Counted from the first letter of the stretch, positions 1 through 64,000 are shown. The stretch is DNA of 64,000 nucleotides from an uncultured Acidobacteriota bacterium (GCA_963805975.1 CAWDVR010000001.1:960001-1024000), one strand, 5' to 3'. The notes: generated from the sequence alone by a model not told the origin. Numbers and translations are program-made.

Positions 1-516
1 ACGAGCGCCGGCGAGGATGCCGTGCCGGCGGAGGCCGCCCAGCCCCTGGCCGAGCCCGAGCCTCCGCCTTCCGACGCGCTCCCCGAACCCGACACGGGCG
101 CACCGGCTGCGCTGGAGCCTGCCGTGCCCGCGGCCCCCGCTCCCGCGGCGCCGGCGGCTCCCCTGGCCGCGGCGGCTTCCGCGGTGCAGTCCATCCGCTG
201 GGAGGCGGGCTCCGGCTCCACGACCGTGGTGATCCAGGCCGACGGCGAGGTGCCGCGCGCCAGCCTGGTCGCCAGCCCGCTCTCCGGCGGCAGCCCCCGG
301 CTGCTGCTGCGCATCCGCGGCATCGGCCGCCAGTACCCGCAGGCCCGGCTGGCCGTGGGCACGCCCGAACTGACCTCGATCCGCACCGGCCTGCACGCCA
401 CCGACCTGGGCTCGGAGCTGCACGTGGTGCTCGACCTCGGCAGCGCGCGGGTCGTGCTCACCGGCCTCGAGACCACGGGCGGAACCATCCGCGCCGTCCT
501 CTCGCACACCACCTAG
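1..516 (+). CDS. Pro/Ala-rich protein with C-terminal AMIN-like domain (5' truncated by window edge)
   Basis: Frame open from base 1. Low-complexity P/A linker, then 'VVIQADG...PRLLLRIRG...LTSIRTGLH...LHVVLDL', which resembles an AMIN domain. Confidence 0.6.
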   Translation, partial: TSAGEDAVPAEAAQPLAEPEPPPSDALPEPDTGAPAALEPAVPAAPAPAAPAAPLAAAASAVQSIRWEAGSGSTTVVIQADGEVPRASLVASPLSGGSPRLLLRIRGIGRQYPQARLAVGTPELTSIRTGLHATDLGSELHVVLDLGSARVVLTGLETTGGTIRAVLSHTT

Positions 517-1732
517 GACGATTCGCCGGCCGGGACCTCGGCGGCGAGCCGCTGGAGCGTGGAGCCGACCTCGGCCAACGCGCCTTCGGCCACCTCTCCG
601 AGCCAGGCCTGGAGCAGCGCGACCGCCGCCTGCGCCGGGTCGTCCTGTACCTCGGCGCTCGAGGTTTCGAGCAGCAAGGCGTAGTCCCTGATCTCGGCCG
701 CCCAGCCCTCGGCCTGGCGGGCCATGCCGGCGAGGCGCAAGGACAGCCGCGCCGCCGGGTCGAGGGCCGCCAGCGCCGGCCCCACGGTCTGCTCGCTGCA
801 GGCAGCGGCTTCGAGCGCTGCGCCTTGGAGCGTGTTGATCACCTGGTGCAGGGCCAGCGCAAGGCCGGCCCCGGCCTCGGTCCTCAGCTCCTCCTCGGCC
901 ATCGACTCGTAGGCGGCCAGGAGCCGGCCGGCCAGGTCCCTCGCCTGCCGGTGCGCGAAGTGGAGCGCCTGCCACGGGCCGACCGCCCAACCGGCTTCCG
1001 GCGGCAGCTCGGCCGGGATCGTGAGCTCTTCGAGCTCCTCGATAGCCGGGCGCACGTGGCCGTCGAGCGCTTTGCGCAGCGCCAGCGACAGCGCCAGCCA
1101 GACGGCGAGCCTCCCGGGCATCTCCCGCGCCGCGAGCAGCCATTCGTAGCGGTCCACCGCGGCCTGGAGCGAGCGCTCGGCCAGACGCAGGGCCACCAGG
1201 GCGCGCCGGCAACTGTAGGCCGCCGGGTCGCGGGGAAAGGCGTCGCGGAAGACCTCGAGCTCCTCCGGCCCGGCCGGTGACCGAGGACGCCGGCCTGCAG
1301 CAGGCCCTGGAGATCCGCCGCGAGCAGCGCGCTCGCGTGCTCGTGGTAGGCCGCCTCCAGATCGCCCTGCTCGAACCGCTCCCGAGCTTCCGTGCCACGG
1401 TCGAGCGCGCTGGCCAGGATCTCCAGCTCATGGAGGATCCCCATGCTGCGCCGGCGCGCGGAGCTGGTGCCGGGGCGTGTCTCTCGCGGCAGGCTTTTCT
1501 GTGCCGCCCGGGCGAAAAGGGCGCGGCCCGCGCTCTCCAAAGCCTCGGCTTCTTGAGTGGAGAAGCACTGGAGGAAGATCTCGGAGAACGCCGAGAAGCC
1601 TGCTTCGGCGAGGCGGGATTCCACCAGCTCGGCCTGTTGGAGAGTGGCTCCCCCCGGCTGCGGCGTCTGGATGCGCTCGGACTTGAGCTTGGTTCCGGAG
1701 GGCTTCCTGCCGGTGGCGGGTGGATCGCTCAT
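513..1732 (-). CDS. Hypothetical alpha-helical protein (~405 aa), split by an apparent 1-nt frameshift near 1270
   Basis: ATG 1732 with GGAGAG RBS (MSDPP..LKSERIQ..). After GHRPG the GC3-rich frame switches to PEELEVFRDAFPRD..., which is continuous with ORF 513-1196. Confidence 0.55.
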
Positions 1733-1896
1733 CGTCTCTCTCCGTCTCCTCGTGGGTGCTCCAGCGAGAAACTGTTGCCCAGGGCGCATTTGTTACTTCA
1801 GAGAGGAAGAACCGTAACATGGAGGAAATAACCGCAATCGAGCACTTTCTCTCTCCAGAGCGAGACACTCTAAGGGGTCGCTGCTAGGCTGGTCCG

Positions 1897-2679
1897 GTGG
1901 AACCCGAGGTCGAGGTCGATCGGCTGAGCCGCGAGCTGGTGGACTTGGTGCACCGCGCCGGTGTGCCGCTGTTCGAGGTGAGCCGCGACATCGGCCGCCA
2001 TCCCAACTACCTGTCGCGGGCGTTGCGCGGCGGCATCGAGCTCAAGGTGCGCGACGTCTTCGCCGTGCTGCTGCAGATCCACCTCAGCCCACGGCAGCTC
2101 TTTCTCTGGCTCTACCCGCTCGGGGGCGAGCTGGCGGCGCGGCGTGATCCGGCCCAAGGCGGAGTACCGGACGATGCCACCGAGCGCCTGCTGCGGAAGA
2201 TCGAGATGGAGAAGGGCCATCTCCGGCGCACGCCCGAGGACTGGACGGCCCGCGTCGCCGGCCTGGTACGTGATCTCCTGCGGCGCAAGGGCGTACCGCA
2301 GGCAACCGCGAGCCAGGAGCTGGGCCTGGGGCCGAGGGCCTTGCCCCAGGTGCTGGCGGGGAAGACCAAGCTCAAGCTGAGCCATCTCTTCCGGGTGCTG
2401 GCCCTTACCGAGACGCCTCCCGGCCGGTTCTTCCTCGAGCTGTTCGGCGCTCCCGAGGGTGACGCTTTCGCCGCGCTCCAGTGGGTGCGCTACCTCGATG
2501 CCCTGGAGAAGGGCTATCCGCGGATGCTCGCGGCGCAGGCGGCCAAAGCAGGGAGGGAAGGAGCCGCGGGCGAGCCGCCGGCTGCGCCGGGACCGGTGGA
2601 GCAGGCGACAGGGAGGCGTCCGCGCCGCGGCCCCGGCCGGCCGCCGCGCCGCCGGCGGGAGCCCTCGTCCGGGCCTTGA
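1897..2679 (+). CDS. Protein with two tandem XRE/Cro-like helix-turn-helix domains
   Basis: Two internal repeats: 'VSRDIGRHPNYLSRALRGGIELKVRDVFAVL' and 'ASQELGLGPRALPQVLAGKTKLKLSHLFRVL'. Confidence 0.7.
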   Translation: MEPEVEVDRLSRELVDLVHRAGVPLFEVSRDIGRHPNYLSRALRGGIELKVRDVFAVLLQIHLSPRQLFLWLYPLGGELAARRDPAQGGVPDDATERLLRKIEMEKGHLRRTPEDWTARVAGLVRDLLRRKGVPQATASQELGLGPRALPQVLAGKTKLKLSHLFRVLALTETPPGRFFLELFGAPEGDAFAALQWVRYLDALEKGYPRMLAAQAAKAGREGAAGEPPAAPGPVEQATGRRPRRGPGRPPRRRREPSSGP

Positions 2680-2685
2680 AGAAGG

Positions 2686-3834
2686 TCAATGCAGGCGCAG
2701 GGCGTGGAGCTGGTCGATGACCTTCGAGACCTGCGCCGCCGTGGCGCCGGAACGCCGGGCCGAGTCCGCGAAGAGCAGCAGGCTCGCCGCGGCTTCGCGC
2801 GGGATGGCCTTGTCCACGAACACGGGGTACATCTCCTCGACAAGTTGCTTCACCTTGCGCAGGTCGTGCTCCTCGGCATGGACCAGGGCCAGGTCCAGGG
2901 TGGAGAGCGCGGCCTCGTAGGCCAAGCCCTCCTTCTGGAAGCCGACCCGCACCGAGTCCAGGTACTCGATGGCCTCCGCCCGCTCGTGGCAGCGAGCATG
3001 GAGGCGGCCCTTGATCCAGCGGCCCCGCAGTGTGAGGCGCCGGTCGCCAACGAGGGGGTAGGCTACCTCGCAGGCCATGGCCATGAGGAGGGCCTGATCG
3101 TAGCGGCCGAGGTCGGCGAGTAACTGCACACTCGGATGCACCGCCCGGAAATAGAGCTCAGGGTCACGCTGAGAATCGAGCAGCTCAAGGGCGCGGAGCA
3201 CCTCGTCGAAGGCCTGCTGAGGCTTTCCCGTGTACGAGAACGCAATGCCGAGCGCTACGCGGAGCTTTCCCTCGCCGTGAGGATCGCCGAGTTTTGCCTG
3301 GAAGCGCAACGCCGCACGAAGGAGGTCAGTCGCTTCGTGGAATCTGCGCTGCGACCTCCTGAGTGCTGCCTGCATGCGAAGGGCATCGATCTGGAGGAGG
3401 CGGTCACCACTGCCACGGCTCAGGGCGAGATGTACCTTGCGCCAGAGTCGTTCTGCGCTGGAAAAGCACCCTTGAATACGCTGCAGGTTCGCGAGGTAGG
3501 CCAACGCCTCGACACAGAGATCCGCGGCGATCCTGGTCTGAGGAAACACTCTGACTGCGCGAAGCGCAACTTCGAGTGCGCGCCTCGCAAGGCGCATTGA
3601 CTCACCAAGGTCTCGCTCTCGGACCTTCGTGGCCCGGCCGAGCAAATGCTGCACCAGATCAGGGTAGACGGCTGGCGCATACTCCTTAAGGAGACACCGC
3701 CGCTCGGCTCGGGAGGCCGCAACCAGTTGCTCGGCGAACGCCACCGCTGAGGCCGGACGGGCCGCTGCCATCCCGCCCGCATTCTCCATCGCCCGGCGGA
3801 TCACGGCATCGTACGACACGCCTTCCTGCCTCAT
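2686..3834 (-). CDS. Tetratricopeptide-repeat (TPR) protein
   Basis: 382 aa of helical repeats (LAYLANLQRIQGCFSSAE; LGIAFSYTGKPQQAF; YEAALSTLDLALVH). Confidence 0.75.
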   Translation of the reverse strand: MRQEGVSYDAVIRRAMENAGGMAAARPASAVAFAEQLVAASRAERRCLLKEYAPAVYPDLVQHLLGRATKVRERDLGESMRLARRALEVALRAVRVFPQTRIAADLCVEALAYLANLQRIQGCFSSAERLWRKVHLALSRGSGDRLLQIDALRMQAALRRSQRRFHEATDLLRAALRFQAKLGDPHGEGKLRVALGIAFSYTGKPQQAFDEVLRALELLDSQRDPELYFRAVHPSVQLLADLGRYDQALLMAMACEVAYPLVGDRRLTLRGRWIKGRLHARCHERAEAIEYLDSVRVGFQKEGLAYEAALSTLDLALVHAEEHDLRKVKQLVEEMYPVFVDKAIPREAAASLLLFADSARRSGATAAQVSKVIDQLHALRLH

Positions 3835-3908
3835 GGTGCCTGCGAGTTTACCGCAGGGCGGAAAACCGCAGGAAAGCGATTTATTCCCAACGCGTGGGAC
3901 GGGCGCCC

Positions 3909-4262
3909 TCAGCGCTTACCGTCCGGGTCCCCCAAGGGCCCGTCCTCCGTGCAGTCGCCGAGGCCACGCCCAGCTGGGTCGAGGGCTGGCCCATCATTCG
4001 TGCAGTCTCCAATCCCGCAGCCGTTGGGGTCCAACGCCGGCCCATCGCTTGGCAGATCGCCGGCCCCGTCGCCAGTGGGGGCCGACGCGCGCCCGTCAGT
4101 GTCAGCCCCCGGGCCATCCTTGGCCCACAAGTCCGCCAGCCAACCCCACGCCACCGCCCACCAGCCGACACCGAGCCGCATTGGCGCGGCCCAAGCCGCG
4201 GGAGCGGCGAGCGCCACGACCAAAAACAGCGCCGTGAGGCGACGAGTTATCGAGATCTTCAT
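3909..4262 (-). CDS. Small secreted peptide with Trp-rich segment and DGPxxDPxG repeats
   Basis: Strong RBS GAAGGAGG. Sec-type signal peptide ending AWA, then WWAVAWGWLADLWAK, then four DGPxxD(P/T)xG units, the last three at a 17-aa period. Confidence 0.75.
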   Translation of the reverse strand: MKISITRRLTALFLVVALAAPAAWAAPMRLGVGWWAVAWGWLADLWAKDGPGADTDGRASAPTGDGAGDLPSDGPALDPNGCGIGDCTNDGPALDPAGRGLGDCTEDGPLGDPDGKR

Positions 4263-4595
4263 ACTTCCTCCTTCACTGCTGCGAGTCCACGGCCAGCCAC
4301 CCCGGCGGACCGATCGAGCGGCTTGACCCCTGCCATTGTGTGGCGGTTGGCCCTCGAAAGCACCCTATTGGAGCGAAAAATATCTAGAAAGCGTGACACG
4401 AGGCCGCCGAGCGGCATTCGGGGATGCCTCGGCTGCCAGGAGCCGCGCGGTCCGAGGCGGCCGGCGGAGTAGAGGGCCGGGCTGAGCGGTCGTGTGGCGC
4501 GGGCTCTCGGGCGACCGCCCTAAAGGCGCATCGCGATTGTCTTTTCACCGTCACGAGCGCGGGCCTGGTTTGGGCTACACTAGGCGGTCCTGGTC

Positions 4596-5708
4596 ATGCG
4601 TGAAGGCACTTCGGTCAGCCAGCTCGATCGGCTCAAGCGCGAGATGCTGCGCCGTGCGGTCGAGGAGAACCTCGAACTGATCCACGGCCGCTTGCCGCGC
4701 GTCGCCAAACCGGCGCGCCGGCGCTCCTGGGTGAAGGGCGCCGCCCTGGCGCTCGCCTTGCCCGCCGGACTCCTGGTCTCGAGCTACGCCTGGACCGGCA
4801 ACCACGCGGGCACCGCGGCCCAGCCCGCGGCCGGCTTGGCCGCCAGCACAATCGAGGGGAGCGAGGCGGCCGGTGCACCGGAGATCGTCTTCCCGGCCGT
4901 GCGCCCCGGCGAGGCGAGCGGGCCGCCGGAGCTCGCGACCGAGCTGCTGGCCGCCGCCACCGCCGCGCCCGTGGACGCCGGCGTGTTCCCGCTCGAGGTG
5001 CGACGGGTGGTGATCGATCCCGGCCACGGCGGCGAGGCGCTCGGCACCCACGTCAAAGACGGCATGATCGAGAAAGAGATCACGCTCGACATCGGGCTGC
5101 GCCTGAAGCGCATCCTGGCGGAGGCCGGCCTCGAAGTGGTGATGACCCGCGAGCGGGACCAGGCCGTCTCTCTCCAGGAGCGCGCCCAGATCGCCAACCA
5201 GGCGGCGGCGGACATCTTCGTCTCCATCCACGTCAACTGGATCGACGACGGCGGTGACACGCGCGGGGTCGAGACCTACTTCCTGGGCACCGCCCAGGAG
5301 GCGTACCTGAACCGCCTGGCCGCTTTCGAGAACCACGACTCCGGCTATGCGCTGGCCGACCTGCGGACACTGCTCGACAAGATCTACAGCGGCGTGCGGG
5401 TGAGCAAGTCCCGCGACTTGGCCGAGGCCGTGCAGGCGTCGCTCTACCGCTCGCTCTACAAGGTCAACCCGGAGCTCCGCAACCGGGGCGTCAAGACCGC
5501 CCCCTTCATCGTCCTCGTCGAGACCCAGATGCCGGCGATCCTGGCCGAGGTCTCGTGCCTGTCCAACGACCGCGAGGCCTCTCTGCTGTCGCAGCCCCTC
5601 TACCGGCAGTTCATCGCCGAGTCGCTGGCGCGCGGTGTCACGGACTACGCCGGTACGGCCTCGGCTCCCGCGTCCGTCGCGGTCGCCTCTCTCTCGAAAG
5701 GAAAGTGA
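4596..5708 (+). CDS. N-acetylmuramoyl-L-alanine amidase (Amidase_3) with N-terminal membrane anchor
   Basis: Motifs IDPGHGG, EKEITL, SIHVN, ILAEVSCLSN. Confidence 0.92.
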   Translation: MREGTSVSQLDRLKREMLRRAVEENLELIHGRLPRVAKPARRRSWVKGAALALALPAGLLVSSYAWTGNHAGTAAQPAAGLAASTIEGSEAAGAPEIVFPAVRPGEASGPPELATELLAAATAAPVDAGVFPLEVRRVVIDPGHGGEALGTHVKDGMIEKEITLDIGLRLKRILAEAGLEVVMTRERDQAVSLQERAQIANQAAADIFVSIHVNWIDDGGDTRGVETYFLGTAQEAYLNRLAAFENHDSGYALADLRTLLDKIYSGVRVSKSRDLAEAVQASLYRSLYKVNPELRNRGVKTAPFIVLVETQMPAILAEVSCLSNDREASLLSQPLYRQFIAESLARGVTDYAGTASAPASVAVASLSKGK

Positions 5709-5709
5709 A

Positions 5710-6747
5710 GTGCTGCAATCGAATGGCAACGTGCTCTCGGTCGGCATCGACCTCGGCACCTCGCGCAGCTCGGTGTCGGTGTCGAACGGCCAGCGCCAGG
5801 TGATCGACAGCTACGTGGGCTACCCGGTGGACATGGTGGCGCGCAAGGTGCTCAAGAAGGACGTGCTGGTGGGCCGCGACGCCCTCGAGTACCGGAGCAT
5901 GGTCCACTTGTACCGCCCGCTCGAGGAGGGTCTCATCAAGGAAGGCTCGGAGAAGGACGAGACGGCGGTGCGCGAGCTGCTCAACTACCTGCTGCGCCTC
6001 GCCGGTGCCGACCCCTCGTCGCGCAACGGCGCCAAGGTGCGGGCGGTGGTGGGGGTGCCGGCCGAGACGCTGCGCACCAACAAGCAGCAGGTGAGGAAGG
6101 CCATGGCGGGCCTGGTCGACAGCCTGATGATCGTCTCCGAGCCCTTTGCCGTGGCCTACGGCCTTGAGGCCCTGCTGCACACCATGGTGATCGACATCGG
6201 CGCCGGCACCACGGACTTCTGCGTGATGAAGGGCCGCTTCCCGAGCGAGGAGGAGCAGCGCACGCTCACCACGGCCGGCGACTGGATCGACCAGCAGCTC
6301 TTCCGCCTGGTCCAGGCCCGGCACCCGCAAGCCAAGTTCTCGATCCACATGGTGCGGGACTGGAAAGAGCAGACGAGCTTCGTGGGCGAGCCGCCGATCC
6401 AGGTGCGGGTGACGGTGCCGGTCGAAGGGCGGCCGACCGAGATCGACATCACCGAGGAGATGCGACAGGCCTGCGAGGGCATCCTGCCGTCGATGGTCGA
6501 GACCATGGTCGACCTCCTGTCGCGTGTCGAGCCCGAGTACCAGGAGCGGGTGCGGCAGAACGTCATCCTCGCCGGTGGCTCGGCGCTCATCGGCGGCCTG
6601 GGAGCCTACCTGCAGAAGGAGCTGGTCCAGGTCGGCGGCGGGCGCGTGCGGGTGGTCAAGGACCCGATCTTCTGCGGCTCCGACGGCGGCCTGGCCATCG
6701 CTCTCGACGCGCCGGACTCAGACTGGGAAAAGCTGGCGGCGGGGTAG
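5710..6747 (+). CDS. mamK: MamK-like bacterial actin
   Basis: Actin motifs GIDLGTS, SEPFAVAYG, DIGAGTTD, LAGGS. Segments VGYPVD, KEQTSFVG, EPEYQERVRQNVILAGG and KDPIF match Magnetospirillum MamK as I recall it better than MreB. GTG start 1 nt after the amidase stop. Confidence 0.8.
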   Translation: MLQSNGNVLSVGIDLGTSRSSVSVSNGQRQVIDSYVGYPVDMVARKVLKKDVLVGRDALEYRSMVHLYRPLEEGLIKEGSEKDETAVRELLNYLLRLAGADPSSRNGAKVRAVVGVPAETLRTNKQQVRKAMAGLVDSLMIVSEPFAVAYGLEALLHTMVIDIGAGTTDFCVMKGRFPSEEEQRTLTTAGDWIDQQLFRLVQARHPQAKFSIHMVRDWKEQTSFVGEPPIQVRVTVPVEGRPTEIDITEEMRQACEGILPSMVETMVDLLSRVEPEYQERVRQNVILAGGSALIGGLGAYLQKELVQVGGGRVRVVKDPIFCGSDGGLAIALDAPDSDWEKLAAG

Positions 6748-6946
6748 GTCAGCGGAAGTCTGTCACCCCGGCGCGCCGCGATCTCCTACAGCGACAACTG
6801 CCGAGCTCTTGTTGTTGCGAGGGCGGCAGTCCGTTCCCTCATGGCGTCCACTAGTGTTCAGCATCGAGAGTCCCGGGAGGAGGGAGCGCCCTCGGCCCCA
6901 TGCAGCTCGTCCGCTCCCGGGCGGCATGTGAAATTGAGGGGGAAGG

Positions 6947-9010
6947 ATGCCCGCTAACTCGGACGGGAAGTCGCGGATCGAGCGCTGGACCCACGTCTTC
7001 TACGTCGGCTTCGCTCTCCTTTTCTGGGGAATGATCGCTGCCCTCTGGCAAGGCGGCTGGTCTGCTTTCTGGTCCTTCTGGGGTCTCTATTTCAAAGTCG
7101 CACTCGTGCTCATCGTGATGACGGCCATCGTGAGCGCTCTGCGCGAGGGTCCCACGGAGCTCCTTAAAACGGCATGCCTCGGAGGAGTCTTGCTCTGGAT
7201 GCTCTACGCCGGGAGCTTCAGGAGCTGGAAGGCTGCGGCCGTGGACTCGCTGGCCGCCATTCTTGCGTTGCTTGCGACGAGCGCCGTGATGCGCGGTCTG
7301 ACCCTGGCGCGAGACCGCAAGGCACAGCGCTGGGAGGACGTCGCACCCGCGGGCATGACTGACCTCGACGCTGTCGTATGGGGTCTGCTGGCCTGGCTGT
7401 TCCTCTCGGTTTTCTCACTCCTGCGCTCCGGGCCGCTTCCGACCGACCCGGGCCGGTTCGCCAGGCTGGCGCCCGAACGAGCGGTCGCCGGGGCGTCCGC
7501 GCAACGATGGAAGGATCTGCGGATCGGTCTGGCGCTCTCCGGAGGAGGCTACCGGGCGGCGGTCTTTCATGCGGGAGCTCTCCAGGCCCTGGAGGATCTC
7601 GGGGTCCGAGTGACCCACCTCAGCACCGTTTCGGGCGGCTCGATCATCGGTGCCTACTACGCTATCGGCGGTGATCCGCGCGTGTTCGCGGAGGCCGTCG
7701 GCGAGGGGCGATTCAACCTGAAGCGGGAGCTGATGCTGATCCACAACGCCGTCCGTCTCGTCTTCCCCATGAAGCTGCCGAGCCTCGAGGTGGAGCTGCT
7801 GCCGTTGGGCAGCTTCGATCGACTCGACGTCCAGCGGAACCTGCTGGAGCGCACTCTCTTTTCGGCTGCGGCGCTGCAGGGCGGCCTCGGTGAGAACGAG
7901 GCGGAGACGGGCCAGCCGCGCCTGATGATCGCGGCGACGGACCTCACCTACGGCTTCCAGATCGGGTTCCTGCCGGACGGCATGCTCAAGCTCGGGGACG
8001 GCGTGGGCGGCCGCAAGGTCTACCGCGGCGCCGCGTTCCAGCCCGCGGAGCGACTGGGCCTCGCGGATCGGGTGGCGGTCTCGGGCGCCTTCCCCCTGGC
8101 GTTCCCGGCTCGGCCCTTGGTCGTCAAGGTCGTGCCCGCGGACGCCACGGGACTCGGTGAACGGCCTCTCCTGCTCGTGGATGGCGGGATCCGAGACAAC
8201 CTGGGCTTCGATCTCCTGCGCGTCGCCGATTCGATGGCCGATCCCGAGGCGGAGAAGCAAGGCGTCGGAAACTACTTCATGCCTCGGGAGTGGGATCTCG
8301 ATGCCATCCTCAGGTCCGACGGCGGTGCGGTCCTCGGCGTGATGGAATCTCGGACCGGCTCGCTCAGCCTTCTCTCCCGCGCCTTCGAGGTCGCAGAGAT
8401 CGAGACGTACGCCCCCGCCGCTCCGAGGGATCGATGTGCCTTCGCGCTCGAGCACCCTCCGACCTTCTCGCCCGCCGAGCAGATGCTCCCTCCGGACACG
8501 CAGTTCAACCTCAAGAAGGACTCCGCCCATCGCGCGGCGCTCGAGCGGGTGTGGAACGTGTCGTTCGATCCGGCGCGCTATCCGGAGGCGGTGCTCCGCC
8601 GGCTGGTCGAACAGGTTCCGCCCGGAGAGCGAGGCCAGGCGGAGGCCGCGATGGAAGCGTTCCTGCGCACCTGGGGCACTCACCGGACGCGGGACCGATC
8701 CTGGTCCCGGGCGCTCGACGGCGCGGTGTGTCCACCCGGGACGGCTACCGGCCAGGCCGCGGCTTCTCCAGCAGGCGCGGCGATGCCGGGAGCCTGCGAG
8801 GCCCTGCACCTGCGGGACCTGGTCCGGGAAGGGGTGATGACCGGCCTCGAGGTCTTCCGGGCCACCTCGACCCTCGACGATCGCATCTCGCCCAAGGCCG
8901 TCGAGACCCTGGAGCGCCTCGGCAAGATCCTGGTCTATCTCGAGTGGCCGAGGATGGAGAGGACGCTCGACCTGGCTGCCGGCGAGTGCTCCCTGGCGAA
9001 GGTCGAGTGA
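6947..9010 (+). CDS. Patatin-like phospholipase with N-terminal multi-pass membrane region
   Basis: LALSGGGYRA, STVSGGS nucleophile elbow, VDGG catalytic Asp. About five hydrophobic helices in the first 160 aa. Confidence 0.85.
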   Translation: MPANSDGKSRIERWTHVFYVGFALLFWGMIAALWQGGWSAFWSFWGLYFKVALVLIVMTAIVSALREGPTELLKTACLGGVLLWMLYAGSFRSWKAAAVDSLAAILALLATSAVMRGLTLARDRKAQRWEDVAPAGMTDLDAVVWGLLAWLFLSVFSLLRSGPLPTDPGRFARLAPERAVAGASAQRWKDLRIGLALSGGGYRAAVFHAGALQALEDLGVRVTHLSTVSGGSIIGAYYAIGGDPRVFAEAVGEGRFNLKRELMLIHNAVRLVFPMKLPSLEVELLPLGSFDRLDVQRNLLERTLFSAAALQGGLGENEAETGQPRLMIAATDLTYGFQIGFLPDGMLKLGDGVGGRKVYRGAAFQPAERLGLADRVAVSGAFPLAFPARPLVVKVVPADATGLGERPLLLVDGGIRDNLGFDLLRVADSMADPEAEKQGVGNYFMPREWDLDAILRSDGGAVLGVMESRTGSLSLLSRAFEVAEIETYAPAAPRDRCAFALEHPPTFSPAEQMLPPDTQFNLKKDSAHRAALERVWNVSFDPARYPEAVLRRLVEQVPPGERGQAEAAMEAFLRTWGTHRTRDRSWSRALDGAVCPPGTATGQAAASPAGAAMPGACEALHLRDLVREGVMTGLEVFRATSTLDDRISPKAVETLERLGKILVYLEWPRMERTLDLAAGECSLAKVE

Positions 9011-9016
9011 AAGGCA

Positions 9017-9042
9017 CGACCCCGGCCGGGCGGCCAGGGTCG
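9017..9042. terminator. GC-rich hairpin between convergent genes
   Basis: Inverted repeat CGACCCCGGCC-GGGC-GGCCAGGGTCG with one mismatch. No clear U-tract. Confidence 0.4.
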
Positions 9043-9066
9043 GTTGCTGCTTGACTGCTGCTGCGG

Positions 9067-12000
9067 CTACTGCTGCATGATCCTCACGTCATCGATCCCG
9101 GCTTCCACCAGGCTCGCAGTCGAGGCGTCCGCCGCTTCGATGCGGATGCGGACGGTCTGCCCCGCGAACGAGCTGATGTTGGCCGAGGTCGAGGCCCAAA
9201 CTGCGTCGTCGTCGTTGGCCGCGCCCAGCTCCTGGAAGACCTGCGAGGTGGTGCTTCCCACCACGAAGACGCGCAGGAAGTCCGCGGAGGAAGAGTTCGT
9301 GCCGTGCGCCAGGTAGTAGGAGAACGAGAGCGTCAGCGTTCCGGAGGACGGCAGGGTGATCGGCGGCGACTGGATCGTGGTCACCCCGCCGTCGATATCG
9401 AAGTCGCCCGCTCCCGTACCGGCCAGCCGGCCGGTCACCAGGTCATTCACACCGCTGACCGTGGTCCCGAGCTGCTTGGTGCCGCTCGAGGTCGTTGGTC
9501 TCCGGATCACCGCGCTCCCACTGGCCCGTGGTCGCCGTGTCCGTGCTGTTCGGGTTGGTGGTCCAGCCCTGGCTGGCCTCGAAGTTGTCGAAGAACACGG
9601 TCACCGGGCCCGGGGGCGAGACGGTGAGCGCGATGGCCTGGGTGCGGGTGAGCGCGCCGCTCACTCCCTGGGCGGTGAAGTTGTAGCTGCCCGGGGTCAC
9701 GGAGCCGGCTACCGACACGGTGAGCGCGCTGGTGGTGCTGCCGCCACCAGGCGGGGTCGCCGGGTTGGGTGCGAAGCCGCAGGTGACGCCGCTCGGCAGG
9801 CCCGTGCAGGAGAGCGAGACGGCGCTGTTGAAGCCGTTGATCGAGGTCACCGTGCAGGTGCTCCCGGCGCTGCCGCCCTGGTTCGCGGTGAGGCTCGAGG
9901 GGCTGCAGGAGAGGGAGAAGTCCGGGGTCGTCGAAGCCGCCGGGGTGGCGTTGGCGCAGTTGCTCACCCGGGTGTAGCAGGCCGTGGAGCTGCCCTGCGC
10001 CACCACGTTGTAGTAGTACTCGCGGCCGTTGGCCACGGAGGTGTCCACGAAGCTCGTGCCGGTGATGTCCGCGATGCGCGCCTTGCCATAGTTGCAGCCG
10101 GCGTGCCCTTCGCTGCGGAACACCCAGTAGCGGGAGGCGCCCGCCACCGTGTTCCAGGAGGTGGAGACCTGGCTGTCACCCGGCGTCACGCTCAGCGTGG
10201 GCGCCGTGGTGGGGCCGCTCGCGCAGCCGCTGTTGCCTGCCGTGGGCGTCGAGCAGGCGATGTTGTGGCGGCTGAAGGCGGCGCGGATCGCCGTGATGTG
10301 CGGCGTGCCATCCGTGAGGTTGCCGTTGTCGTCGTCGGCGGTCAGCCACTGCATGTAGGCGTTGGTGGCGCCGCAGCCGCCGGAGGTGGAGGGGCAGGTG
10401 CAGGTGTACCAGGAGCCGATGTTGCCGCTCCCGAGGTAGAAGAGACGGTTGCCGGTCAGGAAGGCCGACTGGCTGTCGAGGCTGAAGGGCGCGGCCTGGA
10501 GGTCGCGCGCCACGAGGTCCCAGGCTGCCTGCCGCGGAGGCGCCGCCGAGCAATGCACCTGCCGGCCGCAGGGGCCGCTGCCGGTGAGGCACGAGCCGCA
10601 GACGAAGTTCGCCGGCGTGTCCGGCGTGTGGTTGGCGTGCTTGTCCCAGTCGGCGTCGCGCACGCCCGAGCAGTCGAGGTCGCAGTGGGCGGCGCCGGTC
10701 TGCGCCTCGTTGGAGTTGAAGCCGGTGCCGTCGGCGGTCTGGCCGCAGCCGTCGTTGACCGTCTGGTAGAAGCCGTGGCCGACGCAGGAGGTCTGGAGGC
10801 GGAAGATCGCCGCGATGTCGGCGTAGGCCTCGGAGGAGTTGGACAGCGAGCCGCCGGCGTCGTTGTCGTCCAGGCCGTGGCCCCACTCGTGGTCGAACAC
10901 CCCGGCCAGCTCGCCGGTGTTGCGGCAGCCGCCGCCGGAGCGGAAGAAGTTGACCGCCGAGAAGTCCCAGTAGGCGTTGCAGGTCTGGTTGAGATTGACG
11001 CGGGTGGTCAGCCGGCTCTGCAGCCAGGTGTTGGTGGGCAGCCAGCCGCGCGCCAGCTCGGCGATCTTGTTGATCTCGTAGAAGGCCGAGCGCGAGGCCG
11101 GGGTGTTGCCCGCGGAGCCGCCGCCGGTCGTGCAGTCGTGCTGGTTGTTGCTGCCGCCGAGGTTGATGTTGCCGGTGGTCGAGCTGTTGGTCACCGTGCC
11201 GCAGGTGTCGACGATGTCCACGTAGCGGCCGGTGAGCGTGGTGGTCGTGGTGCCGCTCGTCCAGTTGAAGATGCCGGCCGAGTCCGTGAAGTTGTTGGGG
11301 GAGGCGAGGCCGGTGTCGGCATAGGGCATCGGCCAGCCGCTCTGCAGGGTGCCGCAGGTCTGGGGCGTGGGGCAGATGCCGGTATCCGTCAACGGGTAGA
11401 CGCCGCCGCTCACCTGCCGGTCGGCGTACTGGTTGAGGTCCTGGAAGGCGATGAGCTCGCCGGAGACGCCGTCCACCATCGCTTCCCAGGTCCCCATGTC
11501 GGGCGGGCGTACGAAGGCGAAGGTCCACACCAGGCGATGGCCGTAGCCCTGGCCCAGCGGGCCGGCGAAGGCTTCGCCGGCCTGGTGCTCGGGGGGTGCC
11601 ACGGGCACCACTTCGAGCGCCGGCTGGCGCACGATCTGGTCGCTCGACAGCCGGCCGCCGATGTAGGCGAATCCCACCTCGAGCGCCTTGGCGGCGCTGA
11701 TGCTCGCCACCCGCGGCAGGCGGGCGACGTGGCCCCAGGTCTCGGTGCCGATCACCACCAGATTGCCGTGGCTGATCGACGCGGCGAGGCGCCCGTGGCG
11801 CACCGGGATGCCCTGGAAGATCTGCGGGATGCTCACCTGCCAGAGGCCCGGCGAGACTTCCTCGGCCCGCACCTCGCCCAGCTGGGCGAGGTCGACGCCG
11901 AGCACCGCCTGCTGGCGGCGGATGAAGGCGACGACGGCATCCGCCACCACCGCGCGGTCCACCTTGCGCACCTCGGCCCCGAGGCTCGCGGAGAGATCTT

Positions 12001-12355
12001 CGAGGGTCAGGCGGTTGCCGACGCCGTCACCGGGGATCAAGGGAAAGGCGCCCAGGACGTTCGTGGCTGCGCCGGAGCGGGGGTCGATGAAACCCTGGAC
12101 GGGGCCCGAGGCGGCGGTCTCGGCGCTGGCTCGAAGGCCTTCCCACGCGGCGCGGTTCGGCAGCTCCGCGAGCACCTCGTCCACGGGAACCTGGGAAGAG
12201 CTGATGTAAAGCTCGGGCAGGAAGAACTCGAAGGCTGCGAGCGGAGCTCCCTCGCGCTTGGGCTCCAACGCCTGGAGCCCGGCTGCCGCTACGAGGCCCA
12301 GCAGCGCCGCGCAGACCCATCCGATTGGCAAGGCGTGCATTCGAGATAACCGCAT
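9067..12355 (-). CDS. Secreted zinc metalloprotease (M4/M36-like) with propeptide, Fn3/Ig-like and C-terminal beta-sandwich domains; +1 frameshift at ~9496
   Basis: Signal peptide, HEWGH plus downstream SEAYAD. Removing one A at 9495-9496 joins WERGDPET to TTSSGTKQLG of ORF 9067-9510. Confidence 0.8.
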
Positions 12356-12553
12356 ACCAGCAAATCCTCCTTACCCCCGCGATCGTCTCGCAGGGCTACT
12401 GGCCGGGAGTCCATCTCACGGCCCGACCCGCGGGCGCAGGCGAGAGCCCCGCCCGTCAACGACAGTCAGGAACGAGGGGAAAGCTACGCGAGAAAGCCTG
12501 GACCAATTATGGGACCGACGGTGGGGAAACTCAATCCTCCGGCGGGAGGAGTT

Positions 12554-13528
12554 TCACGCCTTCCGCTGCATCCACAGCGACCCGAAGTGGGTGTCGAAGT
12601 CCTCGCGATCGACCGGGCGGTAGCCGGGGAGGGTGCCGGCGAGGAAAGGCTCGTCGTGGTAGCGGAGGAGAGGCGCCGAGAGCAGGATCTCGAAGTCGCT
12701 GTTGAAGGCCAGGAAGGCCTGGAGGAGCATGGACTCGGTCCAGAACGAGGGCCAGCGGCCGTCGAGCACGTAGCGCTCAGCCGGGTAGGGCACGTTCCAC
12801 GGGAAGTGCACGTCGTGCACGTGGACGAGCACTCCCGGCGCGAGCCGCGGGACGACTTCCAGGAAGAGGAAGGGCACGTCGCCGTCGAGCTTCACCACGT
12901 GGGTCGAGTCGATGAACAGCAGGTCGCCCGCTCCCAGCTCCGCGAACGTCTCGAACCCGATGTCCTGCACCTCGCGCGGGATCACCTCTCCGCCCGGCAA
13001 CTGCTGCAGCCCGGGGTAGGGGAAGGGGTCGATCGAGGTGAGGCGGAACGGGTGGCCCTCGCGCAGGTTCTCGGCACCGGCGCGCCGCAGGTAGTACGTC
13101 GAGAGCCCCGAGCCGACCTCGATCACCCGCCGCGGTCTGGTGTCGCGGAGCATCAGGTAGAGGACCAGGGCGTCCACTTCAGTAAAGCCCGGACCGTAGC
13201 CCGCCTTCTTGGCTTCCGGGAAGGGCGGCAGCGCAGCCCAGCCGGCCGCGTGCGAGCGCACCAGCGCGGTCAACCGGCGCTGCATGGCCTCGAGGTCGTA
13301 GTCGACCCCCACCAAAGCGCTCGGCCGGTTCCAGCGCGCGGCATTCCGTTCCAGGGAGGCCACGAGAGGCAGGGGCGAGTAGAAGTCGGAGCTCTTGGCG
13401 ACGTTCAACCCGAGCGCGGCGAGCGCCTTGGTCAAACGACGGAAGGCACTCCAATAGGCACGCTTGAGCGCACTTCGCTGGCGGCGTGCAGGCGCGGGGC
13501 CTGCCGTCGCGGTCGTCGGAGAGGTCAT
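12554..13528 (-). CDS. Class I SAM-dependent methyltransferase (Methyltransf_24-like)
   Basis: VIEVGSGLST, LFIDSTH, VHVHD motifs. Confidence 0.85.
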   Translation of the reverse strand: MTSPTTATAGPAPARRQRSALKRAYWSAFRRLTKALAALGLNVAKSSDFYSPLPLVASLERNAARWNRPSALVGVDYDLEAMQRRLTALVRSHAAGWAALPPFPEAKKAGYGPGFTEVDALVLYLMLRDTRPRRVIEVGSGLSTYYLRRAGAENLREGHPFRLTSIDPFPYPGLQQLPGGEVIPREVQDIGFETFAELGAGDLLFIDSTHVVKLDGDVPFLFLEVVPRLAPGVLVHVHDVHFPWNVPYPAERYVLDGRWPSFWTESMLLQAFLAFNSDFEILLSAPLLRYHDEPFLAGTLPGYRPVDREDFDTHFGSLWMQRKA

Positions 13529-13541
13529 CGTGGGCAGGAGT

Positions 13542-16448
13542 CTATGGGTTCGCGGGAATCGCGACGGTGTCGCCGACGCTCGCGAAGTGGTTGGGCGGGT
13601 TGCGATAGGTCTTCCGGAAGCCGGTGACGGTGTCGGTCACCCGGATCTCGTAGCGGACGTTGGAGAGCGCGCCGTAGAACACCCAATAGTGCCCGTTGAG
13701 CGGGGTGCCGTCCAGCACTTTCAGGACCACCTCCACGTTGGCGGGGTTCAGAAAGTAGAAGTAGCCGGTGTCGACGGTCAAGGGCACGGCCCTCCCGGCA
13801 CTCGGATTGCCCTGGGGATCGGTCCAGGTCATCTCGACCTGGAAGCGCCCCTGGTTGAGGCAGAGCCGAGTGGGCGACGGGGTGCAGGAGCCCTTCTCGA
13901 ACCCTGAGAGGTCGACCACCCAGTCCTCGGAGCCGTCGGCAGCGGGAGCTTCTTTAGCTTCGAGGCTCGCCGGCGCGACACCCCCGGCGCCGGCAGGGAA
14001 GGCAACGGTGTCGCCCACGCTCGCGAAGTGGTTGGCGGGATTGGTGTAGATGCGCAGAAAGCCCGTCGTGGTGTCGAGCCCGCGAAGCTCGTACTCGACG
14101 TTCGAGAGCGCGCCGTAGAACAACCAGAAGTGCCCGTTGAGGCCGGTCGCGTTCAGAACCTTGGTCACCAGCTCGACGTTGGCGGGCTTGAAAAAGTAGA
14201 AGTAGCCCGTGTCGGCGGTCAGGGGCACGGCCTGGCCGATCCCGGTGCGACCCTGGAAGTCCCGCCAGCCCACGTCGAGGAGGAAGCGCCCGCCGCCGAG
14301 ACAGAGGCTTCCCCGGGTGCTGCACGACTCGGGCCCCAGGCTGTCCTCGCCCGCCGTGGCCGAGCCCACCTGCAGGCGGAAGGTCTTCGCCTGGCGGACC
14401 TCGACCAAGCCGCTCCGCGCCCCGACAGCCTGGCCGTCGAAGGTCGCGGAGCCACCGCTCCAGGCGAACCCCGCGAAAGCCCTGGCCGGGCCCTCGACCC
14501 CGAAGCGCGACAGCCGCTGCGGGGCGACCCGCACCCGACCGGAGGCCGGCGCGCTCCCCAGGGCCTGGTTCCCGACCTGGCTCTTGTCCACCGCCGAGGC
14601 GCCGCTGTGGTGCACCACGAGGCTGTTGAGGCCCGAGGCGGAGAGGCCGTTCGGTGCCGCCAGGTTGTTGACGTAGACGCTCCCTCCGAACGACTGGGAG
14701 AAGAAGCGGTTGCCGTCGTAGCGCAGGCGATTGAACGGCGGGGTGGAGCGGTCGAAGTCGAAGATCGGTACGCCCACGTTGTGCGCAAAGAGGTTGTTGG
14801 AGATCACGCCCTCGACGTCGGCCGTGCCGGTGGGCGGCGGATCGAGGCGCGGCAGGCTGAAGATCGCCGCGCCGCGTGACTGGGCGACGGGCTCCGAGGC
14901 TCCCGGGCTCACCTCGTTGGCGATGAACGCCGAGCCCGAGACGTCGGCTCGCGAGCCGTTGACGAACAGCCCGCCGCCGCGGAAGGCGGTGTTGCCGGCG
15001 AAAGAGGTGTCGGTGATGCGGGCCGCCGAGTCGAGCAGCAGCGCGATCCCCCCTCCGCCTCCCGCCGAACCGTGGAGCGAATCCGATTGCAGGACCAGCG
15101 AGCCCGAGAGCGTCAGGTCCGCGAGCAGGAGAGAGAGCGCACCGCCGAAGGCGCCGGTGCCGCTCGCATCGGGCGCCACGTCGCAGTCGAAGAAGATCGA
15201 GTCCGTGAGCACCACCCGCAGCCGGTTCTCGGCCACGCTGCCGGCGGGGGGGACTCCGTTCTGACCGAGATGGCGGTTGATGTCGCCGCCGACCGCCACG
15301 CAGCCGCCGTTGCGAGCCGTGGGGCCGGCGCCGCCGAACCTGCCCTGGAAGAGGGTGCGCACCGCGGTCAGCTCGCCGGCGCGCCGGTTGATGGCCCCGA
15401 AGTCGGTCGTGGAGTCGACGCCGTCCGCCGCCGTCAGGCAGATCGCGCCGCCGATCGGCACTACCGGGCTCGCGGCTGCGGCCACGTTGCCCTGGAACAC
15501 GGAGTCGGCGATCTCGACGATCGTCCGGTGGCCGTTGATGGCGCCGCCCTGCTGGGCCCGGTTGCCGGCGAAGCGCGAGCCGAAAATGCGCAGCGTGGCC
15601 TGGTCCTCGACGTGGATGGCGCCGCCGACGGAAGCGCCTGCCGCGGCCGTGGCGGCAGCGGCATTGCCTTCGAAGGTGGAATTCGAGATCGAGATCTCCG
15701 CGGCCGGCCGCCGCACGTCCGCGGTCCACACGCCGAAGCCGAAGATCGCGCCGCCCGCCAGCGCCGCCTGATTGTTGGTGAAATGCGATTCGGAGACCGC
15801 GAGGCGGCCATCGACGAGCGCGATCGCCCCACCGGCCGCCACCGGGTCGTGGCCCGGCAGGTTGACCCGGTTGCCGTCGAACCGGCCGTCGTGGACGTAG
15901 ACCGTGGAGGAAAAGATTTCCAGCGCCCCGCCGCGATCGGTAGCGGTGTTGCCCACGAAGACGGAGCCGGTGAAGACTGCCAGCGAGCGGTTGTGAATCA
16001 GCACCGCACCGCCGGCGGTCGAGGAAAAATTCTGCTCGAACCTGCAACTCGCGAAGGCCGCATCGGCCGCCATCAGGGTGACGGCGCCACCGACGCTCTG
16101 CTGGTTCGAGGCCCCGTTGCGGAAGGTCAGCCCGCGGAAGAAGACCCGCCTGCCGCGCGAGGGGTTGGAGTTCTCGAAGCGCAGAATGGGATGGGCCCCT
16201 TCACCCTCGAGCGCTACCACCGCGCCCGGCGCGGCCCGGACGGTGAAGCTCTTGCCCAAGTTGCTGATTCGAAAGGCGTTCGGTGGCGCGGCATAGCTAC
16301 CGGCGGCGAGCTGGATCACGCCGCCGTTGGCCACCTGTTGGATCGCCTGTTGGAGGTTCCCGACGTCCTGCGGTACGCGCAGCACCTGGGCCCGGGCCGG
16401 TGCGGCGCAGAGCAGGCCCAGCGCAAGAAGTCGAAGCAGTACGGTCAC
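13542..16448 (-). CDS. Secreted right-handed beta-helix protein with two copies of a C-terminal repeat domain
   Basis: Signal peptide. Repeated FxxN...GGA(I/L/V) motifs (Pmp-like). Duplicated 'CL..GRF..W.D..G..AVPLT.DTGYFYF..P.NVE..KVL..NGH.W.FYGALSNV.Y' domain. Confidence 0.75.
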   Translation of the reverse strand: MTVLLRLLALGLLCAAPARAQVLRVPQDVGNLQQAIQQVANGGVIQLAAGSYAAPPNAFRISNLGKSFTVRAAPGAVVALEGEGAHPILRFENSNPSRGRRVFFRGLTFRNGASNQQSVGGAVTLMAADAAFASCRFEQNFSSTAGGAVLIHNRSLAVFTGSVFVGNTATDRGGALEIFSSTVYVHDGRFDGNRVNLPGHDPVAAGGAIALVDGRLAVSESHFTNNQAALAGGAIFGFGVWTADVRRPAAEISISNSTFEGNAAAATAAAGASVGGAIHVEDQATLRIFGSRFAGNRAQQGGAINGHRTIVEIADSVFQGNVAAAASPVVPIGGAICLTAADGVDSTTDFGAINRRAGELTAVRTLFQGRFGGAGPTARNGGCVAVGGDINRHLGQNGVPPAGSVAENRLRVVLTDSIFFDCDVAPDASGTGAFGGALSLLLADLTLSGSLVLQSDSLHGSAGGGGGIALLLDSAARITDTSFAGNTAFRGGGLFVNGSRADVSGSAFIANEVSPGASEPVAQSRGAAIFSLPRLDPPPTGTADVEGVISNNLFAHNVGVPIFDFDRSTPPFNRLRYDGNRFFSQSFGGSVYVNNLAAPNGLSASGLNSLVVHHSGASAVDKSQVGNQALGSAPASGRVRVAPQRLSRFGVEGPARAFAGFAWSGGSATFDGQAVGARSGLVEVRQAKTFRLQVGSATAGEDSLGPESCSTRGSLCLGGGRFLLDVGWRDFQGRTGIGQAVPLTADTGYFYFFKPANVELVTKVLNATGLNGHFWLFYGALSNVEYELRGLDTTTGFLRIYTNPANHFASVGDTVAFPAGAGGVAPASLEAKEAPAADGSEDWVVDLSGFEKGSCTPSPTRLCLNQGRFQVEMTWTDPQGNPSAGRAVPLTVDTGYFYFLNPANVEVVLKVLDGTPLNGHYWVFYGALSNVRYEIRVTDTVTGFRKTYRNPPNHFASVGDTVAIPANP

Positions 16449-16533
16449 GGTCTTCAGTGTGCTCTCCTCGGTGTCGCGCCGGTATCGGCGGCGCAGACCG
16501 CGTGGAAACCATGCGAAGACCGGGCCAGATAGC

Positions 16534-18291
16534 CTAGCGGCCCGGCCGGAGCCCCAGGATCAGCCCTATCAGAGCCAGCGCCGCGGCCGGGATCCACAGC
16601 GCTTTCGAAGCGAGCACCGCCGCGCCCACGATGCAGAAGCCCGCGAACACCGTGCCGCGGATACCGCTGAAGGGGTTCTCCGCCGGGCGCCGCGTGGCCT
16701 GCTCGACGAGCTTCAGGCCCTCCGAGACCAGCATCGGCACCTTGGCCAGCGCGTCCACCACCTCGGGCGCCTCGCGCAGGCCCTCGCGCAGGAAGCGCAG
16801 CGGGCTGAACTGCTGCAGGAAGATCTTGTTGACGTGCTTCTGCGACACGGCGGCGACGTCGAAGCCGGGCTTCAGCACCTGGCCCACACCTTCGAAGGTC
16901 ACCAGCGCCTTGACCATCAGCACCATCTCCACGGGGAAGTACATGCGGTACTTGCCCGCCTTGCCGACCGACTCGAGGATGAGCTGGGCGAGCGAGAAGT
17001 CGGCGAAGTTGGCGGCGTGGCGCCAGCGGCGCGAGACGTCGGCCACCTCGCGGCGGAAGCCCACCGGGTCGGCGCCCGGCGCGGCGGTGGCGAGGGCCAT
17101 CAGGTAGCGGCTGGCGGTCTCGGCGTCGCCCATCACCAGCGAGTAGTAGTAGTACATCAGCGAGCGGCGGAGCTGGTCCTCGAAGCGCCCCACCATGCCG
17201 AGGTCGATGAAGCCGCAGCGCACGCCTCGGCCTGCAGTGGCGGGCAGCACGATGAGGTTGCCGGGATGGAGGTCGGCGTGAAAGAAGCCGTCCTGGTAGA
17301 GCATGCGGATGATCGCCGTGGCTCCCAGATCGACCAGCCGGTCCCGCTCGGCCTCCGAGAGCGCCAGGGCCCGCGGGTCGTTGGGCTTGAAGCCCTGGAA
17401 GAACTCCATGCACAGCACGCGGTCGCTCGAATAGCGGCGGTAGATCTTGGGAAAGACCACGTCCGGCAGATCCTTGAAGTTGGCGGAGAAGGTCTCGGCG
17501 TTGTCGCCTTCGAGACGCAGGTCCACCTCGCGCAGCGTGTAGTCCACGAACTCGCGGATCACGCGCTTGGGCTGGAAGCGCGAGAGGAAGATCTGCAGGA
17601 AGTTGCCGAACACCTTGAGCAGCACGGCGTCGCGCCGCAGCGTCTCGCGGATCAGCGGCTTGACCACCTTGAGGATCACCTCGTCGCCCTCGCGCGTGGT
17701 GGCGCGGTGGGTCTGGGCGATCGAGGCCGAGCCCAGGGGCATGGGGTCGACCCAGGAGAACATCTCGTCGATCGGCCGGTCGAGGCTGCCGGCGATGATC
17801 TCGAGATAGCGCGGGAACGGCACCACGGGCAGCCGGTCGAGGAGGTTCTTGAGCTCGGCGGTCACCGCGGCGGGTAGCAGGTCCTCGCGCAGCGCCAGCA
17901 CCTGCCCGAGCTTGATGTAAGTGGGCCCCAGGATCTCGAGGCGGCGGCGAAACTGGACCGGGAAGGGCAGGCGCGCGAGGCGACGCGACAGGAACGGCCG
18001 CAGCAGCAAGGCCCAGAGCTGGAGGACGCGGAAACGAAGACCCCGCCGCAGCTCGGGGGGACGGTCGCGCGCCGCCGTCACCAGCAGACCGAGCAGCATG
18101 CCCCCCAGGTGGCGCTGGGTGGTGAACAGGCGGCGTACGAGACCCGGCGGGCGGGTCTCGATCAGGATCTCCCAGGCGGGGTCGGGCGCGGGGAGCGGAG
18201 AGGCGGCGGGAGGCGGGGGAGGAAGGCCGGGTGCGAGCGGCGTCGGGGCTGGCGTCGAGCCCGCGGTCGTGACCTCGTTCACTTCCGGCAA
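16534..18291 (-). CDS. ABC1/AarF/UbiB family atypical kinase
   Basis: LGPTYIKLGQ, LGSASIAQTH, FFHADLHPGN, IDLGMVG. Confidence 0.92.
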   Translation of the reverse strand: MPEVNEVTTAGSTPAPTPLAPGLPPPPPAASPLPAPDPAWEILIETRPPGLVRRLFTTQRHLGGMLLGLLVTAARDRPPELRRGLRFRVLQLWALLLRPFLSRRLARLPFPVQFRRRLEILGPTYIKLGQVLALREDLLPAAVTAELKNLLDRLPVVPFPRYLEIIAGSLDRPIDEMFSWVDPMPLGSASIAQTHRATTREGDEVILKVVKPLIRETLRRDAVLLKVFGNFLQIFLSRFQPKRVIREFVDYTLREVDLRLEGDNAETFSANFKDLPDVVFPKIYRRYSSDRVLCMEFFQGFKPNDPRALALSEAERDRLVDLGATAIIRMLYQDGFFHADLHPGNLIVLPATAGRGVRCGFIDLGMVGRFEDQLRRSLMYYYYSLVMGDAETASRYLMALATAAPGADPVGFRREVADVSRRWRHAANFADFSLAQLILESVGKAGKYRMYFPVEMVLMVKALVTFEGVGQVLKPGFDVAAVSQKHVNKIFLQQFSPLRFLREGLREAPEVVDALAKVPMLVSEGLKLVEQATRRPAENPFSGIRGTVFAGFCIVGAAVLASKALWIPAAALALIGLILGLRPGR

Positions 18292-18381
18292 GCATAGCCC
18301 GGAAACGCCACAGAGCCTGGAAACAGCAGGGTCCTTCTGCTACCCTGCGCCCGGCTCCACCGGCTCCCACAAAGAGAAACC

Positions 18382-19716
<1,335 letters not shown>

Positions 19717-19755
19717 TTTCCGGCGCTGGTGTGAGGCGAGCCGACTACGGACTGC

Positions 19756-20544
19756 CTATAGCCCCAATTCCTCTGCCCAGTCGGGGATGATGCCGAGCGC
19801 CTTCGCAAAATCGGCTAGACGGATAGTTGACAAGATTTGGCCAGGCGGCACAGTTTTCTTCGTGAGGCAGAAACGGCTCCATGGTTCAAACGCAGGATTG
19901 ACGAGGCGAGCAAAGTAAGAGATGCCTATGTCTGCGCCGGAAGACTCTGAACCTGTGATCAGGTCACGCGGATCCACTCGCGCAGCAACCACAACGGCTT
20001 CGCCAATCGTCTCTAGCCTCCTGAGGAACCAGTGCTTGGGCTTGGGAGTCCACGGGCCGAAGGGCCAGTAGAGTGCTTCTCCGCCATAGTAAAGAAAAAA
20101 CTTCTGGGTACCCCAGGCAAGCACCTCCGGGCGCGAGTGAACAAAGTGTAGCGTTCCCTCTCTGCCCTTCACGTGCTGAGTGCCGTCTCGCCACTTCCGG
20201 AGGACCGGCTCGATCTCTTCGCGTTCCTGCTGGGTCAGAATGTTCTCGCGCAGCGTATATGCAAGGAATTCATCCACGTGCGCTTGCTGGTTCAGGACCC
20301 GCAGGCCCTCGGAAGCAATCTTCCCTGGAAATAGCTCCTTTGTGCAATGGTAGACAACGAGACCGTTTTCACGGACGTACCGTTCAATCTCAACGATCGC
20401 CGGTCGAAGCGCCCATGCGCTACGAATGTCCTCATACGACGAGTGCGCGCGAAAGAGTTGCTGCACTGCTGGCGCAGAGAGGGGCTCGCGGAGCGAGCTA
20501 GGCCATGTGGTGGGGGTGTCCACTTCCAGTGCTGAAAGGCGCAT
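19756..20544 (-). CDS. Hypothetical protein with lower GC and atypical codon usage
   Basis: 262-aa ORF in a visibly AT-richer stretch. Contains YHCTK...IASEGL. Confidence 0.65.
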   Translation of the reverse strand: MRLSALEVDTPTTWPSSLREPLSAPAVQQLFRAHSSYEDIRSAWALRPAIVEIERYVRENGLVVYHCTKELFPGKIASEGLRVLNQQAHVDEFLAYTLRENILTQQEREEIEPVLRKWRDGTQHVKGREGTLHFVHSRPEVLAWGTQKFFLYYGGEALYWPFGPWTPKPKHWFLRRLETIGEAVVVAARVDPRDLITGSESSGADIGISYFARLVNPAFEPWSRFCLTKKTVPPGQILSTIRLADFAKALGIIPDWAEELGL

Positions 20545-20583
20545 CGCGAGCCAAGCCTCACTGGGGCCGTCTTGGGTGATTCC

Positions 20584-20863
20584 TCATCTGGCTCCTTCTC
20601 GTCTCCGGGCGATGGCGTTGGTGCACTGCACAGAAACCCAAAGGATGAGCAGAAGCAGCACTGCGACGAGCGCCCAGGAGGGGTAGATGCCGGCGGTCAG
20701 GAAGAGGCTCAAGACGACGGTGAGCAGCCCGGTATTGAGCGTCTGCATCAGCACGACATACCTCATACCTCAGCTTCGAGTATCGAGGGACCAGCTTCAG
20801 CCAGCGCGCCACGATCGACACGACGATCGATACCGCCACGATCTCGAGCACGAACGCGAACAT
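20584..20863 (-). pseudogene. Small membrane protein, paralog of 22043-22342, disrupted by a 7-bp tandem duplication
   Basis: CATACCT occurs twice (20757-20770). Removing one copy gives an intact ~90-aa ORF (VSIVVSI..LKL.PRY..LR...AGIYPSW...W.SV.CT.AIARR) matching the paralog. Confidence 0.75.
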
Positions 20864-20922
20864 CGAAGACCTCCTACCTTCCGGGTCGGTCGGGATGCGC
20901 AGGCCACGGCCTGCCTACGAGC

Positions 20923-21240
20923 TCAGCGGCGAGATCCGAAGGGACGCGCCCCCTGGACTGAACGAGTCTGGCGCCCCTTGCGATACGCCTCCTTGCGGTC
21001 AGCAATCCGGACGACGATGACCACCAGGCGATCGTCCTCGATCGTGTAGACGATCCGGTAAGACCCCTGGCGTACCCGGTACAGCTCCGCCAGGCCCGAC
21101 AACTTGACACAGCCTGATGGCCGTGGTTCCTCGGCCAGCGCAAGGATTCGGTCGACAACCAGTTGCCGATCCTTCTTCCGCGGCAAGGCATCGAGCTCCT
21201 TCGCCGCCGCCGCAGTGATCTGCAGCTCATACCCGGCCAC
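20923..21240 (-). CDS. Type II toxin, RelE/ParE family
   Basis: Y.LQITAAAAKELDAL...PRPSGCVKLSG..LYRVRQGSYRIVYTI..LVVIVVRIADRKEAY. Confidence 0.92.
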   Translation of the reverse strand: MAGYELQITAAAAKELDALPRKKDRQLVVDRILALAEEPRPSGCVKLSGLAELYRVRQGSYRIVYTIEDDRLVVIVVRIADRKEAYRKGRQTRSVQGARPFGSRR

Positions 21241-21457
21241 GGCGCCGCAGGTCCTTGACGACCTCGTCGAAGCTCAGCACCGGCTCGCGGCGTCGCTGGG
21301 CGAATGCCTGGAGGTCGTCCGCGTCCTCGCCGAGGGCGAGCTCGACGGCTTCGTTGACCAGCTCCGAGATCGACCGATCTGTCGCGGCCGCCTTGAGCCG
21401 CAGGGTGCGGTGGATCTCCGGATCGAAGTAGACCGTGGCGCGCTTCGTGGGTTCCAT
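21227..21457 (-). CDS. Ribbon-helix-helix (CopG-like) antitoxin
   Basis: KRATVYFDPEIHRTLRLKAA..SISELVNEAV. Overlaps the toxin start. Confidence 0.85.
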   Translation of the reverse strand: MEPTKRATVYFDPEIHRTLRLKAAATDRSISELVNEAVELALGEDADDLQAFAQRRREPVLSFDEVVKDLRRRGRV

Positions 21458-21518
21458 GAGGCCCAGGGTGGCACTCTGGCGCCAAAACGTCAAGACGACT
21501 GGCGTGAGGCTCGGCCGC

Positions 21519-22025
21519 CTATCGATCCTTTTCGTCCTTGGCCTGCGACCGCGTGAGGATCCGCGCCACCGCCGTGATCGCCAGCGGGACGATGGCGATG
21601 GCCGGCGCGGCGAGGAGCAGCGCGAGGAGACCCTTGCCGCGCCGGCCGAGGATCGGCCGCTCGTCTGCCTCGTCGGCCGGCTCGCCCGCCGGGAACAAGT
21701 CTTCCGCCGGGGGCTGGAGCAGGAGGCGGGCTTCCTCGGCCTGATCGGCCGGCACCGCGAGCCGGATGCCGCCGACCGCCGGGATCAGGAACCAGTCGAT
21801 GGCCAGCAGGTTCTCGTCGCGCAGCGAGGCCTCGATCCCGTTCGCTTGCAGAAGGCCGAGGGCAAGCTGGGCCTCGCCCGAGTCGTGAAACCGATCGATG
21901 ACGGTGAGAGTGTGGCCCAGATCGTGCTCCGGCCCCGCAGGTGGGGCCTCGACGAGAGCCACGGCGCAGTCCGGGCACTCGGTGGTCCCGCTGATGAATT
22001 CGGCGCCGCAAGCTGGACAGAACAT
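21519..22025 (-). CDS. Zn-ribbon + DUF2007-like membrane protein
   Basis: FCPACGAEF..CPDC, EAQLALGLLQANGIEA..GGIRLAV, C-terminal TM helix. Confidence 0.75.
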   Translation of the reverse strand: MFCPACGAEFISGTTECPDCAVALVEAPPAGPEHDLGHTLTVIDRFHDSGEAQLALGLLQANGIEASLRDENLLAIDWFLIPAVGGIRLAVPADQAEEARLLLQPPAEDLFPAGEPADEADERPILGRRGKGLLALLLAAPAIAIVPLAITAVARILTRSQAKDEKDR

Positions 22026-22042
22026 GCTCGGGGAAGTCCTTT

Positions 22043-22342
22043 CTAGGGCCGCGGTCCCTGGCCCGGCATTTCAGCCCCCTTCTGCTGCCGGCGGGCGATC
22101 GCGCTCGTGCAGCGCACGGCGACCCACAGGCAGGTGAGCATCAGGAGCGCGAGGTGCCACCAGGAGGGGTAGATGCCCGCGGCCAGCAAGGCGCTGAGCG
22201 CCGCGGTGAGCAACACCGTGTCGATCACCTGCACCAGGAGCCGGTGCCGCAGCCTCGGATACCGCGGGATCAGCTTCAGGACATCCGCGGCGATCGACAC
22301 CACGATCGAAACGAGGATGACCTGGATCACGAAACCGAGCAT
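22043..22342 (-). CDS. Small three-TM membrane protein
   Basis: 99-aa hydrophobic ORF with GGAGG RBS. Paralog at 20584-20863. Confidence 0.75.
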   Translation of the reverse strand: MLGFVIQVILVSIVVSIAADVLKLIPRYPRLRHRLLVQVIDTVLLTAALSALLAAGIYPSWWHLALLMLTCLWVAVRCTSAIARRQQKGAEMPGQGPRP

Positions 22343-22354
22343 CGGTAGCCCTCC

Positions 22355-23569
22355 TCAGCTCGCCAGCACCTTTCCCTTGGTCTCCGGCAGCGTCCAGATC
22401 CACAGCCCGGCCGCCACGGCGAAGCCGGCGGCGAGCGCGATACCGCCGGCCATGCCCCAGCGCGGCGCCACGGCCGCGATCACCACCGGCGCCAGGAACT
22501 GCACACCGCGCGACAGGTTCATGATGATCGAGAGCGCGCTGCCGCGCACCCGGGTGGAGAAGAGCTCGGAGAAGCTCGGCCCGTAGCTCGACCAGGTGCC
22601 CGTGCCGAGGCCCGAGACGAACAGGAAGAGGAAGACCAGCCACGGTGAACCGGCGATCCACGGCCAGAACACGGTGAACATCAGGAGGCCGAGCGCCATC
22701 ACGCCGCAGAACAGCGTAAACGTGCGGCGGCGACCCCAGCGATCGGAGAGCCAGCCGAACGCCAGGTAGCCGGTGAGCGAGCCCAGCACGAAGAGGAGCG
22801 TGGCGCGGCCGGAGCGCGCCTGGCTCAGGCCCCGTTCGGTCTGCAGATAAAGCGGCAGCCAGGTGACGGCGAACCAGTAGTTCGACATGTTGAGCAGGGT
22901 GAGCACGAAGCACTTGAAGAAGGTCACAGCCTGAGCGCCCGTGAGCAGCTCCCGCGCTACTGAAGCCCTCTTCTCTTGCTGCTGCCAGAGATCGGACTCC
23001 GGCACCCGGGAGAGGAGCGCCAGGCTCAGCACCGGCAGGGCCGAGAGGGCGAAGACCAGCCGCCAGCCGACCTCGGGCGCGAGGAAGGAGCCCACTACCG
23101 CGGCGAGGCCCAGCCCCAGCGGCGCGCCGCTCTGCGCCAGGGCGCCGAAGCGACCGCGGAGCATGGGCGGCACGGTCTCCCCCAGCAGGGCCTGGCCCGC
23201 GCCCCAGGAGCCGCCGACACCGAGGCCGGTCAGGGCACGCGCCGCGGCGAGCCAGAAGAGATCGGGTGCGGCGGCACAGAGGAGGTTGCCGGCGGAGAAG
23301 GTGAGCACGGCGAGGGCGGCCGAGGCGCGCCGGCCCATGCGGTCGGCGAGCCAGCCGAAGAGGAATCCGCCCACGCCGGTGGCGCCGATGGCGACGCCGG
23401 TCAACCAGCCCAGGTTGGCAAGGCTGCCGGCGAACTCCTCGCGCAGCGCGGGCAGGAGGAAGCTGAAGACGGTGAGCGAGTAGAAGCCGGTGAGCCACAC
23501 TCCCCAGGCAAAGGCGAGGATGGCGTAGTGCGGGCCTGTCGGCCGGGACGCTTGATGGAGCGGTGGCAA
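22355..23569 (-). CDS. MFS transporter
   Basis: About 12 TM helices, motif A twice (GWLADRMGRR, GWLSDRWGRR). Confidence 0.93.
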   Translation of the reverse strand: MPPLHQASRPTGPHYAILAFAWGVWLTGFYSLTVFSFLLPALREEFAGSLANLGWLTGVAIGATGVGGFLFGWLADRMGRRASAALAVLTFSAGNLLCAAAPDLFWLAAARALTGLGVGGSWGAGQALLGETVPPMLRGRFGALAQSGAPLGLGLAAVVGSFLAPEVGWRLVFALSALPVLSLALLSRVPESDLWQQQEKRASVARELLTGAQAVTFFKCFVLTLLNMSNYWFAVTWLPLYLQTERGLSQARSGRATLLFVLGSLTGYLAFGWLSDRWGRRRTFTLFCGVMALGLLMFTVFWPWIAGSPWLVFLFLFVSGLGTGTWSSYGPSFSELFSTRVRGSALSIIMNLSRGVQFLAPVVIAAVAPRWGMAGGIALAAGFAVAAGLWIWTLPETKGKVLAS

Positions 23570-23752
23570 AGGTGATCAGGAGGCGTCGGTTGGTGCTGGT
23601 TGGTGCCGGCGACTCTACCGCATGCGCCTGGGATCCAGACGGCCGGCGCAGGTCCGGCCGCTACGTCCGGAGGCGCGGGACGCGGCCGAGACCTCGTGAG
23701 TGTGCCAAGATCAGCCGCCAGGATCTACCATGACTCAAGGAGAAGCTCCCCG

Positions 23753-24292
23753 ATGACGCGCAAGCTCGAGGCACTGCTCACTGTCACCCTGCTTCTCATC
23801 TTCACCGCCTTCGCCGGACCGGCCACCGCTGCGGAGCACCGCATCGGTGTCGGCGCCAACTACTGGAAGACCATCGACGACCTCGAGGACGAGGGCATCG
23901 ACAACCTCGACGAGATCGACGACAGCGGCGTGGCCGAGGTGATCTCCTACCAGTACTGGCCGAAGGGTCTGATCGGCTTCGAGATCGACCTCGAGCACTT
24001 CCCGGACGGCTTCGGCGGCTCGACCGACGACGCCTGGTCGCCGCAGGTCTACATCACCGCCGGGCACGGCATCTACGGCGGCCTGGGCGCGGGGATCACC
24101 AACTCCTCGGACTTCGAGGACGACGACTGGTCTGATCCGTTCTATGCCGCCAAGCTGGGCTTCAACGTCTCCCTGCTGCCGCACATTGCTCTCGACATCT
24201 ACGGCAACTACCGCTTCGACGCCTGGAGCGAGCTCGGCGACGCGGACACCGACACCATTTTCCTAGGCGCGCAGGTGCGGATCACTTTTTGA
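23753..24292 (+). CDS. Small outer-membrane beta-barrel protein
   Basis: AAGGAG RBS, signal peptide, alternating beta strands, C-terminal Phe (LGAQVRITF). Confidence 0.75.
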   Translation: MTRKLEALLTVTLLLIFTAFAGPATAAEHRIGVGANYWKTIDDLEDEGIDNLDEIDDSGVAEVISYQYWPKGLIGFEIDLEHFPDGFGGSTDDAWSPQVYITAGHGIYGGLGAGITNSSDFEDDDWSDPFYAAKLGFNVSLLPHIALDIYGNYRFDAWSELGDADTDTIFLGAQVRITF

Positions 24293-25745
24293 CCGCGAGG
24301 GTCAGCGGGTCGACCATCGGCACTTCTTCCACGGCCCCGAAGGCCGCCAGCTCGGCGGCCGGCGGGGCCGGCCCCACCAGCACCACCGTCCAGGCCTCGG
24401 GCCTCAGCCAAGCGCTCGCGACGCGTGCCAGGTCCGCGGGCGTGATCCGGCCGTAGCGCTCGACGGCCCGCGCCCAGAAGTCGAGCGGCCGGCCGGAGAG
24501 CTCGTCCGCGGCGAGCGCCGAGGCGAGGTCGCGCGGCGACTCGAAGCCGCGCGACAGCCGGGCGAGGAGCGAGGCGCGGGCCAAGCCGAGCTCCTCGGGG
24601 CCGGGCGGCTGGGCGCGCAGGCGCTCGAGCTCCTGGCGCACCAGCGTGAGCGCGCGCGCCGCCTTGGTCGGCTGCGTCTGGAAGCGGATCTGGAAAGCAC
24701 CCGGCCACAGCACTCCCAGACCGGAGTCCGACGCCGGGAAGTAGACCAACCCCTCCTCGTTGCGCAGGCCGCGCACCAAACGCGAGGTGAAGCCGCCGCC
24801 CACCAGCACCTCGTGCAGCAGGTTCCAGGCGTAGAGGTCGGGGTCCTCCCAGCGGCCGCTCCAGGCGTGGCCGGGGTGACCGAGCGCGACGTAGGTCTGC
24901 TGGGCCGGTGCCGCGAGCGCGACGACGCGCGGCCCCGCGGCCGGTGAGCCCTCCGGAGCCTTCGGCGGCCAGGCCGCGGCCGTACCACGAGGCGACCAGG
25001 CGGCCACCTCGCGCTCGAGACGGGCGAGCACGGCGCGCGGCTCCACGTCGCCCGCCACCGCGATGGCCAGGTTCGGCGGGGCGAAGGAGCGGGCATGGAA
25101 GGCGGCGAGCTCGGTGGCAGTGGCGGCGGCGATCTCGCCGGCGGTGGCGAGGCGGGCACCGAAGTGGCTGCGGCCGAAGAGGCGCCAGTCCCACTCGCGT
25201 TGCAGCACGGCCGCGGGATCGTCGTTGCGCTTGGCCATCGCTCCCGTCACCGTGGCCTTTTCCTGGACCAGGGCCGCTTCGTCCCAACGCGGCTCGCGGA
25301 GCATCTCGAAGAACAGACCGAGGGCGGGGTCGAGCTCGGACGAGAGCACGTTGAGGCTCGCGGTGGAGATCGCGCTGCCTGCCGAGACCTGGACGCGCGC
25401 CGCGAGCCGGTCGAGCGCCGCGTCGAAAGCGGCGGGATCGAGGCGCCGGGTGCCGCCACGGCGCAGCATGCGGGCCGCGAGCGAGGCCAGGCCCGAACGG
25501 TCCGCCGGCTCGAGGAAAGCGCCGGAGCGCGCCTGTACGACGATGTCGACCAGCGGCAGGTTGTGATCCACGACGACGTACACCGGGGTACCGTCCGCGA
25601 GCTGGTGGCGCACCTCCTGGGCGGCGGGAAGGCGAGTCTCGGCCGGCGGGAAGCGCAGCTCCTCGGGGCGCGCGGGGACCTTCTCCTCGGCTACCGCGGC
25701 TACGGCCAGCGAGGCCGCCAGAAGCAGCACGGCGGCGAGCCTCAT
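24282..25745 (-). CDS. M16 (pitrilysin) family peptidase, non-catalytic subunit
   Basis: Signal peptide, GLASLAARMLRRGGT (no HXXEH), GGGFTSRL...R..EGLVY. Confidence 0.85.
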   Translation of the reverse strand: MRLAAVLLLAASLAVAAVAEEKVPARPEELRFPPAETRLPAAQEVRHQLADGTPVYVVVDHNLPLVDIVVQARSGAFLEPADRSGLASLAARMLRRGGTRRLDPAAFDAALDRLAARVQVSAGSAISTASLNVLSSELDPALGLFFEMLREPRWDEAALVQEKATVTGAMAKRNDDPAAVLQREWDWRLFGRSHFGARLATAGEIAAATATELAAFHARSFAPPNLAIAVAGDVEPRAVLARLEREVAAWSPRGTAAAWPPKAPEGSPAAGPRVVALAAPAQQTYVALGHPGHAWSGRWEDPDLYAWNLLHEVLVGGGFTSRLVRGLRNEEGLVYFPASDSGLGVLWPGAFQIRFQTQPTKAARALTLVRQELERLRAQPPGPEELGLARASLLARLSRGFESPRDLASALAADELSGRPLDFWARAVERYGRITPADLARVASAWLRPEAWTVVLVGPAPPAAELAAFGAVEEVPMVDPLTLAVKK

Positions 25746-27115
25746 GGCATGCCTCCTGGTTGCACAGCCGGTATTGCGGCGGGTGGCGCCTCGCGCCGGA
25801 TCTCCACCACCAGCCGGTTCTGCGGCCGGAGGTAGGCCGCGGCCACCCGCTGCAGGTCGGCCGGCTGCACGGCCCGGATGCGCTCCCCCTGCTGCTGGAT
25901 CCAGGTCCAATCCCCCGCGCCGGCGTTCGCCAGGATGCGCCCGGCGAGCAGATAGGGATTGGTGAGCCGGCGATAGCCGTCGGCGGCGAGGTTGTTCTTC
26001 ACCCGCGCCAGCTCCTCGGCCGGCACCGGCTGGCTAATCAGATCGTGGAGCACCCGGCCGATCCCCTCTTCGAGGGCCGCCAGCGGCGTCTCGCCCTGCG
26101 CTTCGGCTTTGAGGACCAAGTAGCCGGCCGCTGCTTGCGAGACCTGCTCGGCCGTGGCGCGGCCGGCGAGCCCGCCCGCCACCAGGGCAGGGTAGAGCCG
26201 GCCGCTACGGCCGTTGAGCAGGGCGGCCAGCACTTCGAGCGCCGCCACGTCGTCGTGGAGGAAGGGCGCCGTGTGGTAGCGCAGCACCAGTTGCGGCGGG
26301 CACGCGCAGGAGGCGCCGAGGCGCCTCTCGGACTCCTGCGGCGGCTCGGGCATCCGGCTCCCGGCGGCCGGCGCCGGAGGCGCGGGCAGGCGGCCGAAGT
26401 AGCGCTCGGCGAGCGCGCGCACCGCGGCCGTGTCGAAGCGGCCGATCAGCACGGCGGTCAGGTTGGCCGGCCGGTAGTGCCGCTCGAAGAACTTTCGCAC
26501 CTCGGGCTCTCCCGCGGCCTCCAGCTCGCCGGGGGCGCCCCAGCGCGAGCGGCGGTAGGGGTGCGCCTGCCAGAAGGCGGCGTCGATCGGCTCGTCGAGG
26601 GCACCGGTCGGAGTGGCGCCCTGGATCTGCCGCTGCTCCTCGCGGATCACCTTGCGCTCGGCCTCGAGGCCCAGGAAGGCGGGCGCCAGCAGGCGGTCCG
26701 ACTCCAGCCAGAACCACAGCTCCAGCCGCTCGGCCGGCACCGAGACGAGGTAGACCGTGGCGTCCTGGGTGGTGAAGGCGTTGACGGCGGTGCCGCCGGC
26801 CGCGGTGTAGTGGCGGTCGAGAGCGTCCGGCTCGGGAAGCGTGGCCGTGCCCTTGAACATCAGGTGCTCGAGGAGGTGGGCGAGCCCCGTCGCGCCGTCG
26901 GGGTCGCTCGCCGAGCCGGCGGCGACGACCCAGCCCGCGGCTACGTTGGCGAGCTCCGGGCGGCCAAAAAGCAGGAACGTCATGCCGTTCGGAAGCTGGA
27001 AGCGGGTGGCCTCCAGGCGGGCGGGCGGCGGGCCGCTCTCGCCGGCGAGCGGCAGGACGACGGCCGCGAGCGCCAGGAAGACCGCCGTCAGGATCTGTCC
27101 TGCACTCGTTCGCAT
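25742..27115 (-). CDS. M16 family zinc peptidase, catalytic subunit
   Basis: GLAHLLEHLMFKGT (HXXEH), NAFT, LESDR. ATGA overlap with the partner gene. Confidence 0.92.
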   Translation of the reverse strand: MRTSAGQILTAVFLALAAVVLPLAGESGPPPARLEATRFQLPNGMTFLLFGRPELANVAAGWVVAAGSASDPDGATGLAHLLEHLMFKGTATLPEPDALDRHYTAAGGTAVNAFTTQDATVYLVSVPAERLELWFWLESDRLLAPAFLGLEAERKVIREEQRQIQGATPTGALDEPIDAAFWQAHPYRRSRWGAPGELEAAGEPEVRKFFERHYRPANLTAVLIGRFDTAAVRALAERYFGRLPAPPAPAAGSRMPEPPQESERRLGASCACPPQLVLRYHTAPFLHDDVAALEVLAALLNGRSGRLYPALVAGGLAGRATAEQVSQAAAGYLVLKAEAQGETPLAALEEGIGRVLHDLISQPVPAEELARVKNNLAADGYRRLTNPYLLAGRILANAGAGDWTWIQQQGERIRAVQPADLQRVAAAYLRPQNRLVVEIRREAPPAAIPAVQPGGMP

Positions 27116-27139
27116 GGCTCGCTCCGTAGTCGTGCGCAG

Positions 27140-29047
27140 CTACCGGGGCGCCGTCCCGGCAGGGCTCTCCGCAAAGGCGAAGAGATGGTGGCGTCCGCGG
27201 ACGAAGAGGGTGTCGCCGACGATCGCCGGCGTGGCGAGGCAGGGCTCACCCACCGGGTTGGCGGCGAGCAGCTGATACTCGGCACCGGCCTTGATCACCA
27301 GCGTCTCACCGTCCTCGCCGGCCAGGTACAGCCGGCCGTCGGCGGCCACCGGCGAAGCGGTGAACCGCTTGCCGGCGCCGAGCCGCTGGCGGTAGACCAG
27401 CTCGCCGTTCGACGCCAGGTGGGCGGAGAGGATGCCGTCGTCCGAGACCACGTAGAGCAGATCGCCGTAGAGCAGCGGCGTGGTGTAGTAGGGCCCGCCC
27501 GTCTTCAGGCTCCAGGCGAGGTGTGGAGCGGAGTTTTCGCCCTCTTTCGGTGAGAGGTCGCCGCGGCCCCCGGGCCGGATGGCGTAGATCGGCTTCAGGG
27601 GCCGATAGCCGTTGCCGACCACGATCAGGTCGGCGCTCCCGACGGGGGTCGAGGCTGCGACGAAGGAGTTGCCGGTGGTGAGCGACCACAGCTCGGCTCC
27701 GGTCGACGGGTCGTAGCCGCGGATCTTGTGGATGCCGTTGGTGACCAGCTCGGCGCGGGCGCCCTCGCCGAGGACGGTGGGTGTGCCCCAGGTGGGGAGC
27801 TCGTCGCGGTCGGTGCGCCACACCCGCTTGCCGTCGGCGAGCGAGAAGGCGGCGAGGTGCGAGCCCTTCTGCAAGTCCGCCTGCACGATCACCAGGCCGT
27901 TCCAGAGGATCGGCGAGCTGGCGGTGCCCCACTGGAAACCGGGGTCGTAGAAGAAGCCGGCGTCCATCGGGCCCAGCTCACGGCGCCAGAGGAGCGAGCC
28001 GTCCATCGAGTAGGCGAAGAGGCCTTGGTCGCCGAAGAGCACCACCACGGACTTGCCGTCGGTCGCCGGCGTGGCGCTCGCGAAGCTGTTCTTGGGGTGG
28101 CGGCGGCTCCGCGGCAGGCCCTCGGCCGCCACCCGCTCCCAGAGCACCGCGCCGGTCCTGGCATCCAGGCAGTAGAGCCGCCAGGAGTGCGGCACCGCCT
28201 CCGCCAGCGAGTCCATGGGGCTGCCGGTGTCGCGCACCGGCGCCGGCTCGCCTTCCTTGACCGCGGTGGTGACGAACACGCGGTCGCCCGCCACCACCGG
28301 GCTCGAGTGGCCGAGGCCGGGAATCGCCGTCTTCCAACGCAGGCCGGTGCCCGCCGCGGCGTCCCAGCGCAAGGGGGGCCTGGCCCCTTCCGCGACTCCC
28401 GAGGCGGAGGGGCCGCGGAACTGCGGCCAGGTGGGGAGAGCGGGTGCCACGTCGCGCCGCGCGACGAGGAGGGGGAGGAGATCCTTCCTGCCCATCCGCG
28501 TCGCGAAACCGCTCGCCAGCTCGAGGGTGGCGGCCGAGACCTTGGGCGAGGCGAGCAGCGTCTCGACACAGGGCCGGTCGCCGCGGATCACCGCCATGCT
28601 GAGCGGCGTGAAGCCCTGCGACAGCTCCTTTTCATTGGGGTCGGCACCGGCGGCGAGCAGCGCCGGCAGTGCGTCGCAGTGCCCGCCGAAGGTGGCCCAC
28701 AGGAGCGCGCCCCAGCCGTTGATCTGCTCGCGCGCGGTGACGTCGGCGCCGGCGGCGAGCAGAGCCTCGATCACCTCCCGATGCCCGTACTGCGCGGCGA
28801 AGAGCAGCGCCGTGCCGCCGACTCGGAAGGGCGCATCGACCTTCGCGCCGTCGGCGAGCGCCCGTTTCACCGCCGCCACGTCACCGCTCCTCGCCGCGTC
28901 CCACAGGCGCTCCGTGGGGTCGGTCGCTGCCGCCGTCTCCGCCGCCGTCTCTGCCGGAGAGGCGAGGGCACCGTCCAGGGCCACGAAGGCGAGCAGCAGC
29001 GAGCCGAGAACACGGAGCCGGCCGCGCGTCGGGAGGCTGCTCGGCAT
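27140..29047 (-). CDS. Secreted ankyrin-repeat + PQQ-like beta-propeller protein
   Basis: Ankyrin motifs ([22 protein letters not shown]) then WPQFRGP and W(K/R) propeller blades. Confidence 0.85.
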
Positions 29048-29057
29048 CGCGTTCGGT

Positions 29058-30635
29058 TCAGCCGCCGGGCTCGGCCGAGGCCGCGCCCCGCTCCAGAGCG
29101 GCGGCGCCCGGTCGAGTGTACGTGGGAGAGAGCCCGCGCCAGCGCAGGCGGGCGATGGCGGCGAGCATGCGTAGCGCGGTCGCCGCCAGCTTCGGAAAGC
29201 TCGCCGAGTGCTTCGACTCGCCCCCCAGCCGGCGGTGGTAGGAGACCGGGATCTCGATCACCCGCCGGCCGGTGAGCAGCACGGCGAGCATCATCTCGGG
29301 AGAGAGCTCCGGCCCGGTGCCCCGGAGGTGGGGCGCGATGTCCGCCCAGGTCTCGCGCCACAGCGCGCGATAGGTGCAGCCGACGTCGGTGAAGCGCGGC
29401 TCGCGCGACCACCACAGGATCTCGGCCAGCTTGGCGACCGCGACGTTGGCCCAGCGCACCAGGCCTCGCATGTTGGTGCCGTGCTCGTTGAGCTCGCGGG
29501 TGGTGCGCGAGCCCACCACCATGTCCGCGTCCTTGAGGTACTCGAGCAGCTTGCCCAGATCCTTGGCACGGAAGGAGTGGTCCGCCTCGGTGAGCACCAG
29601 CACGTCGCCGCGGGCGGCGGAGAGGCCGAAGCGGATGGTGTCGCCGTAGCCGGTGAGGCGGACGGTCTCGACCCGCGCCCCGGCCGCGCGCGCCACCTCG
29701 GCAGTGGCGTCGCGGGAGCTGTTGTCCACCACCAGCACCTCGTCGGCGCGCGGCGCGAACTCCCGCACCACGGAGGCGATCGATGCCTCCTCGTTGTATG
29801 CCGGGATCACCACGCTCACCCGGGCGGCGGGGAAACGCGCCGAGCGCACCAGGTACTGAGCGTAGTCGTGGTCGTCGGCGGTGTTGACGTTGAGATAGCT
29901 GCCGGTGAGGCGGTAGGCGTGAACCCGGCCGCGGCTCGCGGCCAGACGGTCGATGGCGTCGGTCAGCTCTACGCGCCCGCTGCGCGGCGAGACGGGAGTC
30001 TGCTCGATGGCCTCGAACAGCCGCGGCGTGAACACGTAGGTGCCGCAGCCGAGGAGCCGGCCGACCCTCCCTTCCGGCTTCTCGACCAGCCGCACGATGC
30101 GGTCGCCCTCGAGCGCCACGCTGTAGTTGCAGCGGATCTGGGTCTCGTCCTCGCTCTCCATCACGCAGCACAGGGCGTCGAGGTCGCCGCTCAGGGGGTC
30201 CAGGCGGTGCAGCTCGGCGGCGAGGCCGGCGTGATTGGTGTCGAGATATACCTCGTCGCCGAGCACGGTGACGAACGGCTCGGCCAGACGGTCGCGAGCC
30301 AGCAGGATGCCGCGCGCCAGGCCGGCCTCGACGTCCCGGCAGGTCACGTAGTCGAGGTGGACGCCGAGGCGCCGCCCGTCCCCCAACACCTCCCGCACCT
30401 GCTCGCCGCGGAAGCCGACGATCACCGTGATGTCGGTGATACCGAGCGCGTCCCGCAGCAGCTCGACGTTTCTCTGCAGGAGCGGCTTGCCGCCCACTTC
30501 GAGCAGCACCTTGGGTATCCGCTCGAGCTTGGGGTAGGCGCGCACGCCGCGTCCCGCCGCCGGGATCAATCCCCGGCTCGGGGCTCTGGGCCGCGGTGGG
30601 CTTGCGCCGCGGTCGCTTGTCGGATCTCCGTTCAT
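29058..30635 (-). CDS. Sugar-phosphate nucleotidyltransferase fused to GT2 glycosyltransferase
   Basis: [11 protein letters not shown]...[13 protein letters not shown] and ELTDAI, then [27 protein letters not shown]. Confidence 0.85.
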
Positions 30636-30733
30636 TCGCGTCCGCACCCGGGGAAACTTACCACTCCATACGCAAGTGTGGCTCCCGGCAGGCATGCTGG
30701 CCGGGAGCCACGAAGATACCGAGTCGACCGTGC

Positions 30734-31525
30734 CTAGTTGGAGGCAACCACCGACGCCGCGTTCGGCGACAGGGGCAGGTGGCGGACGATCTCGCGGAAC
30801 TTGACGATGCCCGAGGTCAGGGTGCCGACCTCGCGACCGTTGGCGAGCATGCGGATCGGGTCGACGGTGACCGAGGCCTGGTGGCCGACCGGCGGAATGG
30901 TCGTCACTTCGGAGAACCACACAGCGTGGTCCTTGGTGGTCATCTCGAGGCCGAGGTCCTGCATCGAGACGTTGACCGCAACCGGAGCGCGGCAAATCGC
31001 GACCGGCTCCTCGCCACCAACCTCGCCCTCAGCCGCGGCGCCGTTCGAAGCGGCGAGAGCGGTGGTGGCGTGGCCGGGAATGGTGATGCGACCGACCTGG
31101 CCGACGGCCGGGCGGGTCGAGTCGAGGGTCACGTGAACGCGACCGAAGACCTTGCTGTTGCCGACGAGGTCCATCGCCACGAACTGCGTGTCGGTGACCG
31201 CGGTGGCCCACTTGTCGGTGGTCGGCTTGCCGTGGGTGACGGCGATCCAGCCGGTCAGCTCGACGGTGTCCTCGCCGATGCCGTCGATGGTGTAGCTCTC
31301 GTCGAGCTGCACGCGCATCACGTCGACGCCGGGCTTGGGAAGGGTGTAGGGCTGCGGCGGGATGGCTTCCAGGCTCGCGAGCTGCACCTGCGAGAGGGAG
31401 TTCATCTCGTTGACCAGCGCTGCGACGACGAGCTGGTCGGAGTTGCCGGCGCTGACGCCGACGGCGGCAATGCCCGCCACCAGCACGAGAGCGGCGGCGA
31501 TCAGCCAATGCTTACGAATGTTCAT
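30734..31525 (-). CDS. Secreted beta-rich protein of unknown function, copy 2 (DUF6073-like)
   Basis: AGGAGG RBS, signal peptide. 'YTIDGIGEDTVELTGWIAV' and 'IPPVG' recall DUF6073/DUF6004 proteins (from memory). Near-identical to 31688-32479. Confidence 0.8.
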   Translation of the reverse strand: MNIRKHWLIAAALVLVAGIAAVGVSAGNSDQLVVAALVNEMNSLSQVQLASLEAIPPQPYTLPKPGVDVMRVQLDESYTIDGIGEDTVELTGWIAVTHGKPTTDKWATAVTDTQFVAMDLVGNSKVFGRVHVTLDSTRPAVGQVGRITIPGHATTALAASNGAAAEGEVGGEEPVAICRAPVAVNVSMQDLGLEMTTKDHAVWFSEVTTIPPVGHQASVTVDPIRMLANGREVGTLTSGIVKFREIVRHLPLSPNAASVVASN

Positions 31526-31687
31526 GGTTCCTCCTAAGAAGACGTGGTTCTTTTTGGTAAGACCAATGCCTCTGACAGGAGAAGAGCCAATGCCGCGAGA
31601 TCTACTCGCTGATCTCCACTGTCCACACCACCCTCCTTTCCGACCACGACGGGGCGCGATCCGCTCGCGTCCCATGGGCCTCACTGC

Positions 31688-32479
31688 TTACTTGGAAGCA
31701 ACCACCGACGCCGCGTTCGGCGACAGGGGCAGGTGACGGACGATCTCGCGGAACTTGACGATGCCCGAGGTCAGGGTGCCGACCTCGCGACCGTTGGCGA
31801 GCATGCGGATCGGGTCGACGGTGACCGAGGCCTGGTGGCCGACCGGCGGAATGGTCGTCACTTCGGAGAACCACACCGCGTGGTCCTTGGTGGTCATCTC
31901 GAGGCCGAGGTCCTGCATCGAAACGTTGACCGCAACCGGAGCGCGGCAAACCGCGACCGGCTCGACGCCACCGATCTCGCCCTCAGCCGCGGCGCCGTTC
32001 GAAGCGGCGAGAGCGGTGGTGGCGTGGCCGGGGATGGTGATGCGACCGACCTGGCCGACGGCCGGGCGGGTCGAGTCGAGGGTCACGTGAACGCGACCGA
32101 ACACCTTGCTGTTGCCGACGAGGTCCATCGCCACGAACTGCGTGTCGGTGACCGCGGTGGCCCACTTGTCGGTGGTCGGCTTGCCGTGGGTGACGGCGAT
32201 CCAGCCGGTCAGCTCGACAGTGTCCTCACCGATGCCGTCGATGGTGTAGCTCTCGTCGAGCTGCACGCGCATCACGTCGACGCCGGGCTTGGGAAGGGTG
32301 TAGGGCTGCGGCGGGATGGCTTCCAGGCTCGCGAGCTGCACCTGCGAGAGGGAGTTCATCTCGTTGACCAGCGCTGCGACGACGAGCTGGTCGGAGTTGC
32401 CGGCGCTGACGCCGACGGCGGCAATGCCCGCCACCAGCACGAGAGCGGCGGCGATCAGCCAACGCGTACGGATCTTCAT
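31688..32479 (-). CDS. Secreted beta-rich protein of unknown function, copy 1 (DUF6073-like)
   Basis: GAGGAGG RBS, signal peptide. Differs from copy 2 only at the N-terminus, at GEIGGVEPVAVC vs GEVGGEEPVAIC, and at the last residue. Confidence 0.8.
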   Translation of the reverse strand: MKIRTRWLIAAALVLVAGIAAVGVSAGNSDQLVVAALVNEMNSLSQVQLASLEAIPPQPYTLPKPGVDVMRVQLDESYTIDGIGEDTVELTGWIAVTHGKPTTDKWATAVTDTQFVAMDLVGNSKVFGRVHVTLDSTRPAVGQVGRITIPGHATTALAASNGAAAEGEIGGVEPVAVCRAPVAVNVSMQDLGLEMTTKDHAVWFSEVTTIPPVGHQASVTVDPIRMLANGREVGTLTSGIVKFREIVRHLPLSPNAASVVASK

Positions 32480-32502
32480 TCTTCCTCCTCGAAACATGTG
32501 TT

Positions 32503-34392
32503 TCACATTCGCCCCGGTGCCGGCCTATCCGGTAGCGGGCGAGTCTGGGACTGGAGCAGATCGGGAAGGCCGTCGCCGTTGGCGTCGGCGAGCGCCGGCA
32601 GCAGCTCGCCGTACGCTTCCGCGCGATTCACCATCTCGTAGGAGAAGTACTCGTCGCCGTCCGGCCCCCGCACCTTGCCGCGGTAGGCCGGGGGCACCCG
32701 GAAGAGCAGCTCGGGCTGGAAGCGCTCGGGCCCCGTGTCCCGGCCCGCCACCTGGTAGCGATCGCGGACCGCGCCGTCACCGTCGAGGTCGGCGGGCAGC
32801 ACGTCCGGCTGGTAGAGGACCAGCGAGCGCAGGAAGGCGAGGAGGGCCCGGCGATCCTCCTCGGGCGCGGCACGGTAGGCGGCAGAGGAGGTCTCCGCCG
32901 CGCCGCCGTGGCGGCGGATCACGTCGTCGAGCGTCGGGCTCTTGCCGTCGTGACCGTAGGGTGCAGTGGAGCCTACTCCCCACAGTGGCGGCGTACGGTA
33001 GCGCTTGAGCACGAAGAACCTCCCCTGGAAGTGATAGTGCTCGTAGAAGCGCTCACCGAGATCATGGTGGCGAAAATCGCTGAAAATATCTTTCACCAGG
33101 AACGCCTCGCGCCTGGGCTCGACGAGCACGGTGCCGTCTTCCCGCCGCACGGCCCGGGTCAGCGGCCGGAGCTTCCCCTCCAGGCGGTGCCGCTCCGGCT
33201 GGTAGGCGACCTCGAGGTCGAAGAAGCGGCGGTCGCCGGGCAGTCCGGCGGCCGGATCGGCGGCACGGATCTGCCAGCTCTCCGTGTGGCAGGCGGCGCA
33301 GCCCATGGTGCCGAGCAGGGCGCGCCCGCGCTGCGTCTCGTCGTCCTGCGCGCCGAGGGCCGGCGCCGGGTGGTTCAGCAGGTACCACTCCACGAGGTCG
33401 ATCTCGCCCTGGCCCATGGTGCCCGGGGTGTTCGGTTGCATGCGGGCCAGCGCTTCGAGCGTGCTCCCCTGGAGCTCGGGGTTGGGCTGCAGCGCGCCGG
33501 CGTTCGAGGTGCCGGCCCAGGCCAGCTCCGGCGCCCGCCGGGCCGCGGGACCGACGCCCCAGAGCAGCGTGGGATCGTCGGGAGCCACACCCATCACGGT
33601 GAGCAGCGCGCCGTTCTGAAACAGGCGGATGGTGGGCACCTGATGGTCGCCGGCCGAGGAGGAGAAGATCGCGAAGGAAACGTCGAACCCCGCGACACCG
33701 GGGTCTCCCAGCCGCGCCGGCCGGCCCTCCGGGCCGCGGCGCACGGTGCGGCCGCCGGCATCGACGTAGATGGCCTGCGCTACGGGGTTGAGGTCGGGAC
33801 GGCGGTCGCCGTCCTCGTCGGCGAGCGAGCCGAAGTCCACTGTGGCGCCGGCTGTCGCCGCGAAGACGGCCCGCTTGCCCGTGGTCTCCGCCGGCACGTC
33901 GAGGAATCCGTTGCGGTTGGTGTCGTGCGCGGCCAAGAGCTCGGCTCGCATCTGCTGCGCGAGGATCTCCATCAGGCCGGCGCCGAAGAGGTGCGGCGTG
34001 TTGCGGCCGAAGCCCGCCGGCTCGGCGGTGTTGCCGCCCGCGCCCGGCGAGCGGAACGGCAGGTTGTGGCACATCCCGCACGAGGTGGTGGTGGCGGCCA
34101 CGAAGTGCTCGGTGACGTTGGTGAAGACCCCCTCGTCCTTGCCCCACTCGTGGAAGAAGTACGAGCGGCCCCGCTGGTAGGCGAGCCACGGGTCGGCCTG
34201 CTGCAGGTGCATGGAGGTGCCCGCGAGGTCCGGCGTCGCCGAGTGCATCACCCGCACCCGCTTCTCCCGCAGCGACAGCCCCGAGGGATCGTCGGGGCGC
34301 ACCGAGATCTGGGCCACCGCCGCGGCGGCGGACGCCAGGGCCACAGCCAGGGCGGCGGCGCTAGGGCGTGTTCTGCGCATGCTGGGGCGCAT
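32503..34392 (-). CDS. Secreted di-haem oxidoreductase (DHOR-like) 1
   Basis: Signal peptide, CGMCH and CAACH, RNTPHLFGAGL, RTPPLWGVGSTAPYGHDG..HGG, several DxNxDG-type Ca-binding loops. Alternative start 34380. Confidence 0.85.
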   Translation of the reverse strand: MRPSMRRTRPSAAALAVALASAAAAVAQISVRPDDPSGLSLREKRVRVMHSATPDLAGTSMHLQQADPWLAYQRGRSYFFHEWGKDEGVFTNVTEHFVAATTTSCGMCHNLPFRSPGAGGNTAEPAGFGRNTPHLFGAGLMEILAQQMRAELLAAHDTNRNGFLDVPAETTGKRAVFAATAGATVDFGSLADEDGDRRPDLNPVAQAIYVDAGGRTVRRGPEGRPARLGDPGVAGFDVSFAIFSSSAGDHQVPTIRLFQNGALLTVMGVAPDDPTLLWGVGPAARRAPELAWAGTSNAGALQPNPELQGSTLEALARMQPNTPGTMGQGEIDLVEWYLLNHPAPALGAQDDETQRGRALLGTMGCAACHTESWQIRAADPAAGLPGDRRFFDLEVAYQPERHRLEGKLRPLTRAVRREDGTVLVEPRREAFLVKDIFSDFRHHDLGERFYEHYHFQGRFFVLKRYRTPPLWGVGSTAPYGHDGKSPTLDDVIRRHGGAAETSSAAYRAAPEEDRRALLAFLRSLVLYQPDVLPADLDGDGAVRDRYQVAGRDTGPERFQPELLFRVPPAYRGKVRGPDGDEYFSYEMVNRAEAYGELLPALADANGDGLPDLLQSQTRPLPDRPAPGRM

Positions 34393-36346
34393 CGGTGCCT
34401 CCGATCCCGGACTGCTGCGGCAGCGGGTCGACGATGTCGGGGAAGCCATCCCGGTCGGTGTCCCGGCGCTGGGCGAGGCCCAGCCCGAAGACCTCTTCGA
34501 CGTTCTCGATCAACATCAGCGGTCGCGACACGCCGGCTGAGTCCATGGCCTCTTTGAGATGCTTGTAACGCGGCGGGTGGGACACCAGGAAGCGCGCGTC
34601 GAAGCGCTCGTAACCCACGTCCTGGCCGGCCACCAGGAAACGCTCGGCCAGACGGCCGTCACCGTCGACGTCGGCCGGGATCTCGTCGGTCGAATAGAGC
34701 ACCAGCGACTCGAGGTAGGCGAGCAGGCGGTGGCGCTCGGCCGCCGGCAGCGCCCCGTAGGCCGCGGCCTCTGGAGCGGCCTCGCCGCCGTGCGCCCGGA
34801 TCACTTCGTCGAGGGTGGCGAAGCGACCGCTGTGACCGTAGGGCGCGGTCGAACCGACGCCCCAGAGCGGGGTCGTCCGGTGCTCGCGCTGGAGAGAGCC
34901 GTCGAAGCGCCGCTCCCAGAGCTCGGGTCCCAGGTCCCACTGTTTGAAGTCGGTGTAGAGCCGCGACACCTCGAAGGCCTCGCCCCTGGGCAGGCGCTCG
35001 CCCGAGGGCAGCTCACGGTCCAGCCGCACCAGCCGTCCGCTGAGAGCCGGCCGGCCGTCGGCACCGAGGGTGGTGCGGGTCTCGAGGTGGAAGTGCCGGC
35101 GATCACCGGCCCAGCCCCGGCTATCGTCGCGGGCCTCGAGGCGCCAGCTCTCGACGTGACAGCGTTCGCAGCCGGCGGCGAACAGCGCCGAGCGGCCGGA
35201 CTCGCTGAGTGGGGTCGCCAGCACCGCCGGCGCCGGCCCGTGCAGCATGGCGTGCTCGACGGCGTCGACGTCGCCTTCCGACAGCTCGTTGGGGAAGCCG
35301 TCACCGTCCGGGTCGTCGAGGGACAGGCCGCCGGGCGTGAGCTTCCTGCCGAGGTCTGTCGAGCCGCCGAGGTCGAACTGCTGCGCGCCGGCGAGCGAGC
35401 GCCGCGCCAGGCCGCCGCGCACCGGGAGCTGCGTCGGGTCGTAGGTCTGCAACCCCATGTGGACGTCGGCGGCGCCGGTATAGAAGCCGCGGAGCGTCGA
35501 GGCCTCGCCGCCCTCGGCGACGCGGCGTCCGGCGAGGAGCCGTGTGCCGCGGCCCCAGCCGAAGGGTTGGGCGGCGAAGCTGAAGCCCGCGACCCGCGGG
35601 TCGGTGAGGCTCACCGCGTCGGCCACCAGCTCGCCCCGGGCGTCGACGTACCAGACCCGGAACAGCGGGTTGAGGCGTGGCACGCCGTCGGTGCCCGGCG
35701 ACAGGTCGCCGTAGTCGATCTCGGGGGTGCCGGGCTCGGGCCGCACGCGCACCGGCGAGGGCGAGGCCACCTCGGCGCGCGCCAACACGCCGTCGCGGTT
35801 CCGGTCGTAGGTGGAGAGGATCTGGCTGCGGATCTGCTCGCCCAGCATCTCGATCAGGCCGGCACCGAAGAAGTGCGGCGTGTTGCGGCCCTCCCCGCCG
35901 GTCGAGCCGATGCTCTGACCGGCCCCCGGCTCGCGGTAGGGGATGGAGTGGCAGAACCCGCAGCTCGCCGTGTGGTCGCGGGTGAAGCGCGACGAGCCGC
36001 CGTGGGTCACCGGCTCCTGGCGGTCCACGTAGAGCGGCACGCTGTGCTCGCCGCTCCGGCCGTAGACGCCGTGCGAGGGCCGGAACTGGCGGTTCACCAG
36101 GTCGCGCCCGAGCTGGTAGAGGAGGAAGGGGTCGTCGTTGGCGAGCTGGGCCGTGGTCCCGGCCAGGGTGCGGTCGCGAGAGTGGACGAGGTGAACCAGG
36201 GGGTAGGGGATCGAGACCCCCGTGGGGTCGTTGGCGCTCTCCGCCACCTGTGCCGCGGCCGGTCCCAGCACGGCGACGAGCGCGGTGACCGCTGCCGCCG
36301 CGAGCAGGGCCAGCGCCAGGCTACCCGTGAGGCGCGGACGACTCAT
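34361..36346 (-). CDS. Secreted di-haem oxidoreductase (DHOR-like) 2
   Basis: ATG 36346 overlapping the upstream stop, signal peptide, CGFCH and CERCH, RNTPHFFGAGL, RTTPLWGVGSTAPYGHSG..HGGEA. Confidence 0.85.
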   Translation of the reverse strand: MSRPRLTGSLALALLAAAAVTALVAVLGPAAAQVAESANDPTGVSIPYPLVHLVHSRDRTLAGTTAQLANDDPFLLYQLGRDLVNRQFRPSHGVYGRSGEHSVPLYVDRQEPVTHGGSSRFTRDHTASCGFCHSIPYREPGAGQSIGSTGGEGRNTPHFFGAGLIEMLGEQIRSQILSTYDRNRDGVLARAEVASPSPVRVRPEPGTPEIDYGDLSPGTDGVPRLNPLFRVWYVDARGELVADAVSLTDPRVAGFSFAAQPFGWGRGTRLLAGRRVAEGGEASTLRGFYTGAADVHMGLQTYDPTQLPVRGGLARRSLAGAQQFDLGGSTDLGRKLTPGGLSLDDPDGDGFPNELSEGDVDAVEHAMLHGPAPAVLATPLSESGRSALFAAGCERCHVESWRLEARDDSRGWAGDRRHFHLETRTTLGADGRPALSGRLVRLDRELPSGERLPRGEAFEVSRLYTDFKQWDLGPELWERRFDGSLQREHRTTPLWGVGSTAPYGHSGRFATLDEVIRAHGGEAAPEAAAYGALPAAERHRLLAYLESLVLYSTDEIPADVDGDGRLAERFLVAGQDVGYERFDARFLVSHPPRYKHLKEAMDSAGVSRPLMLIENVEEVFGLGLAQRRDTDRDGFPDIVDPLPQQSGIGGTDAPQHAQNTP

Positions 36347-37206
36347 CGCCGGCCTCCCGCCGCGACGCTCGCCGGCAGCGCCGTCACCACGTCGATCAGC
36401 GTCGGCAGGGCCGCCGGCTCGAAGAGCGCCGCCCCAGCCGGCGTATAGCCGGGCCGGAAGTCCTCGAGGCTGAGCACCGAGGAGTGGCCGTCCGCCCCCT
36501 CCATCACCATCCGGGTCTCGGTCCAGGCGCCATCTACCTGCTCGACACCTTCGACCCGCATGCGCTTCGCCACCGCGGCCGGCTGGCCGCCCGCGGCCGG
36601 CCGCAGGTGATCGACGCCCAGGAGAAGGGGCGGGCTCGCGGACAGGTAGTAACGGGAGACGAGCTGCGGGCCGGAGACGGGCTCGGGCGTCGCCTCGACG
36701 ATCCACGCCTCGCGGCCGAGGAGAGTCTCGCGGCCCAGAGTCTTGAAGCGAAAGCCGCGGGTGGGGAGCCGCATGCGCAGGTCGCGGTAGCCGAAGTCCG
36801 AGCCCAGGAGGCCCTGGTCGAAGTGGCTCGGCGCCACGGTCAGCACCCGCCGCTCGCCGGCCGGCAGATGGAGGAAGACCTTCATGCCTTCGGGCGCGCT
36901 CGGGTCCTCGACCAGCAGGTAGTTGGTGCCGCGGAGGCCGGCCGGCTCGGTGAGCACGAAGACAGTGCGCACCACGGCACCGTCCTGCCGCCAGAGATTG
37001 GTGACCTCGAAGCTGCGGGTCACCTTGGCGCCGGACCTGAGCTCGAGCCGGACCAGGCGGCGGCCGGGGTTGCCGAAGTTCCGGCTGTTGTAGGAGGCGA
37101 TCAGGCGTGCAGGGTCGGGAGGCGCCGCTGCGGTGCCGGCAGCGGCGGCGGGCACAGCGCAGAGCGAGAAGAGGACCGAGGCGAGTAGGGCGGCGACAGC
37201 CAGCAT
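36343..37206 (-). CDS. Outer-membrane lipoprotein-sorting (LolA-like/DUF1329-type) protein
   Basis: Signal peptide, EPAGLRGTNYL..LHLPAGERRV..LLGSDFGYRDL..WIVEATP. Confidence 0.8.
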   Translation of the reverse strand: MLAVAALLASVLFSLCAVPAAAAGTAAAPPDPARLIASYNSRNFGNPGRRLVRLELRSGAKVTRSFEVTNLWRQDGAVVRTVFVLTEPAGLRGTNYLLVEDPSAPEGMKVFLHLPAGERRVLTVAPSHFDQGLLGSDFGYRDLRMRLPTRGFRFKTLGRETLLGREAWIVEATPEPVSGPQLVSRYYLSASPPLLLGVDHLRPAAGGQPAAVAKRMRVEGVEQVDGAWTETRMVMEGADGHSSVLSLEDFRPGYTPAGAALFEPAALPTLIDVVTALPASVAAGGRR

Positions 37207-37302
37207 GCTCGGGCTCTTCCCGTCTCCTTTCGCGCCGGCAGCGCGGCGGCGCCTCGTACACTTCGCTTGCTGTTGTTCCAACTTCTTCTTGTAGTTGGGT
37301 CC

Positions 37303-37318
37303 AGCAAAGAGGGTGCCA
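37303..37318 (-). promoter_or_regulatory. Sigma-54 (-24/-12) promoter
   Basis: Minus strand reads TGGCACCCTCTTTGCT, a perfect TGGCAC-N5-TTGCW match ~100 nt upstream of the LolA-like ATG in an intergenic gap. Confidence 0.85.
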
Positions 37319-37368
37319 GCGGCATGCACCGAAATTGGGCACCTCCCGGCGGATCGCGGTGTGATTTC

Positions 37369-37406
37369 GAGTATCGCCTTACCCGGCATCGCGTACCCCA
37401 TTACTC
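37369..37406. promoter_or_regulatory. Paired putative enhancer (UAS) sites
   Basis: Imperfect palindromes GAGTATCGCCTTACCC (37369-84) and GCGTACCCCATTACTC (37391-406), 22 bp apart, upstream of the sigma-54 promoter. Confidence 0.5.
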
Positions 37407-39797
37407 AGCTCCCCACCTGCGAAGAGCTACCCGTTCCGCCGCCGGGAGGATGCTGTCCGCGGGCGCCGCCAGGAGGATCGCCGGCACCACCAGCAGCGTC
37501 ATCGCCGCCGAGACCGTGAGGCTGAGGCAGACGAGCAGCGCGAGCTGCAGGTTGGGCAGCACCTGCGAGAAGCCCAGCACGGCGAGGCCGGAGCAGATGG
37601 CGAGCGAGCTCTTGAGGATCGCGGGTGCCGTGTTCTCGAAGGCGGAGCGGATCGCCGGGCCGCGCGCCAGGCCCGCGCCCAGCCGTTCGCGGTAGCGGGC
37701 CACCAGGTGGATCGAGTAGTCGACTCCGATGCCCAGCGCGACGGCGGCGAACATCGAGTTGGCAATGCCCAAGGGCGTGCCGCTCGCAGCCAGCAGGGCG
37801 AACACCAGGAGGACCGAGACCACGATCGGCGCGAGCGCCAGGAGGGTGGTCGACAGGGAGCGGAAGAGCAGCCAGAGCAGGAAGGCGTTGGCGAGGAGAG
37901 CGAGCCCCACCGACTTCACCTGTCCCGCCACCAGGAGCTCGACCGCGAGGTAGCTGATCCAGCCGTCGCCGAACGGCGTGACCTCGAAGCCGCCGGCGCC
38001 GCTGCGGGCCGCCGCCAGGATGCCGCCGATGCGGGCGTAGCTCGCCTCGTTGACGAAGACCGTCAGCCGGGTCCGGCCGTGGGTCTCCTCGATGCGCTCG
38101 CCGAGCGGCGAGCTGCGGAGAGTGGCGAGCATGAGGAGCGAGCGCTCGACGGCGGTCGGCGAGAGGCTGGCGCGGCCGGCCGCGAGGTCGCTGCGCAAAG
38201 CGTGGTACGACACGCCCGCGAGGGCCGCCTCGGTGCGCACCACGTCGTCGAACACGCTCGCCACCGCACCCACGTGCGGCTGGCTCGCCAGCAGGTCTTC
38301 CAGGCGGCCGAGCGCGGCCAGCTCGCCAGGATCGACGAAGCCCCGCGGGTGGCGGCTCGCCACCAGCAGCTCGACGCGCGTGGTGCCGGCCATCCGCTGG
38401 TTCAAGGCCCGGTCGCCGGCGGCGATGTCACTGCTCGGCGGTAGGTTGCGGACCCAGTTGTCCTCGATCGAGAGCCGGCTGGCGGCGACCGCGAAGGCGG
38501 CGACCGCGAGCGCTGCGAGGCAGGCCAGCAGCCGGCGGGGGCCGAAGCGGGCGATGCGCTCGAAGAACCTGCCGCTCCAGGCCGGCGCTCCAGGCTCCGC
38601 GGCGTCGCCCGACGCGTCTCGCGGCTGGGGCCGGATCAGGCAGAGGAGCGCCGGCACCAGGGTGAAGGTCGAGACCGTGGAGACCAGGATGGCGAACGCG
38701 CCGTAGAGCCCGAAGATGCGTTGCGGCTCGAGCGGCGTGACCAGGAGCGAGAGCAGCCCGACGACGGTGGTGAGCGCGGTGAGCGCGATCGGCCGGGCGA
38801 CCGCGGTGAAGCTCTCGAGCACCACCTGGCCGGTGGGTGTACCGGGCGACGCCCGCGCCAGGCGAAAGAAGTTGTTGAGCGCGTAGACGTCGTCCGAGAC
38901 GCCGATCGCGATCAGGATCACCGGCAGCACCAGGGTGGTCACGAAGACCGCCTCGCCCACCAGGCCCATCAGGCCGGCGGTGAGCACCAGGCTGGCACCG
39001 ATCTCGGCCAGGGAGACCAGCGCTGGCACCGGATGGCGAAAGACCAGGACCAGCACCAGGGCGAGCACGCCGATCACCGCCGGCACCAGCCGCAGCAGGT
39101 CGCCGGCCGCCGCCAGGCCGAGGACGGCCTGGGCGAGGGCAGTCCCGGAGAGGAAGACCTGGACCTCGTCGGAGGGCGCCCCGGCGGAAGCGGCATCGCC
39201 CGCCGGCCGCGCGGCCAGCCGCCGCCGCACCTCGCTCAGCACGGCGTAGCGGTCGGCGCCGTCCTCCACCTCGGCATAGATCGCCGACGTGCGGCCATCG
39301 CGGGCGACCAGCACGCCGTCGTCGAGGCCCAGGGCCGCGGTCTCGCGGCGCAACTGCGCGATGGTCTCGGGCGTCGGCTCTCGCGGGGGCGCCAGGAGCG
39401 GTGTCAGGTCGAGGGTCTCGTCGGTGATCGCCAGCCGGGGGAGCGTCGTCAGGCTCACCACCGAGTCCGGCCGGATGCCGGGCACGGCGGCGAGATCGGC
39501 AGAGAGGGTCTGGATCAGGGCCAGCGCTCCGGCGGAGTAGACGCCCTCGGCCGCGTCCCTGGCGACCCCCACCACCACGACGTCGCGCAGGTGGAAGAGG
39601 CGGGCGGCCTGGTCGCTCGCCGCCAGCCCCGAGTGCCCGGCCGGGATCAGCGAACGGCCGTCGAGCTTGAGGCGGACGCCGGGCAGCACGGCGAGCGAGC
39701 CCAGGGCGAGCACCGCGGCGGTGCCCACCACCCAGCGCGGGCGCCGCACCGAGAAGGAGAGCAGCGCGAGGAGAGCGGCCAGGCCCAGTCGGCTCAA
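37401..39797 (-). CDS. MMPL/RND family exporter
   Basis: TTG start after GGAGG. Two halves with TM bundles (IAIGVSDDVY; LGIGVDYSIH). Confidence 0.88.
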   Translation of the reverse strand: MSRLGLAALLALLSFSVRRPRWVVGTAAVLALGSLAVLPGVRLKLDGRSLIPAGHSGLAASDQAARLFHLRDVVVVGVARDAAEGVYSAGALALIQTLSADLAAVPGIRPDSVVSLTTLPRLAITDETLDLTPLLAPPREPTPETIAQLRRETAALGLDDGVLVARDGRTSAIYAEVEDGADRYAVLSEVRRRLAARPAGDAASAGAPSDEVQVFLSGTALAQAVLGLAAAGDLLRLVPAVIGVLALVLVLVFRHPVPALVSLAEIGASLVLTAGLMGLVGEAVFVTTLVLPVILIAIGVSDDVYALNNFFRLARASPGTPTGQVVLESFTAVARPIALTALTTVVGLLSLLVTPLEPQRIFGLYGAFAILVSTVSTFTLVPALLCLIRPQPRDASGDAAEPGAPAWSGRFFERIARFGPRRLLACLAALAVAAFAVAASRLSIEDNWVRNLPPSSDIAAGDRALNQRMAGTTRVELLVASRHPRGFVDPGELAALGRLEDLLASQPHVGAVASVFDDVVRTEAALAGVSYHALRSDLAAGRASLSPTAVERSLLMLATLRSSPLGERIEETHGRTRLTVFVNEASYARIGGILAAARSGAGGFEVTPFGDGWISYLAVELLVAGQVKSVGLALLANAFLLWLLFRSLSTTLLALAPIVVSVLLVFALLAASGTPLGIANSMFAAVALGIGVDYSIHLVARYRERLGAGLARGPAIRSAFENTAPAILKSSLAICSGLAVLGFSQVLPNLQLALLVCLSLTVSAAMTLLVVPAILLAAPADSILPAAERVALRRWGAE

Positions 39798-39810
39798 GGG
39801 ATTCCTCCGT

Positions 39811-40455
39811 TCATCGTGCCGCGCGGTGGAGCTCGGTCGCGAGCCGCGCCTCCTCGTCCTGGGACGGCGTCGCCGGCGGGTTGAGGCGGGCGCAGTAGAC
39901 CTGGAGCGAATCGAGCACCGCCCGCCAGGCACCCTTGAAGAAGACGTGGGCGATCTCCCAGCCACCGCCGGTGCCGAAGCCGTGGTGCACCAGCTCGACC
40001 AGGGTCTTGCCCTTCTGGCCTGCGACCGGCGTGAGCGTCACCTCGACCCAGGTGGGCAGCGGCGTGACGTTCATCTCTTTCATGCTCGCCCGGCCCCGCC
40101 ACTCGAAGGCCAGGAAGGCGCCGGGATCGAGCGCCAGGATGCGGGCGCCCTTGGTGCCTTCGAGCACGCCCTCGGGATCGCCCTGGGGATCGAACAGCAC
40201 TTCGTAGCGGCCGCCCACCACCGGGTCGATGCGCGCTCCCGGGGCGAAGAAGTTGCGCAGCCCTGCCGGCGACAGCCACAGCTCGTAGGTCGCCTGCGGC
40301 GCGGTGTCGACGATCGTCTGGACCTCGATCGAGCGCTCGGTGCGGATCTTGCCGGCCCACAGCTCCTCACGCGCCGGGGCCGGCGGCTGCGCCGCGAGCG
40401 GCAGAGAGGCGCCGAGGAAGAGGAGTGCGAGCACCGTCCGTGGGGTGGCTTTCAT
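39811..40455 (-). CDS. Secreted SRPBCC/AHSA1-domain protein
   Basis: Signal peptide, YELWLSPAGLRNFF..IDPVVGGRYE..LAFEW..VEVTL..TLVELVHHGF..GAW..LDSL. Confidence 0.8.
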   Translation of the reverse strand: MKATPRTVLALLFLGASLPLAAQPPAPAREELWAGKIRTERSIEVQTIVDTAPQATYELWLSPAGLRNFFAPGARIDPVVGGRYEVLFDPQGDPEGVLEGTKGARILALDPGAFLAFEWRGRASMKEMNVTPLPTWVEVTLTPVAGQKGKTLVELVHHGFGTGGGWEIAHVFFKGAWRAVLDSLQVYCARLNPPATPSQDEEARLATELHRAAR

Positions 40456-40507
40456 GGCAATTCCTCCGGGCATTGCAGTTCTTTCGGCATTCAGAGCGTG
40501 AAGCGCC

Positions 40508-42910
40508 TCATTCTTCCCGCCTCAGGGCGGCCACCGGATCGGCCGCGGCAGCCCGTCGCGCCGGCGACGCGATGGCGAGGCCGGCCGCCAGCGCGAGCAG
40601 GCCGAGCGCCGTCAGGAGGGCTCCGGGCTCGACCCCACGAATGCCGTAGACCACCCGCGTCAGCAGCCGCTCGAGCGCCAGGGCCCCGGCCACGCCGGCG
40701 AGCGCACCCAGGCTCACGGTCCACGCGCCCTGGCGGGCGACCAGCGCCAGGATCTGCCGCCGTCCGGCGCCCAGGGCCATGCGGATGCCGAGCTCCCGCG
40801 AGCGGCGCTCGACGGTGTGACGGAGCACGCCGAAGATCCCGGCCGCGGCGAGCGCCAGCGCCAGCGCCGCGACCAGGCCGATGACGAGGCTGGCATACCG
40901 CGGCTGGGCCAGGGCCTCGGCCACGACGTCGTCGAGCGGCCTGAGCTGGCGCAGTGCCAGTTGGGGATCGAGCTCCCGCACGGCCTCGCGTGCCGCCGCG
41001 GCGAGCGCCAGGGGCTCGCCCGTGCCGGCCAGCAGCAACCCGACCTCGAACGGCGGGGCCTGGAGAAAGGAGACGAAGACTTCCGGCGCGGCCTCGCGCT
41101 CGAGCTGCACCTGGCGCGCGTCGCCGGCCACGCCGATCACCGTCCAGGCGGTCTGCGGCGTGATCTCGCGCTGCTCGAAGGCGAGCCGCTTGCCGATCGG
41201 GTCGCGGCCGGGCCAGGCCGCCTGGGCGAACGCCTGGTTGATCACCAGCGCGCGCTCGCCGCTCTGCGTGTCCGCCGCGGAGAGATCGCGGCCGGCGAGG
41301 AGCGGGATGCCGAGGGTCGCGAAGTAGCCGGGCGCGACCGCGCGGTAGCCGGTGCCATAGGCCTCGGTGGACGCCGCCGCCTCGGCGTAGGCGGAGCGCC
41401 GGACGGCGCGCACCGCGAGCGGCATCGGCGCGGTGAGGCTGGCCGCCGTGACCCCCGGCGCCTGGCGCAGCCGTTCGAGGAGCTCCCGGAAGAGCTCGCC
41501 GCGCGCGGCGGCGTTCGGGTAGCGCGCCGCGGGTGGGCGGAGCTGGAAGCTCAACACCTTGGCGGGCTCGAAGCCGAGCTCGACCCGGCTCAGCCTCTGG
41601 AACCCGGCGAGCGTCAGGGAGGCGCCGGTCACCAACATCAGCGCCAGGGCGACCTGCACCACCACCAGCCCGTTGCGCAGCGCGAGGCCCACGCGGCCGG
41701 CGTGGCCGCGGAGCGCGCCGGTGAGCCGGGCCCTCCAGGCGAGACGAATGGGCAGCAGCGCGCAGGCGACGGTCGCAAGGAGGATCACCGCCACGGCGGC
41801 CAGGAAGTCGCCGCCGTGGATGCCCATCGCGCTCAGGCGAGGGATGTTCTCCAGCCGCGACGCGGCGAGGAGCCTGGCGACCGCCAGCGCGAAGCCGAGC
41901 CCCAGGGCGACGCTGGCGGTGACCAGCAGCCCGCACTCGAGGAGCAGCGAGCGGGCGAGAGCCAGGCGCCCGACGCCGAGGGCGGCGCGAATCGCCATCT
42001 CCCGATCGCGCTCCAGCCCGCGGGCCAGCATGAGGCTCGCGACGTTGGCGCAGGCCAGCAGGAGCAGGAAGGCCCCGGCCCCCACGAGCGAGAGGAGCGC
42101 CGGCCGCTGGTTGACGTACAGGCGGTCGGCGAGCGGCTCGACCACCACTCGGGCGTCGCCGTTCTCCTGCGGGTAGGCCTCGGCGAGGTGCGCGGAGAGC
42201 GCCTCCATCTCCTGCCGCGCCGCCGCCAGCGTGACGCCCGGCCGCAGCTCCGCCATCACCCCCAGCCCGCGCCGCGAGCGCGAGGCGGCGGCCGGGTCGA
42301 GGGCGAGCGGCACCCACAGCTCGTGGCGCGCCATGAAGCTCGACCGTGCGACGCCGACCACGTGGTGGTCGCGGCCGTCGATCGGGATGGTCTTGCCGAC
42401 GAGCTGGCGGTCTGCTCCGAAGTGCTTGCGCCAAGTGGTCTCGCTCAGCACCACGACCGGCTGCGCGCCGGCCACGTCCTCCTCCGGTAGGAAGCCGCGG
42501 CCGGCGACCATCGCCAGCCGGGTCACCGGGAAGTAGTCGGCCGAGACCCGCGCGCCATCGAAGCTCACCGGATCGGTGCCGCCGGTCCAGGTGAAGCTGT
42601 CGAAGGAGACCGCCACCATGGCCGAGAACGAGCGGCTCTGCGCCTGCCAGTCGAGGAAGTTGGCGGGCGAGGTCGGCGCGCTCTTGACGGCGGTCGAGGC
42701 CAGCGCCTCGGTGAGCAGCACCATGCGCTCGGGCGCCCGCGCGGGCAGCGGCACGAAGAGGATCGAGTGCACGACGTTGAACAGCGCCAGGGCGGGCGCC
42801 GTGCCCAGGGTCAGCGTGCCCAGGATGCCCAGCGTGTAGCCGGGGCTGCGCCGGAGGCTCCGCCAGGCGACTCGAAGATCCGACAGCCAGCGGGGGGAGG
42901 TCTGCGGCAT
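40508..42910 (-). CDS. ADOP-type duplicated MacB/FtsX ABC permease
   Basis: DLRVAWRSLRRSPGY, ACANVASLMLARG..RE.AIRAALG, RE.GIRMALGA, PARRAA..DP..ALR. Confidence 0.9.
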   Translation of the reverse strand: MPQTSPRWLSDLRVAWRSLRRSPGYTLGILGTLTLGTAPALALFNVVHSILFVPLPARAPERMVLLTEALASTAVKSAPTSPANFLDWQAQSRSFSAMVAVSFDSFTWTGGTDPVSFDGARVSADYFPVTRLAMVAGRGFLPEEDVAGAQPVVVLSETTWRKHFGADRQLVGKTIPIDGRDHHVVGVARSSFMARHELWVPLALDPAAASRSRRGLGVMAELRPGVTLAAARQEMEALSAHLAEAYPQENGDARVVVEPLADRLYVNQRPALLSLVGAGAFLLLLACANVASLMLARGLERDREMAIRAALGVGRLALARSLLLECGLLVTASVALGLGFALAVARLLAASRLENIPRLSAMGIHGGDFLAAVAVILLATVACALLPIRLAWRARLTGALRGHAGRVGLALRNGLVVVQVALALMLVTGASLTLAGFQRLSRVELGFEPAKVLSFQLRPPAARYPNAAARGELFRELLERLRQAPGVTAASLTAPMPLAVRAVRRSAYAEAAASTEAYGTGYRAVAPGYFATLGIPLLAGRDLSAADTQSGERALVINQAFAQAAWPGRDPIGKRLAFEQREITPQTAWTVIGVAGDARQVQLEREAAPEVFVSFLQAPPFEVGLLLAGTGEPLALAAAAREAVRELDPQLALRQLRPLDDVVAEALAQPRYASLVIGLVAALALALAAAGIFGVLRHTVERRSRELGIRMALGAGRRQILALVARQGAWTVSLGALAGVAGALALERLLTRVVYGIRGVEPGALLTALGLLALAAGLAIASPARRAAAADPVAALRREE

Positions 42911-42922
42911 GGCGGCGCCGGC

Positions 42923-45328
42923 CTACTCCACGTACCCCAGGGCACGAAGCCGGTCGAGCTCCGCGCTCGACAGGTGGGAGGCGTGCTCCGCGTCGCTCGG
43001 CAGGGTCTTCTTGGCCTGGCCCTGGCGCCAGGCGTCGAGCACTCCCGCGAGCCGCCGGACCACCGCCGGCTCGCGGGCGGCGAGATCCTCGCGGTCGGCG
43101 GGCCGGTCGGGGTGGCGGAAGAGGGCGTAGGCCGCCGGCGCCTCCGCGGTGCTCCGGGTCTCGACCAGCTTCCAGCCGTCGAGGATGATCGAGTAGGCCT
43201 GGACCTCGCGCGGCGGCGGGCCGAGCAGGTTCTGGAGCCGGTGCTTGACCGAGAAGGCGGGGCGCGGGCCGCGCTGCCGCTCGCCCTCGCGGCCGGCCAC
43301 GAAGAGCGGCGCCAGGGTGCGTCCGTCGATCCCGGGCGGCGCCTCGAGGCCCGCGAGATCGAGCAGCGTGGGCATGAGATCGATGGTCTGGACCGTCTCC
43401 TCGACCTTGCGGGGCCCCAGCCGTGAGCCCTGCCAGAGCACCAGTGGCACGTGGGTCAGCTCGCCGAAGACGCTCTGGCCGTGAAACGAGCGCCCGTGGT
43501 CGAAGAACTCTTCGCCGTGGTCGCTGGTGAAGGCCACCAGCACCTCGTCCGCCATGTCCAGCTCCTCGAGCTTGGCGATCAGCCGGCCGAGGTTGTCGTC
43601 CAGGGCCCGCAGGGAGGCATCGTACCAATTGCGCCACGGGCTGATGAAGGAGTCTGGATCGAGGCCCGCCGCCCGCACCTCGTCTGCGCTCGGCATGTTG
43701 ATCGAGCGCATCAGGGGATCGGCGATGTGGCCGCGCACTTGCGCCAGTCGTCGGCCCTGCTCCTCGGCGTCGCCTGGACCGTTCCACAGCGTGTCGTAGG
43801 GCGCCGGCGGCTGGTACGGGTAGTGCGGGTCGAAGAGGTGGAGGAGCACGAAGAAGGGGGCGTGGCGGTGGCCCTCGAGCCAGGGCAGCAGGCGGTCCAC
43901 GTAGGGCCCCGAGGTCTTGCTCACCGGCTGCGCCTTGACCGAGGTCACCTCGTGCAGTTCCTCGAACCCCTGGTGCAGATTGCTCATCCGGCCGGTGAAC
44001 AGGACCGACGACAGGGACAGGGTGGAGTAGCCCCCGGCGCGGAAGGCCTCCGCCAGGGTGAGGGCGGCCGATGGCAGCCGATCATCGAACTCCAGCACCC
44101 GGTGCCTGTCCGGATAGAGCGCGGTGAGGATCGAGGGCACCGCGGTCTTGGTCCAGGTGGCCTCGCTCTGGCAGTCCGTGAAAGTGACGCCCTGCTCGCC
44201 CAGCCGGCGCAGGGTGGGTGCCGTGGGGACGGGGTTGCCGTAGAGGTCGAGGCGATCGGCGCGCAGGGTATCCGCGACCACCAGGATCACCCCGCGCGGG
44301 CGCTCGCCCGACGGCCCCCGGAAGGGCCCGCGGACCACAGGGCTGCCCCAGAAGCCCACGGCGCCAGGCTGCTCGCCGGCGAGAGCCAGCTCGAGGCTGA
44401 CCTGCTCTCCGGCGAACGCCGTGAGGTCGACGGAGCCTTCCTGCCAGCGGCCGGGCTCTGTGACCTCGTGCGAGTAGACCGTCTCCGCCGGCCGCCCCGG
44501 CCGGGAGAGGCGCACCTCGAAGCGCAGCGGCTGGCCTTCGAGCGTGCCCAGGGCGAGGTCCAGCCGGGGCCCCTCCGGCAGCTCGAGCGAGAACCGCAGG
44601 CTCTCCGGCGCATGGCTGACCAGGGTCTCCCGGTAGATCTCGCCCAGGCCCTGCCAGGAGGGCCCGCTGGGAATCGAAGCCAGGTGCTCCCGGCGCAGGA
44701 TCACGGCCAGGGACTCGATGGCGAAGGCGGCCTCCGGAGCGTCGCTGGGGCGGACCAGCACGGTCTTCAGCTGGCTCCGCCGGAGCGGCAGCGGCGAGGT
44801 GAGCACGTAGGTGTGGAGCCCGCCGTCGGCCAGGAGCGCGCTCTTCAGGCTCATCACCCCCCAGAAGAAGTCGGCCGGCTGCGCGGCCACCCGCGCCAGG
44901 TCCACCTCCGGGTCGGGCATGAAACGGACGTAGAGGTGCTTGCCGGCCGAGGCTCGCATACGGACGACCACCGAGTGCACCTCGTCCTCCGGTCCCTCGG
45001 GATCGGGTACCGAGTTGCTCAGCACACCGACCGCGCTCGTCGTCCTGCCGGCGAGCAGCGCGCCTTCGAGGTGCAGGTCGGCGATTCCGGGCCCGCTCTC
45101 CCAGCCGCTGGCCGGGGCGCTCGCGTCCCCTGCCGGCAGAGGCCGGTCGAAGCGCCAGGAGATCGCCGGCTCGGCCGGCGGAGTGGAGGAGTGGTCTGCG
45201 GCCTCGAAGAGGTCGGTCAGGCGGAGCGCGGTGGCTTCCGGCGACAGCGTCCGCCGGCAGCCCGCCGCCAGGGTGGCGCAGAGCAGCAGATGGAGCAGGA
45301 GCAACGGGCCACGCTCGACCACGGCCAT
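42923..45328 (-). CDS. Sulfatase-like (alkaline phosphatase superfamily) lipoprotein
   Basis: LAAGC lipobox, VADTLRAD, DPH.PY, TSDHGEEF..HG. Active-site region reads WTKTAVPS rather than (C/S)xPxR. Confidence 0.82.
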   Translation of the reverse strand: MAVVERGPLLLLHLLLCATLAAGCRRTLSPEATALRLTDLFEAADHSSTPPAEPAISWRFDRPLPAGDASAPASGWESGPGIADLHLEGALLAGRTTSAVGVLSNSVPDPEGPEDEVHSVVVRMRASAGKHLYVRFMPDPEVDLARVAAQPADFFWGVMSLKSALLADGGLHTYVLTSPLPLRRSQLKTVLVRPSDAPEAAFAIESLAVILRREHLASIPSGPSWQGLGEIYRETLVSHAPESLRFSLELPEGPRLDLALGTLEGQPLRFEVRLSRPGRPAETVYSHEVTEPGRWQEGSVDLTAFAGEQVSLELALAGEQPGAVGFWGSPVVRGPFRGPSGERPRGVILVVADTLRADRLDLYGNPVPTAPTLRRLGEQGVTFTDCQSEATWTKTAVPSILTALYPDRHRVLEFDDRLPSAALTLAEAFRAGGYSTLSLSSVLFTGRMSNLHQGFEELHEVTSVKAQPVSKTSGPYVDRLLPWLEGHRHAPFFVLLHLFDPHYPYQPPAPYDTLWNGPGDAEEQGRRLAQVRGHIADPLMRSINMPSADEVRAAGLDPDSFISPWRNWYDASLRALDDNLGRLIAKLEELDMADEVLVAFTSDHGEEFFDHGRSFHGQSVFGELTHVPLVLWQGSRLGPRKVEETVQTIDLMPTLLDLAGLEAPPGIDGRTLAPLFVAGREGERQRGPRPAFSVKHRLQNLLGPPPREVQAYSIILDGWKLVETRSTAEAPAAYALFRHPDRPADREDLAAREPAVVRRLAGVLDAWRQGQAKKTLPSDAEHASHLSSAELDRLRALGYVE

Positions 45329-45359
45329 AGGGATCCTGTCTCTAACCCACCCTTCAAGA

Positions 45360-45375
45360 TGCATGAGAACCGCCT
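45360..45375 (-). promoter_or_regulatory. Weaker sigma-54-like promoter for the sulfatase operon
   Basis: Minus strand AGGCGGTTCTCATGCA keeps GG-N10-GC spacing, ~30 nt upstream of ATG 45328. Confidence 0.4.
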
Positions 45376-45419
45376 TTCGACGACACTTCGTCGGCAGATC
45401 GCGAGCCGCTGACCGGGCT

Positions 45420-45455
45420 GGGTCAGCTCTTTCACGCACGGGTAAGCTGTTTCAC
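45420..45455. promoter_or_regulatory. Direct-repeat pair, putative activator binding sites
   Basis: GGGTCAGCTCTTTCAC (45420-35) and GGGTAAGCTGTTTCAC (45440-55), 14/16 identical, in the divergent intergenic region. Confidence 0.55.
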
Positions 45456-45564
45456 GAAGCTCCCCGCGAGGCTGTCCCATTTGGACGCCGGGCCGCACTT
45501 GAATTGATGAGTGCGCAGCCGGTTGAGTAGACGCCTTCTCAACCGGTCCCAGCCCCGACCCGCC

Positions 45565-46626
<1,062 letters not shown>

Positions 46627-46699
46627 CCGGCGTCGAACCCGGTGCTCGCCCGCGCCCTCGCCGGGAGCCGGCCCTGCCTGGAGTAGAATCCCGCCCCTG

Positions 46700-46775
46700 G
46701 GGCCGTTAGCTCAGTTGGTAGAGCAACTGACTTTTAATCAGTGGGTCGCAGGTTCGATCCCTGCACGGCCTACCA
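46700..46775 (+). tRNA. tRNA-Lys (anticodon TTT)
   Basis: GGGCCGT/ACGGCCT acceptor stem, D arm AGCTCAGTTGGTAGAGC, anticodon loop CTTTTAA, T arm GGTTCGATCC, encoded CCA. TAGAAT -10 box at 46684. Confidence 0.97.
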
Positions 46776-47112
46776 GCGTTCCGCCTGATCCAGAGGGAGG
46801 ATGGCTGCCGTGCATCCAGGTTCCAGCCGGCCCTTCGCTGCCTCGCGGTCCACTGCCACTCGTCCGACCGCGCCGCACGTCCAGAGAGCTCTGTCCCATG
46901 CGCGGGCGGATGGGCTCCAGTTGCGGAGGGCGGGCATGAGGGCGGGCATGCAGCCGCCCGCGGTTCTCGTCCTCGCCATGTTGGCTCCTCGGCGGAGCGC
47001 ATTCCAGAAGGTAGCGAGCGGCGGTCAGGCTGCCCACGTCGAGCGAGCGGTGAGCGTAGCCCAGGCGAAGCCCGCACCAGGTCACCTCGCGGACCCCGCC
47101 GTCCTGCAGAGA

Positions 47113-47592
47113 ATGGAACGCCAGTCCCAGCAAGCCAAGAGCCGAAGGAACGTGCAGGCATACGCCGCCGACTTCTACAGCAATTACCGGGCGATCATCG
47201 ACGATCTCATCGACCGGGAGGGCTTCGTCGTGCGCGGGCATGCGTCGGGCAAGAAGGGCTCGGGGATGAACCAGGCGACGAAGGATGACCTGAGAAAGCT
47301 GCGCGATCGCGTCCGGGAGCGCAACGGCTCGGTGGAGCTGTCGTCGGAGGAAGACCAGGAGTGGGGAAGCAAGGCAGAGAAGGTGGAGCGCCTGCCCCAG
47401 ATGGTGTCGTCGAGCAAAGAGCTGATGTACCTCGCCTACTGTGACGCAAAGCTCAGAGCGAGGTGGGCGAGAGAGGAGCAGAAGGATCCGAGCGCCGCAT
47501 TTCTCGAGTATCTCAACGCCGCCTGGGAGCATCGCGCATGGCCAGAGGGCTGGAAGCAGTTCTACATCGGGGAGTACGAGTCGAAGAAGTGA
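47113..47592 (+). CDS. Hypothetical protein (start uncertain)
   Basis: 3' part of ORF 46801-47592 has protein-like composition. Its stop overlaps the desaturase GTG (GTGA). Confidence 0.55.
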   Translation: MERQSQQAKSRRNVQAYAADFYSNYRAIIDDLIDREGFVVRGHASGKKGSGMNQATKDDLRKLRDRVRERNGSVELSSEEDQEWGSKAEKVERLPQMVSSSKELMYLAYCDAKLRARWAREEQKDPSAAFLEYLNAAWEHRAWPEGWKQFYIGEYESKK

Positions 47593-48356
47593 GACGGGTC
47601 TTGCGCCACCCGGAGGACCGCTGGCCGCTGGCCTACACCTCGATGGTACTGGCGGTGCAGCTCGGGCTGTTCTTCGGGGTCGAGAGCCTGTGGGCGACAG
47701 CGCTCTGCGTCGCCCTGTTCCAGCCGGTGCAGGCGGTGGCCATTGCCTGCAACCACTACCAGCACCACGTCAATGTGTTCACCGTGCGCGCGCTGAACAG
47801 GGCGTACGAGGTGGTTCTCTTTCTCCAGACCGGAACTCCGCCCTTCCTGATCACCCTGCACCACAACCTGGGCCATCACCCGCACTATCTGGAGCCCGAG
47901 CAGGACACCCTCCGCTGGCAGCGCCCGGGGGGCTCGCCCCGCAGCCGGCTCGAGTGCCTGGTGAAGAACTTCGCCGGGCACCTCACCTGGACGATCGCCC
48001 TCGGCCGACGCTACCCGAAGGTCTACCGGCGCTTGAAGCGCATGAGCGCCGTCAGCCTGGTGGTGCTCGCGATCCTGGTCTACCTCGACCCTGCCAAGGC
48101 GCTGATCGTCTTCGTCGGGCCGATGCTGCTCGCCATCTTCAACGTCGCGCGGCTGGGCTACGACCAGCACGCCGGCTTGGGGCTGGACGACCACTTGAGC
48201 GCCTCGCGCAACAACGAGAGCCGCCTGTACAACCTGGTGACCTTCAACTCCGGCTACCACACGGCCCACCACGTCAAGCCGGGCCTGCACTGGTCGCGCC
48301 TGCCCGAATTCCACCGCCAGCTCCGCGACCGCATTCCGGCGGAGCTGCGCTCTTAG
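47589..48356 (+). CDS. Membrane fatty acid desaturase/hydroxylase family protein
   Basis: His boxes HYQHH, HHNLGHH, HTAHH, with TM helices. Confidence 0.88.
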   Translation: MRRVLRHPEDRWPLAYTSMVLAVQLGLFFGVESLWATALCVALFQPVQAVAIACNHYQHHVNVFTVRALNRAYEVVLFLQTGTPPFLITLHHNLGHHPHYLEPEQDTLRWQRPGGSPRSRLECLVKNFAGHLTWTIALGRRYPKVYRRLKRMSAVSLVVLAILVYLDPAKALIVFVGPMLLAIFNVARLGYDQHAGLGLDDHLSASRNNESRLYNLVTFNSGYHTAHHVKPGLHWSRLPEFHRQLRDRIPAELRS

Positions 48357-48397
48357 CCGGATCGAGGAGTTTCGACGCTCGCGGAAGGAGGGAGTCC

Positions 48398-49270
48398 ATG
48401 CACCGTACTGTCGAGCGAACGCAACCCCTATCCGCACCGCGGCAGGAGGGTCGCGTCAGTCGGGTCATGGCGGTCTCGTTCCTACTCGTCCACGTCGTGG
48501 CGCTAGGGGTCTTCCTGATCCCATTCGAGGCCTGGTACGTGGGGCTCGCGGTCGGTCTCTACTATCTGCGGATGTTCGGCGTCACCGCGGGGTACCATCG
48601 CTATTTCGCCCATCGCGCCTACAAGACCAGCCGGGCCTTTCAGTTCCTGCTCGCCTGGCTGGCGGTCTCGAGCGCGCAAAAGGGCGTTCTCTGGTGGGCG
48701 GCTCATCATCGCGAGCATCATCAGTACTCGGATCAACCAGAGGATGTCCACTCACCGGTCCAAGGCGGCCTCTGGTGGGCGCACGTGGGCTGGATCTTCG
48801 CGCCGCGCAACGTCGAAACGAACCTGGCCCGTGTACCGGACCTGGCGCGGTTCCCGGAGCTGCGCTGGCTGGAGAAGTGGCAGTTGGTGCCGCCTGCCAC
48901 GCTGGCGGCGGGGCTGCTGCTCTGGGGAGGTCTGCCGGCGTTGCTATGGGGCTTCTTCGTCTCGACGACGCTCCTGTGGCATGGCACCTTCACTATCAAC
49001 TCACTCGCCCATCTCTTCGGCAGCCGGCGGTATGCGACGCCGGACGACAGCCGCAACAACTGGTTCCTCGCCCTCCTCACCCTGGGAGAGGGATGGCACA
49101 ACAATCATCATTACTACCGGCCGGCAGCCAATCAGGGATTCTTCTGGTGGGAATTCGACCCGACCTTCTACATCCTGAAGCTGCTCTCTTGGGTTGGGCT
49201 GGTCTGGGACCTGCGCACGCCGCCCAGACGTGTGCTGGAAGCAGGGGCTCGGCAGTCCGGCTCGCGGTGA
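48398..49270 (+). CDS. Acyl-CoA (delta-9 type) desaturase
   Basis: GYHRYFAHRAY, HHREHH, GEGWHNNHH. GGAGG RBS. Confidence 0.93.
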   Translation: MHRTVERTQPLSAPRQEGRVSRVMAVSFLLVHVVALGVFLIPFEAWYVGLAVGLYYLRMFGVTAGYHRYFAHRAYKTSRAFQFLLAWLAVSSAQKGVLWWAAHHREHHQYSDQPEDVHSPVQGGLWWAHVGWIFAPRNVETNLARVPDLARFPELRWLEKWQLVPPATLAAGLLLWGGLPALLWGFFVSTTLLWHGTFTINSLAHLFGSRRYATPDDSRNNWFLALLTLGEGWHNNHHYYRPAANQGFFWWEFDPTFYILKLLSWVGLVWDLRTPPRRVLEAGARQSGSR

Positions 49271-49507
49271 GCGTGCGCCAAAACGTCCTGCGCGCAGCTT
49301 CATCCTGGCAGGTCGCGGGCAGGCTGCTCGGCCTGTCGCTCGCCCGGCGATACTCCGGGTGCTGCTCCCACACCATGGCCCGTAAAGCAGAACGTATTCC
49401 ACCGCACGCGGAGCCGGCCCTCCAAGGGCTCCCGAGCATGGACATTCCGGCATCGACTCGTTACAGTCGCTCTCGAATCAAGCGTCTCGATCAGAAAGGG
49501 GCGGGCG

Positions 49508-50737
49508 GTGAGCGAGCTCTCTCATCCGGCAATCGCTGACGCCGCGATCGGCGATCACCCGGTCCATCCCCTGATCTCGGGGCTGCGGCAGCGCCATGCG
49601 AAACTCGGTGCTCGAGCCCGGCACTTCGAGCTACGCCTGCCGGACGGCACGGCACATGCGATCGGTGGTGGCGGCGAGCCCGCCTTCACCGTCCGCATCG
49701 CCACCGACAAGGGCCTCGCCGCCATGGCGGCGTTCGACGAGCTGGCGGTGGCCGAGGCGTACATGGACGGCGATCTCGACCTCGAGGGTGATCTGCTGGC
49801 GGCGCTCAAGCACCGGCCGGTTCTCGGCGACCCGCACCCGCTCAAGTACCTGGTCTCGACCTACGTCGAGCCCTTGCTCTTCGGCCAGGTGGGGCGCGAC
49901 AAGAAGTGGATCAAGAGCCACTACGACGTCGACCCCAACTTCTTCCTGCTCTGGCTCGACGGCAAGCTGCGCGCCTACTCGCACGGCTTTTTCGGGCACG
50001 ACGACGAGCCGCTCGAGGCCGGGATGGAGCGCAAGTTCCGCTACGCCTATGACGCCTGCGGCATCCGGCCCGGCCAGCGCGTGCTCGACATCGGCGGCGG
50101 CTGGGGTTCGTTCCTGGAGTTCGCCGGCGAGCAGGGTGTGCACGTGACCTCTATCACCATCTCCGACGAGTCCGAGCGGACGATGCGGGATCTGATCCGC
50201 CGCCGCGGCCTGGCCTGCGAGGTGGTCAAGGAGCACTTCCTCGAGTACCGGTCCGCCGAGCCGTTCGACGCCATCGTCAACCTCGGGGTCACCGAGCACC
50301 TGCCGGACTATCGCCGCACCCTGGCGCAGTACGAGCGCCTGCTGAAGCCGGGCCGCCGGGTGTATCTCGACGCCTACTCGGGCGCGCGGCACGGCATGCC
50401 CTCGTTCATCTCCAAGTGGGTGTTCCAGGGCAACACCTCACCGCTCTGCCTCGAGAGGTACCTCGCCGAGGTGGCGCGCACCCCCTTCGAGGTGGTGGTG
50501 ATCAAGAACGACCGCCACAACTACTTCCTGAGCTGCAAGAAGTGGGCGGAGAACCTGGAGGCGAAGCGCGACGAGGTCATCGCGCGCTGGGGCCGGCACC
50601 TCTACCGCCGCTTCGTCCTCTACCTGTGGTCGGCGGCCAACTCGTTCGAGACCGGCACTCTTTCCGCGCACCACATGATCCTGCAACTGCCGGCGCCGGG
50701 CAGCGCCCCGCGAGCGGCCCTGGAGTCCTGGTCGTGA
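49508..50737 (+). CDS. Cyclopropane-fatty-acyl-phospholipid synthase family SAM methyltransferase
   Basis: AEAYMDG, I.SHYD, AYS, VLDIGGGWG, SITIS, EH, FISKWVF. Confidence 0.88.
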   Translation: MSELSHPAIADAAIGDHPVHPLISGLRQRHAKLGARARHFELRLPDGTAHAIGGGGEPAFTVRIATDKGLAAMAAFDELAVAEAYMDGDLDLEGDLLAALKHRPVLGDPHPLKYLVSTYVEPLLFGQVGRDKKWIKSHYDVDPNFFLLWLDGKLRAYSHGFFGHDDEPLEAGMERKFRYAYDACGIRPGQRVLDIGGGWGSFLEFAGEQGVHVTSITISDESERTMRDLIRRRGLACEVVKEHFLEYRSAEPFDAIVNLGVTEHLPDYRRTLAQYERLLKPGRRVYLDAYSGARHGMPSFISKWVFQGNTSPLCLERYLAEVARTPFEVVVIKNDRHNYFLSCKKWAENLEAKRDEVIARWGRHLYRRFVLYLWSAANSFETGTLSAHHMILQLPAPGSAPRAALESWS

Positions 50738-51558
50738 GCCCTCCGGTCCTGACCGACGCGTACGAGCAACCGGCTGTGGGCGACGCCTTCGAGGTGGCGC
50801 CCTACACTCCGCGCGAGGTGCGGTTCCACCTCCTCGGCGCGGTGCTCAACGGGATGGTCACGCTGGGCGGCCTGGTGTGGCTGTTCACCGCCGGGCGAGA
50901 GGCCTCGCTGGCCTGGCCCGGAATCCTCCTCGCCGTGCTCGCCGGCATCTACGCCGCCGACCTGGTCTCCGGCCTGCTGCACTGGGCGTTCGACACCTGG
51001 TTCGACGAGGAGATCGCCTTCCTGCGCCGCATGGTGCTGCAGGTCCGCGAGCACCACGTTTACCCGAACCGCATCTTCCGCATCAGCTTTCGCCACGATG
51101 CCGGCACGCTGTCGTGGATCGCGCTGATCCTGACCGGCCCTCTGGTCCTGTGGGCGATCGCGGTCGGCCCCGGCCCCAGCACGGGCATCGGGCCGGTCGC
51201 CGGCTACACCGTCCTGGCGGCGGCGGTGTTCAACGTCCTCCTGGTCACCATGCTCGAGTTCCACAAGTGCGGGCACCGCGCCCGCAACCCGCGCTGGGTG
51301 CGCCTGCTGCAGCGCAGCGGCCTCCTGCTCTCGGTGCCCCACCACATCCAACACCACTCGGGAAACCACGACTACAACTACTGCCTGATCAACGGCTGGG
51401 CGGACCGCACCCTGGGCCGGATCGGACTGTTCCGCGGCCTGGAGTGGCTGATCGCCCGTTGGAGCGGCGCGCGGCCACAGCGCAACGACCACCAATGGCT
51501 GCGCCGCTTCGGGCGCAAGGTCGTCGGGCGCAGCGCCGGCCGCCAGCGGGCGGTATGA
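50734..51558 (+). CDS. CarF/TMEM189/FAD4-type lipid desaturase
   Basis: DLVSGLLHWAFDTW, REHH, HKCGH, HHIQHH, NYCLINGW. GTGA overlap with the Cfa-like gene. Confidence 0.85.
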   Translation: MSPPVLTDAYEQPAVGDAFEVAPYTPREVRFHLLGAVLNGMVTLGGLVWLFTAGREASLAWPGILLAVLAGIYAADLVSGLLHWAFDTWFDEEIAFLRRMVLQVREHHVYPNRIFRISFRHDAGTLSWIALILTGPLVLWAIAVGPGPSTGIGPVAGYTVLAAAVFNVLLVTMLEFHKCGHRARNPRWVRLLQRSGLLLSVPHHIQHHSGNHDYNYCLINGWADRTLGRIGLFRGLEWLIARWSGARPQRNDHQWLRRFGRKVVGRSAGRQRAV

Positions 51559-51977
51559 GCCGGCTGGCGCAGGTGGTCGAGACCTGGCTCGCGGGCGAGC
51601 GCGAGCTGGCGCCGATCACCGCGTTCCTCGGCGTGCGGCCGGTGGCGCTCGGCGAGGGCGAGGCGCGGATCGAGCTGACGGTGGGGGAGCGCCTCCACAA
51701 CGCCATGGGCACGGTCCACGGCGGCATCCTCTGCGACCTCGCCGACGTGGCCATGGGCGCGGCCCTCGCCACCGTCACCGCCGACGGCGAGTCCTTCACC
51801 ACGCTCCAGCTTCAGATGAGCTACTTCCTGCCGGTGGTAGAAGGCCGCCTCGGCGCCCACGCCCGCGTGACCCGCCGCGGCCGCACCACCGCCCACCTCG
51901 AATGCGATCTCGAGGACGCCGAGGGCCGGCTGGTGGCACGGGCGACCTCGGTGTGCGCGATCCGGCAGGCGGGGTGA
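51555..51977 (+). CDS. PaaI family hotdog thioesterase
   Basis: HNAMGTVHGGILCDLADVAMG. ATGA overlap. Confidence 0.9.
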   Translation: MSRLAQVVETWLAGERELAPITAFLGVRPVALGEGEARIELTVGERLHNAMGTVHGGILCDLADVAMGAALATVTADGESFTTLQLQMSYFLPVVEGRLGAHARVTRRGRTTAHLECDLEDAEGRLVARATSVCAIRQAG

Positions 51978-52011
51978 CCGTAGGGCAACCGGCGCGCGCC
52001 CTGCGCACATC

Positions 52012-52971
52012 TCAGACGCCGTTTCGGCTTTGCGTCACCATCCACTCGACGATGGCGGAGAAACGCCGAGGGTCCAGCGCGTGGTCGCGCCCAACGTCGA
52101 GATGGCGCAGCCTTTCCTCTGCACCGGCGGCTCGAAACGCCGGTCTCGCGTTGGCTACCAGATCGGCCGCATCGGCAGCGTACGGGTCGCGGTCCGAGGA
52201 CACGACGAGGAGATCCCGCGGAGCCACGCAGCGCATCAAGTCGTCGAAGTCGAAACGGCTCGCGAAGCCGGGGATGACGAGCGCCATCTCGAGGGCCGTG
52301 CCCTGCGCCAGCTTGTGCCTGTACGAGCAGGCTGCTCCACTGCAGCAGGCGAAAGCGATGCGGGTGTCCAAGGCAGCGGCAAACAGTGCCACGGTGCCGC
52401 CATGGGAATGGCCGACGATGCCCACCCGCTCGGCATCGGCCAGCTCCTGAATGGCCGTCACGGCCGTGGCGACGTCGGTCAGGAGCTTCGTCATCAGGAG
52501 CTCACCACGCACCAGCCGGTGCATCGCGTGATTGTAGTACTGGAGCCAGCCGTCCGCGGTGCCGCGTGTCCTGGTGATTTGCGGGCCGAGAGAGGCGCCG
52601 TGGCCGGCTGGGCCGCGGCGGGATTCGAAACCGACGGCGTCCGGCGCGAGAACCATCACTCCCGCACGGGCCAGGGCGGGGCCAAAGGCTTGTAGAGGGT
52701 CCCCGGCCAGCCCGGCGATCTCGCTCTTGCCCAGGGTCCACTCGCTGTTGTGCTGGTGCAAGGCCACGACCGCGGCCCTCGCCCTCGCCGCCTGCGGTTG
52801 GAACAGGAACGCCTCGACGGTGTCGCCGTCCGACGTCGGGTACGAGACGGCCCGGCGCGTGAAGCCATCCTCACGAACCTCTTCGTGCACCACGGGAGCG
52901 CCTTCGCGCCGGGGCTCTTCGAGGCCGAGGAACGTCCTGATCTCCGAGCGCAGCGCGTCCACGTTGCTCAC
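52012..52971 (-). CDS. Alpha/beta hydrolase (dienelactone hydrolase-like)
   Basis: VVALHQH..GKSE, APDAVGFESR, GHSHGG nucleophile, APR.LLVV..D, DH. Confidence 0.82.
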   Translation of the reverse strand: MSNVDALRSEIRTFLGLEEPRREGAPVVHEEVREDGFTRRAVSYPTSDGDTVEAFLFQPQAARARAAVVALHQHNSEWTLGKSEIAGLAGDPLQAFGPALARAGVMVLAPDAVGFESRRGPAGHGASLGPQITRTRGTADGWLQYYNHAMHRLVRGELLMTKLLTDVATAVTAIQELADAERVGIVGHSHGGTVALFAAALDTRIAFACCSGAACSYRHKLAQGTALEMALVIPGFASRFDFDDLMRCVAPRDLLVVSSDRDPYAADAADLVANARPAFRAAGAEERLRHLDVGRDHALDPRRFSAIVEWMVTQSRNGV

Positions 52972-53034
52972 CCGCCTGCCAGTGGCCCTAGAATGCCCTG
53001 GACCGGAGGGCAGGACCAACCAAGGGAGAACGCC

Positions 53035-53814
53035 ATGTCCGAAGACTACCCCCGCGGCCGCTTCGTGTGGCACGAGCTGCAGACCACCGACCCGGAGGCC
53101 GCCCAGGCCTTTTACACCGCCCTGATCGGCTGGGAGGCGAAGCCGATGGAAGGCTCGGACCCGCCCTACACCGTGTTCGGGATCGGCGAGGCGATGCTGG
53201 GGGGCCTGATGAAGCTGCCTCCTGCCGCGGCTGCCGCAGGCGCGCCGCCCCACTGGCTCGGCTCGGTCACCGTCCCGGACGTCGATGCCACCACGGCTCA
53301 GGCCACCGACCTGGGCGCGACGGTGCTGATGGCACCGATGGACGTCCCCGACATGGGCCGCTTCTCGGTGATCCGTGACCCCCAGGGCGCGGTGATCTCG
53401 ACCTGGCACGCGTTCGGCGAAGAGGGCGGCCGGGACGACGCGCCGGCCGTCGGCAGGTTCTCCTGGCACGAGCTCTATGCCACCGACCACGAGGCGGCCT
53501 TCGCCTTCTACTCCGCGCTCTTCGGCTGGAAGAAGCTCGAGGCGGTCGACATGGGCCCGATGGGCATCTACCAGCTCTTCGGCCGCACCGACGTGCCCCT
53601 GGGCGGCATGTTCGACAAGCCTGCCGACATGCCCGCGCCGCCCCACTGGCTGTACTACATCCGGGTGGCCGACCTTCAGCAGGCCGTGGAGAAGGTGGCG
53701 CCTCTCGGCGGCCAGGTGCTCATCGGTCCGATGGAGGTGCCGGGCGGTGACTGGATCGCGCAGTGCCTGGACCCCCAGGGCGCGGCTTTCGCACTGCACC
53801 AGACGGCCCAGTAG
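53035..53814 (+). CDS. VOC/glyoxalase family two-domain protein
   Basis: GRFVWHELQTTD..AFY..L.GW repeated, DPQGA twice. Confidence 0.9.
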   Translation: MSEDYPRGRFVWHELQTTDPEAAQAFYTALIGWEAKPMEGSDPPYTVFGIGEAMLGGLMKLPPAAAAAGAPPHWLGSVTVPDVDATTAQATDLGATVLMAPMDVPDMGRFSVIRDPQGAVISTWHAFGEEGGRDDAPAVGRFSWHELYATDHEAAFAFYSALFGWKKLEAVDMGPMGIYQLFGRTDVPLGGMFDKPADMPAPPHWLYYIRVADLQQAVEKVAPLGGQVLIGPMEVPGGDWIAQCLDPQGAAFALHQTAQ

Positions 53815-53852
53815 GCAGCGGTGAGCCGGGGCTCCCGGCCGGGGAGGCGAGG

Positions 53853-56300
53853 ATGGCGGGTCTGAGGCGAGACCTACGGCAGGCCCTGCGCGGGCTGGCG
53901 GCAAGCCCCACTTTCACCGCGGTGGTGGTGCTCTCGCTCGCCCTGGGGATCGGCGCGGCGACCACCATCTTCACGCTGACCGACAAGGTGCTCCTGGCGC
54001 CGCTGCCGGTGGCCGAGCCCGAGAGGCTGGTGTCCGTCTTCGCCCAGAAGGAGGCGGCGGGCCCGTTCCTCCAGACCTCGTACCCCAACTACCGGGACCT
54101 GCGGGATCGCAACACGGTGTTCACGACGCTCGCCGCCTGCCAGTGGGTGAGCCTGAGCCTGAGCAGTGGCGACCGGCCGGAGCAGATCATGGGCCAGCTC
54201 GTCACCGGCAACTTCTTCGAGCTGCTGGGGGTGCCGCCGGCGAAGGGCCGGGGCTTCCTGCCGGAGGAGGACGCGACGCCAGGAAGCCACCCGGTGGTGG
54301 TGCTCTCGCACCGGCTCTGGCAGCGCCGCTTCGGCGGCGACCCGGCGCTCCTGGGAAACACGGTGGAGATCAACCGCCGGCCGTTCACGGTGGTGGGGAT
54401 CGCTCCCGAGGGGTTCAAGGGCCGGGGCCGGGTGGACCCCACGGACGCCTGGGTACCGCTGATGATGCACGGCACGGTCTTCTCCTACTCGGCCCAGGTC
54501 GAGGAGCGGGGGTGGGGCCTCTTCGCCCTCGTCGGCCGCCTGGCCCCGGGCGTCACTGTGGCCGGTGCGCAGGCAGCCTTGAGCTCCCTGGCCGGCGAGC
54601 TGGCGAAGGAGTTCCCGGAGGCCAACCAGGGCCGGAGGCTCGTGGTGCTGCCGCTCGAGGAGACCGCCATGGAACCGACGCTCGACGCCCGGCTGCGCAA
54701 GGCGGCGCAGGGCTTCGGCGCTGCCGCCCTGGTGCTGCTGGTGATCGCCTGGATCAACGCCGCCAGCCTCTTCCTGGTGCGGGGCCGGCGCCGGGCCGGC
54801 GAGGTGGCGCTGCGCCTCTCGCTGGGGGCCGGCTGGCGCCAGTTGGTGCGCCCGACCGTGGTGGAGAGCGTGCTCCTGGCCCTCGCCGCAGGAGCCGTCG
54901 CCCTGCCCCTGACCGCCCTGGGCCGGAATCTCCTGTTGCGGGTCCGGCCACCCTACCTGCCGGAGGGCTCGGTGGACTTCGGCCTCGACTGGCGAGCGGT
55001 GCTGTTCGCCGCTGCCGTGGCCCTGCTCACGGGCCTGGTCTGCGGTCTCCTTCCGGCGCTGCGCGCGGCCCGCGTGGCGCCAGCGGCGGTGCTCAAGGAG
55101 CATGCCTCGACCACGGGCGGGGGCCGTTTCACTCTCGGGCAGATGCTGGTGGTGGGCCAGGTGGCGCTCTCGCTCCTGGCCCTGATCGGCGCCGGCCTCT
55201 TCCTGCGCAGCTTCTGGAGCGCCCGCCAGGTGGACCCCGGCTTCGACGCCCACCGCCTGCTGGCCATCTCCTTCCGGCCGAGCGCCCTGGGGTTGGACGA
55301 GGCGGAGGGCCTGGAGCTCGTCCGGCGGATGACCGCGGCGGCGGCGGGTGTGGCCGGCGTCGAGTCGGCGGCGGTCTCGGGCAAGCTCCTCTTCAACCCG
55401 ATGGAGATCCGGCGTCACGCCTTCCCGGAGGAGCGGGTCCTCGAGCCCGGCGAGGAGGCGGAGCTGATCGCCATGACCCAGATCAGCCCCGGATACTTCG
55501 AGGCCGTCGGTCTGCCGTTGGTCCGCGGCCGGGGCTTCGAGGAAGGGGACGACGGGGACGCGCCCCGGGTGGCGGTGATCAGCGAGGCCCTGTCCCGGCG
55601 CTTCTGGCCCGGCGAGGAAGCGCTGGGGCGGCGCCTGCTGCTCTCCGGCGACGAGCCGCCGGTGACGGTGGTGGGAGTGGCGCGAGACGTGCGCTACGGC
55701 TCGCTCCTGACCGCGGTGGAGCCCTACTTCTATCTCCCCCTGGCCCAGGACTACAACGGCGCGCTGGCGCTCTACGTCCGCACCCGCACCCGGCCGCTCT
55801 CGCTGGCCGGCCCGATCCGCGACGCGGTGCAGGCGGCGGCGCCCGGGCTGCCGCTGCTGGCGGTCAAGACCGGTGAGGAGCTGGTGGCGGGGTCGCTCTG
55901 GGCCTCACGGCTGGGCTTCGTCGTGATGAGCTTCTTCGGTGCCCTGGCCCTGGCGCTCGCGACGCTGGGGACCTACGGCGTCACCGCGGACTGGGTGAGC
56001 CGGCGGCGGCGGGAGATCGGCATGCGGGTCGCGCTGGGGGCCGGCCGGAGGGCCGTCCTCCAACTGGTGTTGCGCCAGGCTTTGACGACCGTGGCCGCCG
56101 GGCTCGCCGTCGGCCTGCTGGCGGCTCTCGCCTCGACCCGCCTGCTCGCTTCCCAGCTCTACGCCGTGAGCCCGGTCGATCCCCTGACCTTCGGTGGGAT
56201 GGCCGCTTTTCTGGGGCTGGTGGCCCTCGCCGCCGGCTTCCTCCCCGCCCGCCGCGCCACGGCTGTGGACCCGGTCTCGGCGCTGCGTAGAGACGGCTGA
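53853..56300 (+). CDS. ADOP-type duplicated MacB/FtsX ABC permease
   Basis: DLRQALRGL..P.FT, SYPNYRDLR, REIGMRVALGA, PARRAT.VDP..ALR. Confidence 0.9.
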   Translation: MAGLRRDLRQALRGLAASPTFTAVVVLSLALGIGAATTIFTLTDKVLLAPLPVAEPERLVSVFAQKEAAGPFLQTSYPNYRDLRDRNTVFTTLAACQWVSLSLSSGDRPEQIMGQLVTGNFFELLGVPPAKGRGFLPEEDATPGSHPVVVLSHRLWQRRFGGDPALLGNTVEINRRPFTVVGIAPEGFKGRGRVDPTDAWVPLMMHGTVFSYSAQVEERGWGLFALVGRLAPGVTVAGAQAALSSLAGELAKEFPEANQGRRLVVLPLEETAMEPTLDARLRKAAQGFGAAALVLLVIAWINAASLFLVRGRRRAGEVALRLSLGAGWRQLVRPTVVESVLLALAAGAVALPLTALGRNLLLRVRPPYLPEGSVDFGLDWRAVLFAAAVALLTGLVCGLLPALRAARVAPAAVLKEHASTTGGGRFTLGQMLVVGQVALSLLALIGAGLFLRSFWSARQVDPGFDAHRLLAISFRPSALGLDEAEGLELVRRMTAAAAGVAGVESAAVSGKLLFNPMEIRRHAFPEERVLEPGEEAELIAMTQISPGYFEAVGLPLVRGRGFEEGDDGDAPRVAVISEALSRRFWPGEEALGRRLLLSGDEPPVTVVGVARDVRYGSLLTAVEPYFYLPLAQDYNGALALYVRTRTRPLSLAGPIRDAVQAAAPGLPLLAVKTGEELVAGSLWASRLGFVVMSFFGALALALATLGTYGVTADWVSRRRREIGMRVALGAGRRAVLQLVLRQALTTVAAGLAVGLLAALASTRLLASQLYAVSPVDPLTFGGMAAFLGLVALAAGFLPARRATAVDPVSALRRDG

Positions 56301-56335
56301 GACCCCACCGCGCACCGGCATCCCGGCCGGCGCCC

Positions 56336-57341
56336 TCAGCGCAGGCCCGCCGCCTCCTCCAGCACGCGGATCAGACCCTCGGTGACCCGCGCCAGGCGCA
56401 AGTAGTCCAGGCGCTCGGCCGTGTCCTTGGAACGATGGTAGGCAGGGTCCCGGAAGAGCGCGGTGTCGGTCACCAGCACGGCAGGGTAGCCCTGCTGCCA
56501 GAAGGAAGCGTGATCGGACCAGCCGATGCCGGAGACCCAGGCCGGGGCGGCCAGGCCCTCGGTGGGGAAGGCGGCCGCTTCGCGGAAGCTGGCGATGGTC
56601 CGGCGCAGCAGGCGCCGGGAGCCGAGGTTCGAGGCGAAGGCGAGAAAGTCTCCTCGCTTGGGAAAGAACGGGCGCAGCAGAGCCGGGTAGCGCTGGCTGC
56701 CGGGCTCGTCGCTGTAGAAGGCGAGCGAGTCGAGGGCGAACATGGCCTCGATCTCCTCCCCCGCGGCGCGGCTCGCGCGGGCGTAGACCTGGCTGCCCAT
56801 GACCTCGCTGCCGAAGAAGGGTGGCTCCTCGGTGGCGAAGAAGACCAGGCGCAGGGTCCGTTCGCCCTGCCGCCCGGCCAGCCGTCGGGCGATCTCCAGG
56901 ATCGCGGCACAGCTCGACGCGTTGTCGTTGGCCCCGGGGCTGTGGTGGGCGGAGTCGTAGTGCGCGCCCAGGAGGACGATGCCGCCGCGGCCGGCGGCCG
57001 GCGGCGCGCCGATGGTGGGGAGCTCCACCTCGAGGTTGCGATACGGGTGCCCGTAGGCATCGAACGGTTGGGAGCGGACGGCGTAGCCGAAACCCGCGAG
57101 CTGCGACTCCAGGTACTCGGCCGCCTGCGCGGTGGTAGCGGGCCGGTCGCGCGGGCCGATCCCTTCGGCGAGGTGGTGGACGTGGGCGCTCCAGCCCCTC
57201 GGCCAGGCGCTCCTGGAGCGGCGTCGCCGCCGGCAACGGGCCCTGGTGCCGAGGGCCCGGCATGGCGAGAGTGGCCGTGTAGAGGAAGTAGACGGCCACG
57301 GCGACCGCGAGGACGATCCCCCAAGTCATTTTCGATCTCAC
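56336..57341 (-). CDS. M28 family peptidase, +1 frameshift at ~57185
   Basis: GAHYDS, PGANDNAS, TEEPP, SDH.SF, YH..DT. The N-terminal TM part joins the catalytic part if one base of GGG 57184-57186 is removed. Confidence 0.82.
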
Positions 57342-57420
57342 CCTGCGATCCTTTCTGCTGGCGCGATGTTATCGGCGCTCGGCAGGCGGGCCAAGCCCCG
57401 CCTGCCGTAAGATCTCGGCC

Positions 57421-58320
57421 GTGAAACGAATCTGGAAGTGGCTGGCCGTCGGCGCGGCGCTGATCCTGGTGATCTGGGGCGGGGTCGAGGCCTGGCGGTA
57501 TTACTACACGCAGTCGGTCTTCTACCGCACCTACGACATCCGGCCGGCTTCCCTGACCCTGCCGACCGACCCGGCGGCCCTGGAGCACGGCCGCTACTTG
57601 GCTTTCGCGGTGGCGAAGTGCGCTCTCTGCCATGGCGACGACATGGCGGGCAAGGTCGTCTCGGACAACGCGCTGGGCCGCTTCACGGCCCCCAACCTCA
57701 CCCGCGGCAAGGGCGGGGTCGACGCCGAGCTGACCGTAGACGACTATGTGCGGGCCATCCGCCACGGCGTGGGCCGGGACCGCCAACCGCTGTTCTACAT
57801 GGCGGCCAAGTACTTCAACGAGCTGTCCGACGAGGACCTGGCGGCGATGATCGCCTGGATCCGCAGCCTGCCGCCCGTGGACCGCGAGCTGCCGCCCTTC
57901 GAGCTGCGCCGCGCGAGCCGCACCTACTGGCTGCAGGGCAACTTTCCGGACCTGGTCCACGCCCACCTGATCGATCACCAGGCCACGCATCCCCCCGCGC
58001 CGCCGCCGGGCGTCACGGTGGAGTACGGCCGCTACCTGACTCTCGTCGCCACCTGCCGGGCCTGCCACGGGGACGAGCTGGCCGGCCACCCCAACAAGGC
58101 CTACAGCCGGAACGCGCCGCCGCTGACGCCGGGCAGCCGGTTCAGCATCTGGACGGTGGAGCAGTTCATCCATGCCATCCGCACCGGCGAGACCCCCGGC
58201 GGCTACAAGCTCTCCCCGGAGTACATGAACCTCGAGTACACCGGCATGCTGACCGACGACGATCTCAGGGCCACGTACCTGTACCTCAAGTCGCTGCCGG
58301 CGCCGGCAGCGAGCCGCTGA
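57421..58320 (+). CDS. Membrane-anchored di-haem cytochrome c
   Basis: N-terminal TM helix, HGRYLA..CALCHG..APNLT, YGRYL..CRACHG. Confidence 0.88.
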   Translation: MKRIWKWLAVGAALILVIWGGVEAWRYYYTQSVFYRTYDIRPASLTLPTDPAALEHGRYLAFAVAKCALCHGDDMAGKVVSDNALGRFTAPNLTRGKGGVDAELTVDDYVRAIRHGVGRDRQPLFYMAAKYFNELSDEDLAAMIAWIRSLPPVDRELPPFELRRASRTYWLQGNFPDLVHAHLIDHQATHPPAPPPGVTVEYGRYLTLVATCRACHGDELAGHPNKAYSRNAPPLTPGSRFSIWTVEQFIHAIRTGETPGGYKLSPEYMNLEYTGMLTDDDLRATYLYLKSLPAPAASR

Positions 58321-58333
58321 CGGGGCCGCGCCC

Positions 58334-64000
<5,667 letters not shown>

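Follow-up and report, generated by a model that had tools for sequence, protein, structure and literature searches.

A conserved module of a Cfa-like methyltransferase, a PF10520 desaturase and a hotdog thioesterase in an uncultured Acidobacteriota bacterium

Background

The described system closest in its likely working to the locus analyzed here is the furan fatty acid route UfaM-UfaD-UfaO, in which, as described in PMC7380195, a Cfa-family methylase is followed by a desaturase that prefers methyl-branched chains. UfaD is described there as a flavoprotein and UfaO as a DUF1365 protein, whereas the module reported here has a di-iron PF10520 partner and a thioesterase. The 10-methyl routes BfaAB and TmpBA (PMC7791843) share the two-gene logic of a Cfa homolog with an adjacent redox enzyme; in the account given there this enzyme is a flavin reductase which saturates the methylene group, whereas the partner in this module is an oxidative desaturase. 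The fischerazole starter module FshA/D/E/F also pairs a membrane desaturase with a divergent member of the Cfa family and has a non-cyclopropane outcome, but it employs a carrier protein, a ligase and PKS/NRPS, none of which is encoded in the block, FshF being compared by its description (PMC13548996).

Two activities are reported for the PF10520 family in PMC9131029 and PMC13012113, formation of the plasmalogen vinyl ether (delta-1' ether) and of a delta-3-trans bond in plants. According to PMC8960569, Phe118 is conserved in PEDS1 and FAD4 and its mutation leaves 6% activity, while mouse H131A retained 7%. The bacterial members named in reviews (PMC9131029, PMC8156234) are from myxobacteria, Leptospira and Alphaproteobacteria only. 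In cyclopropane synthases the bicarbonate-binding triad is described as Glu/His/Tyr (PMC11387697). No published description of the gene combination reported here was found in the literature searched.

Organization of the locus

The window, a stretch of 64,000 nt, is from the genome (96% complete) of an uncultured, soil-type Acidobacteriota bacterium. The features of the block are collected in Table 1.

Table 1. Features of the block and their positions in the window
Feature	Position	Strand	Basis
tRNA-Lys(ttt)	46700..46775	+	ARAGORN
orf1, protein of no family	46801..47592 (263 aa), or from 47113 (159 aa)	+	
desA, His-box membrane desaturase, 255 aa	47589..48356	+	PF00487 E 5e-28
delta-9-like His-box desaturase, 290 aa	48398..49270	+	PF00487 E 7e-19
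desX relic (fourth desaturase)	49344..49376	-	start codon fused to C-terminal motif
sigma70-like promoter motif ahead of core, TGGACA-17 bases-TACAGT	49439..49467	+	
core Cfa-family SAM methyltransferase, 409 aa	49508..50737	+	PF02353 E 1e-41
core PF10520 (CarF/PEDS1/FAD4 family) di-iron desaturase, 274 aa	50734..51558	+	PF10520 E 2e-36
core PaaI-type hotdog thioesterase, 140 aa	51555..51977	+	PF03061; TIGR00369 above cutoff

All six genes are real. Purifying selection was found on all five enzyme genes (dN/dS 0.11-0.54 in 20 pairwise comparisons with relatives), and four-base start/stop overlaps were read in the sequence at 47589-47592, 50734-50737 and 51555-51558. The sequence-only reading had described an open reading frame which overlaps a His-box desaturase gene directly after tRNA-Lys, followed further on by overlapping Cfa-like, CarF-like and PaaI genes; the open frames on the plus strand, the ARAGORN call and the matches to PF02353, PF10520 and PF03061 bear out this layout.

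Conservation of the core

Related loci were dereplicated at 90%, which left 52 from Acidobacteriota, Actinomycetota, Pseudomonadota, Fidelibacterota and metagenomes. A Cfa gene accompanies the CarF-like gene in 50 of these (within 600 bases in 48), and it is present in 57 of the 59 loci having at least 2 kb on each side of the CarF-like gene. A thioesterase gene occurs in 39/52 loci and was not detected in the other 13; in six of the 52 a double-hotdog type (PF13622+PF20789) replaces the PaaI type, the thioesterase slot being filled by two different subfamilies. Gene order and orientation of the core differ among phyla. Pairwise identities of the Cfa-like and CarF-like proteins co-vary (Spearman 0.80, 47 loci, 0/999 permutations), kin not being independent in this comparison. 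Two Phe-type PF10520 genes of another class, used as a control, had no Cfa neighbor over a distance of about 7 kb. The conserved core, formed by the Cfa-like methyltransferase, the PF10520 desaturase and the hotdog thioesterase, is a co-inherited unit, and the co-occurrence elsewhere that the sequence-only reading called for is far beyond chance and extends over several phyla.

Exceptions were of several kinds. The CarF-like gene stands without a Cfa gene in 2/52 loci. L125 and L133 have it alone, and in L165 and L166 the CarF-like desaturase is accompanied by two methyltransferases, one of them a canonical Cfa of the His type. Cfa genes of the clade defined below by Asp at the His266 position were found without any PF10520 match in 10 of 200 class genomes, a count made in sampled draft genomes with one unpublished genome left out. 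Because this Cfa occurs alone and the reverse is rare, methylation is likely the first step, an argument that rests on draft genomes and a sample. A PF00487 gene is within about 3 kb of the stand-alone Cfa in two of three wider loci. Distribution of the module is patchy (1/40 relatives, 3/200 class genomes and 2/201 genomes in the genus of L039). No CarF-like match was found on plasmids, and the Cfa matches there did not exceed 31% identity. Among the sequencing runs listed as carriers there was no RNA run.

Variable slot and accessory genes

The block occupies a variable slot, with the tRNA-Lys gene as its left edge and its right end near 53005. In a genome of the same genus (G001) the same tRNA is followed by FIST and histidine-kinase genes and then by a glyoxalase gene which matches 53006-53801 of the window. 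No tRNA-end repeat was found at the right edge and no integrase was seen in the slot; GC3 of the slot genes is 0.80-0.95, like that of the flanks, the exceptions being orf1 and the delta-9-like gene. Since just 1/59 long related loci has a tRNA, the tRNA-Lys is a local landing site and not a property of the module.

The start of orf1 is probably 46801 rather than 47113, one homolog aligning over the full 263 aa; just two homologs were found. Searches against Pfam and NCBIfam gave no family match. In contigs of runs X1, X3 and X4 the tRNA end is joined straight to desA without orf1, and orf1 is found in 0/52 related loci. It is a passenger unrelated to the lipid module, of which it had initially been taken as a member.

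A PF00487-type (His-box) desaturase gene is present in 25/52 loci. The gene desA is near the core in 12/52, and no close ortholog was found in the 200 class genomes sampled; ESM Atlas returned generic family names only for desA and cfa. The delta-9-like gene is in 6/52, either upstream (84% identity, L007) or convergent downstream (about 51%). Its His boxes do read as delta-9-type, as first proposed, with no curated family above cutoff (NF049918 82 bits, cutoff 400). Both genes are accessory, variable members of the module, and the six-gene lipid cluster originally suggested reduces to a core of three genes with its own promoter-like motif. This motif precedes cfa in 13/52 close loci and in none of the shuffles, a count that is partly circular because the pattern was drawn from these same sequences.

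A fourth desaturase gene, desX, occurs in 19/52 related loci and remains here only as the relic of a near-complete internal deletion. Its C-terminal motif, present in 23/26 desX C-termini, has one occurrence in the six-frame translation of the genome, at 49344-49376, and a contig of run X1 carries about 1.13 kb extra where the relic sits.

Methyltransferase and thioesterase

The Cfa-like enzyme consists of two domains, PF02353 (CMAS) and the N-terminal lipid-binding PF25371, and its predicted fold matches 7qos (E 1.5e-27). With E. coli-type Cfa synthases (PF02353; PDB 6bqc, 7qos, 5z9o) it shares the two-domain fold, the SAM motif and the equivalents of Glu239 and Tyr317 (Glu263 and Tyr339), whereas His266 and Cys139 of the E. 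coli-type enzyme are Asp288 and His159 here. Asp occupies the His266 position in 78/80 CarF-linked and 11/11 stand-alone Cfa rows, as against His in 5/5 canonical rows. The enzyme scores below all NCBIfam cutoffs and is the sole CMAS match in the genome at E<=1e-12. Residue comparisons place it in a separate "Asp" clade, whose branch apart from the five canonical rows had an SH-aLRT of 100 in a quick tree that carried a long-branch warning.

The thioesterase scored 87 bits with TIGR00369 (cutoff 36.6) and, aligned to PA5202, has an HGG...D motif, which we take to be catalytic. Its step needs an extra link outside the block, because its substrates are thioesters while the Cfa and PF10520 enzymes use phospholipids.

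PF10520 desaturase

The CarF-like protein matches the PF10520 profile with 126 bits (cutoff 26.4). It shares with CarF/PEDS1 (TMEM189) this family, a four-helix predicted model, the published spacings, and the eight essential His and the Asp (H83, D87, H107, H108, H177, H181, H204, H207 and H208; in the mouse H96, D100, H121, H122, H187, H191, H215, H218 and H219), which are present in 103-104 of 104 rows of its clade. It differs from CarF/PEDS1 in the ninth His (CarF H113, mouse H131; nine residues past the first HH pair), which is Ile117 here, a position mapped via published numbering and not by aligning a characterized sequence. His stands at this offset in 6/104 clade rows versus 88/102 Phe-type rows, and a His four residues further on is present in 71/104. 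Val104, ahead of the first HH pair, replaces Phe118 of PEDS1 in 104/104 rows. Further differences are the Cfa linkage and a score of 93 bits with the CarF family NF045946 (cutoff 500), a cutoff reached by 0/122 family representatives scanned, the best having 346. Tree and residues together place it in a "Val" clade of its own, apart from the Phe/His rows, in trees that contain no characterized CarF, PEDS1, FAD4, UfaM, BfaB or FshF sequence. The suggestion that the CarF homolog may act on a non-ether substrate is in agreement with the published residue test, by which the protein is not of the plasmalogen type; the database label "plasmanylethanolamine desaturase" on some clade members is probably wrong.

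Plant FAD4, compared by description, is a precedent for a non-ether substrate and is also a PF10520 protein without the ninth His, but it keeps the Phe (PMC8960569) and is described as usually having Arg at the ninth position (PMC9131029). A protein of Bradyrhizobium diazoefficiens is in a nested Ala subclade. The possibility that it is the homolog with a negative carF complementation result was rejected because reviews group the tested homolog with plant proteins.

No PDB sequence match to the CarF-like protein was found. A structure search with the model gave Scs7p as best (Z 8.6-8.7, rmsd 5.3, 202 aligned) and SCD1 with Z 4.7; these similarities reflect a shared fold and give no indication of function.

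Known pathways in the host genome

The ether-lipid gene check (elbD, agps) proposed along with the sequence-only reading was carried out. PF09989 had 0 matches in the genome, the sole PF02913 match is GlcD-like, and none of the three best of 15 PF07993 matches has the ElbD layout. No ether-lipid supply gene (ElbD, AGPS, Ger/PlsA) was thus found among the matches examined; the genome does encode a 613-aa reductase-like protein. DUF1365 (UfaO) had 0 matches in the genome, the control in Caulobacter being positive. A UfaD-type flavoprotein desaturase is absent from the block, which was the region examined, and there is no adjacent flavin reductase, the neighbors being PF10520 and PF03061; no recurring flavoprotein was found among the annotated neighbor clusters of related loci. 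Serine palmitoyltransferase was sought with regard to a fungal-type route of sphingolipid desaturase and C9-methyltransferase: of 19 PF00155 matches, the 7 that were scanned are class I aminotransferases, 2 more were read by eye and the other 10 are weak. Known bacterial alkyne routes of the JamABC type employ a fatty acyl ligase and a carrier protein; neither gene is in the block, which has no room for either.

Possible pathway and product

Our preferred reading, held tentatively and at somewhat less than even confidence, is that the core adds a SAM-derived carbon to an unsaturated ester-linked acyl chain and then desaturates beside the branch; the product would be a conjugated fatty acid with a methyl or methylene branch and not a plasmalogen. 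Judging from the family, cis double bonds would come from the accessory His-box desaturases or else from a housekeeping desaturase. The Cfa-like enzyme would methylate such a bond, a chemistry established for the family, with the outcome predicted. Asp288 would stand in place of the bicarbonate base, and therefore the cation would more likely end as a branched alkene than as a ring. The PF10520 enzyme, in which the residue next to the metal site is smaller, may then accept this branched substrate and abstract two hydrogens in an O2-dependent reaction. In what is the weakest step, the thioesterase might release the modified acid from its CoA ester, or might serve to trim the pool of acyl-CoA. 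The linkage, the co-varying identities, the clade-wide residue changes, the Cfa-first pattern of occurrence and the filling of the thioesterase slot by two subfamilies argue for this reading, and UfaM followed by UfaD is a precedent for a methylase with a branch-specific desaturase (PMC7380195). Active-site residues do not fix the product: the 10-methylene-forming BfaB was, according to PMC7791843, selected for keeping the bicarbonate site, and FshF is reported to have two outcomes in vitro, a vinyl branch as well as a cyclopropane (PMC13548996). Also against this reading, both characterized PF10520 activities are near the head group and not mid-chain, L165/L166 use a His-type Cfa, L125/L133 have the desaturase alone, and 13/52 loci lack a detected thioesterase.

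That same head-group position (PMC9131029, PMC13012113) points to an unlikely but serious alternative in which the PF10520 enzyme, like FAD4, sets a trans bond near the carboxyl end (delta-2/delta-3) and the Cfa methylates that bond or modifies a mid-chain one of the same lipid, the two steps sharing a product but not necessarily being adjacent. The missing ninth His and the two loci with a desaturase but no Cfa agree with it; it leaves unexplained why the desaturase hardly ever occurs by itself when Cfa genes of the partner clade often do, and why Phe, which FAD4 is reported to keep (PMC8960569), is invariably missing. Rather less probable is a mobile route in which the Cfa closes a cyclopropane with Asp288 as base, the PF10520 enzyme introduces a double bond into this ring, making a cyclopropene of the sterculic type, and the thioesterase frees an inhibitory acid. 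The order proposed above, a pocket enlarged by Val104, the thioesterase, the patchy distribution and the two cyclopropanation-site residues that are retained, Glu263 and Tyr339, are consistent with this, but the bicarbonate ligand His266 is lost, and no bacterial cyclopropene fatty acid was found in the literature searched. Inhibition of desaturases by cyclopropene acids, as given in PMC3132707, is awkward near two to three desaturase genes; on the cyclopropene-forming enzyme in plants this 2011 paper merely speculates.

A furan or alkyne, both named as products in the sequence-only reading, would be made if the PF10520 or His-box enzyme oxygenated a methyl diene or oxidized an alkene. Oxygenation is conceivable with the hydroxylase Scs7p as best fold match (Z 8.7), and the furan route begins with a methylase and a desaturase (PMC7380195), but with the known partners missing (UfaO from the genome; UfaD, ligase and carrier protein from the block) we consider these products improbable. 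A similarly small chance is given to ordinary membrane tuning by genes that travel together and act independently, the outcome being cyclopropane acids and monoenes of the common kinds. Accessory desaturases are readily gained and lost, one having been deleted in this genome, and the Cfa-like gene is the only one of its kind there at the threshold used; opposed to this are the cross-phylum linkage despite rearrangement, the co-divergence and, for each of the two enzymes, active-site changes that are fixed within its clade. Very improbable is a plasmalogen pathway, in which the CarF-like protein would be a genuine PEDS1 with ether lipids as its substrate and the plasmalogen would then be modified by the Cfa-like enzyme. 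The eight His and Asp are intact, the ninth His persists in a few rows, the His four residues further on might substitute for it, mouse H131A keeps some activity (PMC8960569), and the 613-aa protein is at hand; the NF045946 score, the separate clade and the results for PF09989, PF02913 and PF07993 speak against it.

Significance

The locus belongs to a further bacterial PF10520 clade, present in at least four phyla and with a fixed genomic partner. This Cfa partner hints at the PF10520 substrate, so that two genes expressed in E. coli would suffice for a direct test of a likely third activity of the family. If the cyclopropene reading were true, the enzyme would represent a third PEDS1/FAD4-family activity and the first gene for the cyclopropane-to-cyclopropene reaction, to which in plants, to our knowledge, no gene has been assigned. 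The lipid can be sought now, because cultured carriers exist, among them three Nocardia strains. The unstudied Cfa clade with its changed catalytic base is relevant to lipid biomarkers of soil Acidobacteriota and to biocatalytic alkene functionalization.

Gene content and genome context

Six open frames were located on the plus strand 3' of tRNA-Lys(ttt), as the sequence-only reading had reported. None of the module's enzymes reached a named-equivalog cutoff in Pfam/NCBIfam profile searches. Comparison of the module enzyme genes with related loci gave dN/dS values of 0.11-0.54 (20 comparisons), and the closest relatives (60-84% identity) were from Thermoanaerobaculia (Acidobacteriota). A sigma70-like motif occurs ahead of cfa in 13 of 52 close loci, the pattern being derived from these same sequences.

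Features of the lipid module and its surroundings (window positions)
Feature	Position	Strand	Family or remark
orf1	46801-47592 (start probable)	+	no Pfam/NCBIfam family
desA	47589-48356	+	PF00487
delta-9-like desaturase	48398-49270	+	PF00487
sigma70-like motif	49439-49467	+	precedes cfa
Cfa-like methyltransferase (cfa)	49508-50737	+	PF02353 with PF25371
carF-like	50734-51558	+	PF10520
paaI thioesterase	51555-51977	+	PF03061
alpha/beta-hydrolase	52012-52950	-	weak Pfam matches only
ligase/NRPS-like frame	58334-64000		

The genome (96% complete) carries four PF00487 genes, two of them in the module, and one CMAS gene; DUF1365 was not found in it. The ether-lipid gene check proposed by the sequence-only reading gave no PF09989, a sole PF02913 match that is GlcD-like, and 15 PF07993 matches, of which the top three are an NRPS terminal reductase, a 613-aa reductase and an SDR. 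A serine palmitoyltransferase call was absent among the nine examined of 19 PF00155 matches. Thus, ether or sphingolipid substrates for the module are unsupported by the matches examined.

Elsewhere in the genome, a second lipid-like cluster (L053, G000:C1:632000-642000) consists of a PF00487 desaturase surrounded by B12-binding radical-SAM genes, one of which carries a fused Rieske-type domain. Locus L059 (G000:C5:276000-283000) encodes a PLP enzyme over the capreomycidine synthase cutoff (VioD, TIGR03947), which suggests a putative guanidino-amino-acid peptide cluster. The ligase/NRPS-like frame, separated from the module by unrelated genes, starts like a fatty acyl-AMP ligase and continues into NRPS-like sequence, with an apparent frame shift after ~330 residues, as read from the sequence.

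Conservation of the module

Using the CarF-like protein as query, 47 genome loci and the best 80 of 112 metagenome loci were sampled. In 59 of these, carF-like is flanked on both sides by 2 kb or more; Cfa is present in 57 of them, a hotdog thioesterase in 45 and, as far as the queries used could detect it, a PF00487-type gene in 30. Dereplication at 90% identity of the CarF-like protein left 52 loci, with Cfa in 50 (within 600 bases in 48) and a thioesterase in 39 (33 PaaI-type, 6 double-hotdog), while desA was found in 12, desX (the fourth desaturase of relatives) in 19, the delta-9-like gene in 6 and orf1 in none. Therefore the core is cfa, carF-like and paaI, to which the His-box desaturases are accessories; the genes do co-occur elsewhere, the conserved unit being three of the six.

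The cfa and carF-like pair persists, in divergent, reversed or tandem arrangement, in distant loci (38-53% identity) from Actinomycetota, Pseudomonadota, Fidelibacterota and metagenome contigs. Pairwise identities of the two proteins co-vary (rho 0.80, 47 loci, 0/999 permutations), a value inflated by kinship. In a limited control comparison, neither of two Phe-type PF10520 genes taken from a different class had a Cfa neighbor.

The S-adenosylhomocysteine hydrolase gene ahcY flanks the module at L004, L005, L007, L011, L018, L019 and L047, and in 6/52 loci after dereplication, fitting heavy SAM use. In Nocardia (L039, L041, L042) the pair lies inside what looks, from its gene content, like a natural-product cluster, with 2-hydroxyacid, zinc, iron and acyl-CoA dehydrogenases, ArgC-like and PGK-like genes, a P450, thioesterases, a class III aminotransferase and a cyclase-like gene; this cluster type was present in 2 of 201 genomes sampled from that genus.

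Gene gain and loss in this copy

PF10520 was found in 1/40 relatives, 0/7 genomes of the same family and 3/200 of the class. In the same-genus genome G001, the stretch from tRNA-Lys to the glyoxalase gene (window 53006) is filled by different genes. In contigs from public DNA runs X1, X3 and X4 the tRNA end abuts desA directly, orf1 being missing; therefore orf1 was gained separately in this genome. One X1 contig has desA and the delta-9-like gene, then ~1.13 kb extra before cfa. At this site the window holds, on the minus strand, a start codon joined to the desX C-terminal motif, which is present in 23/26 desX proteins and occurs once in the genome's six-frame translation. Therefore the fourth desaturase was lost here by internal deletion.

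Two homologs were found for orf1. Orf1 and homolog P0278 both begin with a low-complexity stretch in which VQR/LQR words recur; we take these words to be reminiscent of eCIS-associated proteins. A conserved 160-aa part follows. The alpha/beta-hydrolase gene lies in the same variable slot after tRNA-Lys, and its DNA was matched by essentially no related loci.

The Cfa-like and CarF-like enzymes

The Cfa-like enzyme is of the two-domain form, matching solved synthases; this form is linked to membrane-lipid substrates in PMC11387697. At the His266 member of the bicarbonate ligands Glu239, His266 and Tyr317, the window protein carries Asp, as do 78/80 CarF-linked and 11/11 stand-alone rows; the residue is His in five canonical rows. 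The Asp rows group on one branch, separate from that of canonical Cfa (SH-aLRT 100, in a quick tree with a long-branch warning). At the exceptions L165 and L166, on actinobacterial-looking contigs, carF-like sits with a His-type Cfa plus another, small class I methyltransferase; the partner methyltransferase may have been replaced.

According to PMC8960569, eight essential His, Asp100 and Phe118 are common to PEDS1 and FAD4, His131 is PEDS1-specific, and mouse H131A retains 7% activity; CarF was not replaced by homologs without this ninth His (PMC9131029). Based on the published PEDS1 spacings (PMC8960569), all eight His and the Asp are retained in the window protein, with Val104 at the Phe118 site and Ile117 at the His131 site. 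Val is invariant in 104 rows; at the ninth position 68 of them have Ile, 23 Tyr, 6 His and 7 another residue, and a His lies four residues further in 71. The offset test works on control rows, reading Phe and His in 88 of 102 Phe rows (155 rows in total: PF10520 family representatives plus 19 of our own). In a FastTree phylogeny (89 rows, after thinning the Phe/His rows to every third one and dropping those that could not be read), Val and Ala rows split from every Phe row (support 100). The controls are PEDS1-like by motif only, because the tree holds no characterised sequence and no family representative scanned reached the CarF cutoff. The predicted model was confident (pLDDT 86), with weak structural matches to His-box di-iron enzymes. 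Within the Val clade lies an Ala subclade (P0141, P0145, P0147-P0149, P0154, P0155, P0157, P0160, P0162, P0192) that takes in Acidimicrobiales and Bradyrhizobium diazoefficiens proteins.

Proposed pathway

No description of the PF10520-Cfa pair or of these two clades was found in the full-text literature, searched mostly without subscription papers, and in membership tests the module fell outside PEDS1, canonical Cfa, Ufa, Bfa and carrier-protein modules. It may be likened to known methylase-plus-redox fatty-acid tailoring pairs, the working analogue being UfaM then UfaD (PMC7380195), but the desaturase here is unrelated to UfaD. We tentatively favor a methyl- or methylene-branched alkene chain, desaturated beside the branch. 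The desaturases would introduce cis double bonds; the Cfa-like enzyme would add a SAM carbon and, a carboxylate replacing bicarbonate, leave the branched alkene; the Val-clade PF10520 enzyme would form a new double bond adjoining the branch; and the acid would be set free or recycled by the thioesterase. The last step is the weakest, because enzymes of the Cfa and PF10520 families use phospholipids as substrates. In some distant loci there are also acyl-CoA dehydrogenases, an acyl-CoA ligase, an acyltransferase or a patatin, which hints at traffic via acyl-CoA.

The residues do not settle the product, because BfaB keeps the bicarbonate site yet forms a methylene (PMC7791843) and FshF forms two products (PMC13548996). 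A FAD4-like trans bond close to the carboxyl end is unlikely, and a cyclopropene is more doubtful still. A furan or alkyne appears improbable, and equally so a set of independent, ordinary products. A plasmalogen would draw on the ninth His of six rows, the displaced His of 71 and the residual H131A activity, and is nonetheless judged very improbable.

The order of steps is suggested by gene distribution. An Asp-clade-level Cfa match was obtained in 13/200 class genomes, with PF10520 present in two, absent in ten, and one unpublished genome left out, as from every count and alignment relied on. Because the Cfa clade is often without PF10520 and the carF-like desaturase is without Cfa in only 2/52 loci, methylation would precede desaturation. 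The simplest reading of these draft genomes is that the Cfa clade acts on ordinary unsaturated chains and that the PF10520 clade requires the Cfa product.
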